From Nitrospirota bacterium (GTDB lineage Bacteria; Nitrospirota; UBA9217): DNA of 64,000 bases. This document shows, in pieces, positions 1 through 64,000 of the stretch. Made by a program: the position numbers and the translations under genes. Numbering within the stretch: the stretch's first letter is position 1; every line of letters starts with the position of its first letter. The stretch lies in NCBI GenBank assembly GCA_963740085.1, contig CAVUCU010000004.1:128001-192000 (forward strand). The letters run 5' to 3'. Under the pieces are notes generated by a model. That model was given only the letters and a program-made list of their open reading frames with translations. It was not told where the DNA came from and did no database searches.

Positions 1-1
1 T

Positions 2-1744
2 GATTACTTTACCGGCGCCTCTTTTAACGGCCCGGGTCCCGACCATGACCGCTTCTTTCTTTCTCCCGCCCAATACGCCCTGGTGCTCTACGCGACCCTG
101 ATCGAGACGGGACGCATGGCGGAGGAAGGGCTTCTCCAGTTCAACAAGGATGGAAGTTCGGTCGAAATGATCGGCGCCGAGCATTCGCCGGGTATGGAGA
201 CCATGACCGGCTCTCTCGGCCAGGGCATCAGCCAGGCGGCAGGCATCGCCATGGCCAGAAAGAGAAAGGAAGAGAAGGGCAGGGTGATCATCTTCATGTC
301 CGACGGCGAGTTCCAGATCGGCCAGACCTGGGAGGCGCTCCAGTCACTGTCCTTTCACATGCTCGACAACGTGGTCATCTTCGTTGATGTGAACGGCTTC
401 CAGTGCGACGGCAAGATGTGCACGGTCATGGACATCGAACCGCTGGACAAGCGGATCGAATCCTTCGGGGCGCGGGTGCTCAGGGTCAATGGGCACGATA
501 TCAAGCGTCTCGCGGATGCCGGATCGCTTACCCCGGATGGACGGCCTGTTGTCGTGCTCTGCGATACCGATGCCGCACGGGGACTGGATATCCTCAAGTC
601 GCGGGCCCCGAAGATGCACTATGTCCGCTTCACGAGCGAAGAGGAAAAGGGCCGTTATGCTGCCGCTTATGCGGAGTTGTGCGGCAGGGAGTATTCGCCC
701 GAACAAAAGAAGGGGGCGGCGCCCGCAAGATCTTCCATCGGTCCGGAGATCGTTACCAGGGTCCACGCAAAGAACCTCGTCCGCTGGGCAGCGGACAAAC
801 CGGAAGTGCTGGTGCTCTCTGCGGACCTCACGAGTTCAACGGAGATCGATCTGTTCAGGTCTACGTATCCCGACCGCTTTCTGTCCATGGGCGTTGCGGA
901 ACAGAACATGCTGAGCTTTGCCGCCGGCCTTGCGCGGGAAGGTTTTATTCCCTTTGTGCATACCTTCGCGGTCTTCATCTATCGCCGCGCCTATGACCAG
1001 ATCGCGATGTCCGTCGCTTATCCGAACCTGCCGGTCCGGATGATCGGTTTTCTTCCGGGCATCACGACGCCGGGCGGGGCTACCCATCAGGCGATCGAGG
1101 ATATCGCGATCATGCGCGCGTTGCCGAACATGACTGTGCTTGAGTGCGGTGACGCGACCGAGGTGGAATCCGTCCTCGAGCTGATGCAGGAAATCAAAGG
1201 CCCGGTGTATGTGCGGATGCTGCGCGGCGAGATCCCGCGGCTCTTCAATAGTCCGATGAAATTGGGAACAGCGCGCGTCCTGACCGAAGGGAAGGATCTC
1301 GTCATTCTGTCAAGCGGCATCATGACCGAAGAGGCAATGCGGGCGGTTCAGGTCCTCCGGAAAAGGGGCCTCTCTGTTCAGCACATGCATATCTCTACAT
1401 TGAAGCCGTTCGATGATCGTTCCGTTCTCGATGCGATCAGCAGGTCGCGCTTCGGCGTCATCACCATGGAGAACCACACGGTCATCGGCGGTCTCGGCAC
1501 GATCATCGCCGAGAAGATGGCGGAATCCGGCATGTCGAAAAAACTGGTCAGGATCGGCCTGAAGGATACGTTCAGCCACGGCGCGAGCAAACAGTATCTT
1601 CTGAAGGAACACAAGATGGACGCGTTATCACTGATCAGCGAGGTTGAGGCGATGATCGGCCGGAAATTCAACATCCTGAAAGACGAATTGGCAGGGACGC
1701 ATGTAGCCGCTGTCCATAGCAAGGCCAAAGCTGAGGCGCTTTAA
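2..1744 (+). CDS. Transketolase-family TPP enzyme, N- and C-terminal halves fused; 5' end lies before the window
   Basis: Frame open from nt 2 (DYFTGASFNGPGPDHDRFFLSPAQYALVLYA...); motifs TGSLGQG, SDGE..GQTWEA, NGFQCDG, LSADL, MGVAEQNM, GGATHQ, ENH..GGLG. Confidence 0.9.
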   Translation, partial: DYFTGASFNGPGPDHDRFFLSPAQYALVLYATLIETGRMAEEGLLQFNKDGSSVEMIGAEHSPGMETMTGSLGQGISQAAGIAMARKRKEEKGRVIIFMSDGEFQIGQTWEALQSLSFHMLDNVVIFVDVNGFQCDGKMCTVMDIEPLDKRIESFGARVLRVNGHDIKRLADAGSLTPDGRPVVVLCDTDAARGLDILKSRAPKMHYVRFTSEEEKGRYAAAYAELCGREYSPEQKKGAAPARSSIGPEIVTRVHAKNLVRWAADKPEVLVLSADLTSSTEIDLFRSTYPDRFLSMGVAEQNMLSFAAGLAREGFIPFVHTFAVFIYRRAYDQIAMSVAYPNLPVRMIGFLPGITTPGGATHQAIEDIAIMRALPNMTVLECGDATEVESVLELMQEIKGPVYVRMLRGEIPRLFNSPMKLGTARVLTEGKDLVILSSGIMTEEAMRAVQVLRKRGLSVQHMHISTLKPFDDRSVLDAISRSRFGVITMENHTVIGGLGTIIAEKMAESGMSKKLVRIGLKDTFSHGASKQYLLKEHKMDALSLISEVEAMIGRKFNILKDELAGTHVAAVHSKAKAEAL

Positions 1745-2898
1745 TGATCATTCAAAAAACCTGCACGCCGAATTCCTTGTTCTCATTGGAACGTTTTTCC
1801 GTCACCTACCGGCTGTTCGGGGGCGAGAAGGACACGCGTGCCAAAGCCGAAGACATCTGCATTGAGCAGACCGTGGAATTTCCCGCCGATGAAGTGCCCG
1901 AGGGGATCATCAGAGACCATGTCTTCGGAAGGATCGAATCATTCGAGCGTTACGACAACGAAAGCTTCAAGGCGGTCATAAGCTATGCCGTGGAAATAGC
2001 GGCAGGCGAACTGACACAGTTCCTGAACGTTGTTTTCGGCAACAGCAGCATCAAGCCGGGCGTCAGGGTGGAGCACCTCGATCTGCCTGAATCGCTGGTT
2101 CGTTGCTTCAAAGGGCCGCGCTTCGGCAGGGTGGGATTACGAAACCTTCTGCAGGCCCCGAAGCGGCCGCTTCTTTCCACTGCGCTCAAACCCATGGGGC
2201 TTTCGTCACAGGAGCTTGCGGACCTGGCATACCAGTTCACCCTCGGGGGCATGGACCTCATCAAGGACGACCACGGACTGAGCAATCAGAGCTGTTCGCC
2301 ATTTGAGGAACGGGTCAGCCTTTGCGCTGCCGCAGTACAGAGGGGAAACAAGGAGACAGGCCAGCGCACGCTCTATGTGGCGAATATTACCGCTCCCCAC
2401 AGCGAGGTCATACAAAGAGCCCGCTTCGCGAAACGAGCCGGCGCGGGCGGCCTGATGGCAGCGCCGGGACTGATCGGCTTTGATCTGATGCGGGAACTTG
2501 CTGATGACGATTCGCTCGCGCTGCCGATCCTGACGCATCCGGCGTTGCAGGGAAGTTTTGTGGCCAGCCGGAACGGCATCTCGCACGGAGTCATCTTCGG
2601 CCAGCTCGCGCGCCTTGCAGGCGCGGACGCGACCATCTTCCCGAACTACGGCGGACGCTTTTCATTCAGCCGGGACGAGTGCAAAGAGATCGCCGGCGCA
2701 ACCTCGGCGCCGATGGGTCATCTCAAGTCGATCTTTCCCGCGCCGGGAGGAGGCATGAACCTCGAGAGGGTGCCGGAGATGATCGAGACCTACGGCCGGG
2801 ACCTAATTTTTCTGATCGGCGGGGGGTTGTTCAAGCACGGACCCGACCTTGTTGAGAACTGCCGGTATTTCAGAAAAATAGTGGAGGCGATGCAATAA
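1744..2898 (+). CDS. RuBisCO-like protein (form IV, KDDH type; resembles the R. rubrum MTRu-1P isomerase clade)
   Basis: EQTVEFP, GPRFG, LKPMGLS, IKDDHGL, HPALQG, FPNYGGRF, PAPGGG, IGGG; TAATG stop/start overlap with the transketolase. Confidence 0.9.
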   Translation: MIIQKTCTPNSLFSLERFSVTYRLFGGEKDTRAKAEDICIEQTVEFPADEVPEGIIRDHVFGRIESFERYDNESFKAVISYAVEIAAGELTQFLNVVFGNSSIKPGVRVEHLDLPESLVRCFKGPRFGRVGLRNLLQAPKRPLLSTALKPMGLSSQELADLAYQFTLGGMDLIKDDHGLSNQSCSPFEERVSLCAAAVQRGNKETGQRTLYVANITAPHSEVIQRARFAKRAGAGGLMAAPGLIGFDLMRELADDDSLALPILTHPALQGSFVASRNGISHGVIFGQLARLAGADATIFPNYGGRFSFSRDECKEIAGATSAPMGHLKSIFPAPGGGMNLERVPEMIETYGRDLIFLIGGGLFKHGPDLVENCRYFRKIVEAMQ

Positions 2899-3031
2899 GG
2901 TTAATCGTGCAAAGCACCGGGTTCCAGGTCCTGAGTGCTGACTGAACGGCAACAATGTTTAAATTTGATACTAGAAGCTTATCCTCTTTCTAACGCTCGG
3001 ACTTTTAAGCCCGTAGCTGGCGAGGCCACTT

Positions 3032-4225
3032 ATGCAAACAAAAAAGCTGCTCCTCGGAAGTTCGCTGGTCCTTTACTTTGTCATTGCCTTTGAAGTCTTG
3101 ATCATGATCAGCCCCTTTGCGGGCTTCTTCTACTCGGTCTTTAACCCGTTGCTGCTCAATCTCGCGAGCCGTCCCTCAACGCGATGGCTCAGCGCCTTTT
3201 ACCTGCCGCACATGGTCCTGCCTCAGGACCCGCTCCTTCAGTTCGTGCGCATCATGGGATCGGTCCTCTTCGTTTTCGGGATGGCGATCTTTTTCGTGTG
3301 CGCCGGCCAGATTTACTTCGCCAAATTCACTAAAAAGGGTGCCGTCCTGGGCGGCCTGTACGCCTATATCCGGCATCCTCAGTACCTTGCACTGGGGATA
3401 GCGGGCCTCGGGCTTTCCATCCTCTGGCCGCGTTTTTTAACTATCGTACTATGGCTCGCTATGGCATTGGTATATTATTTTCTTGCCAAGGATGAAGAAC
3501 GAAGGATGCTGAATGCACATGAGGCGACCTATCGTTCGTACATGGATAAGACCGGGATGTTTTTGCCGGGGAGGTTGGAAAAATCTTTGACTCCATCCTC
3601 AACTATCGGGAAGGTCGTTTTCGCAATCGGACTCGCAGCAATGGTCATTGGAACAGCTTTCTTTCTCCGCATGCATACAATCAGGCAACTGACACTCTGG
3701 ACAAAAGCGCCCAACGTGGTCGGCATCGCCATCCTGCCCGAGGACGGATTCAAGATGGAGCACCGGATGAGCGACATTTGTTCACTTCCGGAAGTACAGT
3801 CACGGATACAGGACAATAAAAAGTACCTCGTCTATTTTATTCCGCGGGACTATATTATGCAGGGCATGATCGCGGATACCGGCGGGGACTGGAGGCTTTA
3901 TAATCAGCACCACTCTTTGTCCATGATCTCTGACTGGGTGTTCCATCCCTTCCGGCATCTCAGAGAAGGGCATCACGCAATGCATGGCGCGATGCAGATG
4001 CAGCATCCGGGGAACGAGGCACCGGCGGGCGGCGTGGTCCGGAGACTCATCTTTCTTTCGATCGAGGATATTGAAGTGAATTCTCCGGATGACCTATTCT
4101 CGATCAATGCCCTTCGCGTTCCGCGGTTCATGGTGGATGTGGACGTGCACGCCCTGCAACTGATCGAGGTCAAGGACCTCGCGCACGGGAGCGGGTGGGG
4201 GACCGTTCCGACGCCGGTGTTCTGA
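3032..4225 (+). CDS. Membrane protein, isoprenylcysteine carboxylmethyltransferase/PEMT-like family, with a C-terminal soluble domain containing a His/Met-rich loop
   Basis: GLYAYIRHPQY and EERRM...Y..Y...T..FLP motifs, several TM segments, HPFRHLREGHHAMHGAMQMQH. Confidence 0.7.
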   Translation: MQTKKLLLGSSLVLYFVIAFEVLIMISPFAGFFYSVFNPLLLNLASRPSTRWLSAFYLPHMVLPQDPLLQFVRIMGSVLFVFGMAIFFVCAGQIYFAKFTKKGAVLGGLYAYIRHPQYLALGIAGLGLSILWPRFLTIVLWLAMALVYYFLAKDEERRMLNAHEATYRSYMDKTGMFLPGRLEKSLTPSSTIGKVVFAIGLAAMVIGTAFFLRMHTIRQLTLWTKAPNVVGIAILPEDGFKMEHRMSDICSLPEVQSRIQDNKKYLVYFIPRDYIMQGMIADTGGDWRLYNQHHSLSMISDWVFHPFRHLREGHHAMHGAMQMQHPGNEAPAGGVVRRLIFLSIEDIEVNSPDDLFSINALRVPRFMVDVDVHALQLIEVKDLAHGSGWGTVPTPVF

Positions 4226-4354
4226 AAGAAAACTTGTTTTTTGCAACGTCAAAAGGACGACCAGTGGAAACCTTCTTGTAAATAATATCCCCTTCGTTCC
4301 GCGCGGGCGTTCCGAGAGGAGCGCTTTCGTCGTAACGCCTTGCTCCCGTTCGTT

Positions 4355-5327
4355 CTATCCCTTCCTTGCTGTCAGCACGACGGTGTCCCCGAGGACCATC
4401 GTCTTAATGCTTCTAAAGCCCGTCTTTATGAGCCACGCCTTCATCTCCTGGACAGTATAACTTCTGCCTGCCGCAGTATTGACGAGCATATTGACGGAGA
4501 AGAGCGCGCCGGGGACCGGGAAGGCCCTGTTGTTTTCCAGGAAGAACTCGTGGATAGCGATCCTGCCTTTCGGGTTCAGCGCATCCCGGGATTTATTCAG
4601 AAGCGCAAGGCTTTCATCCTTGGAAAGAGAATGCAGTATCTGGCTGACGAACACCAGGTCGTAGTTGTCTCCCGATATCATCGGAATGATAATCGCCGCC
4701 GATAAATTCAATGCTCCTGACCTTCGATGCCTTGACGATCTTCCTCGCGATATCGACGGTATCGGGCAGGTCGAAGAGCGTGACCGTCATGCCGTGCCGG
4801 GCAAGTTCCATGCTGTAGGTCCCGGGACCGCCGCCGAGGTCGAGCGCCTTTTTCACGTTGCTCAGGTCAAGGGCCCCGATCACCGTGCTTGCGCGAAAGA
4901 CCGCATTGTTATGCATGGCCATGATGAACGACTCGTGATCACGGCCCCCTGAACGGTTCGGCAGGCCGGTCTTCATGACCTCGTCGAGCCCGGACCAGTT
5001 CTTCCAGAGCGCGTCCGAATGGCGAAGCATGTCGCCCTGGTACCAGGGCGATTCTTTCAGGAGAAATTTTTTCGCCAGGACCGCATTGTGATACGTCGCT
5101 CCTGTTTTCTTGAGCAGTCCGAGGGCCGTAACCGCATCAAGCAGGATCTCCGTTGCCCGCACATCGGTCTTGATCTTCCCCGCAAGCCAAATCGCGGTCT
5201 TCGGTGTCTTGAGGTGTTCAAAGACCGCGTAATTGTTCGCGGTCAGTATCACGCGAGATGCTCGGAACCCGCCCGAGAGCCGCATAAAAACCTGCATCTG
5301 GTTCATAGTGTCTTTGTTCATTGGCAT
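4355..5327 (-). pseudogene. O-methyltransferase (family 2: dimerisation plus SAM domain) split by a one-base insertion at ~4671-4673; pseudogene or sequencing error
   Basis: ORF 4614-5327 has LDLGGGPG, FDLP, GGDY; ORF 4355-4711 continues DNYDLVFVSQILH...LNPKGRIAIHE; removing one G from ATC GGG AGA CAA restores DIGDNYDLVF. Confidence 0.8.
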
Positions 5328-5567
5328 GTCCTTTCTTTCTCTTCAGCCGTCATTCCCGAGAAAAGAGTGATCCGATCTCCTGGTTTTGACTGGCAGTGTC
5401 CAAACACATCATAGCGCACGATCCAAGGAGAAGTCAATGACTCAACCTGAAATAGGCTTGAAATTGCCCCGGATTTGAACGATAATCCAACTTCAGAGGC
5501 ATCGAAGGCAAGAGCTCCAATGCTCACCAATCGGTATCTTGACGTGAAGCCTGCGCGAACAATATCG

Positions 5568-5597
5568 TTGACAATCACTTCTGGCGTGCTCTATACT
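5568..5597 (+). promoter_or_regulatory. Putative sigma70 promoter TTGACA-N18-TATACT
   Basis: Near-consensus hexamers about 50 nt upstream of the DUF2127-hisS run. Confidence 0.5.
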
Positions 5598-5645
5598 CAC
5601 AGTTATCAGCAAGGTCACCACGAAACAGAATGACGGGCCGAGCAT

Positions 5646-6137
5646 GTGCCGACAATGATATTTCAGGATCATTCAAAAGGCGGTCTTCGTGTCGTCTCCA
5701 TTTTTGAAGCATTAAAAGGACTGCTTGTTTTGCTAACCGGATGCGGACTGCTGATGTACATTCACCAGGACCTTCATCTTGCCGCAGAGCAGCTTGTCCG
5801 GCATTTTCATTTGAATCCGGCCAGTCGCTACCCGCGGATCTTCCTCGATCTCGCTGATCATATATCGGACAAGCAGCTATGGGTCATGGCCTTTTCCGCG
5901 CTGCTCTATTCAGTTGTCCGTTTTGTCGAAGCGTATGGGCTGTGGCTGCGGCGGCAGTGGGCTGAGTGGTTCGGTCTCTTGTCGGGAGGCATATATGTCC
6001 CCATCGAGATATTCGAACTCATACGCAAAATCACGTGGCCGAGAATGACGGTGTTAATCGTTAATGCGGCTATTGTCGCGTATCTGGCGTATATCCTGTA
6101 TCAATCAAGACAGGAAAACAAACAGGTTCGGTGGTAA
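5646..6137 (+). CDS. DUF2127-like membrane protein
   Basis: FEALKG, EAYGLW..RQWAEWF, YVPIEIFE motifs; exact start uncertain. Confidence 0.75.
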   Translation: MPTMIFQDHSKGGLRVVSIFEALKGLLVLLTGCGLLMYIHQDLHLAAEQLVRHFHLNPASRYPRIFLDLADHISDKQLWVMAFSALLYSVVRFVEAYGLWLRRQWAEWFGLLSGGIYVPIEIFELIRKITWPRMTVLIVNAAIVAYLAYILYQSRQENKQVRW

Positions 6138-6164
6138 CAAACCATTACAATACAAGGAGTCTGA

Positions 6165-7418
6165 ATGTCGATCCAGGCAATTAAAGGCGTGAAGGACGTG
6201 CTGCCGTCGGACATGCCGGTATGGCAATACCTCGAGGCGACGGCGCGCAAGCTGTTTCAGGACTATGGGTTCACCGAGATACGGGTCCCTGTGTTCGAAT
6301 ATACGGAGTTGTTCGCCCGGAGCATCGGCGCATCAACGGACATTGTTGAGAAGGAGATGTATACCTTTGAGGACCGTGACGGCAGAAAGATCACGCTCAG
6401 GCCGGAAGGGACCGCCGGCGTGGTGCGTGCGTTCATAGAACACAAGCTGTATGCCGATGCCCAGCTGACGAAGCTGTACTACCTCGGCCCCATGTTCCGG
6501 CATGAGCGGCCGCAGAAAGGCCGTTATCGCCAGTTCTACCAGATCGGTGTCGAGTCGCTCGGACTTGACCACCCTCATGTCGATATCGAGGTCCTTGCGA
6601 TGCTGCACGACCTTTTCGACAGACTCGGCATCGGCGGCTTGAGCCTCCAGATTAATTCTCTCGGTGACGGCGAGTGCAGGGGAGCATACCGGGCTGCGCT
6701 CAAGCAGTATTTAAAGGCAAAACTCCCCGCGTTGTGCGCGGATTGTCAACGGCGGTACGAGACGAACCCGCTCCGCGTTCTGGACTGCAAAGTGGACGCG
6801 GACAAGTTCACGGACTCGCCGGTGATGCTGGATTATCTCTGCGCTCCCTGCAAGTCGCATTTCGAGACCGTGGAACAGGGACTTCAGAAGCTCGGCATCC
6901 CTTTTGAGGTCAACAAGCGCCTGGTACGGGGACTCGACTATTATACCCGCACGACATTCGAACTCGTGATGGGCCATATGGGCGCGCAGAATACCGTGGC
7001 CGCAGGAGGCAGGTACGACGGACTGGTCAAGGAGATCGGCGGCCCGGCAACACCAGGGATCGGTTTTGCGCTCGGCGTCGAGCGGGCCATATCACTCATG
7101 GAAACCGGGAACGTAGTGTTTCCCCGGCCTGCGCTCTTCGTCGCGGCGCTCGGACCGGACGCAGTGGCGCTGGTACTTCCGATCGTCCTTCACCTCAAAT
7201 CGTCCGGGATGCCCGTTGAAACGGATTACTCCGGCGCAAGCCTCAAGAGCCAGATGAAGAAAGCCGACAAATCCGGAGCTCCATACACGCTGATCATCGG
7301 CGAACAGGAGATGAAGAGCGGGATGGCGGTCCTCCGGAATATGCAGACCAAAGAGCAGGAAGAGATCGCATTGAAGGATATCGAAGAGGCACTGAAGAAG
7401 AGAGCGGCCCTCGCATAA
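6165..7418 (+). CDS. hisS: Histidyl-tRNA synthetase
   Basis: KEMYTF, LRPEGTA, FRHERPQKGRYRQF, LVRGLDYY, GGRYD; AAGGAG RBS. Confidence 0.98.
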   Translation: MSIQAIKGVKDVLPSDMPVWQYLEATARKLFQDYGFTEIRVPVFEYTELFARSIGASTDIVEKEMYTFEDRDGRKITLRPEGTAGVVRAFIEHKLYADAQLTKLYYLGPMFRHERPQKGRYRQFYQIGVESLGLDHPHVDIEVLAMLHDLFDRLGIGGLSLQINSLGDGECRGAYRAALKQYLKAKLPALCADCQRRYETNPLRVLDCKVDADKFTDSPVMLDYLCAPCKSHFETVEQGLQKLGIPFEVNKRLVRGLDYYTRTTFELVMGHMGAQNTVAAGGRYDGLVKEIGGPATPGIGFALGVERAISLMETGNVVFPRPALFVAALGPDAVALVLPIVLHLKSSGMPVETDYSGASLKSQMKKADKSGAPYTLIIGEQEMKSGMAVLRNMQTKEQEEIALKDIEEALKKRAALA

Positions 7419-7897
7419 TGAGAGTAGGAGTTCTTTCCGATACCCATGTCCCGGCCATTGCCCGGGCATTGCCTGCGGTTATCTTCGACATCTTTAAGGG
7501 CGTCGACCTCATCCTCCATGCAGGCGATATCCTCGAGATGTCCGTGCTCGATGAACTCAGGACCATAGCGCCCGTCGAGGCGGTCGCCGGCAACATGGAC
7601 GGGTCCGAGGTCCAATTGAGCCTTCCTTATAAAAAGATCATTCCCCTCGCTCAATACACCGCCGGACTTATTCACGGCAAATACAGAATAGACGTTCAGC
7701 GCGATATGATCAGGAGAGAGTTCGATGCCGTTGATCTGATCGTCTACGGACACTCGCACACGCCTTTCTGGGGAAAGGTGAATGGCGTTTATTTCCTGAA
7801 CCCGGGAAGCCCGACCGATACGCGACATGCACCGTATAATTCCGTTGCCATACTTGAGGTGGGGGACGAATTGAAAGCGGAGATAATAAGGCTCTGA
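7418..7897 (+). CDS. YfcE/MJ0936-family metallophosphoesterase
   Basis: SDTH, HAGD, GNMD, HG, GHSH, NPGS motifs. Confidence 0.9.
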   Translation: MRVGVLSDTHVPAIARALPAVIFDIFKGVDLILHAGDILEMSVLDELRTIAPVEAVAGNMDGSEVQLSLPYKKIIPLAQYTAGLIHGKYRIDVQRDMIRREFDAVDLIVYGHSHTPFWGKVNGVYFLNPGSPTDTRHAPYNSVAILEVGDELKAEIIRL

Positions 7898-8012
7898 TAA
7901 AGACGCATTTGAAATTGTCACAGACGTGCCGGGATGTACCTTTATTATTTCATCCGCATTAAATCATTTTAAGTTGCAAAGGACTTTGCTTTATGATAAA
8001 TTTCGGACAGCT

Positions 8013-9443
8013 ATGGCGATTGAAAAAATAAAGTTCGGGACATCGGGCTGGCGGGGCGTCATCGCGGATGACTTTACCTTCAGCAGAGTACGGGCCGTGA
8101 CCCAGGCGATCGCCGATCACCTTGTTGCGCAAGGGCTGAAAGACAAGGGTGTGGTCGTAGGATATGATACGCGCTTTTTGTCCGAGCGGTTTGCCGCGGA
8201 GTCCGTCCGGGTTTTTGCGGCAAACGGGATACGTTCTTTTCTCTCGAACAGGGATGTCCCCACGCCTGCGGTCGCCTTCGACATCATTCGGAGAAAGGCC
8301 GCCGGTGGCATCAACTTCACTGCGAGTCACAACCCGCCGGAATACAACGGCCTGAAATTCTCCGCGGCCTGGGGTGGTCCGGCCCTGCCTGAAACCACGA
8401 AAGATATTGAAGTACGGGCCAACGCTCTTGTCGATAAAAATTCCATAGGGATCCTGTCGCTGGCAGAGGCGAAGCAAAAGGGGATGGTGGACGAGGTCGA
8501 CCATCGCAAGGCTTATCTTGATGACCTGCGAAAAAAGATCGACTTTGAACCCATTAAAAAAGCAAAATTAAAGATCGCCATCGACCTGCTTTACGGGACG
8601 GGCAGGGACTATCTGGACAGCCTGCTCAAGGAAGCCGGCTGCGCGGTCACGGTCCTCCATGGACATCGCGACGCGCTGTTCGGCGGCCGATCTCCGGAAC
8701 CGTCCGAGGAAAACCTCGCGGAACTTTCAGAACTGATGAAAAAGGGACGCTATGACCTCGGCCTGGCAGTCGACGGCGACGCTGACCGTTTCGGGATCAT
8801 GGATCCGGACGGGACGTACATTAATCCGAATCAGGTCCTGGCCCTGGTCCTGGATTACCTTTGCCGGACACGGGGCTGGAAAGGCGGCGCCGCGCGCTCT
8901 ATCGCCACTACCCATCTCATCGACGCGGTAGCCAAGAAACACGGCATCGAGGTGTACGAAACGGGCGTAGGGTTCAAATTCATCGGGGACCTGCTGGTAC
9001 AGGGCAAGATCATCTTCGGCGGTGAGGAAAGCGCAGGGATGACGATCAAGGACCACGTGCCTGAAAAGGACGGCATCCTTGCCTGCCTTCTGGTCGCTGA
9101 AATGGTTTCGAGCGAACGAAAGACGATCAAGGACATGCTGAAGAGGCTCTATAAAGAAGTAGGTACTATTTTAAATGACCGGGTCAATATACGATTAACC
9201 GAAGCGAATCACGCGTCAGTGTATGCGCGGCTCAGTCAGCCCCTGAACGAGTTCGGCGGGCTCCGGGTCAAGGGCAAGAAGACCACCGCCGACGGGACCA
9301 AGTACATGCTTGAGGACGACAGCTGGGTCCTGATGCGCGCTTCAGGCACCGAGCCGGTGGTGAGAGTGTATGTCGAGTCCTCTTCCGAGGAAAAGATAAA
9401 GGAACTAATAGAGGCGGGCAAGAAGTTCATACTGGGGCAGTGA
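8013..9443 (+). CDS. Phosphoglucomutase/phosphomannomutase
   Basis: FGTSGWRG, TASHNP, DGDADRF, GEES, RASGTEP; ATG 8013 preferred over GTG 7926. Confidence 0.95.
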   Translation: MAIEKIKFGTSGWRGVIADDFTFSRVRAVTQAIADHLVAQGLKDKGVVVGYDTRFLSERFAAESVRVFAANGIRSFLSNRDVPTPAVAFDIIRRKAAGGINFTASHNPPEYNGLKFSAAWGGPALPETTKDIEVRANALVDKNSIGILSLAEAKQKGMVDEVDHRKAYLDDLRKKIDFEPIKKAKLKIAIDLLYGTGRDYLDSLLKEAGCAVTVLHGHRDALFGGRSPEPSEENLAELSELMKKGRYDLGLAVDGDADRFGIMDPDGTYINPNQVLALVLDYLCRTRGWKGGAARSIATTHLIDAVAKKHGIEVYETGVGFKFIGDLLVQGKIIFGGEESAGMTIKDHVPEKDGILACLLVAEMVSSERKTIKDMLKRLYKEVGTILNDRVNIRLTEANHASVYARLSQPLNEFGGLRVKGKKTTADGTKYMLEDDSWVLMRASGTEPVVRVYVESSSEEKIKELIEAGKKFILGQ

Positions 9444-9449
9444 GCCCAC

Positions 9450-10805
<1,356 letters not shown>

Positions 10806-10842
10806 GGAATCAAATTCTTCACCAACTGGAAAGATAGTTTAC

Positions 10843-10934
10843 CGCGAAGGCGCGAGGGACGCCAAGGAGCGATAATGATTCTATGGTTAAATACCAGAAG
10901 TCATGATTTCCTTGGCGCCCTTCGCGCCTTCGCG
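10843..10934. repeat. Palindromic element with 26-bp arms built from CGCGAAGG-type units; possible terminator of eno
   Basis: cgcgaaggcgcgagggacgccaagga ... tccttggcgcccttcgcgccttcgcg, 24/26 complementary. Confidence 0.8.
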
Positions 10935-10987
10935 ATTCAAAGGTTTTGTTCCGGCTTGTCCGGATCAGGTATTCCGCACCGCTAATC

Positions 10988-11374
10988 ATGGATCGATCCG
11001 CATTCGAAATACTCGTTCAGAACTCCCTGCGAAAACTTCCCCGAAAGTTTAAAAAGAAACTCGCCAATATCTCCGTTGAGGTGGAAGACCGGCCTTCTCA
11101 GGCGCTGCTGAACGATATGGGAATACGATCCGGCACGCTTTTCGGCCTTTATCAGGGCGTGCCGCTCACGCAGCGGGAATGGAATTACGGCAACATGCTT
11201 CCTGACCGCATAGTTATCTACCAACGCACGATTGAGAGCGTTGCCGAATCTCCTGAACAGATTGAGAAAATAGTCCTGGACACGGTGATTCACGAAATCG
11301 GGCATTATTTCGGGTTTTCCGATCAGGAGTTGCGTGAGATGGAGATTGAGAAAAGAAGGGAAGAGCGGATTTAG
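10988..11374 (+). CDS. Zincin-like metallopeptidase (DUF1025/Zincin_1 type)
   Basis: GLYQGVPLT.R, PDRIVIYQR, HEIGHYFG. Confidence 0.85.
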   Translation: MDRSAFEILVQNSLRKLPRKFKKKLANISVEVEDRPSQALLNDMGIRSGTLFGLYQGVPLTQREWNYGNMLPDRIVIYQRTIESVAESPEQIEKIVLDTVIHEIGHYFGFSDQELREMEIEKRREERI

Positions 11375-11392
11375 GCATGTTGTGCATCCCTC

Positions 11393-11893
11393 TCACCCGC
11401 GTTCCTTCCCTCCCTCTCCATATTTTTTTACGATTTTCTCAATGATCCCCGTTGTTGACGCCCCTTCGATATACCCCACACTCACGACCTTGCCGCCACG
11501 GGCCTCAACAATGTCACGGCCGATGATCTTCTCGATCGGCCAGTCTCCGCCCTTGACCAGCACGTCGGGCTGGAGTTCTCCAATGATCCGGCGCGGATCG
11601 GGTTCATTGAAGAGGACGACGTAGTCAACGTTCTCAAGCGCGGCGAGCGTTTCCATGCGCTCTGCCTCAGCGTTGATCGGCCGCTTGTCCCCCTTGATCC
11701 CGCGCACGGAGGCATCGCTGTTCACCGCTACGATCAGGAGGTCTCCGAAAGACCTTGCTTTCGTGAGGTAGCGTGTGTGACCGGTATGGATCAGATCAAA
11801 GCAACCGTTCGTAAAGACGATCTTCCTGCCCGTTGAGCGAAGAATGTCGATGAGTGGTCGCAATTCACTGACGGTTTTAATTTTATGGTGCAT
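11393..11893 (-). CDS. rfaE2: D-glycero-beta-D-manno-heptose 1-phosphate adenylyltransferase
   Basis: FTNGCFDLIHTGH, NSDASV..KG..RP, KGGDW, STTGII. Confidence 0.93.
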   Translation of the reverse strand: MHHKIKTVSELRPLIDILRSTGRKIVFTNGCFDLIHTGHTRYLTKARSFGDLLIVAVNSDASVRGIKGDKRPINAEAERMETLAALENVDYVVLFNEPDPRRIIGELQPDVLVKGGDWPIEKIIGRDIVEARGGKVVSVGYIEGASTTGIIEKIVKKYGEGGKERG

Positions 11894-12001
11894 GCGAAAC
11901 TATAATCTAAAATCGGAACAATTGCAAGGGGGAGGGGTGGAGGGGAGTGGAAAAGAGTGATTATTAGTCGTCTCAAAAAAAATGAATAGGATTCCAAGGC
12001 T

Positions 12002-12071
12002 GTCATTCCCGAAGATCTTATCGGGAATCCGGTGCTAAACCATATCCCCGAAAGGAGCATTCGGGGATGAC
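12002..12071. repeat. GTCAT...ATGAC REP-like double-hairpin element
   Basis: gtcattcccga agatctta tcgggaatcc ... tccccgaa aggagca ttcggggatgac; lies in the gap between rfaE2 and the HD-GYP gene. Confidence 0.75.
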
Positions 12072-12148
12072 TATCGGTTTGCTACGGGGACTGCAGGTAA
12101 ATACAATTATGAAAGCGTTAATAAGAGAACTGATCCGGCAGGCTGTTC

Positions 12149-13222
12149 TTAATCCTGGTGCATGTTAAATATCTCATCAAACACAGAAGCCATCTCATGA
12201 AACGCCTTCAAAACCGCAGGGTCAAAGTGTTCCGGCATGGTCCTGCCGTCGCCCTGGGTGATGATCTTACAAGTTGTCTCATGGTCAAATGCGGTTTTAT
12301 ATGGTCTCTTGCTGCGCAGGGCATCATACTGATCAGCAAGCATGACTATTCTTCCCTCGATCGGAATATCCGTTCCTTTAAGCCCGTACGGGTATCCCTT
12401 CCCATCCCATCGTTCATGATGGTTGAGTGCAACCGATGCCGCCACCTGAATGCCCGGATAGGTCGAGCCGGCGAGCATTTCAGCTCCGATAGCAGCGTGT
12501 TTTTTCATGATCTCAAATTCTTCCCGCGTCAGAGTGGCCGGCTTCAGGAGGATGCTGTCGGGAATGCCGATCTTCCCCAGGTCGTGCATGGGGCTCGCAA
12601 ACGTTATGGTCTCGACAAAATCAGCGGACATGCCTAATGCCTCCGCGATCTTGTTCGAGTAGAGGCCGATCCTCGCGATGTGAGCCCCGGTGTCCGTGTC
12701 GCGGTACTCGGCCACGGATGTCAGACGCTGGATGACCTCGGCGCTCATCTTCTTGACCATCAGCAGGGCATCCGCCAGTTCCCGCGTCCGTATCCGCACC
12801 GTTTCCTCGAGCATCGTCTTGTAATTCTTTTCCATCTGGATGAAACTGGTATATTTGACCGCCTTTTCCACCGAGTGCAGGAGATAATCCGGATTGTAGG
12901 GTTTCGTTATGAAATCGAAAGCGCCCTGTTTGATCGCGTCGACGGCAACATCCAGCTCCGCGAACGCCGTCATCAGGATCACGGGGATCTGTTGATTATA
13001 AGCATGGATTTTTTTGAGAAGCTCGATGCCGGTGACCCGGGGCATTTTGATATCGGTCAGGACCACAACGACGACGTTGTTTTTGATAACTTCCATGGCG
13101 TCGTTCGCATTTTGGCAGGCATGTACCGTATAGTCGAACGTTCTTAACAAAGTTGAAATGGATTCAAGCACATAAGGGTCGTCATCGACAACGAGCAGCG
13201 TGTTTTTTCCCTTATCATTCAT
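12149..13222 (-). CDS. Response regulator with HD-GYP c-di-GMP phosphodiesterase domain
   Basis: REC domain (VVDDD, TDIKMP, KP); [22 protein letters not shown]. Confidence 0.93.
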
Positions 13223-13446
13223 CTATTCAGGACCTCCCTGGATTTGCGCGCAATGGCTTGCCCATTTGTTTTCTTTCAGAATAGTATACACGAAATCGTT
13301 GGGAAATGCCATTGCAAGACAGGATGCAAGACAGTATGCCAAATTATTCTCTTTCCCATGGCACAGAATATTTGGTATAATCTGCACTAGCGTGCAAGCG
13401 CGGCAACCTTGTTCTCAATACGGATGGATCGCATAAGGAGCATGCC

Positions 13447-15210
13447 ATGGCGGTTGTGGACACGAAGAAAAAGAGGATCGGTGAGTTGCTTGTCGCCGGC
13501 GGGCTGATCAAGGAAGAGCAGCTCGAGCGGGCACTTGACGAACAGAAGAAGAGGGGTGGGAAGGTCGGCGAGGTCCTCGTGGACCTGGGGTTCATCAATG
13601 AGCACAACCTGGCGACATTTCTCGCCCGACAGCTTCACATACCTTACCTTGAAATCGAAAAACAACTGGTGGACCCTGACAGCGTAAAGCTTATTCCCGC
13701 GGACATGGCCAGACGCATCACCGCGATCCCACTGTACAAGGACAAAGAAGCGCTGGTCGTGGCCATGGCTGATCCGCTTAATATCTTCGGCCTTGACGAT
13801 ATCCGGAAGGCGGCGGGCACAGAGATCCGGCAGGTTGTGGCCACGCGAAGCGATATACAGAAGGCCATTTCCAACTATTATGGAATGGGGCAGAACATTG
13901 ACGCTGCGGCCATGGATTTCGCCGGGGAGACAGGCGCCGTTTTCGCAGAGGCCGCGGAGATGTCCGGAATCACGTACGAGGACGCACCGGTTGTCAAGCT
14001 GGTGAGCATGCTGATCGCCCAGGCCATCATGGACCATGCCAGCGACATCCACATCGACCCTGAAGGGAAAAGCATCAAGGTGCGCTACCGGATCGACGGA
14101 GTGCTGGCCGAGGTAAGGACCCTGCCGCGGGAGATGCATGCACCGATCGTTTCGCGCATCAAGATCATGGCCAATATGGACATCGCGGAAAAACGCATCC
14201 CCCAGGACGGCCGCTTTCAGGCCCGGATCACGCATACCGAGGCCGGCCCCGTCGTAACCGCCGTCTATCGCGAGCGGAACGCTCTTCGTATGAATGAAGA
14301 CTCCACCGTGGACATTCGTGTCTCGACCCTGCCGGTCATTCAGGGAGAGACGGTGGTGATGCGCATCCTCGACAAGTCACGAATTATCCTGACCCTTGAT
14401 GGACTGAGTTTGTCACCGGATATGTTCGATCGGTATCGCGCGCTCATCGCGAGACCGTACGGCATAATCCTTGTGACGGGACCGACCGGAAGCGGGAAAA
14501 CCACTACGCTCTATGCAAGCATCAATTCCATCGATCGGAAGGCAAACAATCTGGTGACCATCGAGGACCCTGTGGAGTATCAGATCATGGGAGTCAACCA
14601 GGTGCAGGTAAATGCCAAGGCAGGCGTGACGTTCGCCAGCGGTCTTCGTTCCATTCTGCGGCAGGACCCTGATATCATCATGGTGGGCGAGATCCGCGAC
14701 CGGGAGACGGCCGAGATCGCCATCCATGCGGCGCTTACCGGTCATCTGGTCTTCGCGACGCTCCATACCAATGACGCTGCCGGCGCCGCTACCCGGCTTA
14801 TTGACATGGGTATAGAACCTTTTCTTATCGCATCCTCGGCGATCGGTATCCTGGCGCAGCGTCTTGCTCGGAAGATATGCGACCGATGTAAAAAACCGTA
14901 TGCCGCTACCCCCGATCTTCTCAAGAACCTCGGCATAGCGCCCGGGAACGTGACCTTCTATCGGGGCGAGGGGTGCCCCGCCTGCAAAAAAACGGGGTAC
15001 CAGGGCAGGGTCGGTCTTTATGAGTTGATGGACATGACCGAAGCGGTCAGGACGCTGATCATCTCCAAGGCATCGAGCACCGCCATAAAGACGGCTGCTG
15101 CTCAATCAGGATTCAAGACTCTGCGCCAGGCAGGCCTGGCCAAAGCCGAGGCCGGGGTCACCACGATAGAAGAGGTGCTCCGCGTGACGCAGGAGGCGGA
15201 AGAGGTTTAG
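13447..15210 (+). CDS. GspE/PilB-family secretion/pilus ATPase with N-terminal MshEN domain
   Basis: RIGELLVAGGLI...L...L..Q, ASDIHI, QDGRF, GPTGSGKTT, EDPVEY, LRQDPD, tetra-Cys motif. Confidence 0.93.
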   Translation: MAVVDTKKKRIGELLVAGGLIKEEQLERALDEQKKRGGKVGEVLVDLGFINEHNLATFLARQLHIPYLEIEKQLVDPDSVKLIPADMARRITAIPLYKDKEALVVAMADPLNIFGLDDIRKAAGTEIRQVVATRSDIQKAISNYYGMGQNIDAAAMDFAGETGAVFAEAAEMSGITYEDAPVVKLVSMLIAQAIMDHASDIHIDPEGKSIKVRYRIDGVLAEVRTLPREMHAPIVSRIKIMANMDIAEKRIPQDGRFQARITHTEAGPVVTAVYRERNALRMNEDSTVDIRVSTLPVIQGETVVMRILDKSRIILTLDGLSLSPDMFDRYRALIARPYGIILVTGPTGSGKTTTLYASINSIDRKANNLVTIEDPVEYQIMGVNQVQVNAKAGVTFASGLRSILRQDPDIIMVGEIRDRETAEIAIHAALTGHLVFATLHTNDAAGAATRLIDMGIEPFLIASSAIGILAQRLARKICDRCKKPYAATPDLLKNLGIAPGNVTFYRGEGCPACKKTGYQGRVGLYELMDMTEAVRTLIISKASSTAIKTAAAQSGFKTLRQAGLAKAEAGVTTIEEVLRVTQEAEEV

Positions 15211-15216
15211 AGCCAC

Positions 15217-15320
15217 GAGTCTCTGGAGCCTAAGGAGTTCGAGGAGTCTAAAAGAGGCTAGTTCTAGGAGTCTAAAGAGTCTGAGGAGTGTACAAATTTA
15301 ATGAGTTTTAGGAGTTTTCT
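15217..15320. repeat. Degenerate nonamer array (GAGTCTAAA-like), downstream flank of the four-helix-bundle gene
   Basis: gagtctctg gagcctaag gagttcgag gagtctaaa ... gagtctaaa gagtctgag ... gagttttag gagttttct. Confidence 0.75.
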
Positions 15321-15680
15321 TCTCCGATAGGTAAGTAGAAAGCCCCATGAGCATTCGGGATATTTCATCGGCAATATCATATAACTTTTTGAAGACATTT
15401 TCGGTAATATATGTTTGATCAAATGCTATATACAGTGCAGCTTGAACTTCTGCGCATGAACCATGAGCTTGAACAAGATATTGTTTTAGTTCCTTATCTG
15501 TCCTTCTGCCAAAATCCTCCGCAATGTTAAGCATGATTGAAACAGTTGCTCTTTTCATTTGGTCTTTAGGGGATAATCTTTTGCAAAAGCGCCTTTGCTC
15601 GTTTCCGTGTAGATCAATTTGGTAAATTCTCGTGCTTTCTGCCATGCCTGAATATCCTCAAATCTCTTAATAGGAGCCAT
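15298..15680 (-). pseudogene. Four-helix-bundle protein (TIGR02436/23S-IVP-like) with a -1 frameshift near 15565
   Basis: ATG 15680 gives MAPIKRFEDIQAWQKAREFTKLIY...FAKDYPLK, continuing in the other frame as KDQMKRATVSIMLNIAEDFGR...AHGSCAEVQAALYIAFDQTYI; visibly AT-rich. Confidence 0.85.
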
Positions 15681-15701
15681 CAGATTTTTCCTATTCAGAA
15701 T

Positions 15702-15748
15702 TGAACTCTTCAAACTCTTCAGACTCTAAAAACTCTACAGACTCTCAG
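15702..15748. repeat. Nonamer array in the opposite orientation (ACTCTTCAG-like), upstream flank of the four-helix-bundle gene
   Basis: actcttcaa actcttcag actctaaaa actctacag actctcag. Confidence 0.75.
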
Positions 15749-15749
15749 C

Positions 15750-17471
15750 CTATCTGATATACGCTTCCGTCACATACCGTCTCATCATACGGTGGCTGTT
15801 GAAATAATAGGCGTTCTTGCTGACGGCGTTCTTCATCATGATGCTCCAGTGACTCTTGTCGGGGTCGTAATATTTTGGGATGATCAGGTTCTCCAGCTTG
15901 TGATAGAGGTCCGCCGCGTCCTCGGCATCCCCGCCAAGGCCGGGATGTGCCGTCTCGGTAGGCATGCCGCCGATGGACCATCCGGTAAATCCCTCGATGT
16001 GCCCCTCGATCCACCATCCGTCCAGCACGCTGAAGTTCACGACGCCGTTGTGAGCAGCCTTCATTCCGCTTGTGCCCGACGCCTCAAGCGGTCTGAGCGG
16101 CGTGTTGAGCCACACGTCGACGCCCGAGACGAGCTTGAGCGCAATGTCCATGTCATAGCCGGGAAGAAAGACCACGGATATCCTCCCCTTGAGCTTGTCG
16201 CGAAATCCGTAGATGCCCTGGATCAGCTGCTTGCCGTTGTCGTCGTGTGGATGGGCCTTTCCCGCATAGATGATCTGGAGTTTGCCCTTTTCACTGATCT
16301 TCAGCAAGCGATCGATGTCGGAGAACACCAGGTGGGGACGTTTATACGCGGTGGCCCGCCGTGCAAAGCCGAGGGTGAGCACGTTCGCGTCCATGACCAC
16401 ACCCGTTGCCTCGCCGACATAGGTAAGGAGCTTCTTCTTTGCCTCACGGTGCGCTTCCCACATCTCCAGTTCGGGTATGTTGCCGGACCGGACGAAGAGC
16501 TCGGGTTCATTGGCCCAGCCGGGGATGTACCGGTCATAGAGCTTCGCCATTTCTTCGCAGGTCCACGTGAACGTGTGTACGCCGTTGGTGATGGCATGGA
16601 TGTGGTAGCCGGGGAACATGTGCTGAGAAACCTCACCATGTTTCTTTGCCACTCCGTTGATGTACTTGCTCAGTTTGAGCGCCAGCAAAGTCATGTTCAG
16701 GCTGTCCTTGCCCGCAAGGTCCTTGAGCACGTCGAACGGGATGATCTCGCCGAGGACCTGTTTGACGAGGGGGTAGGGAAACTTGTCGTGGCCCGCCTCC
16801 ACAGGGGTGTGCGTGGTGAATACGCACAGGTCACGCACCCTGCCGATGTCCCAGATCGACCGCTCGTCCCATACGCTCTCGATGTCGCGTTTGAACCGGA
16901 GCAGCAGTTCGAGCGCGAGAAAACTCGCGTGTCCCTCATTCATGTGAAATTTTTTGATGTGGAATTCAAGGGCCTGGAGCATGCGCACGCCGCCCATGCC
17001 GAGCACGACCTCCTGCTTGATCCGGTAGGAGATGTCGCCGCCGTAGAGTGAATCCGTGATGCGCCGGTCCTCTGCTCCGTTCTCAGGCAGGTCCGTGTCC
17101 AGGAAGAGGATAGGCACCTTGCCTCCCGTAGGGCTGATAACCTGATACATCCATGCCTGGACCAGGACGTCCCGGCCTTCGATAAGGACCGTGATCTTCT
17201 CGGGCAGAAGCGTCATGTACTTTGCCGGGTCCCAGACCATTGGTTTTTCCTTCTGCCAGCCTTCCGCATCGATCTCCTGATCGAAGTAGCCTTTGTGCGT
17301 GATCAGCGTCACGGCCACAAGGGGAAGATTGAGGTCTGCTGCGGACTTGATGGTGTCGCCCGCAAGGATGCCGAGGCCGCCGCTGTAAGTTGGAATATCA
17401 TTTTTTACGCCGATCTCCATGGAAAAATAGGCGATCATGGGCTCGGAGTTAAATTCGTGCAGGCTGTTCAT
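15750..17471 (-). CDS. glgP: Alpha-glucan (glycogen/maltodextrin) phosphorylase, short type
   Basis: YFSME, YSGGLG.LAGD, HMNEGH, FTTHTP, EASGTSGMKA PLP motif. Confidence 0.95.
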   Translation of the reverse strand: MNSLHEFNSEPMIAYFSMEIGVKNDIPTYSGGLGILAGDTIKSAADLNLPLVAVTLITHKGYFDQEIDAEGWQKEKPMVWDPAKYMTLLPEKITVLIEGRDVLVQAWMYQVISPTGGKVPILFLDTDLPENGAEDRRITDSLYGGDISYRIKQEVVLGMGGVRMLQALEFHIKKFHMNEGHASFLALELLLRFKRDIESVWDERSIWDIGRVRDLCVFTTHTPVEAGHDKFPYPLVKQVLGEIIPFDVLKDLAGKDSLNMTLLALKLSKYINGVAKKHGEVSQHMFPGYHIHAITNGVHTFTWTCEEMAKLYDRYIPGWANEPELFVRSGNIPELEMWEAHREAKKKLLTYVGEATGVVMDANVLTLGFARRATAYKRPHLVFSDIDRLLKISEKGKLQIIYAGKAHPHDDNGKQLIQGIYGFRDKLKGRISVVFLPGYDMDIALKLVSGVDVWLNTPLRPLEASGTSGMKAAHNGVVNFSVLDGWWIEGHIEGFTGWSIGGMPTETAHPGLGGDAEDAADLYHKLENLIIPKYYDPDKSHWSIMMKNAVSKNAYYFNSHRMMRRYVTEAYIR

Positions 17472-17581
17472 AATTCTCCTTTAAGTATTCAATGCTGAAG
17501 CTGGATGTAAAAGAAGAAGGATACAACCAAATAAAAATTTCTCGCAGAGACGCCTTTAGTTTCGCCTTCTTCAGTTCAGGC

Positions 17582-18367
17582 TTACTCCATCCTGATCCTG
17601 TTCGGCCAGGTGTAGATGTTCATCCGGTCTCCCCGGGCAAATCCCACGAGCGTGATGCCCATGTCTTCAGCATAGCTGATGGCCATGCACGAGGGCGCTG
17701 CGCGGCTGATCAGGATCGGGATGCGGTTCCGACCGGCCTTCGTCACGATCTCTGACGTGACCCTTCCGCTGGTGAGCAGGACCTTGTTCTCTATCGGGAC
17801 CGTCTGAAGAAACGCTTTCCCTATCAGCTTGTCCACGGCATTGTGTCTGCCGATATCTTCGGAAAAAAACAGGAGGTCTTTTCCGTCCGAGAGCGCTGCG
17901 CTGTGCACACCACCGGTCGAGAGATAAAGTTTCGATATGTTCCGGAAGTCATTGAGCAGGTTCCTGATGCCCTTGAGGCTTACCATCGGTCCCGTGAAGG
18001 CGATCCTGTTGTCCGTATCCATCCGGTAACTGGTGAAGGTGATCCCTTTACCGCAGCCTGAAGAGATGGTGCGTTTCTCGAACGCTTTCTCCCAATCGGC
18101 AGGAAGATCGGACAACTCGATCCGGACAGCGGCGTCGCCTTCGATGAACTCCAGCTTCCTGATCGCCGATCTTTCGCGGAGCAAACCCTCCGAGAGAAGG
18201 AAACCGATGGAGAGCTCTTCGAGTTCGGACGGCGTGCAGAGGAGCGTCACGAGCTGCTGGTCGTTCAGGATGAGCCTGACCGGCAGTTCGGACGCCACCT
18301 CGTCGACAACACCCTCGACGTTGGAGCCGGATATCTTGAGTATGAGCGCATCTCTCTTCGTTTCCAC
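17582..18367 (-). CDS. fdhD: Formate dehydrogenase accessory sulfurtransferase
   Basis: GFLLSEG, SSGCG, TGGVHSAAL, EDIGRHNAVDKLIG, TSGRV. Confidence 0.93.
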   Translation of the reverse strand: METKRDALILKISGSNVEGVVDEVASELPVRLILNDQQLVTLLCTPSELEELSIGFLLSEGLLRERSAIRKLEFIEGDAAVRIELSDLPADWEKAFEKRTISSGCGKGITFTSYRMDTDNRIAFTGPMVSLKGIRNLLNDFRNISKLYLSTGGVHSAALSDGKDLLFFSEDIGRHNAVDKLIGKAFLQTVPIENKVLLTSGRVTSEIVTKAGRNRIPILISRAAPSCMAISYAEDMGITLVGFARGDRMNIYTWPNRIRME

Positions 18368-18451
18368 CGGGGGAATATAACATAATCAGGGTCATGGGGC
18401 AAGGGGCATGCGTTTGACAGGGGCATGCGCTTGAATAAATGTCAACAATGC

Positions 18452-18488
18452 AAAATAAAAAGCCCCCGGTTTGACGGCCGGGGGCTTT
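18452..18488 (-). terminator. Rho-independent terminator of the outer-membrane barrel gene
   Basis: Minus strand: aaagcccccgg ccgtcaaa ccgggggcttt ttatttt. Confidence 0.85.
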
Positions 18489-18513
18489 GAAAGGCGTTTC
18501 GCGTCTGATGGTC

Positions 18514-19302
18514 TTAGAAGCTGAGACCTGCTTCAATGAAGGGGCCGCCGAACTTGATGTCCGCCTTCACATCGCTGTGGTCGATCTTGATGGTTTCTGC
18601 CCGGTAACCGGCGCCGATAAAGACCAGCGGGATCGGGTTCACTCTCAACCTGCCGATATAGTCGTAATAGTGATTGTTACTGTATGCGATCCCGCGCACT
18701 TCAGCCTCGATGCTGAAGGCCGAAATGGGTTTTAACTGTATGCCTGCATAGATCATAGGCACATAGACAGAAACGCTCTTGGTGGATGTCTGGTTTAAGG
18801 TCGGCTGGCTTATGGTCCCTTCAAAGTCAAATTTTCGAGCGTTGATACCAAGCTCGACATTGAGTTTGCCGGCAGTCGCCGTTTTCAGCACAGGAATGGG
18901 GTAGAACAACGCCAGATCATAGTGGTCCAGTTTAACTTTTGATTCAACGGGGGCGGAAGCATTGACGACGAATGGCGTGTTGCCGAAACTGATGTCCCTT
19001 GTGAGCAGCCCTGACCCTGTGAATGACATCGGCGTGGCCATAACATAAATGTTCGGCAAGATCAACGGGAGTTCCATCTTGATGCGAGCGAATGCTTTGT
19101 TCTCCCTGCCTAAATTCAGGTCATCCTTAAGGTCAATGTTACCGGTAAGCGACGAGGTCGGTTTATAATCCATTGTGCCCGACGGCGTCTGCCGCCAGTA
19201 TCCCACTCCGACATCCATGGCAAAAAATGCGAACGCACTGCAAGGAACAATGAGCAGGGAAAGGACGAACATGCAGGCAATGTACAATGGTGTTCTTTTC
19301 AC
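18514..19302 (-). CDS. Outer-membrane beta-barrel protein (TIGR04219-like)
   Basis: Signal peptide, alternating beta strands, LPNIY, DHYD.ALFY, VPMIY, C-terminal Phe. Confidence 0.7.
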   Translation of the reverse strand: MKRTPLYIACMFVLSLLIVPCSAFAFFAMDVGVGYWRQTPSGTMDYKPTSSLTGNIDLKDDLNLGRENKAFARIKMELPLILPNIYVMATPMSFTGSGLLTRDISFGNTPFVVNASAPVESKVKLDHYDLALFYPIPVLKTATAGKLNVELGINARKFDFEGTISQPTLNQTSTKSVSVYVPMIYAGIQLKPISAFSIEAEVRGIAYSNNHYYDYIGRLRVNPIPLVFIGAGYRAETIKIDHSDVKADIKFGGPFIEAGLSF

Positions 19303-19405
19303 GATTTGGTCTCCTTTTGAAATAATGTCGATGAATCCGCGGACGGTGGAATTACCGTATCAAACCATGCCGGTTTTGTCAAGTTGAATGTGCCGGTGAA
19401 ATTGC

Positions 19406-19451
19406 TTGACAAGCGATGGTGAATGTATTACCTTCCGTGAAAATGTATGGT
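19406..19451 (+). promoter_or_regulatory. nikR promoter (TTGACA) with degenerate NikR-box half-site GTATTAC
   Basis: ttgaca-N13-gtattac, same geometry as the site at 20932-20977. Confidence 0.55.
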
Positions 19452-19461
19452 GGAGGTCTGT

Positions 19462-19881
19462 ATGGCCGGCATCACACGATTTGGCGTTTCGATCGACAGC
19501 CAGCTGATAAAAAAATTTGATGCGCTCATCGGCCGCAAGGGTTATGCCAACAGATCGGAGGCCATCCGCGACATGATCCGGGACAACCTTGTCGAGCAGG
19601 AGTGGAAATCGGGCGAGCATGAGACCGTGGGCACGATCACCATCGTATATAATCATCACACGCGGGAGCTCGAACACGCGCTCACGGACATGCAACATAG
19701 ATCATTTCACCAGATCATCTCCGCGCTCCATGTCCATCTTGATGCGCATAATTGCCTTGAGGTGCTGGTGGTGAAGGGCAAGAGCTCGGAGATCAGGAAG
19801 ATCGCTGACCGGCTGATCGGCACCCGTGGTGTGAAGCACGGGAAGCTTACGACCACGACCACGGGAAAAGAGCTGGCATGA
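19462..19881 (+). CDS. nikR: Nickel-responsive repressor
   Basis: RFGVS RHH strand, [23 protein letters not shown]; GGAGG RBS. Confidence 0.96.
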
Positions 19882-19945
19882 TAAAGAAGGGTCAGGAATC
19901 AGGAGTATCCTGCCGGTGGCTATAAAAAAGATAGTGGAGAAAAAC

Positions 19946-20707
19946 ATGTTCAATTTTTTCAGGGCTGGCATCCTCTGTGTAATCATGCTCATGCCGGCTA
20001 CGGTCTGGGCGACGCATCCGTTTGACGTTGACGACACGGCAACGGAAGGCAAAGGCAATTTTCTGTTCGAGCTTACCGGTGTTTACGCGAAGGACGCGTC
20101 GCTCAAGTCGACGACGGAGACCGCATTTCTCACCGTTGGAGCGAGCGAACATACGGAACTTTCCCTCGAAGTTCCTTATCTTCTGCTGGACCCGAGCCCG
20201 GTCACGGGCGAGAACGCGAGCGGAAAGGGAGATATCCGGATAAAATTTAAACAGCAGATATTTGAGAACGAGGTCAGGCAATCCATGGCCTATGAAATCT
20301 ACTCTGATATGCCGACCGGGGACGTTCATAAGGGCCTCGGTACGAACAACGTTGTGTGGGGCGTCAAGCTTGTCGACACGCAGGAGTGTCACAACAACGC
20401 CTTCCATCTGAACGTGGGATACGAGGTGTTTGGCCGGGACATGAAAAAATGGCATTATGGTACAAATTACGATATCCGGTTCGGCCTGGCTGCCGAGCAT
20501 AAGTTCACCGAGTCCTTCCGCGTTCTTGCCGAGATATCCGGCGAGCACGGGAAGATCGCGGAAAATAAATATGATCCTTACCGGTTTCTCGCAGGCATCA
20601 TCTATGATATCTCCAAGTCCTGGTACGTTGATCTCGGTGCGCAGGTCGGCCTGAACAAGGATGCCGAGGACCACGCCATACTTGCTGGTACGGCATGGCG
20701 GTTTTAG
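19946..20707 (+). CDS. Outer-membrane beta-barrel transporter-family protein, paralog 1
   Basis: Signal peptide then THPFDVDDTATEGKG; PTGD...GLG; ends AGTAWRF. Confidence 0.75.
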   Translation: MFNFFRAGILCVIMLMPATVWATHPFDVDDTATEGKGNFLFELTGVYAKDASLKSTTETAFLTVGASEHTELSLEVPYLLLDPSPVTGENASGKGDIRIKFKQQIFENEVRQSMAYEIYSDMPTGDVHKGLGTNNVVWGVKLVDTQECHNNAFHLNVGYEVFGRDMKKWHYGTNYDIRFGLAAEHKFTESFRVLAEISGEHGKIAENKYDPYRFLAGIIYDISKSWYVDLGAQVGLNKDAEDHAILAGTAWRF

Positions 20708-20931
20708 CTGCAGGTTGATCCCGGGGGAGGGTCAGGTCCATTGTCCCGGTTAAATTGAATTTCTTTTTGCATATCCAGAAATCCCGTCCCTTCGGCTGTA
20801 ACATGCAGCCCTCGCAATGCATTAAACGCCTGCCAGGGATCCCTCTGCTGCGTTGAACCGATCATTCTTATTTCCCGTAACGCCCTCCTCTTTGCGAAAT
20901 GAATCACCTCCGAGGGACGTGAAAAAATCCC

Positions 20932-20977
20932 TTGACAGCATTTTTTGAATGTGTTACTTAAATTAAAATCGTAACAC
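20932..20977 (+). promoter_or_regulatory. Sigma70 promoter overlapped by a perfect NikR operator GTGTTAC-N13-GTAACAC
   Basis: TTGACA 20932-20937; GTGTTAC 20951-20957; GTAACAC 20971-20977. Confidence 0.85.
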
Positions 20978-21001
20978 TATGTGTCCGCGATACGGAGCGT
21001 T

Positions 21002-21871
21002 ATGCCGCGATTATCATGCATCCCGCTGTTCCGTGTATTACAATGCCCGGCGGAACCGTTCAACGGGAAAGGGGACCACAGGACGCTTTCCAAGAGGTTA
21101 TTCGGAGGGGTTGTGCTTTGTGCCGTTCTGCTCTTGCCGGCATCGGCCTGGTCGGCGCACCCGCTCATTACGGATGATACCGGTACGCAGGGGAAAGGGA
21201 AATTCCAGATCGAGATCAACGGCCAGTATAACAGCGACACGGATACGATCGCGGGCGCATCGGTTAAATCAACGGGCGGACAGGCAGCGACGATTCTGTC
21301 CTACGGGATCGTCGATAGTGGGGATCTTGTTCTTAGCCTTCCCTATTTGTGGAGCAAAGTAAAGGAAGATGGTGTCATCACGTCAGATGAAGAGGGGATC
21401 TCGGACACGACTGTAGAGATCAAGTGGCGGTTCTTCGAGGAAGAAGGGCTCAGTTTCGCCTTGAAGCCCGGGATAAGCTTGCCAACGGGCGATGAAAATA
21501 AAGGGCTTGGCGCAGGCAGGACCGGATATCACGTCTTTCTCATCTGTTCGAAGGAAGCAGCACCCTGGTCGCTCCATGCGAATCTCGGATACAGCCGGAA
21601 TGAGAACAGTGAAGTCGTCGATGAGCTGAAGGACATTTGGCATGCGTCCCTTGCGGCGACCTATGCGGTCTCCAAAAACCTGAAGATAGCCGCTAATATC
21701 GGCATCGAGCGAAGTCCCGATAAGGCATCGGACAATGATCCGGCTTTTCTCATTGGCGGGCTCATCTATTCTTTAGGTGAGCAGTTCGATATTGATGCCG
21801 GGGTGAAGTCCGGAGTGACCTCGTCCGAGACCGATCTGGCTCTTATGGCGGGAACGACATACAGATTTTAA
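21002..21871 (+). CDS. Outer-membrane beta-barrel transporter-family protein, paralog 2
   Basis: LLLPASAWSA-HPLITDDTGTQGKG; PTGD.NKGLG; ends AGTTYRF; start codon uncertain. Confidence 0.75.
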   Translation: MPRLSCIPLFRVLQCPAEPFNGKGDHRTLSKRLFGGVVLCAVLLLPASAWSAHPLITDDTGTQGKGKFQIEINGQYNSDTDTIAGASVKSTGGQAATILSYGIVDSGDLVLSLPYLWSKVKEDGVITSDEEGISDTTVEIKWRFFEEEGLSFALKPGISLPTGDENKGLGAGRTGYHVFLICSKEAAPWSLHANLGYSRNENSEVVDELKDIWHASLAATYAVSKNLKIAANIGIERSPDKASDNDPAFLIGGLIYSLGEQFDIDAGVKSGVTSSETDLALMAGTTYRF

Positions 21872-21915
21872 GTCTGATGCAGGAGTGACATAATTGAGCA
21901 TCTTAAGGGAGAAGC

Positions 21916-22584
21916 ATGCACATACCTGACGGATATTTGGGCCCGGCCACCTACGGGACGATGTATGCCGTAACCATCCCATTCTGGGCCTTTGCGTCCT
22001 GGAAATTGAACAAGACGCTGAAGACCAGGCAAGCCCCGTATCTGGCGCTCGGCGCCGCATTCAGCTTTGTGATCATGATGTTCAACGTCCCCATCGTGGG
22101 AGGCACTACCGGTCATGCTACCGGCGCGACCCTGATCGCAATTCTTCTCGGGCCCTGGGCCGCGATAATATCTGTTTCCGTGGCCCTCATTATTCAGGCA
22201 TTGCTGTTTGGCGACGGAGGAATCACTGCGATCGGGGCTAACTGCTTCAATATGGGGGTTGTCGGCGCATTGACAGGGTACGGCATCTATCGGCTTATCG
22301 CGGCAGGCTCGGATATCAAAAGCAAGAGACGCTGGGTCGCAGGAGCGATCGCCGCGTACATCAGCCTGAACATTTCAGCATTGATCACCGCAGTTCAGCT
22401 GGGCATTCAGCCCATGCTGGAAAAAACGCCGACCGGGCAGCCGCTCTATTCGCCCTTTCCCTTAAGTGTTGCCGTACCCGCCATGGCGCTCGAGCACCTA
22501 TTCCTGTTCGGGATCGTAGAGGCTGTAGTGACGGCGCTGGTGATAAAGTACTTCCAGAAGAGTGATCCCGAAATGCTGGGATAG
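21916..22584 (+). CDS. nikM: Ni/Co ECF transporter S component NikM/CbiM
   Basis: N-terminal MHIPDGYL, GTTGH, QALLFGDGG. Confidence 0.9.
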   Translation: MHIPDGYLGPATYGTMYAVTIPFWAFASWKLNKTLKTRQAPYLALGAAFSFVIMMFNVPIVGGTTGHATGATLIAILLGPWAAIISVSVALIIQALLFGDGGITAIGANCFNMGVVGALTGYGIYRLIAAGSDIKSKRRWVAGAIAAYISLNISALITAVQLGIQPMLEKTPTGQPLYSPFPLSVAVPAMALEHLFLFGIVEAVVTALVIKYFQKSDPEMLG

Positions 22585-22620
22585 AGAGAGTCAGGAGTCA
22601 GGAGAACACACTACAACAGT

Positions 22621-22956
22621 ATGAGTAAAATTAGAAAACTCTGGATAGGCATCGGTATTTTAGTGCTCCTTTCACCATTGGGAGTGATCATCCCGAAGCT
22701 GTTCGGCGCAGAGGGCGCCTGGGGGGAGTGGGGACTGGATGCGATCGAGAAGATGTCCGGGTTTGTACCCTCAGGCATGAAACAACTTGCCGAGATATGG
22801 AAGGCGCCGCTCCGGGACTACGGCCTGCCCGGCCAGAGCAAGGGCCTGGCCGGTGAAAGCCTGGGGTACGTGATCACGGCGATCATCGGAGTTGCGTTCA
22901 CGGCGGGAATGATGTATCTTCTTGCCAGGGTATTAGGAAGAAAAAAAGATAGCTGA
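22621..22956 (+). CDS. nikN: NikN-like auxiliary membrane subunit (PDGLE-type)
   Basis: LSPLG, AWGEWG, APL.DY; two TM segments; position after nikM. Confidence 0.75.
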   Translation: MSKIRKLWIGIGILVLLSPLGVIIPKLFGAEGAWGEWGLDAIEKMSGFVPSGMKQLAEIWKAPLRDYGLPGQSKGLAGESLGYVITAIIGVAFTAGMMYLLARVLGRKKDS

Positions 22957-23085
22957 TAGGTGAAAGACAGTTTCCCTCATTTGAGAAACATCCACAACAC
23001 CTCCTGTCCGGAAAGGCAGGAAGTTTTTTCAGCACAGTACTGATTATTGATCGGCACGGTCTTCGAAATCTAACGGGGTTTCCCG

Positions 23086-23970
23086 GTGGCTGTCTTGTCA
23101 CGGACTAAATTTTTAGATAAAACGCTCTTGGCGGTTGCGCATGTTGCGGAGCAAGCCCTGTTCTCGGAGGCGTACGCACGGAAGGAGGGATTGCTCCAGT
23201 CACTCGACATTAGAATCAAGCTCGTGACATTCCTGCTCATTATCATCCTCATCAGTTTTATCCATTCACCGCCGTTGTTATGGCTGCTGTACGGTATCAG
23301 TCTCATACTCGCCCTTTTTTCGCGTGTCCCTCTGTGGTTCTTTATCAGGCGGGTCTGGCTGTTCGTGCCGCTCTTTTCCGCGGCCATTGTCCTGCCGGCG
23401 ATCTTGAATATCATCACCCCCGGAGAAACCCTCATAACGATCATGGATCTCGGACATTCTCGTTCCTGGGGTCCGTATGTGATCCCCGCTGAGATAGCGA
23501 TCACCCGTCAGGGGCTCTGGGGCGGGATCGTATTCGTCTCGCGCGTCGCTGCCTCGGTCTCTTTTGCCGTTCTGTTCACGCTGACGCATCGATGGTCTGA
23601 GATTTTCGCGGGGCTCAGATCGATCTTCGTACCGCGCATATTTGTCATGACGCTCAGTATGACCGAACGATACATTTTTGTTTTTCTGCGTTTGATCCAG
23701 GATATGTACCGGGCGAGGAAGAGCCGGACCATCAGGCCGCTTTCCGCAGCGGCTGAACGGAACTGGACCGCCTCACGAATCGGCGTCACGTTCAAGAAAT
23801 CAGTGGAAATGAGCGGAGATATCTATAATGCGATGCTTTCACGCGGCTTTCACGGAGACTATCGGTCCATAAACAGATTGAGCACGAGGGCTATCGATTA
23901 CGTCTGGCTGATGACAGTTCTCTGTTTTGCTGGTATACTTATCCTGTTCGAAAGGGGTATGCCCCGGTAA
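23086..23970 (+). CDS. nikQ: ECF transporter T component NikQ/CbiQ
   Basis: LQSLDIRIK, RYIFV, ARKSR, AMLSRGF. Confidence 0.88.
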   Translation: MAVLSRTKFLDKTLLAVAHVAEQALFSEAYARKEGLLQSLDIRIKLVTFLLIIILISFIHSPPLLWLLYGISLILALFSRVPLWFFIRRVWLFVPLFSAAIVLPAILNIITPGETLITIMDLGHSRSWGPYVIPAEIAITRQGLWGGIVFVSRVAASVSFAVLFTLTHRWSEIFAGLRSIFVPRIFVMTLSMTERYIFVFLRLIQDMYRARKSRTIRPLSAAAERNWTASRIGVTFKKSVEMSGDIYNAMLSRGFHGDYRSINRLSTRAIDYVWLMTVLCFAGILILFERGMPR

Positions 23971-25073
23971 TGAGCGTTTTCAGTTTGCGCAATGTAGTCT
24001 ATTCCTACGCGAACGGTGAAACAGTACTGAACGATCTGACGCTGGATTTTCAGCCGGGCGAGCGGACCGTGATCCTCGGCGCGAACGGCACGGGGAAGTC
24101 CACGCTGCTGTCCCTGCTCGATGGTCTGGTGTTCCCGAAATCAGGCAGCATCCGCGCCTTCAGCAAGTCATTGTCCGAAGCAGCGCTTGAAGACAGGTTG
24201 TTTTCCATGGACTTCAGGAAGCGGGTGGCTTTCGTGTTCCAGAACCCGGATGTGCAGCTTTTCTCGTCCACCGTCTGGGACGATATCGCCTTCGGTCCTC
24301 TGCAACTGGGATATTCGGTGTCAGATATAGAAGTAACGGTGGAAGGGCTGCTTGAAATGCTGCGCATAGCCGACCTGCGTGACCGCGCCCCCCATACGCT
24401 TTCGGATGGACAGAAGAAGAAGGTCGCCATCGCATCAAGCCTCGCCACTGATCCTGATGTGCTTCTGCTCGATGAGCCGACGAACGGCCTTGACCCGAGG
24501 ACGCAGGTCTGGCTTATCGAGCTTATAAATGAATTGCACCATCGCGGAAAAACCATCATCTCGGCCACGCACGACCTGTCGATCGCAGGTGACATCTCGG
24601 ACCGGGCGGTCGTTTTTTCCGAGGACCATGCCGTCGCGGCGGATGGCGCATTCCAGGATATCATTGCCGACGATGAACTGCTGCTCAGGGTGAACCTGAT
24701 CCACGAGCATGCGCACCACCACGGCGACAAGGCCCATGTGCATCGACACGGGCATTATGGCCACACTCATCTCAACGGAGGATCGAGAGACGACATGCAC
24801 AAAGGACATTCACACAGCCACGGTCATGATCACGAAGAAGATCTCGACCAGAGGGAAACTCTGCGTAAGCTTCAGATGATGATCGAACATTGGATCGATC
24901 ATGGCGAAAGCCATGCCGAGAATTACCGGGAATGGGCGTCAAAGGCGAGCCAGGCAGGGGAAGAGGAGGTATCCCGGGAGATACACCTTGCCATCGATGA
25001 CAGCGAAGAGGTGAACAAGCACCTGAAGCGGGCGAAGGCGATACTGGCGGCGAAGCTGGTGCTGAGGAAGTAA
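23970..25073 (+). CDS. nikO: ECF ATPase NikO/CbiO with His-rich linker and extra C-terminal helical domain
   Basis: GANGTGKS, FQNPD.QLF, LSDGQKKK, LLLDEP; HEHAHHHGDKAHVHRHGHYGH...; EHWIDHGESHA. Confidence 0.9.
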   Translation: MSVFSLRNVVYSYANGETVLNDLTLDFQPGERTVILGANGTGKSTLLSLLDGLVFPKSGSIRAFSKSLSEAALEDRLFSMDFRKRVAFVFQNPDVQLFSSTVWDDIAFGPLQLGYSVSDIEVTVEGLLEMLRIADLRDRAPHTLSDGQKKKVAIASSLATDPDVLLLDEPTNGLDPRTQVWLIELINELHHRGKTIISATHDLSIAGDISDRAVVFSEDHAVAADGAFQDIIADDELLLRVNLIHEHAHHHGDKAHVHRHGHYGHTHLNGGSRDDMHKGHSHSHGHDHEEDLDQRETLRKLQMMIEHWIDHGESHAENYREWASKASQAGEEEVSREIHLAIDDSEEVNKHLKRAKAILAAKLVLRK

Positions 25074-25080
25074 AGCAAAG

Positions 25081-25180
25081 AGGGACGAGAGACAATGGGG
25101 AGATGGACGAAAGACGAGGGACGAAAAGTCGTTGCGTCCATCGTCCAAGCGAACGCAGCGAGCGGTCATCTGTCATCCAC
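25081..25180. repeat. Mirrored GGACGAG/TCGTCC heptamer element; related copy at 50405-50495
   Basis: agggacg agagaca ... atggacg aaagacg agggacg ... cgtccat cgtccaa gcgaacgcagcgagcggtc. Confidence 0.65.
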
Positions 25181-25216
25181 CGGTTCTGCTCCGGCCGGCC
25201 GTCCGTGGGAGGAAAC

Positions 25217-25807
25217 ATGAACGAACTGAACAATAGCGATCTTCGTGACACCGTCCAATTCCATGGACATCTCTGCCCGGGACTTGCGCTCGGGTACCGC
25301 GTAGCGAAGGCGGCACTCCGTGAGCTTGGGGCCGACCGGCCTCGGGACGAGGAACTGGTCGCGATCGTGGAGAACGACTCCTGCGCCGTCGACGCGGTCC
25401 AGTTCATCACCGGCTGCACCTTCGGGAAGGGGAACCTCATCTTCCGCGACTATGGCAAGCACGTCTACACGTTCACTAATCGCCGCACCGGTCGGGGCGT
25501 TCGCATATCCGAGGATTATCGCGGGTTCGAGAATGATCAGCGCTATCCCGGGCTCAAGAAACGGCAGGAGGCCGGTGAGGACGTGGCCCGCGAGAAGCAG
25601 ATGTTCATGATGGAAAAGGCTTCAGCGATCTTGAAGGCGGATGAGAAGGAGCTATTTACCCTTACACCGGTATCTTCGCCCCCACCGGCAGAAGCAACAA
25701 TACGCAATTCGCTGCGATGCGCGATGTGCGGTGAGAAGTTCATGGAATCCCGCCGGCGCGAGAAGAACGGAAAGGTCGTGTGTATTCCGTGTTTTGAGAA
25801 AACATAA
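25217..25807 (+). CDS. FmdE-family protein with C-terminal zinc finger
   Basis: FHGHLCPGLALG, ENDSCAVDAVQ..TGCTFGKGNL, CAMCGE...CIPC; GGAGG RBS. Confidence 0.9.
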   Translation: MNELNNSDLRDTVQFHGHLCPGLALGYRVAKAALRELGADRPRDEELVAIVENDSCAVDAVQFITGCTFGKGNLIFRDYGKHVYTFTNRRTGRGVRISEDYRGFENDQRYPGLKKRQEAGEDVAREKQMFMMEKASAILKADEKELFTLTPVSSPPPAEATIRNSLRCAMCGEKFMESRRREKNGKVVCIPCFEKT

Positions 25808-26043
25808 GCTGTCCCTCTGTTTGGCAGATTTTATTATCCACGATTTGTGAGGGAAAAAATCGCTATCAACCGTCGGCTCCGATCAAAAACCCTGTCATTT
25901 ACACTCCCAACGAGATACGGAGTTCTCAATAACATCCTCTTTTTTCTACAATATTCTTGACAATAAACAACGCTGAAGTTATTATAACGATGCTCTGCTA
26001 TCGGTTATTCAATCGACTCATTGCCATGAGGAAGGAGGATAGT

Positions 26044-26790
26044 ATGAAGAAAGTTTTTGTTTTTCCAGCATTTATTTTATTACTCCTGACCGGATGTGTC
26101 TCGCAATCTACATACGATCTCAAGGCCAAGGAGTTCCAAACGCTCGCATCGAAGAACGACGACCTTGAGGCCCAGGTTAAGACCCTGACCGGCGACGTCG
26201 AAGTACTCAAAAAGGACAGAGAATCTCTCATAAAGGAAAAGGATGCGGTCCTGAAGGAGAGGGACGAACTTCTGGCAAAAAACAACGAGCTGTCGCGGAA
26301 GGCCGAGAAGGCGGAGCAGCTTGAAAAGGCCACGCAGACCTACCAGGACCTCCAGAAGAAGCTCGAGAAAGAGATACGGGAGGGCCAGGTGCAGCTCAAG
26401 GAGATGAAGGACCGTCTGACCATGACCATGGTGGACAAGATCCTCTTCCCCTCGGGCAGTTCAAAAATCAGCAAGGAAGGCAAAGCCGTGCTGGACAAGG
26501 TGGTCAGTATCCTGAAAGACGTGAAAGACAAGCGCATTCAGGTCGAAGGGCATACGGACAATGTGAAGATCGCGAGCGATCTCAAGAAACACTTCGCCAC
26601 CAACTGGGAGCTCTCGACTGCCCGGGCCACCGAGGTGGTGCGATATCTCCAGGAGGTCGGCGGGATCAACCCCGGTCTCCTGTCTGCGACGGGCTATGGT
26701 GAATACCAGCCTGTCGCTCCGAACGATACCGATGAGGGAAGGCACAAGAATCGCCGTATTGAGATCGTCCTGCTGCCGCCGCTGAAATAG
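26044..26790 (+). CDS. OmpA/MotB-like peptidoglycan-binding lipoprotein with coiled coil
   Basis: Lipobox LTGC, coiled coil, VEGHTD, NWELSTARA, NRRIEI. Confidence 0.9.
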   Translation: MKKVFVFPAFILLLLTGCVSQSTYDLKAKEFQTLASKNDDLEAQVKTLTGDVEVLKKDRESLIKEKDAVLKERDELLAKNNELSRKAEKAEQLEKATQTYQDLQKKLEKEIREGQVQLKEMKDRLTMTMVDKILFPSGSSKISKEGKAVLDKVVSILKDVKDKRIQVEGHTDNVKIASDLKKHFATNWELSTARATEVVRYLQEVGGINPGLLSATGYGEYQPVAPNDTDEGRHKNRRIEIVLLPPLK

Positions 26791-26880
26791 GGACACTGCG
26801 GTTTTAATAGGGTTGGTTCCTGACTTTGTCCGTTTCACCCGTGAGCGCGAAGCGCCGGTGGCTGCACAAGAAGGGAAACA

Positions 26881-27519
26881 ATGTTCACCGGGATCATAGA
26901 AGAGATGGGGAGTGTGAAGGCGCTTCGGCGTGATGCGGGGTCGGCCCGTTTAACAATATCCGCATCCATGGTCCTCGGCAATACCGCGCCCGGCGACAGC
27001 ATCTGCGTGAACGGGGTCTGCCTCACCGTCGTCGATATGACGAAAAGCGATTTTTCAGCCGATGTTGCAGTTGAAACGCTGAAGGTCACGAACCTCGGGG
27101 ACCTGAGGACCGGTTCAAAGGTCAACCTTGAGCGGGCACTTCTGTTGTCAGCGCGGATCGGCGGCCATCTGGTGAGCGGTCACGTTGACGGGGTGGGACG
27201 GATCCGTGAGCGGCGTGAAGAAGGCAATGGCTGGAGGATCTTCATGGACGCACCGGAGACCGTCCTTCGATATGTAATAAAAAAAGGCTCCATTGCGATA
27301 GACGGAATCAGTCTTACGGTTGCCGATGTCGATAAAACCGGTTTTTCCGTTGCCATGATACCCCATACCGCGAAGCTTACGACGCTGGGGTTCAAGTCCG
27401 CGGGCGATAGTGTAAATCTGGAGTCGGACATGATCGGGAAATACGTTGAACGGCTTCTGCAGGGCAGGGTCGAGGGCGGTGTGAGCCTGGAGCTCTTGAG
27501 GAAGAACGGATTTGCGTAA
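26881..27519 (+). CDS. ribE: Riboflavin synthase (alpha chain)
   Basis: MFTGII, GDSICVNGVCLT, VNLERA, GGHLVSGHVD. Confidence 0.97.
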   Translation: MFTGIIEEMGSVKALRRDAGSARLTISASMVLGNTAPGDSICVNGVCLTVVDMTKSDFSADVAVETLKVTNLGDLRTGSKVNLERALLLSARIGGHLVSGHVDGVGRIRERREEGNGWRIFMDAPETVLRYVIKKGSIAIDGISLTVADVDKTGFSVAMIPHTAKLTTLGFKSAGDSVNLESDMIGKYVERLLQGRVEGGVSLELLRKNGFA

Positions 27520-27612
27520 AAGACAGGGTTCCAGGGGGTCAGGGTTCAGAAAGATGAAGTGTTCATTTACCCCTGTTACTGGCTCCTGCCCGCTTTACTC
27601 TGAGGTGATTTT

Positions 27613-28818
27613 ATGAAGTTTAACACAATAGAAGAGGCTGTTGAAGATATCAAGAACGGCAAGATGGTCATCCTTGTTGATGATGAGGACCGGGAGAACG
27701 AAGGAGACCTTACCATGGCTGCGGAGGCCATAACGCCGGAGGCCATAAATTTCATGGCCATGCACGGTCGCGGGCTCATCTGCCTGTCGCTCACGTCAGA
27801 GCGCGTGGAACAACTGCAACTCCCGATGATGACCACGGACAACACATCGTCGTTCGGAACGGCGTTCACTATTTCCATCGAGGCGAAAAAGGGCGTGACC
27901 ACGGGCATTTCCGCGGCTGACCGGGCCGTGACGATCAAAACGGCCATAGACCCCAAGTCCAAGCCAGCGGACCTGGCCCGGCCCGGGCATGTGTTCCCGC
28001 TCCGCGCACGAGTGGGCGGCGTGCTTCAGCGCGCCGGCCAGACCGAAGGGTCCGTGGACCTTGCCCGGCTTGCAGGATTGTATCCGGCAGGCGTGATCTG
28101 CGAGATCATGAACGATGACGGCACAATGTCCCGTGTCCCGCAGCTCATGGAATTCGCCAAAAAGTTCCACCTAAAGATCATCACGGTGAAGGACCTGATC
28201 GCCTATCGGATCAGAAAAGAGTCGCTTGTGCGCAGGGTAGCGGTCACGAAAATGCCGACCAGCCACGGGAGCGACTTTACCGCCATCCTCTATGCGAATG
28301 ACATCGATCGGATGAACCACATCGCTCTGGTAAAGGGAGAGATCAAGCCCGAGGATGAGGTCCTCGTGCGGGTACACTCCGAGTGCCTCACCGGCGACGT
28401 ATTCGGTTCGCTCAGGTGCGACTGCGGCGACCAACTCCACAACGCAATGAAGATAATCGACGATGAGGGCAAGGGCGTGATCCTCTACATGCGCCAGGAA
28501 GGTCGCGGCATAGGCATTGAAGGCAAGCTCAAGGCATACGAACTTCAGGACAAGGGCAAGGACACGGTTGAGGCGAACCTTGCGCTCGGATTCAAGGCCG
28601 ATCTCAGGGACTACGGCGTCGGTGCACAGATCCTGCGCGACCTTGGTGTCCGCAAGATCCGGCTGCTTACGAATAATCCCAAAAAGATCGTGGGTCTCGA
28701 AGGCTATGGCTTGACCGTCGTATCGCGCATACCGATCGAAACGCATCCCCATGCCAAGAACATCCATTACCTTAAGGTGAAGAAGAACAAGATGGGTCAT
28801 ATACTAGAGAAAGTCTAA
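27613..28818 (+). CDS. ribBA: Bifunctional DHBP synthase/GTP cyclohydrolase II
   Basis: [40 protein letters not shown]. Confidence 0.98.
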
Positions 28819-28846
28819 AAGTACAGAGTACAAAGTACAAAGTGCA
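28819..28846. repeat. Heptamer tandem AAGTACA-like x4
   Basis: aagtaca gagtaca aagtaca aagtgca between ribBA and ribH. Confidence 0.75.
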
Positions 28847-28862
28847 TGGCATGGAGGGTTTG

Positions 28863-29330
28863 ATGGCGAAGATAATCCAGGGAGAGTTGGGCGGCAAGGG
28901 CCTGAAGGTGGGCATTGTCGCGGCCCGGTTCAACGATTTTATCACGAGCAGGCTGGTGGATGGCGCTCTCGATGGATTGCAGCGGCACGGAGTGGCCGAG
29001 GCCGACATTGAGATCGTGAGGGTCCCCGGGGCATATGAGATCCCGCTTGTTGCGAAGAGGCTTGCGCGAACAAAGAAATACAACGTCATCATCTGTCTCG
29101 GCGCGGTGATTCGCGGCGCCACACCGCATTTCGAGTATGTAAGCGCCGAGGTGAGCAAGGGTGTGGCTTCGGTTTCGATGGAATCGGACCTGCCTATCAT
29201 CTTCGGCGTCCTGACCACCGATACCATTGAACAGGCGATCGAGCGCGCCGGCTCCAAGAGCGGCAACAAGGGCTGGGACGCGGCCCTCTCCGCTATAGAG
29301 ATGGCGAATGTCATGAAACAGTTGGCCTAA
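28863..29330 (+). CDS. ribH: 6,7-dimethyl-8-ribityllumazine synthase
   Basis: [26 protein letters not shown]. Confidence 0.98.
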
Positions 29331-29371
29331 CAGGGGATGCATGCACGGGAACGGCGGTCAGGCGACAGGGT

Positions 29372-29806
29372 ATGAAGAGACGCAAGGCAAGGGAGTACGC
29401 GCTCCAGGTATTGTTCCAGCTCGATATCAGAAAAGAGAAGCCTTCAGCTGTCGTCTTGAGGCATTTTTGGACAGAGTACCAGCCGGACGACGAGGTCAAG
29501 GTCTTTGCCGAAGAGATCATCAAGGGGACCTATAAACATCTTGCTGAAATCAACAAGCTGATCCACGCGTGTGCAAAGAACTGGAGCCTCGACCGCATGG
29601 CCGTGGTTGACCGCAATGTGCTCAGAATGGCGGTGTATGAAATTCTCCACCGGATGGATATTCCTACCAGTGTAACCATCAACGAGGCCATCGAAATCGC
29701 CAAAAAATACGGCACCGAAGAATCAGGGTCGTTTGTGAACGGCATTCTGGACAGCGTTGCCAGGACGACCGGCAACCTCGATGAGGGAAAGACGGGGTCG
29801 AAGTAA
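29372..29806 (+). CDS. nusB: Transcription antitermination factor
   Basis: RRKARE.ALQ, DRNVLR, INEAIEIAK, FVNGILD. Confidence 0.97.
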   Translation: MKRRKAREYALQVLFQLDIRKEKPSAVVLRHFWTEYQPDDEVKVFAEEIIKGTYKHLAEINKLIHACAKNWSLDRMAVVDRNVLRMAVYEILHRMDIPTSVTINEAIEIAKKYGTEESGSFVNGILDSVARTTGNLDEGKTGSK

Positions 29807-29943
29807 GTTCGGTTTTACCTCATGGCGCGAAGACAAAAGAGGTCCTTACTGTTCAGCGTCCCATACCCCGCGATTTTGCATCTGCGCGTGATTTTTTATT
29901 TTTTACGAGACCATCAAAGAGCGAGCCGCAGGAAGAAGAGGCG

Positions 29944-30456
29944 ATGTCCAGCGTGACGGTGAAGGTAATCCTCCAGGACATTAAAAAACTGGCGACAGAA
30001 GCCCTGATCGTCGGTATCTATGAGGATGTCCGGCCGCTGAAAGGCATTGCCGGAGAGCTCGACTGGCTGCTCTGCGGCGTTCTCTCCTCTCTCGTGCTCA
30101 CAAAGAAGCTCCGCGGATCGCTCGGTGAAGTGGCCCTCGTCACCTCACAGGGCAAGGTGCCCGCGCAAAAGATCTTCCTGGTGGGATTGGGACCTCGGGC
30201 AGGGTTGACTCCGGCAACGCTGAAAAGCGCTGCCAGGAACGCGGCGGCGAGCGCGGTAGGAGCGGGTGTCAGGAGCGCGGCAATTGAATATTTTCCGTCC
30301 TCCGATATGCCTCAGGATGGCGGGGTTACCGCTCTGCATCAGGGTTTGAACGAGGGCGCCGGCGGACGCGGCTTCGATGTCCTCTTGATCGCGTCGGATG
30401 CCGGTGCCTACGAATCGATTTCCCGATCGCTTGCTGAACCCAGAATGAGCATTTAG
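29944..30456 (+). CDS. Stand-alone leucyl-aminopeptidase (M17) N-terminal-domain protein
   Basis: EDVRPLKG.AG.LDW.LCG.LS, KIFLVGLG; no catalytic domain. Confidence 0.7.
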   Translation: MSSVTVKVILQDIKKLATEALIVGIYEDVRPLKGIAGELDWLLCGVLSSLVLTKKLRGSLGEVALVTSQGKVPAQKIFLVGLGPRAGLTPATLKSAARNAAASAVGAGVRSAAIEYFPSSDMPQDGGVTALHQGLNEGAGGRGFDVLLIASDAGAYESISRSLAEPRMSI

Positions 30457-30642
30457 ACACGGAAAAACCGGATATTACCATCTGATAAAAGCGGGTGAAA
30501 ATAGGGTCAGCTATTCGTGAGAGCCCATCACCCAACGGGTGAACTGATTTCGTTCGGAACATCCGATTTTATCCGATGTTGATCCGCATCTATCCATGGC
30601 AAATGCCGTTTCCAAAATGAATAACGTGACCAGGAGTATCCG

Positions 30643-31944
30643 ATGATCCCTCGCTACAGCAGGCCGGAGATGACCCGTCTCTGGGAACCCGAGAACAGAT
30701 ACCGCACCTGGCTCGAGGTTGAGATCCTTGCCTGCGAGGCCAACGCAAAACTGGGGCTGATCCCGGCAAGGGCGCTCGCAACCATCAAGAAAAAAGCCGA
30801 CTTCAAGGTCAAGCGGATCGATGCCCTTGAAAGGACGGTGAAACACGACGTCATCGCCTTCCTGACCGCCGTCGGCGAGCATATCGGCCCTGATTCCCGG
30901 TACGTCCATCTCGGGCTCACATCCTCAGATGTCCTCGACACCTCGCTTGCCGTGCTCATGCGACGATCATCGGACATTATCGTCGACGATATCCGCCTCG
31001 TTCTCAAAACGCTCAAGAAGAAGGCTTTGCGGTATAAAAAAACGGCAATGATCGGCCGTTCACACGGTGTGCATGCAGAGCCGGTGACCTTCGGCCTCAA
31101 GATGGCCCTCTGGTTCGAGGAAATGCAGCGCGCCCTCGATCGCATGCTGCGGGCACGGGACGTGATCAGCGTCGGCAAGGTTTCGGGTGCAGTCGGGACC
31201 TTCGCGAACATCGACCCTTTTGTAGAGATGTATGTCTGCCGCAAACTGGCGCTTAAACCCGAACCGGTTGCGACACAGGTGGTGCAGCGCGACCGGCACG
31301 CCGAGTTTCTGACGGTGCTTGCGCTCATTGCGTCGTCGATCGAAAAATTCTCCCTTGAACTCCGCCATCTTCAACGGACCGAGGTTCTTGAGGCGGAGGA
31401 GTATTTTTCAGAAGGCCAGAAGGGTTCCTCGGCAATGCCGCATAAACGGAACCCGATCTCGGCCGAGAATCTGTCCGGTCTTGCCCGCGTCGTGCGCGCG
31501 AACTCCATCGCGGCGATGGAGAATGTCGCTCTCTGGCACGAGCGGGACATCAGCCATTCGTCGGTCGAGCGGATCATCATACCCGACAGCACCATCCTCG
31601 TTGACTACATGCTTGCGCGTTTCAATACCCTGATCGACGGGCTTTTTGTTTATCCCAAGAACATGCAACGCAATATGGCCATCTCCCGGGGGCTCTTTCA
31701 TTCGGAGACCGTGATGCTTGCACTTGTTGGCAAGGGGATCACTCGCGAGGCCGCATATTCCACTGTTCAGAGAAACGCGATGGATGTATGGAAACACGGC
31801 GGGGATTTCAAGCAGCTTTTGAAGAGCGACAAGGATATTCGCAAATATCTGAGCAGCAGGGAGATCGACGAGTGTTTTGACCTTTCACATACGCTCAGGA
31901 ACGTTGATTATATTTTCAAGAGGGTATTTAAAAAAAACCAGTAG
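30643..31944 (+). CDS. purB: Adenylosuccinate lyase
   Basis: MIPRYS, HDVIAF, GRSHGVHAEP, GSSAMPHKRNP. Confidence 0.98.
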   Translation: MIPRYSRPEMTRLWEPENRYRTWLEVEILACEANAKLGLIPARALATIKKKADFKVKRIDALERTVKHDVIAFLTAVGEHIGPDSRYVHLGLTSSDVLDTSLAVLMRRSSDIIVDDIRLVLKTLKKKALRYKKTAMIGRSHGVHAEPVTFGLKMALWFEEMQRALDRMLRARDVISVGKVSGAVGTFANIDPFVEMYVCRKLALKPEPVATQVVQRDRHAEFLTVLALIASSIEKFSLELRHLQRTEVLEAEEYFSEGQKGSSAMPHKRNPISAENLSGLARVVRANSIAAMENVALWHERDISHSSVERIIIPDSTILVDYMLARFNTLIDGLFVYPKNMQRNMAISRGLFHSETVMLALVGKGITREAAYSTVQRNAMDVWKHGGDFKQLLKSDKDIRKYLSSREIDECFDLSHTLRNVDYIFKRVFKKNQ

Positions 31945-32024
31945 TCTCCCGAATGCACGAAGTCTCGAAGTAAACCATGCAGGTTTTTTTAGTGTCTTCG
32001 TGGTGAAAAGGACGTGTGGAAATT

Positions 32025-33422
32025 ATGTTCGACAAATTTCATGAAGAATGCGGAGTGTTCGGGATCTTCGGCCATCCCGATGCCGCGAACCTCACCTACC
32101 TGGGGCTTTATGCATTGCAGCACCGTGGCCAGGAATCGGCGGGAATCGTATCGTCCGACGGCAAGCGGCTTTATGGTGAGAAGTCCATGGGTCTCGTGGC
32201 CGATATCTTCACCGAAGACCGGATCAAGAGGCTTCCCGGTCACATGGCCATCGGGCACAATCGCTATTCGACCACCGGCGACAGCGTCGCCATCAACATC
32301 CAGCCCATTCTCGTGAACTTCGCGCTCGGCGGCCTCGCAATCGCCCACAACGGCAACCTCGTGAATGCCGGCATCCTCAAGGACGAACTCGAGGCCTACG
32401 GCTCCATTTTCCAGTCCACCATGGACAGCGAGGTGATCGTCCATCTCATCGCCCAGTCGCGCATGTCCACCCTGCACGAGCGGATCATCGATGCCCTCAG
32501 CCATGTGCAAGGCGCTTACAGTCTGCTCATTATCACCGAAGATGAACTTATCGCGGTCCGCGACCCTCACGGGTTCAGACCGCTCTCGATTGCGGAGCTA
32601 GACAACGGGTATGTTGTCGCTTCAGAGACCTGCGCCTTCGATCTGATCGAGGCCACCCACATCCGCGACATCGCACCCGGCGAGATGGTCGTGATCAACA
32701 GCCATGGCATCAGCTCGTCGTTTCCCTTCAAGCCCGCGGAGCCGTCCCACTGCATTTTTGAGTTCATCTATTTTGCAAGGCCCGACAGCATGGTCTTCGG
32801 TCAGAACGTGTATACCATCCGGAAGAATTTCGGCAGACAGCTCGCCCGCGAGACAGGCATCGAGGCCGACGTCGTCATCCCGGTCCCGGATTCCGGCGTG
32901 CCTGCGGCCCTGGGATTTGCCGAAGAGGCGGGAATTCCCTTTGATACCGGACTGATCAGGAACCACTATGTAGGACGCACGTTCATCGAGCCGCGCCAGA
33001 CCATCAGACACTTCGGGGTCAAGATCAAGCTTAATCCTGTCAAAGACGCGCTGAAAGGCAAACGAGTGGTCGTGGTGGATGATTCCATCGTGCGCGGCAC
33101 TACGAGCAAGAAGATCATCAAGATGATCAGGAACGCGGGCGCGTCGGAGATCCATATGCGCATCAGTTCCCCACCGACCGCGTTCCCCTGTTTCTACGGC
33201 ATTGACACTCCAACGAGACAGGAACTCATTGCTTCATCGCACAGTATCGAGGAGATCAGGAAGTACATAACCGCGGACACGATAGGATATATCAGCATGG
33301 ACGGCATCCAGAAGGTGGTGCCGTTCCGCATGAATTACTGCTCAGCGTGTTTTGACGGCGAGTATCCCGTGCCGTTCCCCGGCGAGAAGATGCTGCAGCT
33401 GGGATTGTTTGATAAGGAGTGA
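32025..33422 (+). CDS. purF: Amidophosphoribosyltransferase
   Basis: [30 protein letters not shown], Fe-S cysteines. Confidence 0.98.
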
Positions 33423-33431
33423 CTTGAGGCA

Positions 33432-33510
33432 AGCGCGAAATTCAAAGGCATTTCGATATTTGAGATTTTGAAATTGTTTAGAGTTTCGAGCTTGGAATTC
33501 AGAACTTGCT
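33432..33510. repeat. Degenerate heptamer element (TTCGAAT/GAATTT-like) between purF and tRNA-Phe
   Basis: atttcgatatttgagattttgaaattgtttagagtttcgagcttggaattcagaactt. Confidence 0.5.
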
Positions 33511-33519
33511 TTGAAAGAA

Positions 33520-33595
33520 TGGTGCCGAGGCGCAGAATCGAACTGCGGACACGAGGCTTTTCAGGCCTCTGCTCTACCAACTGAGCTACCTCGGC
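33520..33595 (-). tRNA. tRNA-Phe(GAA), CCA encoded
   Basis: GCCGAGGTAGCTCAGTTGGTAGAGCAGAGGCCTGAAAAGCCTCGTGTCCGCAGTTCGATTCTGCGCCTCGGCACCA, 76-nt cloverleaf. Confidence 0.98.
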
Positions 33596-33921
33596 GGTTT
33601 TTGACGATTGCCTGACGAGACGGTAAAATAGCAGAGTAGGGGGTTGATTGTCAAGGATTTTTCTTTTGCCCGATGATGAAGAACGTTTTCTCCATGGTCC
33701 GCCTGTTTTAACGTTACGGCTTTGACAAAAATGTTTTTTCAATGGAACCCGGACGTGTCTATCAATCAAGGTCCGTAACCTCCTGCACTATCCCTCCTCA
33801 CCGGCGAATGCTTCGGCCGGTTTCTGTTGTGATACAGGTCGTATCCAATCCATTTTCGTTTTGCCCGTTGACAGTTGTTTTGCATTTGCCGGTTGCATGC
33901 ACACCGCAGAAAAGTATTACC

Positions 33922-33951
33922 TTGACTTTAGCTGCCATTGTTTGGTAGAAT
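33922..33951 (+). promoter_or_regulatory. Putative sigma70 promoter TTGACT-N18-TAGAAT with extended TG
   Basis: 35 nt upstream of the TPR gene. Confidence 0.5.
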
Positions 33952-33985
33952 TTCGTCTATCGTTTTGATATGAAAAGCAAATTCC

Positions 33986-35689
33986 ATGGATAAAGAACCC
34001 TCTGAAATAGCCAAGTTAACGGGGCGTATTTCGAAAGACCCCAAATCAAAGCTTTTTGTTCCGCTGGCGGAAGAGTACAAAAAAACCGGGGACATTGAGA
34101 TGGCTATCTATGTGCTTTTGGAGGGGCTCAAAAGCAATCCGGATTATGTAACAGCGCGGTCATCCCTGGGCAAACTCCTGCTTGCAAAGGGAGACTTGGA
34201 GGGTGCGCAACAGGAATTTGAAGAGGTCGTGAAGACCAATCCGGACAATCTTCTGGCCCAAAAAAAACTGGGCGATCTTTTTATTCTCCGGAACAGGCCG
34301 CTTGACGCGATCCCGCATTATAAAATTGCCCTCTCTCTCAACCCCGGTGATGCGGAACTGGCCTCCCTGATACTGGATGTCGAGGAAGGCCGGGATGTCA
34401 GGTCAAAATTCCAAATGTCAAAGGCGAAGACGACTGATGACCAGGCGGTAAAACAGGAGCCACCCGCATCGGCAGCAGCCCCTGAACCGGCGCCGGGACC
34501 TGTTCCTCCCCAACCAGCGAATGTTGAACCAAGAATAACGCTTGAAGCTTCACCCGTGTCCGAGGCGGTGTCGACGGAGCCACTTACAAAGATGGCACCG
34601 GCGCCGGAGCTTTCGATGACTGAAACGGAAGAGCCGGAAGAGGTCCTCGTGGTGGAGCCGTTGGAGCCGGAGAATTCTGCGCAGGAACCGCAGGCGGCCT
34701 CCAATGATCTTCCAGGAGAACATGAACGCCCGGCAGTACCTTTGGGTGTCGCGGATGAAAGTTTTGACTTTGATTTTCAGGAAGGCGATCAACATCCGGA
34801 TGAGCCGGTTGCCAGCCAGGACATCCGTTCTGAAACGGGATTGATCGAGGTTGAGGACGGGGAAACAATCCCGACGGCTATTGCTGAGGAAACGGCTTCG
34901 GAAGAGATCATTGAGGCCGGGTTCGGCGAAGAGGTCCTTGAACCTGCGCCGGGACCATTGTCCGAAGACAGCTCGGGCAAATCAGATGATTTTACGACCG
35001 ACACGCTCGCAGAGCTTTATATTTCCCAGGGCTTCTTTGAAAAGGCCGTTGAAATATACGAACGGATGCTGGTTGATAAGCCCAACAGCCAGGGGTTGCA
35101 GGACAAACTTTCGTGGGTGAGGTCCGAATTTGCCCGAACGGTTACGCCGGCACCGGAAGAAAAAAAGGAAGAGAATATTTTCGATTCACTGGAAACGGGT
35201 GAATACGCTCCTGTTGTCGAAGACCGTGAAATTGCGGGTGAACCGCCGGAAGAGCCCCAGCCCCAGCAAAAAGACGACACCGCCGGCTTCAGACCCGATG
35301 CGGTCACTGAATCCCGGAAAGAGGTGCCGGCGATTGAGCTGGAAGAAGCGCCAATAGAAGCTGAGATTTTAGAGGAACCGGATGAAATCGGGCCGGAGAA
35401 AAAATCATCGGAGGAGAACAGTGCTGTTGAGCCCGGGGAGGATCAACCCATACCAGGGCCGAACGAGCAGACAACAGCAGGGGGAGATGCAGGGTTCGAA
35501 GTTTTGACGGATTCGCCCGCCCGGACGCAGGCCGGTTCAGAGCCAAAGCTCGAGGATTTTGAGCCGCGGGAGTACGTCCCGCCTGCCGCGGAGCCGGAAC
35601 GCACGACACGAGATCATCGCACCGGCGGGCGCAAGGAAACGATTGCTCGTTTGGAAACCTGGCTCACTACTATCAAAAAGGAGAAATAA
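33986..35689 (+). CDS. TPR protein with long acidic Pro/Glu-rich linkers
   Basis: N-terminal TPRs (DPKSKLFVPLAEEY...), internal TDTLAELYISQG repeat, C-terminal helix IARLETWL. Confidence 0.85.
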   Translation: MDKEPSEIAKLTGRISKDPKSKLFVPLAEEYKKTGDIEMAIYVLLEGLKSNPDYVTARSSLGKLLLAKGDLEGAQQEFEEVVKTNPDNLLAQKKLGDLFILRNRPLDAIPHYKIALSLNPGDAELASLILDVEEGRDVRSKFQMSKAKTTDDQAVKQEPPASAAAPEPAPGPVPPQPANVEPRITLEASPVSEAVSTEPLTKMAPAPELSMTETEEPEEVLVVEPLEPENSAQEPQAASNDLPGEHERPAVPLGVADESFDFDFQEGDQHPDEPVASQDIRSETGLIEVEDGETIPTAIAEETASEEIIEAGFGEEVLEPAPGPLSEDSSGKSDDFTTDTLAELYISQGFFEKAVEIYERMLVDKPNSQGLQDKLSWVRSEFARTVTPAPEEKKEENIFDSLETGEYAPVVEDREIAGEPPEEPQPQQKDDTAGFRPDAVTESRKEVPAIELEEAPIEAEILEEPDEIGPEKKSSEENSAVEPGEDQPIPGPNEQTTAGGDAGFEVLTDSPARTQAGSEPKLEDFEPREYVPPAAEPERTTRDHRTGGRKETIARLETWLTTIKKEK

Positions 35690-36046
35690 ATGTCCTTTTC
35701 CGAGATCCTGAAAGAAGTAGTCAATAGCACGGAAGGAGCCCTTGGCGCGCTGATCGTGGGTCTTGACGGCATTCCCGTTGAAGAGTACGCCGTGAACAGC
35801 GATATTGACATCCAGTCCATGACCGTTGAATTCTCGTCGCTCCTTAAGGAAATAGAGAAGGGCTCCCAAGCCGCGGAAATGGGCTCCTCCAGGGAAGTGA
35901 CGGTCATCGCGGACAAGGCCATAATCATGCTGCGCAGGCTGAACGAAGAGTATTTTATCGTTTTGATCTTAAGACCTGAGGGAAATTTCGGCAAAGGAAG
36001 GTTCCTCCTTCGAGTGTCGGCGCCCAGGCTGCTGAAAGAGTTTTGA
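35690..36046 (+). CDS. mglC: Roadblock/LC7 protein, MglC-like
   Basis: MSF...VV...GAL....G.DGI...[18 protein letters not shown], matching M. xanthus MglC as recalled; efp-accB-accC nearby. Confidence 0.75.
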
Positions 36047-36122
36047 GAAAATTGATTATTCTCGGCTGTGCGGTCGCTCCAGAAACTGCCTTGGGCAGTT
36101 TTTTATTTTGTGCGGGGGATAT

Positions 36123-36572
36123 ATGAAAATCCTGGTCATTCACGGGCCCAACCTGAACCTTCTCGGCAGGCGCGAACCTGACATATACGGCACGCTCACA
36201 CTCGATGAGATCAATAACAGGCTTTCCTCGCTTGCGAAGGAACTCGGCGCCGAGGTATCGTTCTATCAGTCGAATCATGAGGGAGAGCTGGTCCAGAAGA
36301 TCCAGGACGCCATGGGCGTCTACGGGGCCATCGTGATCAATCCGGGCGCGTACACGCACACCAGCGTGGCACTCCGGGACGCGATATCATCCACCGGTAT
36401 TCCGACCGTGGAAGCGCATATCTCCAATATCTATAGACGCGAGGAGTTCCGGAAGCATTCGTACATCTCCGATGTGGCGATCGGGCAGGTCACCGGCTTT
36501 GGGGCCGACAGCTACCTCCTTGCGTTCAGGGCAGCGGTCGGGTTCGGAAGGGCCGGTGCGGGCAAGAAGTGA
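36123..36572 (+). CDS. aroQ: Type II 3-dehydroquinate dehydratase
   Basis: [34 protein letters not shown]. Confidence 0.97.
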
Positions 36573-37654
36573 TGCGGAGGCCGGAACAAGACCGTCTCGC
36601 CGGGCTCAGGCAGATCATGAGCGCGAACAAGCTCGACTCACTTCTCGTGACCAGACGTGAAGATGTTCGCTATCTGAGCGGGTTCACCGGTTCGTCCGGT
36701 TCCCTGCTGGTCTCTTCAAACAGGTCATGTCTGATCACTGATTTCCGATACACTGTGCAGTCCCGCAAGGAAACCGCCGGTATCGTGATCCTGATCCAGA
36801 AAAAAGATCATTTCACGGCTGTCCGGGAGGCCGGCGAGCGTATGGGCGTTGATACGCTCTGGTTCGACGAATCGGCGCTCACGGTCGAAGGACTTAAAAA
36901 TTTTAAAAAAGCGGGGTTCAAGCTCAAGGGACATGCTGACCTGATCAGGACGCTCAGGCAGCAGAAAGACAAACAGGAACTTGCGAACATAAGAACGGCC
37001 ATACGCCGTGCCGAGGAAGCGTTCCTGGAGTTAAAGGCGGACATCAAGCCGGGGGCCACGGAGCAGTGGCTCGGCTCGAAGCTTGAATATCTGATGCGGG
37101 AGAAAGGCGCTCACCGGGCGGCTTTTGATACCATTGTGGCTTCAGGCGCTCACGGGGCCATGCCCCATGCCTCGGTAACGAACCGTCGCATAAAAAAAGG
37201 GGATCTGGTGACCTTTGACTTCGGCGCTGAGGCGAACGGGTATTACAGCGATATAACGCGGACCTGCTGTGTCGGGCGGCCTTCCGCGCGGCAGAGGGAG
37301 ATCCATGATCTTGTGCTGCAAGCCCAGTCAGCCGCGATCCAGAGCATCGGCATCGGCGTTCCGTGCAGGTCTGTTGACCATGCCGCACGGGAGGTCATCA
37401 AAGGAGCGGGACACGGAAGGCACTTTGGCCATGGCACCGGACACGGCGTCGGGCTCATGATCCATGAGGGGCCGTCCGTCTCTCCGCTGTCCAGCGATAC
37501 CGTTGAAGAGAACATGGTTTTCACCGTCGAGCCAGGCGTGTATATCCCCGGCTGGGGAGGGGTCCGCATCGAAGACATGGTTCTGGTGACGGGAAAAGGC
37601 GTCAAGGTGCTGACCACGTTGCCGAGGGAGTTGGAGAGCTTAAAGAGTCTATAG
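36569..37654 (+). CDS. Xaa-Pro aminopeptidase (M24)
   Basis: [43 protein letters not shown]. Confidence 0.95.
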
Positions 37655-37708
37655 AGTCTATAGAGTCTAAAGAGTTTGTAGAGTTTATAGAGTTTATTGA
37701 GTCTGATG
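37637..37708. repeat. Nonamer tandem AGTCTATAG-like x8, supplying the peptidase stop codon
   Basis: agcttaaag agtctatag agtctatag agtctaaag agtttgtag agtttatag agtttattg agtctgatg. Confidence 0.85.
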
Positions 37709-37775
37709 AGTGAAAGAGCAGAGCGGTCAAGTGGACCTGATATTATATTGCAGTACGAAAGGGAGGTAGTGCGAA

Positions 37776-38342
37776 GTGCCGGTATCCACAACAGAGTTTA
37801 GAAACGGTTTAAAAATCGAGATCGACGGCGAGCCGTACGTGATCGTGGAGTTTCAGCATGTGAAACCCGGCAAGGGCGGGGCGTTCGTGAGGACCAAGTT
37901 CAAAAGCCTCAAGTCGGGGAACGTGACCGACAAGACCTTCAGGGCGGGTGAAAAAGTAGATGTCCCCGACCTCGAGGAAAAGACGATGCAGTACCTTTAT
38001 GGCGCCGACAAGGACCGCGTGTTCATGGATACCACCAGCTATGAACAGGTATCCCTGAACGAAAAGCAGCTCGGCGACAGTATCAATTATCTTAAAGAGA
38101 ATATGGAAATCAAGGTCCTCTATCACAAGGGAATGCCGATAAACATTGAAGTTCCCATGTTTGTGGAGCTCGTGATCGCCAAGACCGATCCGGGTGTGCG
38201 GGGCGATACCGCCTCGGGGGGCTCCAAGCCGGCAACCCTCGAGACCGGCGCCATGGTCAAGGTTCCGCTTTACATGAACGAAGGCGATGTCATCAAAGTC
38301 GACACGCGCACGGGGACCTTTATCGAGCGGGTCAAGAAATAG
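37776..38342 (+). CDS. efp: Elongation factor P
   Basis: [29 protein letters not shown]. Confidence 0.98.
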
Positions 38343-38384
38343 TCCTGTTCACCATCATATCAGCGACGTGAAAAAGGAGTAGTT

Positions 38385-38885
38385 ATGAACCTGAAAGAGA
38401 TCAAGGAACTGATAGAGCTGATGAAAAACACGGACATCTCGGAACTGGAGATCGAACGTTCGGGTGTGAAAGTTCGGCTCCGGAAGGGCGGTGACGTCAC
38501 CTTCCATCCTTCAATGCCGCGCATGGAATATCCGCCCGCCGCCATCGTGGCGCCGGCAGTCGCCGTGGCGCCGACGCCCGGGGCAGTTGCCGAGAAGGAA
38601 ACGGAGCCGGCCAAAACGAACGTCATCAAGGTTACGTCTCCCATTGTCGGCACGTTCTACCGGTCGAGTTCTCCGGACAAGCCGGCGTATGTGGAGGTCG
38701 GTGATGTCGTGAAAAAAGGCCAGGTGCTCTGCATCATCGAAGCAATGAAACTCATGAATGAGATCGAGTGCGAGAGCGCCGGAAAGATCGTTCAGATACT
38801 GGTGGAGAGCGGCGCTCCCGTGGAGTACGGCGAGCCGCTTTTCGTGATCGAGCAAAATGAGGACGGTAATGTGAAATTGAAGTAA
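38385..38885 (+). CDS. accB: Biotin carboxyl carrier protein
   Basis: [25 protein letters not shown]. Confidence 0.97.
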
Positions 38886-39004
38886 CTGCCCGGGTGGACA
38901 GCTGAAGGTGAAGAGACTAAAGTGGGTGCAAATAGTTATTTTGAACACTTCTGTCTTCAACCTCACCGTCTGAATTGCTTCAGCTCGAATATCCGGGTAG
39001 TTCC
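38882..39004. mobile_element. MITE-like element: GTAACTGCCCGG ... CCGGGTAGTTCC ends around a GCTGAAG/CTTCAGC palindrome
   Basis: Imperfect 13-bp inverted ends (10/13); ends resemble the TIRs of the 135-bp family. Confidence 0.5.
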
Positions 39005-39019
39005 CTTTGAGGTGAGTGA

Positions 39020-40366
39020 GTGTTTAAAAAAATATTGATCGCCAACCGCGGCGAGATCGCTCTCCGTGTCATCCGGGCATGCAAGGAGATGGGCATCAAG
39101 ACTGTTGCCGTGCATTCCACCGCGGACGCAAACTCACTGCATGTGCGCTTCGCGGATGAGAGCGTCTGCATCGGTCCGCCGAAGAGCTCGGACAGTTATC
39201 TGAACGTCCCGAGCATCATAAGCGCTGCAGAGATCACGGATGCCGAGGCCATTCACCCCGGATACGGCTTCCTTGCGGAGAACGCGAGTTTCGCCGAGAT
39301 CTGCAACTCCACGGGGATCCGTTTCATCGGACCGAGCCCCGAGAGCATCAAGCAGATGGGAGACAAGGCCAGGGCCCGGGAAACGGCGCAGAAAGCGGGC
39401 GTTCCCGTTCTGCCGGGCAGCAATGGAGTAGTGACCGAGGAAAGCAGCGCTATTGAGATCGCGAGGGATATCGGCTTCCCGGTGATCGTCAAGGCCGCAG
39501 CGGGGGGAGGCGGCAAAGGCATGCGTGTTGTGCTGGAAGAGTCTGAGTTCGCCAATGCCTTTGTCATGGCCCAGACCGAGGCGCTTGCCGCGTTCAGCAA
39601 CGCCGACGTCTATATAGAAAAGTATATCCTCCAGCCGCGGCATATCGAGATCCAGCTTATCGCGGACGAAAAAGGGAACACGGTCCACCTTGGCGAACGT
39701 GAATGTTCGATCCAGCGCAGGCACCAGAAGCTGATCGAGGAAGCCCCTTCCGTCATTGTCAACGAAGCTTTGCGGAAACAGATGGGAGAGATGGCTGTTG
39801 CCATTGCAAGGTCCGTCAAGTACCGCAACGCAGGGACGATCGAGTTCCTGTTGGACGAGAGCGGAAAATATTACTTCATGGAGATGAATACCCGTATCCA
39901 GGTAGAGCACCCGGTGACGGAGATGGTGACGGGAATAGATCTGGTGAAGGAGCAGATCCGCATTGCGGCGGGACTGCCCCTCTCGTTCACCCAGGGTGAT
40001 ATCAGGATCAAGGGACACAGCATCGAATGCAGGATCAACGCCGAGGACCCGGAGAAGTTCACTCCTTCGCCGGGAACCATCACCGCGTTCAACCCCCCGG
40101 GAGGCCCCGGTGTCCGGGTGGAAACCGCTGCCTACACCCAGTACGTGATCCCGCCTTATTATGATTCGATGATCGCCAAACTGGTCGTGCACGCGGAGAC
40201 CAGGGCCGACGCGATCATGAGGATGAAGCGTGCGCTGAACGAGTTCATCATCGAGGGGGTCAAGACCACGATCCCCATGCAAAAAAAGATCCTTGACGAC
40301 CCTCAATTTCAGAAGGGCGATATTTCCACCAAGTTCATGGAGCGGTACAATAACCCGGCAACGTGA
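39020..40366 (+). CDS. accC: Biotin carboxylase
   Basis: [44 protein letters not shown]. Confidence 0.98.
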
Positions 40367-40367
40367 T

Positions 40368-41015
40368 ATGAAAGGGCTCTGTCTGATCCTTGATCAGGAC
40401 CTTCTCCGCGTCAGTCCGGAGCAGGCGATGCGACAGGCGCTGGCCGCGGGGGTGAAGTTCTTCCAGTACCGGAACAAGAACGGAGCGCGGAAGGTCATCT
40501 ATGAAACCGCATTGACGCTCTCCCGGATCGCCGGGAACGCGCAGGCGTGTTTCATCGTCAATGACCATGCCGACATAGCAGCGGCTGTTGATGCGGACGG
40601 AGTGCATCTGGGGCAGGACGACCTCCCGATCGAATTCGCGCGAAGACTGCTCGGCAGGGACAAACTCATCGGAATCTCAACCCATAGTCTTGAACAGGCC
40701 CGCGCAGCAGAGGCCGCAGGCGCGGACTACATTGGGTTCGGCTCCCTCTTCAGAACTTCTACCAAGGATGCCGGACAAACGCAGGGGATACAGAACCTCA
40801 CGATCATCACAAATTCGGTTGCTATCCCGGTCATTGCCATCGGCGGCATCAATCAGGCGAATGTGCAGTTTGTTGCCCGGGCCGGCGCGGCCGGCGCGGC
40901 GGTGATATCGGCAGTGCTGGCCGCCCCTGACATCAGGTCCGCGGCGGAGCAGCTGGTCGGCATATGGACGGTAAACCGTCAAACGTTACATGAGATAGTG
41001 AGGGACAAAAAATGA
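40368..41015 (+). CDS. thiE: Thiamine-phosphate synthase
   Basis: QYRNK, IVND, GVHLGQDD, GIS.H, T.TK, AIGGI. Confidence 0.93.
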   Translation: MKGLCLILDQDLLRVSPEQAMRQALAAGVKFFQYRNKNGARKVIYETALTLSRIAGNAQACFIVNDHADIAAAVDADGVHLGQDDLPIEFARRLLGRDKLIGISTHSLEQARAAEAAGADYIGFGSLFRTSTKDAGQTQGIQNLTIITNSVAIPVIAIGGINQANVQFVARAGAAGAAVISAVLAAPDIRSAAEQLVGIWTVNRQTLHEIVRDKK

Positions 41016-41028
41016 AACCGCAAGATTT

Positions 41029-41092
41029 AACCACAGAGAACACCGAGAAAAAGTCTTTTCGATATTAAACAAACCCTGTGAATTCTGTGGTT
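41029..41092. repeat. ACCACAGAG-type palindrome; related copies at 50894-50957, 51552-51660 and 54183-54300
   Basis: aaccacagagaacaccgag ... ctgtgaattctgtggtt. Confidence 0.7.
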
Positions 41093-41110
41093 TGATGTCA
41101 GGAGGGATAC

Positions 41111-42205
41111 ATGAAGAAAATCATATCACTTCTGTTCATGGTGGCGCTCTTCGGCTGCACCCATCAGGACGAAAACGTCATCAGGATCGGCGCCGCAGGT
41201 CCCATGACCGGGGACCAGAGCAAGATGGGCATCGACCTGAGGAACGGAGTTGAACTTGCTGCTGCTGAATGGAATGAAAAAGGCGGTCTCCTGGGGAAAA
41301 AGGTCCAGGTGGTCCCGGGTGATGATCAAGCGGACCCTAAACAGGCAGTGTCAATCGCAAACAAGTTCATAAACCAGAAGGTGAATGCAGTCGTGGGACA
41401 TTGGAATTCCAACTGCTCTATTATTGCATCGACGTATTACCATGCCGCACATATTGTCGCCATCAGCCCCGCCTCAACGAATCCCCGACTTACCCAGCAG
41501 GGATATAAGACCATTTTTCGCGTATGCGGCACCGATGACCAACAGGGAGGAGTTGCGGCGGAATTTGTTCTGAAAACGTTGAAATCGAAACGAGTGGCCG
41601 TTCTCCATGACAAGACGACATATGGTCAGGGTCTCGCGGATTATTTCAAGAAAGCCGTTGAAAACAAGGTTCGGGTGGTTTTTTACGACGGCATCCAGAC
41701 CAGGGACCCCGATTATAAAGCGGTATTGACCTCGATGAAAGAAAAGAATCCGGACGTTTATTTCTTCGGCGGCGTATATCCCGAGGCCGGCAGGCTCGTC
41801 CGTCAGGCCAAAGAGGTGGGGATGAATATCCCCATGATCACCGGGGACGGAGTGTATGACCCGACGTTCATAGCGATCGCGGGTAAATCGGCCGAAGGGA
41901 CCTATGTGACGTTCGGCAAAGACCCCTCGGGGTTGACGACGTCCAGGTCGTTCAATGAAAAATATACCGCAAAATACGGCGCCCCGGGGCCGTACTCCAT
42001 CTATGCCTATGACGCGGCCAACGTCATTCTTACCGCGATCCAACAGACGGGGACGACGGACGGCTTGAAAGTCGCGGAGTACATTTCCCGCAGCACCTTT
42101 AAAGGCGCGTTTGGCGACATATCCTTTGACAAGAACGGTGATGTGTCCAAGGCGCCTTATGTGGTGTGGAAGGTCGTTGACGGTAAATTTGTTGAAGTGA
42201 AGTAG
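41111..42205 (+). CDS. Branched-chain amino-acid ABC substrate-binding lipoprotein (LivK/LivJ family)
   Basis: Lipobox LFGC, GPMTG, DDQADP, VVGH.NS, HDKTTYGQGLA. Confidence 0.93.
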   Translation: MKKIISLLFMVALFGCTHQDENVIRIGAAGPMTGDQSKMGIDLRNGVELAAAEWNEKGGLLGKKVQVVPGDDQADPKQAVSIANKFINQKVNAVVGHWNSNCSIIASTYYHAAHIVAISPASTNPRLTQQGYKTIFRVCGTDDQQGGVAAEFVLKTLKSKRVAVLHDKTTYGQGLADYFKKAVENKVRVVFYDGIQTRDPDYKAVLTSMKEKNPDVYFFGGVYPEAGRLVRQAKEVGMNIPMITGDGVYDPTFIAIAGKSAEGTYVTFGKDPSGLTTSRSFNEKYTAKYGAPGPYSIYAYDAANVILTAIQQTGTTDGLKVAEYISRSTFKGAFGDISFDKNGDVSKAPYVVWKVVDGKFVEVK

Positions 42206-42214
42206 AAGGTAATC

Positions 42215-42324
42215 AGGTTCAGCGTTTAAAGTTCACGGTTCAAGGTTGGAAAGTCCACCGACCTGAACCCTGAACCCTGAACCCTGAACCCTGAACCCTG
42301 AACCCTGAACCCTGAACCCTGAAC
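42215..42324. repeat. Perfect (CCTGAAC)9 at 42262-42324, preceded by a degenerate inverse arm (GGTTCAG-like)
   Basis: Direct count of nine units; upstream ggttcag cgtttaa agttcac ggttcaa ggttg. Confidence 0.95.
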
Positions 42325-42336
42325 CGGTGGTCTTCC

Positions 42337-43239
42337 ATGTTTACCCAGCAACTCATAAACGGTCTTGCACTCGGCGCGGTGTATGCACTCATCGCCCTCG
42401 GGTACACCATGGTATACGGCATCCTCCAACTCATCAACTTCGCGCACGGCGAGGTATACATGCTCGGAGCGTATCTCGGGATCATCGTTCTCGGCGTACT
42501 GACCCACCTCGGGTTTACGGCATACAGCCTGCCGCTGTCGCTCCTGCTCACGGTTATCATATCGATGGCATTCTGTGCAGCGTACGGGGCGGTCATTGAA
42601 CGCGTTGCCTACCGGCCTCTCAGAAATGCATCAAAACTCGCGCCGCTTATCAGCGCCGTGGGCATGTCGATCATCCTCCAGAATTTTGTGATGCTTGCCC
42701 AGGGCAAGGAATACAAGAACCTGCCGCCCATGCTCCCTTCGGAAGGTTTTACCCTCTTCGGCGCCAATGTCTCACCGGTACAGATCTTCATCCTGACCGC
42801 GTCGGTACTGATCATGGTCGGTCTCCAATTCTTTGTTAAGAGAACACGGCTTGGCAAGGCCATGCGCGCTACCTCGCAGGACAGGGTCATGGCCGGCCTC
42901 GTGGGCATCAATATTAACCAGGTCATTTCGATCACCTTCATGATCGGCTCTTCACTTGCGGCCGTGGCGGGTGTGATGGTGACGCTGTATTACGGGGTGG
43001 TGCACTTCTTCATGGGCTATCTTGCCGGCATCAAGGCCTTCACCGCTGCCGTGCTCGGCGGAATCGGCAGCATTCCCGGCGCCATGCTCGGCGGGTTCAT
43101 GCTCGGGCTTATCGAGAACTTCGGAGCGAGCTACATCTCGAATGTATATAAAGATGCCTTTGCATTTTTCGTCCTCATCATAACGCTCGTCATCCGTCCC
43201 GCGGGACTGCTGGGACAGAAGTCGATAGATAAAGTGTAA
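42337..43239 (+). CDS. livH: Branched-chain amino-acid ABC permease
   Basis: QQLINGL, YALIALGYTMVYG..INFAHGE, KAFTAAVLGGIG, RP.GL.G. Confidence 0.95.
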   Translation: MFTQQLINGLALGAVYALIALGYTMVYGILQLINFAHGEVYMLGAYLGIIVLGVLTHLGFTAYSLPLSLLLTVIISMAFCAAYGAVIERVAYRPLRNASKLAPLISAVGMSIILQNFVMLAQGKEYKNLPPMLPSEGFTLFGANVSPVQIFILTASVLIMVGLQFFVKRTRLGKAMRATSQDRVMAGLVGININQVISITFMIGSSLAAVAGVMVTLYYGVVHFFMGYLAGIKAFTAAVLGGIGSIPGAMLGGFMLGLIENFGASYISNVYKDAFAFFVLIITLVIRPAGLLGQKSIDKV

Positions 43240-43335
43240 GGTGAACAAATATCAAAACACAAGCGCCAAATCACAAGCAAGCACCAATTACCAAGTCCCG
43301 GCAGGCTGTTGAAGACATCAATGAACACCAATAAG

Positions 43336-43405
43336 GTCATTCTGAGCGCAGCGAAGAATCTCGCGTTCCCTGATATTTGAGATCCTTCACTTCGTTCAGG
43401 ATGAC
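43336..43405. repeat. GTCAT...ATGAC REP-like palindrome nested inside other repeat shells
   Basis: gtcattctgagcgcagcgaagaatct ... agatccttcacttcgttcaggatgac, 21/26 complementary. Confidence 0.8.
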
Positions 43406-43487
43406 GGCAGAAGGGCGCTTTCCAGGACAGCCACTAAACGTTCTAGTTATTATTTGTAATTTTGGATTTCACTCAATGGAGGGTTTC

Positions 43488-44780
43488 ATGTCTGATCTCA
43501 AGAAGATGTACAAGACCATCATGTCCGACAATTTTCCACCCGAGATGACCATTACCTTCGGCGATCAGAAGCTGACATACCGCAAGCGATCATGGAAGAT
43601 CGCCGAAGAGGGGACCGGAGAGCTCATCGAGAAAGGCCTGCGCTATGGCGAGAATCCCGACCAGCAGGCCGCCATGTACCAGCTGGTAAGCGGAAATCTC
43701 CTGCTCGCGGGTGTCAAGTTCATAGGACCCGGCAACGGTCTCGTGAGCGCTATCACCGAGGAACAGATGGTCCAGGCCGGGAAACATCCCGGCAAGACAA
43801 ATTTTACCGATCTTGACAATGCCCTCAATATCCTGAAGTATCTGATGGACCGCCCCGCAGCGGCCATCATGAAGCACAATAATCCCTGCGGCGTGGCTTA
43901 TGGAAATACCGTGGCGGAGGCATACGATCGGGCAAACATGGCGGACCGCATCGCGGCGTTCGGCGGCTGTCTGGCGGTCAACAGGCCGATGGATAAGCAG
44001 ACTGCCGAGATGGCGAATGCGAACTATCTGGAGGTTGTCGCCGCGCCCGACTATGAAGACGGCGCTGTCGGGATTTTGTCGAAACGAAAGAATCTGCGCA
44101 TCATTAAACTCGAAAAGATCAACGAACTCGCAAAATACCGTGACATGAGCTTTGTGGAATTCAAGGCCCTGATCGACGGCGGCATTATCGTCCAGCAATC
44201 CCAAAAGAATGCGATCCGGAAGAAGGAGGATTTTCAGGAAGCAAAGACGCTCTCCAAAGGCAAGGAATACAGGATCGAACGGAAACCGACGGACCGGGAA
44301 TACGACGACATGCTGTTCGGCTGGAACGTGGAACAGGGGATCACCTCCAATTCGGTCATCTATGTGAAAGACGGCGTCACCGTCGGCATCGGGACCGGAG
44401 AGCAGGACCGGGTTGGTGTTGCCGAGATCGCTATCTTCAAGGCCTATACGAAATATGCGGACGCGCTCTGCTTCAAGAAATACGGGATGCCCTACAAAAC
44501 ATTCGAGTTGGAAGCAAGCCAGGGGAAACGGGACAAGGGGGCGCTCAAGGAGATCGATGATCAGACCAGGAAGGATAAGGGTGGACTGATCGGTTCCACC
44601 ATGGTCTCGGATGCATTTTTCCCGTTCCGGGACGGTGTGGACGTAGGCATCAAGGAAGGCATAACAGCGATCGTGCAACCCGGCGGATCGGACCGCGATT
44701 TCGATGTCATCACGGCCTGCAACGAAGCAAACCCCACGGTGACCATGGTGTTTACCGGCCAACGGGTGTTCAAACATTAA
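43488..44780 (+). CDS. PurH-family AICAR transformylase lacking the N-terminal IMP-cyclohydrolase (MGS) domain
   Basis: LRYGENP.Q, KHNNPCG, AFGG, SNSV, SDAFFPF.D, QPGGS, R.FKH. Confidence 0.85.
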   Translation: MSDLKKMYKTIMSDNFPPEMTITFGDQKLTYRKRSWKIAEEGTGELIEKGLRYGENPDQQAAMYQLVSGNLLLAGVKFIGPGNGLVSAITEEQMVQAGKHPGKTNFTDLDNALNILKYLMDRPAAAIMKHNNPCGVAYGNTVAEAYDRANMADRIAAFGGCLAVNRPMDKQTAEMANANYLEVVAAPDYEDGAVGILSKRKNLRIIKLEKINELAKYRDMSFVEFKALIDGGIIVQQSQKNAIRKKEDFQEAKTLSKGKEYRIERKPTDREYDDMLFGWNVEQGITSNSVIYVKDGVTVGIGTGEQDRVGVAEIAIFKAYTKYADALCFKKYGMPYKTFELEASQGKRDKGALKEIDDQTRKDKGGLIGSTMVSDAFFPFRDGVDVGIKEGITAIVQPGGSDRDFDVITACNEANPTVTMVFTGQRVFKH

Positions 44781-44960
44781 TGAAGCCTTGCAAAGTTGTG
44801 CTGACGATACAACCCTCAAGCCTGGGCGGGATTTGATCTCAAACAGGCATGTGGTTCTTTATTTCAGAGGAGTATACCGTGATGCGAAAGAACGCCACGT
44901 ACGGGACACGCGTATTCCCGGGTCCCCCGAAGCGGCATAATTGTCACGGCCATCCGTGCT

Positions 44961-45740
44961 TTACTTCAACGCCCTGATCTCCGGAAGCTTTTCCTCAGCA
45001 GCCTTTTTGCCGCGCTTCAGCAATTCCTTTGATTTCGACAGATCATAGAGGGGGATTCCCCCCGCATTCACCTGAATAAGGACATCAGCAAGCTTTTCCT
45101 CTTCCCGCGCATTCCGTGACGCCCAGAGTGCAGAAAGGTGCGCCGCGATCTTTATGATATTGTCAAACTGCTCCAACTCAAGCGCTTTATGATTCACGTT
45201 TACCGCGACGACTTTTCGCAGGCCCAATTCATTCCGCACCGTCCTGACCGGTATCTGGCTGGAAACGCCGCCATCGACGAGGGTTTTCCTGTTGATCTCC
45301 GTTGGCGTAAAAATGACCGGCAGGCTGCAGCTGGCCTGGACCGCCCTGGCGATCGATCCGCTCGTGATCACGACCTTCTCACCGCTACGGAGGTCTGTGG
45401 CGACTGCGGCAAAGGGGAGGGGGAGGGAGGAGAACTTTTTAACCGGAAGGATGTCTTCCATGAACTGGAAGATCCCTTCGCTTGATATGAGGCCTGTACG
45501 GGGGACGGTAAATTTAAGCACATCCTTCCATCTGGTGCCCAGAAGAATGCGCCGGATCTCCGAGACGGACATGCCGGCGCAATAGAGAGCGCCGATGATG
45601 CTGCCGGAGCTGGTTCCGGCTATGGCGTGAATGGGCACCCCATCCTGCTCCAGGACGTCCAGTACGGCGATATGGGCGATGCCACGTGCTGCACCGCCCG
45701 AGAGGGCCAGTCCGATTCCGGGATTTGACGATGGGGTCAT
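44961..45740 (-). CDS. Patatin-like phospholipase
   Basis: LSGGAARG.AH, GTSSG, DGG. Confidence 0.93.
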   Translation of the reverse strand: MTPSSNPGIGLALSGGAARGIAHIAVLDVLEQDGVPIHAIAGTSSGSIIGALYCAGMSVSEIRRILLGTRWKDVLKFTVPRTGLISSEGIFQFMEDILPVKKFSSLPLPFAAVATDLRSGEKVVITSGSIARAVQASCSLPVIFTPTEINRKTLVDGGVSSQIPVRTVRNELGLRKVVAVNVNHKALELEQFDNIIKIAAHLSALWASRNAREEEKLADVLIQVNAGGIPLYDLSKSKELLKRGKKAAEEKLPEIRALK

Positions 45741-45769
45741 GATATGCCTGATTGGGATCGTGGTGGTTA

Positions 45770-45950
45770 AGCAGGTGTTTAGGGTGAAGACTGAATTCAG
45801 GTTATTAGGTTGACGGCTGAAGGAAGTGCAGGTTGTTCAGATGAAGGCGGAAGGCTGACGTAACCTAAAAATCTTCCCCTTCAGTCTAACCCCTTCAGCC
45901 TACCCACCTGATTTTTCCTCTCCCCCTTCAGTCTCTCCACCTGACTGCCC
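45770..45950. repeat. Mirrored GCTGAAG/CTTCAGC element; related copies at 60308-60382, 38900-38985 and, degenerate, 17512-17582
   Basis: gtgaagactgaa..ggctgaagg..gatgaaggcggaaggctga ... ccttcagtct..ccttcagcct..ccttcagtct. Confidence 0.65.
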
Positions 45951-45972
45951 TGCACCGAACAGGACATAGCGT

Positions 45973-46575
45973 TTATTTACTCGAAAGTCTATTAACCGCG
46001 TTTTTGATGTGCGCTCCCACGTCCTCAAATGCGTAGAGGATGCACAAATAGGTCGAAGAGGATTTGGGCGAGCATTCGCCCGTTACGAGCCTGTCTTCGT
46101 GGGCGGTTGCGAAATTGTTGGCCATGCGCTCCATGGCGTCGGCATCGGCAATCGTCGATTCGATGGCGGCCTGGGCGCCCGTAATTGCGGCCTCGGAAGA
46201 CTTTTTGAGCACGTCCCTGGTCAAGGCGAAGAGTTTGCCGGTCTCATTGACGGCTTTGTCACTGAAGAGCAGGCCTTCCCTGATCCGCGTTCGACTGCTC
46301 TCGGTGATGCGCTTGATGATGGTGGCGATCTTTTCAATATGGGAGGGAACCGTGAGGAGCATCCGCGCCTCATTGTTCGTTGAGGCCATTTTCGCGAGCG
46401 TGGCGGTCAGGACGTCTTCCCTGGCATGGATCTCCTTTACGAGCTCATCGGCCTGATCCAGGGAGGCAAGCTTGTTCTTCATGAACCCCTCTTCCACCAG
46501 TTCGAGCATCTCCTGTGCCTTGTGCATCGACAAGTATATTTCTTTTTTAAGGTCCTTTATTGTTTGTTCCGGCAT
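45973..46575 (-). CDS. Stand-alone PhoU-like protein resembling the C-terminal domain of Na/Pi cotransporters
   Basis: HIEKI, LFSDKA..E, HEDRL..GEC.P; AGGAG RBS. Confidence 0.7.
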   Translation of the reverse strand: MPEQTIKDLKKEIYLSMHKAQEMLELVEEGFMKNKLASLDQADELVKEIHAREDVLTATLAKMASTNNEARMLLTVPSHIEKIATIIKRITESSRTRIREGLLFSDKAVNETGKLFALTRDVLKKSSEAAITGAQAAIESTIADADAMERMANNFATAHEDRLVTGECSPKSSSTYLCILYAFEDVGAHIKNAVNRLSSK

Positions 46576-46812
46576 ATGATGAACGCTCCTTTCGATTGAC
46601 CCTGAAACTCTCCCGCAGGTGATGTGCAAAATTTAGGAGACTATATCAGAAAAACACCGAGATGACATGTTAATTTTATTTATGACAATATATTAATGTT
46701 TAATAGATTTTGCTTTTCTGCAGGCACTCCGGGATGACCACGGCCGCGCGTTGAATCGCTTCTATGTCTATAAATATTTTAGCATATTTTGTTTTGCCCG
46801 GCGGATTTTTTC

Positions 46813-46841
46813 TTGACTTAACCAGAGGCCGCTGGTATAAC
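46813..46841 (+). promoter_or_regulatory. Sigma70 promoter TTGACT-N17-TATAAC with extended TG
   Basis: Near-consensus, 38 nt before the ATG at 46880. Confidence 0.65.
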
Positions 46842-46879
46842 CTACATCATTAAACAATATCCTTTGCAGCGGAGCGATC

Positions 46880-48145
46880 ATGCCCTTTTTCGCAGAAGAA
46901 ATCTTTATCAGCGAGGTCTATAAGAAGCCGGTACTTGACCAGACGGGTGAGGAGATCGGGAAGCTCAAGGACATTATCGTGGGCTTGGGAGAGCTTTTTC
47001 CTGCGGTAACCTCCGTGGTCATTTCATCCGGCCAGGACACCTATCTCGTGCCCTGGGACATGATCAATCTTTTCAACCGACGCGTCATTTCGGTGAATGC
47101 GCGTATGGACGCCTTGAAACCCTCCGAGATCGCCTCGTCCGACATTCTCATATTCCGGGACCTTCTTGACAAACAGATCGTCGATATTAACGGCGCCAAG
47201 CTGGTGCGTGTCAATGACCTCGAACTCGGAGAGGTGAAGGGCAGACTCTGCCTGGTTGCCGCGGACATCGGTCTCCGGGGGCTCCTGCGCAGGCTCGGCG
47301 TGGAAAAACGCGGGGAAAAATTCCTTGCACTGCTCAAGTACAAACTCCAGCATAAGCTTATTTCCTGGACCTATGTCCAGACCGTGGAACCAAAGTTGAC
47401 ACGGCTGACCCTGAGGGTCTCGCGCCAGAAAGTTTCGAGTCTTCACCCTGCGGACCTTGCCGAGATCATCAGCGAAGTTTCCCAGAAAGAGCGGACGGCC
47501 ATGTTCGGCAGCCTCGATGTGGACACGGCCGCCGAGGCGCTGCACGAACTTGAACCCCGGGTCCAGGCTGACATCATCGACGAAATGTCCAGGGAACGGG
47601 CGTCCGATATCCTCGAGCGCATGCCGCCCGACGAGGCCGCGGACGTGCTCGGCGACCTGCCCGAGGCCAAGGCGCAGGAACTCATCAACCTCATGGAGAA
47701 GGAAGAGGCCGAGGATGTCCAGGAACTCATGGAGCACGAGGACAACACGGCGGGTGGTCTCATGACCACCGAATTCCTGGCATTCCCGCCGGACATGACC
47801 GTGGAAGAGGCGATCAAGGAACTGCGGCTCGAAGCGCCGGACGTGGAGACGATCTACTATCTGTATATCGTGGACCAGGACGAGCATGTCAACGGAGTGG
47901 TGTCCCTCAAGAACCTTATCCTCGCCATGCCGCAAGCTTTGCTGGGCGATATCATGCTTACGCCGGTCAAAACGCTTCCGCTCGATGCCGAACAAGAGGA
48001 CGTGGCCGAGTTCATCTCGAAGTACAACCTGCTTGCCGCACCGGTGGTGGATGAGAACGCCGCGATCCGCGGGATCGTGACCGTGGACGATGTGCTGGAT
48101 TTCCTCTTGCCGACCGCCTCGCGAAAGAAACGAAGAAGACTGTAA
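46880..48145 (+). CDS. MgtE-like cytoplasmic protein (PRC barrels, MgtE-N, CBS pair), no TM domain
   Basis: LLDKQIVD.NG.K.VRVND, LHPADLA, M.PDEAAD, TAGGLMT, GIVTVDD. Confidence 0.88.
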   Translation: MPFFAEEIFISEVYKKPVLDQTGEEIGKLKDIIVGLGELFPAVTSVVISSGQDTYLVPWDMINLFNRRVISVNARMDALKPSEIASSDILIFRDLLDKQIVDINGAKLVRVNDLELGEVKGRLCLVAADIGLRGLLRRLGVEKRGEKFLALLKYKLQHKLISWTYVQTVEPKLTRLTLRVSRQKVSSLHPADLAEIISEVSQKERTAMFGSLDVDTAAEALHELEPRVQADIIDEMSRERASDILERMPPDEAADVLGDLPEAKAQELINLMEKEEAEDVQELMEHEDNTAGGLMTTEFLAFPPDMTVEEAIKELRLEAPDVETIYYLYIVDQDEHVNGVVSLKNLILAMPQALLGDIMLTPVKTLPLDAEQEDVAEFISKYNLLAAPVVDENAAIRGIVTVDDVLDFLLPTASRKKRRRL

Positions 48146-48190
48146 CCCTATTGACGCAGCATTGTCTGAGCATCGGAGCATAAAAAAAAT

Positions 48191-48326
48191 GGTATCTACT
48201 CAGGTCAAAATCTAATAGCCGCGAAAGAACGCAAGGAACGCAGAAAAATATTTAAAACCGAAATTATGATTTTTGGTTTTTCTTTGAGTTCTTTGTGTTC
48301 TTTTGCGGCAAGCCTGAGCAGTTACG
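48191..48326 (-). mobile_element. ~135-bp MITE-like element, copy 1 (reverse orientation)
   Basis: Reverse complement aligns end to end with 55055-55190 and 59583-59715; ends GTAACTGCTCAGG / CCTGAGTAGATACC. Confidence 0.8.
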
Positions 48327-48382
48327 AAAAATCACGAACATCCTGCCTTCACCAGCCGCAGGTGTCTGGAGATGAACAACCG

Positions 48383-49636
48383 GTGAAGTTTGTTGAGTGG
48401 ATAAAAAAAATAAAGGACAGACGGATCTTCCTGATCCTTGCCGTGATCGGACCTGGAGTGATCGCCGGGAACGCCGGGAACGACGCCGGCGGGATAGCCA
48501 CGTATTCCATCGTCGGCGCCCGGGAGGGCTATGGTCTTCTGTGGGTCCTGGTCCTTCTTATGGGGGCCCTGGCCGTGGTCCAGGAAATGTCATCGCGAAT
48601 GGGTGTGGTGACCGGGAAAGGGTTCGGGGACCTGGTGAGGGAGCAGTTCGGCGTCAGGGTCACGCTCGGCATCATGCTGCTGTTCATCGTCGCCAATCTC
48701 ACCGTCACGATCGCAGAATTTGCCGGCATAGCGGCCAGCATGGAGTTGTTCGGCGTGCATAAGAACATCTCCGTTCCCCTTTCTGCCTTTCTGGTATGGC
48801 TCGTGGTCGTCAAGGGGAACTTCAAACAGGTGGAGCGGTTCCTTCTCTTGATCAGCATGATCTATTTGACCTATGTGGTCTCCGGTGTCATGTCGAATCC
48901 TCCCTGGCACGAAGTTGCACGGCAGATCGCGCTCCCCCGCATCAGGATGGACAGCGACTATATTCTTCTCTTCATCACCATGGTAGGAACGACGATCACA
49001 CCATATATGCAGTTTTACCTCCAGTCGGCGGTCGTTGACAAGGGAGTGCGGATCGAAGAATACGGGTATGCCAAGTTCGATGTCTATGCCGGTGCCTTCA
49101 TGACCATATTCATCGCGTTCTTTATTGTCCTTGCCACGGGGACGATACTCCATCCGGCGGGTGTCATAGTTGATTCTGCGGAAGACGCCGCCCAAGCTTT
49201 GAGGCCTCTTGCAGGTCCGTTCGCTTCACAGCTGTTCGCCGTGGGTCTCTTGAACGCGTCTGTCCTGGCTGCTTTCGTTCTTCCTCTGGCAACGGCCTAT
49301 GGTTTATCCGAGGCATTCGGCTGGGAGTCGGGGGTCAATAAATCCTTTCGCGAAGCGCCGCAATTTCTGGGCTTCTACACAGCCTTTATCGTGATCGGAG
49401 CGGGGGTGATCATGATCCCGAATGCGCCGCTCATTAAGATCATGTTCCTGTCCCAGACCGTGAACGGCATCCTGCTGCCCTTCGTGCTCATTATCATGTT
49501 GAAACTGGTGAACGATCCGACAATCATGGGAGAATACGTCAATTCGAGGAGAATGAACATCATTGCCTGGATCACCATTTCCGTCCTTATCCTGCTGACG
49601 GTTCTGCTGCTTGTCACCAGTTTTGCGATGGACTGA
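48383..49636 (+). CDS. NRAMP-family divalent metal transporter (NrmT/MntH-like)
   Basis: GPG.I...AGNDAGGIATY, QEM..R.G.VTG.G, GTTITPY; GTG start inferred. Confidence 0.9.
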   Translation: MKFVEWIKKIKDRRIFLILAVIGPGVIAGNAGNDAGGIATYSIVGAREGYGLLWVLVLLMGALAVVQEMSSRMGVVTGKGFGDLVREQFGVRVTLGIMLLFIVANLTVTIAEFAGIAASMELFGVHKNISVPLSAFLVWLVVVKGNFKQVERFLLLISMIYLTYVVSGVMSNPPWHEVARQIALPRIRMDSDYILLFITMVGTTITPYMQFYLQSAVVDKGVRIEEYGYAKFDVYAGAFMTIFIAFFIVLATGTILHPAGVIVDSAEDAAQALRPLAGPFASQLFAVGLLNASVLAAFVLPLATAYGLSEAFGWESGVNKSFREAPQFLGFYTAFIVIGAGVIMIPNAPLIKIMFLSQTVNGILLPFVLIIMLKLVNDPTIMGEYVNSRRMNIIAWITISVLILLTVLLLVTSFAMD

Positions 49637-49639
49637 TAT

Positions 49640-50350
49640 TTACCGGTGCTGGTTCGGGATCTCTTCGTACGGAATCGGATCGTTCACTCCCGCCCCTTTG
49701 AATCCCTTTAACCGCAATATACAGCTTTCGCACCTGCCGCAGGCCCGGTCGTTGTTCTGGTAGCAGCTCCAGCTCAGATGAAGCGGCGCGCGGCGGTTCA
49801 TGCCTTCTTTCACGATGGCCGACTTCTTGAGATGGATGAGGGGCGTGATGATCTCGATCCGCGTTTCCGGCTTCGTTCCCATCTCAATGACCTTGTTGAA
49901 CGCCCGATAAAACACCTCGCGGCAGTCGGGATAGCCTGAGCTGTCCTCTTCGACGGCGCCGATGAAGATCTTCGTCGCGCCGATGACCTCTGCCCAGGAA
50001 ACGGCGATGGAAAGGAGATGGGCATTCCGGAAGGGGACGTAGGTCGCAGGAATTCCGGATTGGGGATTTTGGATCGCGGATTGAGAAGGGTCAACTTCAG
50101 GAACGGGGATATTTTCGTCCGTCAGGGCGGAGCCGCCGATCACCTTCAAATGCTCGATGCTGATCGTCAGGCGTTTTCCGACCTTGTAATGATCCGCTAT
50201 TTCACTGAACGCCCGCAGTTCTCTCGCTTCGGTCCTCTGCCCATAGTTCACATGCAGGAACGCCATCCGGTATTCTTCATGCGCTACTGCCGCCGTGACG
50301 CAACTGTCCATGCCGCCGCTGACGAGTACAATCGCAAGTTCGTTCTTCAT
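49640..50350 (-). CDS. queC: 7-cyano-7-deazaguanine synthase
   Basis: SGGMDS, YGQR, TYVPFRN, GYPDC, SCY...CGRCESC.LR. Confidence 0.97.
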   Translation of the reverse strand: MKNELAIVLVSGGMDSCVTAAVAHEEYRMAFLHVNYGQRTEARELRAFSEIADHYKVGKRLTISIEHLKVIGGSALTDENIPVPEVDPSQSAIQNPQSGIPATYVPFRNAHLLSIAVSWAEVIGATKIFIGAVEEDSSGYPDCREVFYRAFNKVIEMGTKPETRIEIITPLIHLKKSAIVKEGMNRRAPLHLSWSCYQNNDRACGRCESCILRLKGFKGAGVNDPIPYEEIPNQHR

Positions 50351-50639
50351 GAACGTAGTCTACCAGTATCGTTCTGGAAATTCTACAGCTTTTTAGCGCG
50401 AGGTGATTGACGAGGAACGAAGGACGGGGGACAACGCGAGAGAGGTTACGTCTCTCGTCCTGCGAGCGAAGCAAACAGTTGTCCACCGTCCGTTGTTAAT
50501 TCAATGCGCCCCGTGTATGAGCATGGGGAGACATCGCGTGCAGACGACCTTTTCTTCACCTTCATGATAACAGGGGAGGTACACCCTGGTCTTGTCGTCA
50601 GTCCCGCACACAAAACATTTGATCTCTCTGTCTGCCATA

Positions 50640-50855
50640 TTATCCCTCCAACGCTGCATTGACCTCGGCGACGATCTTGTTCGGGTCGAGATTGTGCATC
50701 ATCGAGCCGAAGGACAATGATTCCACATTGATCCCCGCGCAGGTGAAGCACCCGTTGCCGAAATATTTCTCGATCACCGCCTTGGCAGCCGGGCTCATGC
50801 GGATCACGTCTCCGATGAGCGTGTCCTTTGTGACTGTTTTCTTTTCCGCAAGCAT
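50640..50855 (-). CDS. DUF1858-like small Cys protein (hybrid-cluster-associated redox domain)
   Basis: TKD..IGDV, FG.GCFTC.G...ESL..G...H; GGAGG RBS. Confidence 0.8.
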   Translation of the reverse strand: MLAEKKTVTKDTLIGDVIRMSPAAKAVIEKYFGNGCFTCAGINVESLSFGSMMHNLDPNKIVAEVNAALEG

Positions 50856-51012
50856 AATTGCCTCCTTTGATATTCTGTCATAAGCCAAGACTTACCACAG
50901 AGCACTCAGAGAAGGAATTAAAGGTTTTACCATGCATGCTTCTGTGTCCTCTGTGGTTCGATTATTGCCGTCATTTGTTAACCATATTCTACCAGAACCA
51001 TCATCCGTGCGT

Positions 51013-51064
51013 TATGACCTGCATCATATATCATGATCTGTGGTATAGTATGAGCCAAGTCATA
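51013..51064. promoter_or_regulatory. Two Crp/Fnr-type palindromes TATGA-N6-TCATA in a divergent promoter
   Basis: tatgacctgcatcata 51013-51028; tatgagccaagtcata 51049-51064. Confidence 0.7.
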
Positions 51065-51125
51065 GCTGTTCCGGTCCCGTTGCCCTATACTGAGGGCAAC
51101 GCATTACTCGGGGAGGTAATTCATT

Positions 51126-51539
51126 ATGGACAAGTTCGTAAAGGGGTTTATCGTCATGAGTGTCGTGTATCTCGGCGTCGCAGCCGTCATGGGGATCGTC
51201 ATGCTCGCGAACCAGGACGTGATGGCGCTCAAGTTCGTTCATTCGCATCTGAACATGCTCGGTTGGGTATCGATGATGATCTACGGGGTTGGTTATCATA
51301 TCCTGCCGCGGTTCATGGGCAGGACGCTGTACAGCAATAGGATCGGCGAGGCTCAGTTCTACCTTGCGAACATCTCTCTGGTGGCCATGCTCCTGTTCTA
51401 TGCCCTGAATGTCTACAATCCGAGCGATCTGTATCGGACCATTACCGTTGCATCCGGAGCGGTCCAGGCGCTCGCCATCTTTCTCTTCCTTTACAATATG
51501 CTGATGACGCTGCTCACCAAGGTTGAACAGCCTCATTAA
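51126..51539 (+). CDS. Four-TM membrane protein with heme-copper-oxidase-subunit-I-like His motif
   Basis: FVHSHLNMLGWVSMMIYGVGYHILPRF; GGGAGG RBS. Confidence 0.7.
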   Translation: MDKFVKGFIVMSVVYLGVAAVMGIVMLANQDVMALKFVHSHLNMLGWVSMMIYGVGYHILPRFMGRTLYSNRIGEAQFYLANISLVAMLLFYALNVYNPSDLYRTITVASGAVQALAIFLFLYNMLMTLLTKVEQPH

Positions 51540-51668
51540 GAAAGGCACTTTTCTCACAGAGACGCAGAGTTTTTAGAGAAAAAATCAATAAAGGTCCTTG
51601 GTTTAAAGCAAGCTTCAGAGGTTTTAATTTACCTCTGCGTCTCCGCTCGCTCTGCGAGAGACGCCCTT

Positions 51669-52340
51669 TTATGAAGAGAGTCTCGTCAGGCCTTCACGGT
51701 CCTTGATGATGACCTTCCCGTCAGAATCCATCACCAGTCCGTCTTTTTTGAACTTGCTGAAGGTGCGGATCGAGGTCTCGACCGTGGTCCCGACCATGTC
51801 GGCCACATCCTGTTTGGTGAGCCGCATGTCGATCAGCAGTCCTTCGCGCGTCTCCACCCCGACCTTGTTCCCCAGTTTGAGCAAAAGCGCCGCGATCCTC
51901 GCTTCAACGCGCTCGAGGGCGATGTTCTTAAGCGTGTCGAAGGAACTCTTCATCCGGTCGCCAAGCTGGAGTGCAATGAAGTACATGAGGTTGGGGAACC
52001 GGTCAACAAGCCGCATAAGGTTTTTCCGGGATATTTTCAGGATCTCCGAGTCTTCCATGGCAACGGCATTCGCCGGATAGGGGAAGTTCCGCAAGACCGC
52101 CACGCCGCCGAAGATGTCATGGGGAGAGATGATCTCGAGGATGATCTCTTTGCCGTCGTGGGAGATCTTGGTCACCTTTACCTTGCCCGTTGACACGATA
52201 TAAAACCACTCCGGCGCGTCGCCTTCCGTGAAGATATCGTCTTTTTTCCGGAACTCGACCGTGGTAATGTAAGCGGATAATTCCTTGAGTTCCTCATCCG
52301 AGAGGTTCTTGAAGAGGTCGATCTTTTTGAGATTTATCAT
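51669..52340 (-). CDS. Crp/Fnr-family regulator without Fe-S cysteines (HcpR/Dnr-like)
   Basis: IF.EGD, G.VK, GKE.IL, RIA..LL, LTKQDVADMVGTTVETSIR HTH. Confidence 0.9.
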   Translation of the reverse strand: MINLKKIDLFKNLSDEELKELSAYITTVEFRKKDDIFTEGDAPEWFYIVSTGKVKVTKISHDGKEIILEIISPHDIFGGVAVLRNFPYPANAVAMEDSEILKISRKNLMRLVDRFPNLMYFIALQLGDRMKSSFDTLKNIALERVEARIAALLLKLGNKVGVETREGLLIDMRLTKQDVADMVGTTVETSIRTFSKFKKDGLVMDSDGKVIIKDREGLTRLSS

Positions 52341-52789
52341 TGCGTCATTATACCAAATTTGCTATTCTCATGTACAAAAAATCGTATGCATCTATTTTTT
52401 TGGGGAGCTCATCGCTCGGCCGCGCAGCATGCCGGGTATATTTACAGTACCTCCGCACTGAAATGCAGGTCTCGCATCACTCCACCCTCACCCCTTAACA
52501 AGGGTTCGGCCGTGTCTGCATTGTCTTGTTCTCGCAACTACGATCTGTGCAGCATTGCTATGCGCGTCTTTCGCGTCAGAGCTACCCGGCGCAGGGGAAA
52601 GGCAGAATCAAAAAGCTTTACCCCAACGCTGCACGTCCCCGGAGCGGCTCTTAAAACGATCCCTCCTCATGAGTTGCACTAAGGACAGAGAAAAGCGACC
52701 CACACAAAACCCGGCAGACCATAAAAAAGGACGAGGTATTCACTTTACGACGTCTGTTTTGGCATATTGAAACCCTATCAGCCCCGGCT

Positions 52790-53076
52790 GAAGGCCCCCG
52801 ACCAAACGCCGTATGGCACTGATAGCACAGCGCGGGGGGCTCCTCCGTGAGCTTAACGGTCTTTATCTTGTTCTGAGGGTGAGGGGTAAGGACCGACCCG
52901 TGGCAGGTATCGCACGGCTGGTCCGCCTGACGGATATTCTTGGTCTTTAACAGGCCCGGATGGCATTTTGCATTCACGCACCCATTGGCTGCTGTGGCAG
53001 ACCCGGACACAGGGTAAAGACAAATGGAAAATAACGTCAATAAGACGGGAAGAAGGTGTTCTCATCTGGTTTTCAT
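52790..53076 (-). pseudogene. Remnant of a periplasmic multiheme cytochrome c
   Basis: MKTR*EHLLPVLLTLFSICLY signal-like segment, then CVNAKCH, CDTCH, LCYQCH, after which similarity stops. Confidence 0.65.
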
Positions 53077-53532
53077 GGAAAGTCTCTTCCAATATATGTA
53101 TTCCGCTGCGCCGGGCCGTATGAGACCCGGCAGTTTTCCGACCCGGGTATATCCATTAGCGTTGTAAAATACAGCGGCCCTCCGGTTGAAAGACGATACG
53201 CAGAGGTAGCTGTTCGCGCATCGGCGCGCCATGACGCGCTCCGCCTTGGCAAGGAGCTTCCTGCCGATGCCTTGGCCGCGAATTTCAGGCGCCACGCCGA
53301 CGGCGCGGATATACCCGCCCCGGGCAAAGACCGGTTCAGGCGTAAAGATAATGAAACCTGCGGGCTCATCTCCGATCATGCAGACGAATGCCTGCTTCAG
53401 CGTAATGTACTTCAAGAAGTCGATCCGTTCATTCAGCGTTTTCCAGGGCTCTGAAGATGCGGTGATGGCGTTGCAGGTCCGTATATGCGGGCGCTTCATA
53501 GGCACGATTTTAAGAGCGCGGGGCGTCATCAC
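53062..53532 (-). CDS. GNAT-family N-acetyltransferase
   Basis: VGVAPEIRGQGIGRKLL, N..A..FY...GY. Confidence 0.88.
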   Translation of the reverse strand: MMTPRALKIVPMKRPHIRTCNAITASSEPWKTLNERIDFLKYITLKQAFVCMIGDEPAGFIIFTPEPVFARGGYIRAVGVAPEIRGQGIGRKLLAKAERVMARRCANSYLCVSSFNRRAAVFYNANGYTRVGKLPGLIRPGAAEYIYWKRLSMKTR

Positions 53533-54142
53533 GAGACCTTTCAGATTCCTGCCTCACTTGTTCGAAGACCGCTTTGGTCAGGCGTTCGGTATTTTCGCGG
53601 CTGCCTGTATTGTCGATGACGTAGTCGGCGAGCCGGCGTTTCTCCGCGAGCGGCATCTGGCTCGCTATTCTGGCAAGGGCCTGTTCCCGGGTGAACTTAT
53701 CGCGGGCAAGGAGGCGATCGATCTGCTGATCCGGGTTCGCGTAGACCACGACGACCTTGTCCACATTGCGGTAATACCCCGTTTCTATCAGCAGGGCGGC
53801 ATCAAACACGATGATGGCTTCCGGTGTGCGATTTCTGATGTTGGTTACCTGCGCCGTATAAGCTGCAAAAACCTTGGGGTGCAGGCACTTGTTGAGCCAA
53901 GCCCGCTGCTCTGCGTCGTTAAATACGATATCGCCGAGCTTTCTGCGGTCGATTTCGCCATGCGGCAGCTTGATATCTTTGCCGAAGTGGTCGAGCACCT
54001 CCTGATACGCCTGCTGGTCGGGTTCGAGCAGCTCATGCACGATCCGGTCGGCATCGATGACATGGGCGCCGAGGTCTTTGAATACCCGGGCAACAAGACC
54101 TTTCCCGCTTGCGATCCCGCCTGTCAGTCCTACGATGAACAT
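53510..54142 (-). CDS. coaE: Dephospho-CoA kinase
   Basis: GLTGGIASGK, IDAD, IDR..LG..VF, HP, ARIASQ, ADYVIDN. Confidence 0.96.
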   Translation of the reverse strand: MFIVGLTGGIASGKGLVARVFKDLGAHVIDADRIVHELLEPDQQAYQEVLDHFGKDIKLPHGEIDRRKLGDIVFNDAEQRAWLNKCLHPKVFAAYTAQVTNIRNRTPEAIIVFDAALLIETGYYRNVDKVVVVYANPDQQIDRLLARDKFTREQALARIASQMPLAEKRRLADYVIDNTGSRENTERLTKAVFEQVRQESERSRDDAPRS

Positions 54143-54344
54143 CGTATTGCCTTTCATCCTGAAACGTCAGTAGTGATTATTTGGCCGCAAAGAACACAAA
54201 GAACAAAAAAAGGGTATAAACAAAAGCAATCACCTTCCTGGTGATACAGCTTTCTTTACAAAGCGTTGATTTATCTCTCCGCTCTTTGCGTTCTGCAGCT
54301 GACTGCTTTTTTCAGGTCCATCAACCATGACGCCGCTCATCCGC

Positions 54345-55028
54345 TTACCAGGTATGGATGATCGCGTATCCCTTTCTCAAAAGAGGAAGAAGCAGTTTTC
54401 CCGTTTTTATTATACCATCAGCGAGAAAATTCATGTAGTCCATGTTGTCCGCAAGGTAAACCTTCATGAGGAAAGCCGCGAAGGCGATATTGAACAAAAG
54501 GATCAGCGGATAAGAAAAAATCGCGCCTTCCTCCCTGATATCGTTCTGGTCGGCCTGAAGAAAAACGAAGGTCAGCACCAGGTGGAGCGCGAAGGTCGCG
54601 CCGGAGAGGAAAATAAGGATGCCGGTTGTCATGCCCCGGGCGTCGGCGGCGCGCGCCGTCCAGTAGAGGATGAGCGCAAGGGACGTATAAAGGGGGAAAA
54701 AGTAGGGGGCAAGCGTGATGATGAAGTTCGATTTGGTTATCGTTACGCGGCCGCCCCGGTCGCTGGCGTGGAAGGATTTCACGGAGCCTCCGAAGAGCAC
54801 GGCGAAGAGGGCGTGCGTGAGTTCATGGCCGACGACATAGGTCAAGACCGGTTTTTTGAAGAGAATATGGGCGGTGAGGTAGGTCAGCCCTCCCGCGAAA
54901 AAGTAATAGGGGGTATCCAGCCTGTACCGGACCGTGAAGACCGTGGTCGCAAACTGCCAGGCAAAACCCGCGCAGAAGGGGATCAGCGACAGGCCGAACA
55001 GGATTTTTATAAATTTTTTCCCCATCAT
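54345..55028 (-). CDS. Membrane metallopeptidase-like protein (M50B-like)
   Basis: YV.GHELTHA, I.LAPYF, multiple TM segments. Confidence 0.7.
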   Translation of the reverse strand: MMGKKFIKILFGLSLIPFCAGFAWQFATTVFTVRYRLDTPYYFFAGGLTYLTAHILFKKPVLTYVVGHELTHALFAVLFGGSVKSFHASDRGGRVTITKSNFIITLAPYFFPLYTSLALILYWTARAADARGMTTGILIFLSGATFALHLVLTFVFLQADQNDIREEGAIFSYPLILLFNIAFAAFLMKVYLADNMDYMNFLADGIIKTGKLLLPLLRKGYAIIHTW

Positions 55029-55054
55029 CTAAACCGGTAAAACGGAACTTTTCC

Positions 55055-55190
55055 CGTCACTATTCAGATTGACCGCAAAAGAACGCAAAGAACTCAAAGA
55101 AAAAACCTAAGACAATGTATGTTAGTTTTAGTTCTCTCTGCGATCTTTGCGTTCCTTCGCGGCTAACAGACTTTGATCCGAACAGATACC
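55055..55190 (+). mobile_element. ~135-bp MITE-like element, copy 2
   Basis: gtcactattcag..ccgcaaaagaacgcaaagaac..cctaagacaatgtat..gcggctaacaga..ccgaacagatacc. Confidence 0.8.
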
Positions 55191-55234
55191 TGTCTCCTTG
55201 CAAATAGTTTGATGCAAAGATCTCAGAGACCGCA

Positions 55235-56320
55235 TCAGACCGACCGTTGCATCCGGACAAGCACAACAGCCGACGTCACCGTAAATAAAATGTTGGCAAA
55301 CCATGCCGATATCGCGGGTTGGAGGACCCCCGAGTGCCCGAGAGATATTCCGACGCTGGTGAGCAGCCAGTAGACGGCGGCGATCGCGACGGCAAGCGCG
55401 ATCCCCTTGCCGGTTCCTCCGGAACGCACCTTGTGGACACCAAAGGGGATGGAGATCATGACCATCAGCAGGCTGGCCAGCGGGTATGCCAGCTTACCTT
55501 GCAGGTCCACTTCATACCCCACAGCCTTATAGCCGCTCTGTTTGATCCTTTTAACGTAGTTCCACATCTCGGAGAAGCTCATCTCCTCCGAGTCTTTAAC
55601 GATCATGCCGAGGTCGTTGGGGTTCTCCACGATATTGAAGACCTCGTTGTCGGACGAACGGGACTGCACCACGTCGTTCACCTGGGTGAAAGTAACGCTG
55701 TCTTTCAGCCGCCATGCGCCATTCTCCCAGACCAGACTGCCGGCCTTGATCTGCTCCCGCACCGAGTAGTCCGCATTCAGCTTGTAGATGTTCAGCCCCA
55801 GCATTTCGTTCCGGTTCGGAGAGACCAGCTCAATATTGACAATGCTGTTTTCCGGTCCGCGGAGCCACAACTTGGATTGCTGGAACATGACCCGCTGCTG
55901 GCTTTTCTCGATCTCCACCTTCCGGATGTAGGTGGCACGGGAGCTGTAGACGGGCATGACAACCTCATTGTTGACGAACCCGAGGCAGGAAATCAGGAGA
56001 CCGCCGGCGAAAAGCGGCGCGACGATCCTGGCAAGGCTGACACCGCCTGCGCGCATGGCGATGATCTCATTGTGGCGCGAAAGGTTGCCCAGCGACAGGA
56101 GTGCGGCGATGAGCGTGGCCATGGGAAGGGACATTGATATCATGCCGGGCACGCTGTAGAGGAAATAGCGGGCGATCTGGGAAAGCGTTGCATGGTACTT
56201 GATCAGTTTGTCGGCCTTCTGGAGAAATTCGACGCAGAGGTACACGACGAGGATGCCGATCAGGACCCCCACCACGAGGGAGATGAACTCCTTGAAAATA
56301 TGTCTGCTCAGAATTGTCAT
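55235..56320 (-). CDS. lptG: LPS export ABC permease
   Basis: IL.RHI..E, NEIIAMRAGGVS, KLAYP, AW.ANI. Confidence 0.9.
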   Translation of the reverse strand: MTILSRHIFKEFISLVVGVLIGILVVYLCVEFLQKADKLIKYHATLSQIARYFLYSVPGMISMSLPMATLIAALLSLGNLSRHNEIIAMRAGGVSLARIVAPLFAGGLLISCLGFVNNEVVMPVYSSRATYIRKVEIEKSQQRVMFQQSKLWLRGPENSIVNIELVSPNRNEMLGLNIYKLNADYSVREQIKAGSLVWENGAWRLKDSVTFTQVNDVVQSRSSDNEVFNIVENPNDLGMIVKDSEEMSFSEMWNYVKRIKQSGYKAVGYEVDLQGKLAYPLASLLMVMISIPFGVHKVRSGGTGKGIALAVAIAAVYWLLTSVGISLGHSGVLQPAISAWFANILFTVTSAVVLVRMQRSV

Positions 56321-56422
56321 GGCCCTGTTAAAACCCTTTAGTTCAGATCATCTTAAATTCGCAAGTTCCAGCTTCCGCGTCCCTACGGTTCAATAAGTTC
56401 ATCGGTCTGAGTCGATGCCTCG

Positions 56423-57598
56423 TTAAGTCTTTCCATTCAATCGCGCCTTGGTTCTATAATAGAGCAGGCTGATGCGGTTTCCGAGCCTGAGGTTGATCTC
56501 CTGCCCTCGTTTGATGATAAAAATAAGCGCCGCGACGGTCATCAGGACGTTCGGTATCCAAAAAGCAAGAGACGCGGGGAAGGTCCCTGTCTCCGCGAGA
56601 TTGGTCGCCCCGCTCAGGATAATAAAATAAACAAGAAAGACCATGAGCGCAATGGCCACTCCCGCGGACTTGCCGGAACGGCTCCGCCTGATGCCGAGGG
56701 GTGCGCCGATCAGTCCCAGAATAATGCAGGCAAATGGTATCGACAGGCGTTTGTGCAGTTCCGTTTCATAGGTGTAAGAGGGTTTCCCTTCTCTGCGCAA
56801 CCGCTTGATCTTACGGACAAGCTCGAGGGTGTCAAAGTCGTCGACACTTTTCCCGGGCGCATTTTTTTGGAGCGCGTTGCTGATGTCGAGATTGAGCCGC
56901 GCTTTGTCGAACCCCATGAGCGAGTAGGCTTGTCCGGCGCGGGGTTGCGTGAGAATGGCGCCTGCCTCCATGGCGAGGGTGACGTTCATTGCCTGCTGGT
57001 CCGCAATGAGCCTCCCGCGTTTGGCCACGATGGCATAGGGCTCCCGGGCAGAGCGCTCGTCGGAGATAAAAACGCCTTCCAGGTTGTCGTGAGAGTCCAT
57101 CTTGTCTACATAGATGACCATGCCCTCGAAGGAATTGCTGAAGATGCCGGGTTCGATGCCGATCAGGGCGTGAGACTTCACCATGGCGAACAGGCGGGCC
57201 TTGAGCGCCGAATTTGCGCCGGGGACGAGAATGAGCGAGGTGAACGCCGTGACCAGGAAGGCGAGCAACGCGAACAGGAAGACCGGCCTGATCATGTTGT
57301 AGAGGCTGATGCGGGAGGCCTTCATGGCGGTTATTTCCGAGTCTGAGCTGAGACGGGCAAACGTGGTGAGCGACGCGACGATGAGCGACATGGGGATGGC
57401 GATGACGAGAAAGCCGGGCACGACGTAGGCGAGCACCTCGGCGGTGGAAGCAAGGGTTGCGCCCTTCGAGACGACCAGGTCCGCGAGCCGGAACAGCTTC
57501 TCAAGAAGAAGGACGAACAGGAGCACCGCTATGCTGAGGAAGAACGGGGGCAGCATCTCAAGAAATATGTAGCGGTCCAATATGCGGGGTCTGAACAT
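56423..57598 (-). CDS. lptF: LPS export ABC permease
   Basis: ILDRYI..E, RLSSDSEITAMKAS, ELHKR.SIP, W.PN. Confidence 0.9.
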   Translation of the reverse strand: MFRPRILDRYIFLEMLPPFFLSIAVLLFVLLLEKLFRLADLVVSKGATLASTAEVLAYVVPGFLVIAIPMSLIVASLTTFARLSSDSEITAMKASRISLYNMIRPVFLFALLAFLVTAFTSLILVPGANSALKARLFAMVKSHALIGIEPGIFSNSFEGMVIYVDKMDSHDNLEGVFISDERSAREPYAIVAKRGRLIADQQAMNVTLAMEAGAILTQPRAGQAYSLMGFDKARLNLDISNALQKNAPGKSVDDFDTLELVRKIKRLRREGKPSYTYETELHKRLSIPFACIILGLIGAPLGIRRSRSGKSAGVAIALMVFLVYFIILSGATNLAETGTFPASLAFWIPNVLMTVAALIFIIKRGQEINLRLGNRISLLYYRTKARLNGKT

Positions 57599-57600
57599 GG

Positions 57601-59430
57601 CTATTTTCTGATCTCCTCGAGGATGTTCTTTTCGATCTTGTTCATGTCGAAGTAATCATTTTCCAGCTCTTCGATATAGAAACGGTCGAGGCCGCTGTTC
57701 AGGAGAAAATCCTCCCGCACCCGGCTGTCCCGGGACACGATGATGTGCGGCAGGAGATTGTTGAGGTAGAACGACTCCTTACGAATATCGAGAATGATCT
57801 CCTCGAAGACGGTGTGCGGGATGGGGCCTTGCACGATCCCCCGGGACTGGATCTCGCGGTTCAGGTCCTGGATGAAGATCTCCTGATCCTCCCTGGAGTT
57901 CAGCTCCGCATAGATGCTTTTGAAACGGTCCTTGATGTAGCGGTGGATGGCGGTGTAGAGCTTGTCTTCCTCGTTGATCTTGGAGATGGATTCGGCGCGC
58001 TCCCGGTAGGTGGTGTCGCCGGTCTTGATGCGAAGGAGCCCCTGAAACAGTATGTCGACTTTTTTCCGGCCGTACCGGGTCATGTAACGGTTCTCCCGGA
58101 GGGGGTCGATGAATATCTCGCGGAACAGATCCGGACCGATCTGATCGAAGACCTCCTTGTTGCCGAAGAGGCTGCGGATATTGTCTTCGCTCAGGGTCGC
58201 GTTCTCCATGAACGCGAGATTGTTGATCGTGCTCGATGCGCTGTCGTACCGGTCGAAATAGGTCAGGATTGAGCTCATCGATTCGAGCGCGGACATGTCG
58301 TTGGTGTCCCGCGCGTGCTCGTCGCAGGCCCTGACCGTATCGAGCAGAAGTCCCTCAAAGGCCTGGTCCCGCACCGCCGTGGATTTCTGCTTGGCTTTGA
58401 GGAGCTTTACGAGATCTTCCTGAGAGAGGTGTCCTCTGATCTTGTCCGTTCTGAAGAACAGCCCTTCGAAGATCGCCCGCGTGTCCTTGACATACTCCGG
58501 TTCCTCCACCTCGACGATCTTCATGTCCTTGAGAAGAAGCTCGTCGAGCGTGTCGAAGAGCGTGTGAGGGATATTGAGACGCAAACTCAGCGTGCGGAGT
58601 CGTGAGAGCTTCGCCAGCTCCGAGGGGTTCACCTGTCCTTTTTCCGATACGGTTATGAGGATGTCCTTGTATTCATCGACGATCTTTTTGTTCTCCGGAA
58701 GCTTGTACATCCCGTCGATCTTGATGCGTTCCTGCTGATAGGGAAGGATCATGTATTGGTTCGCCAGTTCGTCCAGAAGGGTGAGGGCCTCAGGGGGAAG
58801 CATCTTCTGCTCGGCATAGAACTTATTGAACGTGTTGAAATACTCCTCGTTATGCCGGTTTTGCAGGCGGAAAAGAAAAACAAGACCCCTGACGTCGCCA
58901 AAGGCCTCAAAGATCTCCCGGCAGAGACGGGTATCATCGGATGCACCCACGGTCGTGCTCCGCTTCAACTGCTTTCCGATGTACTTAAGAATATCGCGTT
59001 GTATGTCCCGGATCTCTTTCTGGAACGAGGAATGAACGAAAAAAAAGTAGTTTGAGACAGCGTTGCCGGTCAGAAATACGTGGTCGAAGGACTCATTTCC
59101 GGCCGTGGTATTGGTGAAGGTGATGTTCTCGGTGTTGTCGTAAAAGGCGCCGTACATGACCAGCCGGTTCGAAACGTCTTTGCGCAGGAGGTCCTTGAGG
59201 GGCAGATCCACGCCGAACATGTATTCGCAAAGGCTGCCGCCGGTCCCCGTATAGCTGATGCCGCCCGGAGAGATGATGAACTCGTTCCTTCCGGAAAAGA
59301 ACCGGTCCCCCTCCGGGAGCGATTCATAGCAGTACCTGCTGCTCAGGTCGGCGCCGGTGATCGTGACAAAATAGTCCATTTTTTCGTTGGCTTTGCCGTG
59401 CAGCTTGATTTCCTGAATCATATCGGGCAT
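57601..59430 (-). CDS. Conserved hypothetical protein, TIGR04442-like
   Basis: 609 aa, MIQEIKLHG start, GGS.CEYMFG, YQQERIKID.MY, SGLDRFYIEELE; family recognised from memory. Confidence 0.65.
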   Translation of the reverse strand: MPDMIQEIKLHGKANEKMDYFVTITGADLSSRYCYESLPEGDRFFSGRNEFIISPGGISYTGTGGSLCEYMFGVDLPLKDLLRKDVSNRLVMYGAFYDNTENITFTNTTAGNESFDHVFLTGNAVSNYFFFVHSSFQKEIRDIQRDILKYIGKQLKRSTTVGASDDTRLCREIFEAFGDVRGLVFLFRLQNRHNEEYFNTFNKFYAEQKMLPPEALTLLDELANQYMILPYQQERIKIDGMYKLPENKKIVDEYKDILITVSEKGQVNPSELAKLSRLRTLSLRLNIPHTLFDTLDELLLKDMKIVEVEEPEYVKDTRAIFEGLFFRTDKIRGHLSQEDLVKLLKAKQKSTAVRDQAFEGLLLDTVRACDEHARDTNDMSALESMSSILTYFDRYDSASSTINNLAFMENATLSEDNIRSLFGNKEVFDQIGPDLFREIFIDPLRENRYMTRYGRKKVDILFQGLLRIKTGDTTYRERAESISKINEEDKLYTAIHRYIKDRFKSIYAELNSREDQEIFIQDLNREIQSRGIVQGPIPHTVFEEIILDIRKESFYLNNLLPHIIVSRDSRVREDFLLNSGLDRFYIEELENDYFDMNKIEKNILEEIRK

Positions 59431-59582
59431 TATAGCAAACTAACCTGGATTTTCAAACGGAAAAATGGCTTTCGTCGCAATTAGTGCGGTTGAACCGGTT
59501 CGTCCTGCGCGCGGCAGGGTTCATGCGACATATTTCCCTTGATACCCCCTCTGGGAAATCGTATAATGCCGGACAATGCGCG

Positions 59583-59715
59583 GGTAACTGCTCAGGCTGG
59601 CCGCAAAAGAACGCAAAGAACTAAAGAAAGACCTAAGACAATGTATTTTAGTTTTAATTCTTTCTGCGATCCTTGCGATCCTTGCGGCTAACAGATTTTG
59701 ACCTGAGCAGTCACC
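59583..59715 (+). mobile_element. ~135-bp MITE-like element, copy 3 (best-preserved TIRs)
   Basis: gggtaactgctcagg ... cctgagcagtcaccc, 14/15 inverted match; internal CCGCAAAAGAACGCAAAG palindrome. Confidence 0.85.
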
Positions 59716-59736
59716 CTGAAAGAGCAGATAATATCT

Positions 59737-60288
59737 ATGGCCATAAAGAGCGGGAGCATAAAAAAGTTCGCTTTCCTTGTTGTCCTTATCATCCTGACAG
59801 CCCTTTTCATCGCGGGCTGGTTCGTCATGGACAGGGGAACGGGCAGCAAGATCATCACCAGAGGTGATCGGGCGCCTGAGTTTCATTTGAAGACCATTGA
59901 CGGAGGATCTGTCAGCCTTGCGGACCTTCGCGGCAAGGTCGTGATGGTGCACTTCTGGGCAACCTGGTGTCCTCCCTGTGTCGGGGAACTGCCGACGCTC
60001 GACAGGCTGTACCGCACACTTACAGGCAAGGATTTCATGATGCTTGCCGTGAGCGTCGACGAGGGGGGAGCAGGGGCGGTGGCGCCCTTCATGAAGCAAA
60101 ACAAATTGAGCCTTCCCGTGCTCCTGGATCCCGGAGGTGAGGTCGCGAGACTCTACGGAACCTTTAAGTTCCCGGAGACCTATATTGTGGATCGCAACGG
60201 TGTAGTGCGATTCAAGGCGATCGGACCACGGGACTGGACCGACCCGGAGAGCCTTCAGATCGTGCTGAACAGCATCGAGGCTCAATAA
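59737..60288 (+). CDS. TlpA/ResA-family membrane-anchored disulfide reductase
   Basis: N-terminal TM, FWATWCPPC..E.P, PET.IVD..G. Confidence 0.93.
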   Translation: MAIKSGSIKKFAFLVVLIILTALFIAGWFVMDRGTGSKIITRGDRAPEFHLKTIDGGSVSLADLRGKVVMVHFWATWCPPCVGELPTLDRLYRTLTGKDFMMLAVSVDEGGAGAVAPFMKQNKLSLPVLLDPGGEVARLYGTFKFPETYIVDRNGVVRFKAIGPRDWTDPESLQIVLNSIEAQ

Positions 60289-60416
60289 TAAAACTGGGAA
60301 CATCATAGGTTACTAGGCTGAAGGTGGTTAGACTGAAGGAGTTGCTAAAAACCTGATCACTTCAGCCTTCAGCCTGAATACCGAGCAGTTGTGGCTATTA
60401 ACGCGGAGTTCATCGC

Positions 60417-60575
60417 ATGTCGGACTTTATCACCACAGCACTGATCCTCATTGTTGTCGTACTCGCTGTCAACAGGTTAAACAGCGGAATGGGCCCGGGC
60501 TGAGGCGTGGAACCAGGGCCCCTCTGTAAGAGGGACGATGACCCCCGGCAGCAAAGCGGTGAGGAGAAAAAATAG
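60417..60575 (+). CDS. Candidate small membrane selenoprotein (52 aa, UGA at codon 29)
   Basis: GGAG RBS; MSDFITTALILIVVVLAVNRLNSGMGPG-U-GVEPGPLCKRDDDPRQQSGEEKK; hairpin CCCTCT-GTA-AGAGGG with loop 22 nt after UGA; TAG 7 nt before the next ATG. Confidence 0.55.
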
Positions 60576-60582
60576 CAGTATC

Positions 60583-61737
60583 ATGAAAAAATATCTTTTT
60601 GCCGGACTCGGAGCCCTCGTTCTCTGCGTCCTCATCATTGGCGTGTGGACCATGCGGGTCCTCTCCAACCTTCCGGATGTTTCCACCCTGAAACACTACC
60701 GCCCGGCTGCCGCTGCCGAGGTCCTTGATAAGGACGGCAACTTCCTGACCCTTTACTATGACCGCAAGTTCCGGATATGGGTCCCTATATCCGGCCTCCC
60801 CGATGTTGTTATCAATGCAGTCGTGATCGCCGAGGACGATACATTTTTTGAACATCATGGCGTGAATTACAAGGCAACGCGTGACGCCATGCTGCATGAC
60901 GTGCAGAAGCGCAGATTCTCGCGTGGCGGCAGCACGATCACGCAGCAGATGATCAAGAATGTGTTGCTCTCCAAGGAAAAGACGCTGACCCGCAAACTGC
61001 GGGAATATGTCCTCGCCAGGAAGGCGGAGGAAATCCTGACCAAACACCGGATCCTCGAGATCTACCTGAATGAGGTCGAGTGGGGAGAGAATATTTACGG
61101 GATCGAGGCCGCGAGCCGTTTTTACCTCGACAAGCATGCATCTGAACTCACCCCGGCGGAAGCCGCTCTTCTCGCCGGTATGCTCCCGAACCCCCGCTAT
61201 TATAATCCTTACAAGAGGCCGGAGAAGGCCAGGCGCCGGCAGGAACGCGTGCTGTTCAACATGCAGCAGGCAAAGGTCATCACCCAGGATGAATACGCCG
61301 CCGCGCTTCAAGAACCGCTGAAGCTGCGGCAGGAAGGCACGAACAGGAGTGACCTCTCCGCGTTTACCGCGGAGAATAATAGCCCGTGCTATCATCCGGC
61401 GCTGGAGCAGGTGCTCGTTTCCCTGATCGGAGAACAGGATCTCTACCACCGGGGGGGGACCATCCGAACGACGCTTGAGAAATCCCTGCAGAACGAACTC
61501 AATAGTCCGGAAGAGTTGATGCAGGACCGGACGGGCGAGCAATCCGGCAGTATTCCCGTTGTAACGCAGGGAAACAAGATCAGGGCGATCATTTGCGGCG
61601 AGGGAAGGGAAGCTGAAGTCCGATCAAAGCTTGAATCTCTCGGCATTCCCTACCTTGGTTATGATGTAGGCGTGATAGCTGCCGATGCGATCCAACGGGA
61701 GCAGATCATCGATGCCGTGGACGGCGGCAAGAAGTGA
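60583..61737 (+). CDS. Peptidoglycan glycosyltransferase (GT51) without transpeptidase domain
   Basis: AEDDTFFEHHG, GGSTITQQ, RKLRE, ILEIYLN, GIEAA; no recognisable transpeptidase module. Confidence 0.85.
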   Translation: MKKYLFAGLGALVLCVLIIGVWTMRVLSNLPDVSTLKHYRPAAAAEVLDKDGNFLTLYYDRKFRIWVPISGLPDVVINAVVIAEDDTFFEHHGVNYKATRDAMLHDVQKRRFSRGGSTITQQMIKNVLLSKEKTLTRKLREYVLARKAEEILTKHRILEIYLNEVEWGENIYGIEAASRFYLDKHASELTPAEAALLAGMLPNPRYYNPYKRPEKARRRQERVLFNMQQAKVITQDEYAAALQEPLKLRQEGTNRSDLSAFTAENNSPCYHPALEQVLVSLIGEQDLYHRGGTIRTTLEKSLQNELNSPEELMQDRTGEQSGSIPVVTQGNKIRAIICGEGREAEVRSKLESLGIPYLGYDVGVIAADAIQREQIIDAVDGGKK

Positions 61738-61864
61738 TCCCCAGGGTCGAAAGCTTCGTGAGTTCGTGAAAATAAGAAAAATAAAGTTGGCTTTTTATCC
61801 ACAGCGAAAGTTACTAAAGGTGATTAATAACAATTTGAGATGATATGCTGCCCGGAAATAGTAT

Positions 61865-61894
61865 TTGACAGTGGTGAAACCTGGTGCTATACAT
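61865..61894 (+). promoter_or_regulatory. Putative sigma70 promoter TTGACA-N17-TATACA
   Basis: About 145 nt upstream of the CBS gene. Confidence 0.5.
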
Positions 61895-62036
61895 CAATTA
61901 AGTGGCGAAACGCAATACCTGCAAGGCTGAACTTTTTGTGAGGAAGGCGCGGATGCAGGGTCGTTCGGCGGACAAAGATCTTCTGGTGCGCGGGGTTCTT
62001 TAATTTTGACCACAATAGCGGAAGGAGGTAATACCT

Positions 62037-62489
62037 ATGAATACTTCTATCACGGTCGGACAGGTGTTGAGGGCAAAGGGGTACGGTTACCACGCGATCG
62101 CGCCGGATGCAACGGCATACAGTGCATTGGAACTCATGGCGGACAAGAACATAGGCGCCCTGATGGTAATGGAGAATGAGAAACTGGTTGGCGTGTTTTC
62201 GGAGCGGGATTATGCCCGCAAGGTGATCCTGAAGGGAAAGGCTTCGAAGAGCACTACCGTGCGTGAGATTATGACCGGTTCACCGATCACCATAAGACCT
62301 TCAATGACCCTGTGGGAAAGCATGGTGCTGATGTCTCAGAATCATATCCGCCATCTGCCGGTCGTGGACAATGACATACTTCTCGGAGTCCTGAGCAACC
62401 GCGATGTGGTAAACAAGCTCATTTCGGATTATGAGTCGACGATTGAAAAACTCGAGAACTATATTTCCGGCACTGAATATACGGCCTAG
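62037..62489 (+). CDS. CBS-pair protein
   Basis: M..KNIGAL.V, G.FSERDYARKV, IRHLPV; AGGAGG RBS. Confidence 0.92.
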   Translation: MNTSITVGQVLRAKGYGYHAIAPDATAYSALELMADKNIGALMVMENEKLVGVFSERDYARKVILKGKASKSTTVREIMTGSPITIRPSMTLWESMVLMSQNHIRHLPVVDNDILLGVLSNRDVVNKLISDYESTIEKLENYISGTEYTA

Positions 62490-62747
62490 AAGAGGTGGGC
62501 TTTTTTACACTGTTCCGCATCCTCCGCATCGGATCCGGTTTTTTGCTCATGAAAGATGAATCGTCAATAAACCAGCGTTCACCAGTGAAAAAATGAAAAT
62601 AACCCCCATCACCCACTGAAAGATCACCCCCACTTTTGAATTCCTCATACATAAGAGCAGACACTCATCTTGCCGTAGCGTGAGAATGCATGATAATCGA
62701 GGAGCTTTAATGTAAGACCTGTTCGGGTGGGAAATCGAGCTGTTGTC

Positions 62748-64000
62748 TTACGGCTTTTTGCCGTCCACGCTTTGCGGCGGAGAGACGGTGTCGAGGAGGC
62801 GGAGGAACGAGTCACGCGTAGTTTCGCTGTTCAGAATGCCGACGTGCGTCTCGTTGATCCCGATGACCCTGGTGGCGCTTGTCTGCACAGAGGGGAGCAA
62901 CTGGGAACGGAGCGTGACCGAACCATCGCTGCTTTCTCCATTCTTGAAATTTGAATCATCGTTGAAGGAAAAGTAGAGATAGAAGGGCAGTTTTTTCGGG
63001 AACGGCCTGCTGACAAGATCAGTAAGAAATGCACTCGGCGCCCCGATGTCACGCCATGACGGCACCACGACCGGCGCGTTGTCTATCCACTTCTTTGCAG
63101 CCTCATCACCGCCATAGGGAGTTGAGAACGAACAGAACAGTTTGAGGGAAGCAGGAAATGCCTCTTCTGAGAGCTTGTTGATCGCAGACATCGACACAAG
63201 ACCGCCCATGCTGTGGGCCGCCAGCACGATCCTCGGGCCGCCGTTCTTCGACGTCTTGTCGATCATTTCTATCAATTGCGCCAGCACGGTCCCGAGCTTG
63301 TCCAGCGGCAGGCCTGAGGGATAATAAAAGAAAAAAGGCTGGAAACGGCTGCGGTCCAGCCCGTCAGCAAGGTACTTCCAGTCCCTTGGGGTACCCGAGA
63401 TGCCATGGACAAACAGGACCATGGTCTTCTCTTCATTGAAATCCTCGAGTCCGAAAATGAACCCCTGGGTATGGGCTATCAGTTCCGATGGATTATAGAG
63501 GCCCATGGTGCCGTATTTCGGATCAAAGAACTCGTCGTCGAGGGATCTATAGACGTAACCGGTCGGCCGCACTGTTTCACTGAGGTTAAAATCAACCTTT
63601 CCCGGATGATCGAAATCCACGGTGATCGACGGACCCTCCACGACAACCCCGCCTTTGGAATGTTCGGGGCCGATGGTCACCTTTGTTTCGCCGATCATTT
63701 CATTCCGCTCGAAGTCTCCGTTCCCGTCCAGATCCGCAAAAACAAAAAGCTCATAATTCCCCTTGGGGAGGAAGGCCATATAAGCATCCACCGACGTCTT
63801 CTGAATCTGCACCAGAGCGACTTTTTCGTTCGTCTGATATTTATTGCTCACGGCCACGAGCAGCAACGGATCCTGTCGTTTCTGCAGTCTGACGATCCGG
63901 CCTGAGAGGAACAGAGAATCCTCAGGCGCAAGTTGATTCAGCGTCGACATGCTCGGCAGGTACTCGAAGGTCTGGCGCAAGTGGGCTTTGCGCATGTAAT
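62748..64000 (-). CDS. Alpha/beta-hydrolase-fold protein with N-terminal accessory domain; 5' end beyond the window
   Basis: LFVHGI.G, AHSMGG nucleophile elbow, STPYGG, SDG.V, THVGIL. Confidence 0.8.
   Translation of the reverse strand, partial: YMRKAHLRQTFEYLPSMSTLNQLAPEDSLFLSGRIVRLQKRQDPLLLVAVSNKYQTNEKVALVQIQKTSVDAYMAFLPKGNYELFVFADLDGNGDFERNEMIGETKVTIGPEHSKGGVVVEGPSITVDFDHPGKVDFNLSETVRPTGYVYRSLDDEFFDPKYGTMGLYNPSELIAHTQGFIFGLEDFNEEKTMVLFVHGISGTPRDWKYLADGLDRSRFQPFFFYYPSGLPLDKLGTVLAQLIEMIDKTSKNGGPRIVLAAHSMGGLVSMSAINKLSEEAFPASLKLFCSFSTPYGGDEAAKKWIDNAPVVVPSWRDIGAPSAFLTDLVSRPFPKKLPFYLYFSFNDDSNFKNGESSDGSVTLRSQLLPSVQTSATRVIGINETHVGILNSETTRDSFLRLLDTVSPPQSVDGKKP

What the first reader, a model, noticed from the sequence alone, without database searches (positions are those of the whole stretch)
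2..2898. KDDH-type RuBisCO-like protein coupled to a fused transketolase: candidate uncharacterised SAM by-product salvage branch
Seen: the transketolase stop overlaps the RLP start (TAATG at 1742-1746), and the RLP has KP.GL, KDDHG, HP.L.G, FPN.GGRF and P.GG motifs. Established: this motif set characterises the Rhodospirillum rubrum RLP clade. That clade isomerises 5-methylthioribulose-1-P to 1-methylthioxylulose-5-P and works with a cupin methylsulfurylase in the MTA-isoprenoid shunt. Inference: the partner here is a TPP enzyme and no cupin follows the RLP. The product (1-methylthio- or 1-deoxy-xylulose-5-P) may therefore be split or transferred as C2 + glyceraldehyde-3-P, a different exit for MTA or 5'-deoxyadenosine carbon. 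Genes upstream of the window are not visible.
Basis: partly seen in the sequence, partly recalled or inferred. Interest (0 to 1): 0.8.

Follow-up and report, generated by a model that had tools for sequence, protein, structure and literature searches.

The report
RuBisCO-like isomerase with dedicated transketolase-like partner
This two-gene operon pairs a RuBisCO-like sugar-phosphate isomerase of the methylthioadenosine-salvage type with an altered transketolase-like enzyme; the pair recurs across many bacterial phyla and probably forms an undescribed way of recycling a by-product of S-adenosylmethionine.

Summary
A 661-aa single-chain transketolase-like (TK-like) gene starts 241 nt before the window and ends at TAA 1742-1744.

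The RLP is of the DeepYkr (methylthioribulose-1-P isomerase) type.
- Its best solved relative is 3qfw.
- It shares KDDH and FPNYGGRF with 3qfw but not with the MtnW enolases.

The pairing is not chance.
- Of 80 related loci, 45 have the TK-like gene within 300 nt, 4 have it farther off, and 4 have a cupin instead.
- In 121 genomes of the same phylum, all 21 with this TK type are among the 23 with a close RLP.

The partner is not an ordinary transketolase. Four substrate-contacting residues are replaced in every linked copy (E. coli TktA H26Y, H100M/L, H461L, D469G). The cofactor residues and three of the four phosphate residues are kept.

The genome has SpeE, MtnP and MtnA. I found no class II aldolase and no clear cupin.

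The most likely reading is that the TK-like enzyme replaces the cupin and splits 1-methylthioxylulose-5-P. That chemistry is inferred, not shown. I found no paper on the pairing. This scan has reported the same module before on other DNA.

The parts
1..1744 (+). 3' 1744 nt of a 661-aa fused (single-chain) transketolase-like TPP enzyme. The true start ATG lies 241 nt before the window (G000:C4:127759).
   Evidence: ORF and sequence. Pfam Transketolase_N, Transket_pyr and Transketolase_C in one frame. NCBIfam transketolase models score below their cut-offs. Altered substrate residues.
1731..1734 (+). GAGG, a likely ribosome-binding site for the RLP gene, inside the end of the TK-like gene.
   Evidence: Read from the sequence. 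Not tested.
1742..1746 (+). TAATG: stop of the TK-like gene overlapping the start of the RLP gene (translational coupling).
1744..2898 (+). 384-aa RuBisCO-like protein of the DeepYkr type, the presumed 5-methylthioribulose-1-P 1,3-isomerase.
   Evidence: Pfam PF00016. Best solved relative 3qfw with shared KDDH and FPNYGGRF. Sixty conserved columns identical to those of cupin-linked or cupin-fused RLPs. It is the only RuBisCO-family gene in the genome.

Best explanation
The window opens inside a two-gene operon, separate from the genes before it. It encodes (1) a dedicated, remodelled thiamine-diphosphate (TPP) enzyme of transketolase ancestry and (2) a DeepYkr-type RuBisCO-like protein (RLP).

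Proposed route in this bacterium: spermidine synthase and other SAM users make 5'-methylthioadenosine. MtnP and MtnA, encoded elsewhere, turn it into 5-methylthioribulose-1-P. The RLP isomerises that to 1-methylthioxylulose-5-P, as shown for its R. rubrum and R. palustris relatives. The TK-like enzyme then does the job that the cupin methylsulfurylase does in those species. It attacks the C2 carbonyl with TPP and cuts C2-C3, releasing glyceraldehyde-3-P.

The C2 fragment left on TPP carries a methylthio group next to the carbanion. It should therefore either lose methanethiol to give acetyl-TPP (then acetate or acetyl phosphate, in the manner of phosphoketolase) or be protonated and leave as 2-(methylthio)acetaldehyde.

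What is shown: the gene anatomy, the RLP type, the conserved pairing and co-occurrence, the altered TK-like residues, and the presence of MtnP, MtnA and SpeE.

What is inferred: the RLP substrate (by homology), the order RLP then TK-like enzyme, and all of the TK-like chemistry.
For: Anatomy.
- The TAATG overlap and the single 661-aa TK-like ORF are seen.
- A terminator-like hairpin follows the upstream SirC-like gene, then 300 nt of spacer.

RLP type.
- 3qfw is the best solved relative (E 6.7e-74), and the KDDH and FPNYGGRF motifs are shared with it.
- Sixty columns are conserved with the same residue in 51 TK-linked and 30 cupin-linked or cupin-fused RLPs. Only one column is group-specific.
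- Of the 37 long representatives I scanned (out of 150 listed), 27 are RLP-cupin fusions.
- Four cupin-linked RLPs nest inside the TK-linked clade, so the two partners look interchangeable.

Pairing across 80 loci.
- TK-like gene within 300 nt: 45.
- TK-like gene 335-3789 nt away: 4.
- Cupin instead: 4.
- Neither, with both flanks at least 2.2 kb: 13.
- Neither, with only the upstream flank at least 2.2 kb: 3.
- Flanks too short to judge: 11.

Co-occurrence.
- In 121 genomes of the phylum, all 21 with this TK type (at least 62% identity) are among the 23 with an RLP of at least 52% identity.
- None of the 10 with a distant RLP has it, and none of the 88 without an RLP has it.
- Of 5 genomes where the RLP stands alone, 4 hold the TK orthologue elsewhere.

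TK-like enzyme remodelling (E. coli TktA numbering).
- H26Y in 46 of 46 loci, H100M/L in 46 of 46, H461L in 48 of 48, D469G in 48 of 48, H66 to Q in 20 of 46.
- D155, N185, H261, S385, E411 and H473 are kept, and so are R358 (as R or K) and R520.
- The genome's other transketolases keep the canonical residues at the positions they cover, except that the 612-aa one has Gln at H473.

Genome context.
- MtnA (438 bits, above the cut-off of 279), MTAP (329 bits, above 275) and spermidine synthase are present.
- No class II aldolase was found in a genome 98.5% complete.
- The best cupin match is 27% identical, E 1e-6.

Salvage genes beside the pair elsewhere.
- MtnA in 9 of 80 loci.
- MtnK-like kinase in 7 of 80.
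- PNP_UDP_1 phosphorylase in L023, L044 and L054.
Against: - No enzyme of the TK-linked clade has been assayed. The RLP substrate is carried over from relatives that match at E 6.7e-74 (3qfw), not from close orthologues.
- The characterised partner, the cupin, is absent, so the family's known pathway is not complete here.
- In this genome nothing else links the operon to SAM by-products. MtnA and MtnP lie on another contig, no riboswitch was found, and the neighbours are unrelated.
- Thirteen loci with both flanks of at least 2.2 kb have neither a TK-like gene nor a cupin. Two genomes of the phylum sample (G074 and G070) have a close RLP but no TK of this type.
- D469G and H461L change the far end of the substrate channel as well, which a mere swap of the C1 substituent does not explain.
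- Recapture of methanethiol is unclear. Only a below-cut-off Cys/Met PLP enzyme, matched in three separate stretches, was found with the O-acetylhomoserine sulfhydrylase model.
- The tree is FastTree with midpoint root. The TK-linked clade has SH-like support 94, which is not starred.
Confidence: 0.55

Rival explanations
1. The pair mainly serves 5'-deoxyadenosine, the by-product of radical SAM enzymes. MtnP and MtnA would give 5-deoxyribulose-1-P. The RLP would turn it into 1-deoxyxylulose-5-P, and the TK-like enzyme would run a reverse-DXS-like cleavage to glyceraldehyde-3-P plus a hydroxyethyl-TPP unit, released as acetaldehyde. The pair may handle both by-products.
For: - The hydrophobic replacement of H100 (M or L) would suit a methyl group as well as a methylthiomethyl group.
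- The TK-like enzyme shows DXS-like features: the same one-residue deletion before the GG/DG motif, and a His in the motif AEHSPG that aligns with the DXS motif GHSS.
- In one locus (L051) the pair follows a microcompartment gene set with an aldehyde dehydrogenase, which would suit an aldehyde product.
- The known DHAP shunt handles both by-products (abstract of PMC10441430 in the listing).
Against: - If the RLP made 1-deoxyxylulose-5-P, the cell could feed it straight to Dxr, which is present, and no second enzyme would be needed.
- The interchange with the cupin, an enzyme that removes the methylthio group, points to the sulfur compound.
- Cys/Met PLP enzymes lie near some pairs (L080, L084, L085).
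- Activity of any DeepYkr RLP on 5-deoxyribulose-1-P is not documented in what I could read.
Confidence: 0.15
2. The TK-like enzyme is a true transferase. It moves the C2 unit of the RLP product, or of another ketose phosphate, onto an acceptor aldehyde and builds a new sugar instead of releasing a small molecule.
For: - The full transketolase fold is present.
- H261, H473 and E411 are kept.
- Three of the four phosphate residues are kept: R358 (as R or K), S385 and R520.
- Transketolase is reported to make 7-deoxysedoheptulose from 5-deoxyribose in Synechococcus (abstracts of PMC8102628 and its preprint in the listing).
Against: - The residues that hold the acceptor's C2 hydroxyl and its phosphate (D469 and H461) are lost in all 48 loci.
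- A carbanion next to a methylthio group should eliminate thiolate faster than it can be transferred. This is chemical reasoning, not a test.
Confidence: 0.1
3. The pair has nothing to do with SAM by-products. It would be a sugar or pentose phosphate route, such as a Calvin-cycle remnant or catabolism of an imported sugar, in which the RLP isomerises some other ketose phosphate.
For: - Some pairs sit beside sugar ABC importers, DeoR or SorC regulators, ribulose-phosphate epimerase and DeoC-type aldolase (L032, L036, L041, L059, L061).
- A few related RLPs stand beside PTS or FGGY kinase genes (L083, L046).
- Other RLP clades do act in sugar-acid catabolism (Carter et al. 2018, as cited in passages of PMC6389311 and PMC6302742).
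Against: - The importer-containing clusters also carry MtnK-like and MtnA genes.
- The RLP falls far below the OiaX and RuBisCO cut-offs.
- The RLP's conserved columns equal those of the cupin-linked RLPs.
- The genome has separate canonical transketolases.
Confidence: 0.1

Closest known systems
MTA-isoprenoid shunt of Rhodospirillum rubrum and Rhodopseudomonas palustris (MtnP, MtnA, DeepYkr RLP, cupin 1-methylthioxylulose-5-P methylsulfurylase). Passages of PMC5893883 read.
   Same: - Same RLP type: best solved relative 3qfw, KDDH and FPNYGGRF motifs, and 60 conserved columns identical to cupin-linked RLPs.
- MtnP and MtnA are present in the genome.
   Different: - There is no cupin beside the RLP and none clearly in the genome.
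- A TPP enzyme sits in its place, so the expected product is glyceraldehyde-3-P plus a C2 piece rather than 1-deoxyxylulose-5-P.
- The link to isoprenoid synthesis would be lost.
DHAP shunt (MtnP or MtnK, MtnA, class II aldolase Ald2) for MTA and 5'-deoxyadenosine. Passages of PMC5893883 and the abstract of PMC10441430.
   Same: - Same entry steps.
- Same overall logic: split the C5 by-product into a triose phosphate and a C2 fragment.
   Different: - No class II aldolase was found in this genome.
- The cut would come after a 1,3-isomerisation and by TPP chemistry.
- It would give glyceraldehyde-3-P rather than DHAP.
Split-chain and mammalian-type transketolases (Carboxydothermus hydrogenoformans 6yaj/6yak; human 3mos and 4kxu).
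   Same: - They are the closest solved relatives of the TK-like protein (E 4e-66 and 8e-63).
- Same three domains, the Mg/TPP residues D155 and N185, and the cofactor-activating E411.
   Different: - H26Y, H66Q (in this window; Q in 20 and H in 26 of 46 loci), H100M, H461L, D469G, and SDG in place of GDG.
- It scores below the NCBIfam transketolase cut-offs (361 bits against 488).
- It is always accompanied by an RLP in the genomes sampled.
DXP synthase and phosphoketolase. These are mechanistic analogues, recalled knowledge, and not claimed as family.
   Same: - DXS binds a 1-deoxy ketose phosphate product and lacks the C1-hydroxyl histidines. The TK-like protein shares its one-residue deletion and a shifted His.
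- Phosphoketolase eliminates the group beta to the TPP carbanion to give acetyl-TPP, which is the chemistry proposed here for methanethiol release.
   Different: - The TK-like protein scores below the DXS cut-off (190.6 bits against 465.95).
- The genome has its own Dxs, 48% identical to that of E. coli.
- No sequence relation to phosphoketolase was tested.

Membership tests
DeepYkr-clade RuBisCO-like protein (5-methylthioribulose-1-P 1,3-isomerase) | RuBisCO large-chain catalytic domain | tested here: met
   PF00016, E 8.2e-33, residues 132-382.
DeepYkr-clade RuBisCO-like protein (5-methylthioribulose-1-P 1,3-isomerase) | Closer to the solved DeepYkr-type RLP than to MtnW/YkrW enolases, with the motifs KDDH and FPNYGGRF | tested here: met
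   3qfw scores E 6.7e-74, against 4nas at 4e-52 and 2oek at 1.3e-47. The alignments show KDDH and FPNYGGRF in the query and 3qfw, and KDDE and FPS in the other two. That 3qfw is the R. palustris RLP is recalled and comes from no call.
DeepYkr-clade RuBisCO-like protein (5-methylthioribulose-1-P 1,3-isomerase) | Groups with RLPs that are fused or adjacent to the cupin methylsulfurylase | tested here: met
   Four cupin-adjacent RLPs nest in the same 85-row clade, and cupin fusions fill the rest of the tree. Sixty conserved columns are identical in both sets. The tree is FastTree and its root is arbitrary.
DeepYkr-clade RuBisCO-like protein (5-methylthioribulose-1-P 1,3-isomerase) | Cupin methylsulfurylase as the next enzyme | tested here: not met
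   No cupin lies beside the gene. The best genome match to eight cupin domains is 27% identical, E 1e-6.
DeepYkr-clade RuBisCO-like protein (5-methylthioribulose-1-P 1,3-isomerase) | MtnP and MtnA in the genome to supply the substrate | tested here: met
   MtnA scores 438 bits against a cut-off of 279. MTAP scores 329 bits against 274.85.
DeepYkr-clade RuBisCO-like protein (5-methylthioribulose-1-P 1,3-isomerase) | Isomerase activity on 5-methylthioribulose-1-P | not testable with these tools
   Needs an enzyme assay.
MtnW/YkrW 2,3-diketo-5-methylthiopentyl-1-P enolase | Score above the NCBIfam equivalog cut-off | tested here: not met
   NF007095 scores 230.1 against 409, and TIGR03332 scores 180.4 against 513.6.
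Carboxylating RuBisCO (forms I-III) | Score above the NCBIfam cut-offs | tested here: not met
   TIGR03326 scores 151.9 against 497.45, and NF003252 scores 151.7 against 438.
Transketolase (EC 2.2.1.1) | Three transketolase domains, the Mg/TPP residues and the cofactor-activating Glu | tested here: met
   PF00456, PF02779 and PF02780 are all found. D155, N185 and E411 are kept.
Transketolase (EC 2.2.1.1) | Histidines that hold the donor's C1 hydroxyl and the sugar (E. coli H26, H66, H100), and D469 and H461 for the acceptor | tested here: not met
   The window's enzyme has Y, Q, M, G and L at these positions. The same changes occur in 46 of 46 or 48 of 48 linked homologues, except that H66 is Q in 20 and H in 26 of 46. 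The roles of the residues are recalled from the transketolase literature.
Transketolase (EC 2.2.1.1) | Score above the NCBIfam equivalog cut-off | tested here: not met
   The best model, NF004559, scores 361.3 against 488 for the window's truncated frame. The full-length protein was not rescanned against NCBIfam.
1-deoxy-D-xylulose-5-phosphate synthase | Score above the NCBIfam cut-off | tested here: not met
   TIGR00204 scores 190.6 against 465.95. A true Dxs lies at G000:C4:84741-86669.

The most novel reading that the evidence does not exclude
The transketolase-like partner is a new kind of TPP enzyme, a 1-methylthioxylulose-5-phosphate lyase. It would cut C2-C3 to give glyceraldehyde-3-P. 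Because the TPP-bound carbanion sits next to a methylthio group, it would expel methanethiol and end as acetyl-TPP (then acetate or acetyl phosphate). Together with the RLP this would be another oxygen-independent route for methylthioadenosine, beside the canonical pathway, the isoprenoid shunt and the DHAP shunts. It would return both the sulfur and all five carbons to central metabolism, and it would be spread over many anaerobic phyla.
Probability: 0.3. Interest if true: 0.8.

Novelty: new variant of a known kind. Interest (0 to 1): 0.62.

Why it matters
- Methylthioadenosine and 5'-deoxyadenosine are made by nearly all cells and must be removed. How strict anaerobes without the oxygen-dependent pathway, the aldolase shunt or the cupin do this is an open point.
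- This pair offers a directly testable answer. It also points to a TPP reaction that has not been described.
- It would be a possible source of methanethiol in anoxic sediments and soils.
- There is a practical consequence for annotation. Sources label these genes 'ribulose-bisphosphate carboxylase large chain' and 'transketolase' (the RLP-TK fusion P0159). In metagenome-based reconstructions that could be misread as Calvin-cycle capacity in Nitrospirota, Chloroflexota, Spirochaetota and others.

Tried and rejected
- **Riboswitch or other RNA upstream of the operon.** Nothing was found but one chance-level hit (E 0.66).
- **Promoter scan.** It found nothing useful upstream.
- **Repeats.** This window's transketolase linker and spacer hold no such repeat.
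- **Cupin elsewhere in the genome.** There are only weak matches, at best 27% identity and E 1e-6.
- **Class II aldolase (MtnB or Ald2).** No match.
- **O-acetylhomoserine sulfhydrylase.** Only below-cut-off matches, in separate stretches, so methanethiol recapture stays open.
- **Literature.** Searches found no paper on an RLP-transketolase pair. I read passages of PMC5893883, PMC6389311, PMC7895386, PMC6302742 and PMC10663253. Of these, PMC5893883, PMC6302742 and PMC10663253 do not contain the word 'transketolase'. PMC6389311 uses it only for the Calvin cycle. I did not search PMC7895386 for the word; its RLP passages concern how RLPs were excluded.
- **Papers not held.** Tabita 2007 (PMC2168653), Erb 2012 (PMC3475740) and Warlick 2012 (PMC3490199) are not held. 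Warlick's 2013 dissertation on the DeepYkr family, cited in PMC5893883, could not be seen. Any of these may discuss this gene context.
- **Alignment scripts.** Two scripts timed out because of a column-parsing error of mine. I found the error and redid the work.
- **Not attempted.** I ran no structure or complex prediction, because the report does not claim that the two proteins bind.


Full report
**What is in the window**

The + strand frame open from base 2 ends at TAA 1742-1744. The next ORF begins at ATG 1744-1746, so the TAATG overlap is real. A GAGG lies 9 nt before that ATG.

The window is G000:C4:128001-192000. I fetched 16 kb upstream. The first gene starts at an ATG 241 nt before the window, behind an AGGGGA. 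It encodes 661 aa with Transketolase_N, Transket_pyr and Transketolase_C in one chain.

Upstream lie BamD and a SirC-type siroheme gene, then a terminator-like hairpin and a 300-nt spacer. Downstream comes a 133-nt gap and then a PEMT/ICMT-like membrane methyltransferase. The unit is therefore a two-gene operon with no salvage gene beside it. No Rfam family matches the spacer.

**The RuBisCO-like protein (RLP)**

- It is the only RuBisCO-family gene in the genome.
- It scores below the NCBIfam cut-offs for MtnW, OiaX and true RuBisCO.
- Its best solved relative is 3qfw (E 6.7e-74). The MtnW-type chains 4nas and 2oek follow at 4e-52 and 1e-47.
- In the printed alignments the query and 3qfw share KDDH and FPNYGGRF, where the MtnW types have KDDE and FPS.
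- That 3qfw is the R. palustris DeepYkr RLP is my recollection and comes from no call.

Passages of PMC5893883 state three things. DeepYkr RLPs of R. rubrum and R. palustris isomerise 5-methylthioribulose-1-P to 1-methylthioxylulose-5-P. The neighbouring cupin then releases the methylthio group and gives DXP. [quoted passage not shown]

A search of 1.84 billion representatives gave 412 relatives at E up to 1e-30. Of the 150 listed, I scanned the 37 that were clearly longer than a bare RLP. Twenty-seven are RLP-cupin fusions, one is an RLP-Transketolase_N fusion (P0159, a single metagenome record) and one is an inositol-monophosphatase-RLP fusion.

**Is the pairing conserved?**

A scan of one genome per species returned the best 80 of 583 confirmed loci. 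They are 51-85% identical to the query, so close relatives are over-represented. tblastn with the window's own proteins gave:

| Situation at the locus | Loci (of 80) |
|---|---|
| TK-like gene within 300 nt of the RLP (44 upstream, 1 downstream) | 45 |
| TK-like gene 335-3789 nt away | 4 |
| Cupin beside the RLP instead | 4 |
| Neither, both flanks at least 2.2 kb | 13 |
| Neither, only the upstream flank at least 2.2 kb | 3 |
| Flanks too short to judge | 11 |

- The carriers include Nitrospirota, Bacillota, Chloroflexota, Spirochaetota, Calditrichota, Myxococcota, NC10, Acidobacteriota, Elusimicrobiota and Gammaproteobacteria (record titles).
- The TK-like gene is a single chain in 12 of the 49 linked loci and is in two or more reading frames in the rest.
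- Where the RLP stands alone, its neighbours are unrelated and differ from locus to locus.
- In three close Nitrospirota relatives of that kind, an 81-84% identical TK orthologue lies elsewhere in the genome. It appears to be on the same contig in two of them; the contig numbers match but were not checked further. In L014 the RLP's upstream neighbours include a HEPN gene and a DNA methylase gene, which look inserted.
- A Thiocystis genome has a 59% orthologue on another contig. A Thiodictyon genome has none.

**Co-occurrence without regard to linkage**

I searched 121 genomes of the window's phylum with each protein.

- An RLP of at least 52% identity occurs in 23 genomes.
- The TK type (at least 62% identity) occurs in 21, and all 21 are among those 23. 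The exceptions are G074 and G070.
- None of the 10 genomes with only a distant RLP (36-44%) has it.
- None of the 88 genomes without an RLP has it. The matches there are 37-38% identical and are the ordinary split transketolase.
- Among the 20 relatives that have both genes, 14 have them within 3.8 kb, one has them 121 kb apart, and five have them on different contigs.
- These genomes are kin, so the counts overstate independence.

**Tree and conserved residues**

I built a FastTree of 217 RLPs: the window's RLP, 80 loci and 136 representatives. Fourteen representatives with under 281 aligned residues were dropped. The root is at the midpoint and support is SH-like only.

- Forty-nine of the 50 TK-linked loci (and the window's own RLP) fall in one 85-row clade (support 94, not starred).
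- The four cupin-adjacent RLPs nest inside that clade.
- Twenty cupin fusions fill the other half of the tree.
- A 13-row clade (support 100) holds six cupin fusions and the RLP-TK fusion. Its members include Ostreococcus and Prasinoderma (names).

I then compared 51 TK-linked with 30 cupin-linked or cupin-fused RLPs. Sixty columns are conserved with the same residue in both sets, including N95, K149, K174-D175-D176, H265, G303-G304-R305-F306 and G336-G337. Only one column (330) is group-specific.

I read this as the same isomerase feeding one of two alternative next enzymes.

**The TK-like enzyme**

Its nearest solved relatives are the split transketolase of C. hydrogenoformans and human transketolase. 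It falls below the NCBIfam cut-offs for both transketolase and DXS.

The genome has other members of the superfamily:
- a Dxs;
- a split transketolase;
- a 612-aa transketolase;
- an apparently broken long-type transketolase.

I aligned the enzyme with E. coli TktA, taken from K-12. The residue roles are recalled from the transketolase literature. Results:

| E. coli TktA position | In the window's enzyme and its RLP-linked homologues |
|---|---|
| H26 | Y (46 of 46 loci) |
| H66 | Q (20 of 46) or H (26 of 46); Q in the window |
| H100 | M (43) or L (3) of 46 |
| H461 | L (48 of 48) |
| D469 | G (48 of 48) |
| D155, N185, H261, S385, E411, H473, R358 (as R or K), R520 | kept |

- The genome's ordinary transketolases keep the canonical residues, except that the 612-aa one has Gln at the H473 position.
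- The linked enzymes also share with DXS a one-residue deletion before the GG/DG motif, and a His five residues after the lost H100 (AEHSPG, against GHSS in DXS).
- The histidines that hold the donor's C1 hydroxyl are replaced by Met and, in part of the loci, Gln. Three of the four residues that hold the phosphate remain (H461 is lost).
- That fits a donor ketose phosphate with a methylthiomethyl or methyl group at C1. It is a fit, not a proof, and the loss of D469 and H461 is not explained by it.

**Genome-level context**

- MtnA and MTA phosphorylase are present above their cut-offs on contig C1.
- A spermidine synthase gives a source of MTA.
- Dxs and Dxr are present.
- No class II aldolase was found in a genome 98.5% complete, so neither MtnB nor the DHAP-shunt aldolase is evident.
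- No convincing cupin methylsulfurylase was found.
- The RLP and TK-like pair is thus the only visible outlet for 5-methylthioribulose-1-P.

In other genomes the pair sits beside:
- MtnA in 9 of 80 loci;
- an MtnK-like kinase in 7 of 80;
- PNP_UDP_1 phosphorylases in L023, L044 and L054;
- sugar ABC importers and DeoR or SorC regulators;
- now and then Cys/Met PLP enzymes (4 loci), cysteine-synthase-like enzymes (3 loci) or GAPDH (3 loci);
- once, a microcompartment gene set with an aldehyde dehydrogenase (L051).

**Most likely mechanism**

Shown: the anatomy, the RLP type, the pairing, the co-occurrence and the altered residues.

Inferred:
1. The RLP makes 1-methylthioxylulose-5-P.
2. The TK-like enzyme adds TPP to C2 and cleaves C2-C3, giving glyceraldehyde-3-P.
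3. The remaining 2-methylthio-1-hydroxyethyl-TPP carbanion either expels methanethiol to give acetyl-TPP (my preferred variant, by analogy with phosphoketolase) or is released as 2-(methylthio)acetaldehyde.

I put about 0.55 on the overall model and about 0.3 on the methanethiol-eliminating variant. The rivals are a main role in 5'-deoxyadenosine salvage, a true ketol transfer, and an unrelated sugar route.

**Novelty**

Nine literature searches and passages of five papers gave no description of this pair. Erb 2012, Warlick 2012 and Tabita 2007 are not held, and Warlick's dissertation could not be seen, so priority cannot be excluded.

This scan has reported the same module before on other DNA. 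I re-tested its main claims here on this window and its relatives.

Particular to this window are:
- the fused single-chain transketolase form;
- the bare two-gene operon;
- a genome in which no other outlet for the MtnA product is visible.

I class it as a new variant of a known kind of pathway.

Noticed in passing
window 4355-5327, minus strand: An O-methyltransferase (Dimerisation plus Methyltransf_2) is spread over two overlapping ORFs in different frames: 4614-5327 (237 aa) and 4355-4711 (118 aa). This suggests a frameshift, either a pseudogene or an assembly error.
   Followed up: partly
L014 (3847-7838), L018 (4249-7775); G001-G003: In close Nitrospirota relatives the transketolase-like and RLP genes are pulled apart by inserted genes. 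L014 has a HEPN gene and a DNA methylase gene between them. L018 has a hybrid-cluster (prismane) gene and a CMD-family gene. The spacing reaches 8-28 kb or more, yet both genes stay in the genome.
   Followed up: partly
L051:1689-5738: In an Anaerolineaceae genome the transketolase-like/RLP pair lies directly downstream of, and on the same strand as, a bacterial microcompartment gene set (three EutN/CcmL, one BMC-H, one aldehyde dehydrogenase). This hints at an aldehyde product. Only this locus has BMC-H; L061 has one EutN 6.5 kb away.
   Followed up: partly
P0183; P0159; P0124, P0147 and P0161 with their clusters: There are unusual fusions of DeepYkr-like RLPs. One is an inositol-monophosphatase-RLP fusion of 726 aa. 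One is an RLP-Transketolase_N fusion of 730 aa from a single metagenome contig. There are also long algal forms (Ostreococcus 679 aa, Prasinoderma about 790 aa), some with cupin domains.
   Followed up: partly
G000:C1:1324937-1326108: A long-type transketolase appears as two overlapping ORFs (204 and 240 aa, matching E. coli TktA residues 159-358 and 348-531) with no N-terminal part. It is a likely broken or partial gene.
   Followed up: no
G000:C5:349756-350917: A Cys/Met-metabolism PLP enzyme matches the O-acetylhomoserine sulfhydrylase model in three separate stretches, below the cut-off. It may be frameshifted.
   Followed up: no
L014:9346-11004, L017:2430-3422, L084:1619-4472: GAPDH genes lie just downstream of the RLP in two Nitrospirota loci, and in L014 an MGS-like gene follows. 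In one spirochaete locus a Cys/Met PLP enzyme sits between the RLP and GAPDH. This would suit glyceraldehyde-3-P and methanethiol as products, but it is 3 of 80 loci.
   Followed up: no
L020 (4637-6634), L037 (5984-7998), L091 (5846-7953): In these metagenome-assembled genomes the transketolase-like gene reads in two or three overlapping frames. This looks like indel errors of the assemblies rather than real splits.
   Followed up: no
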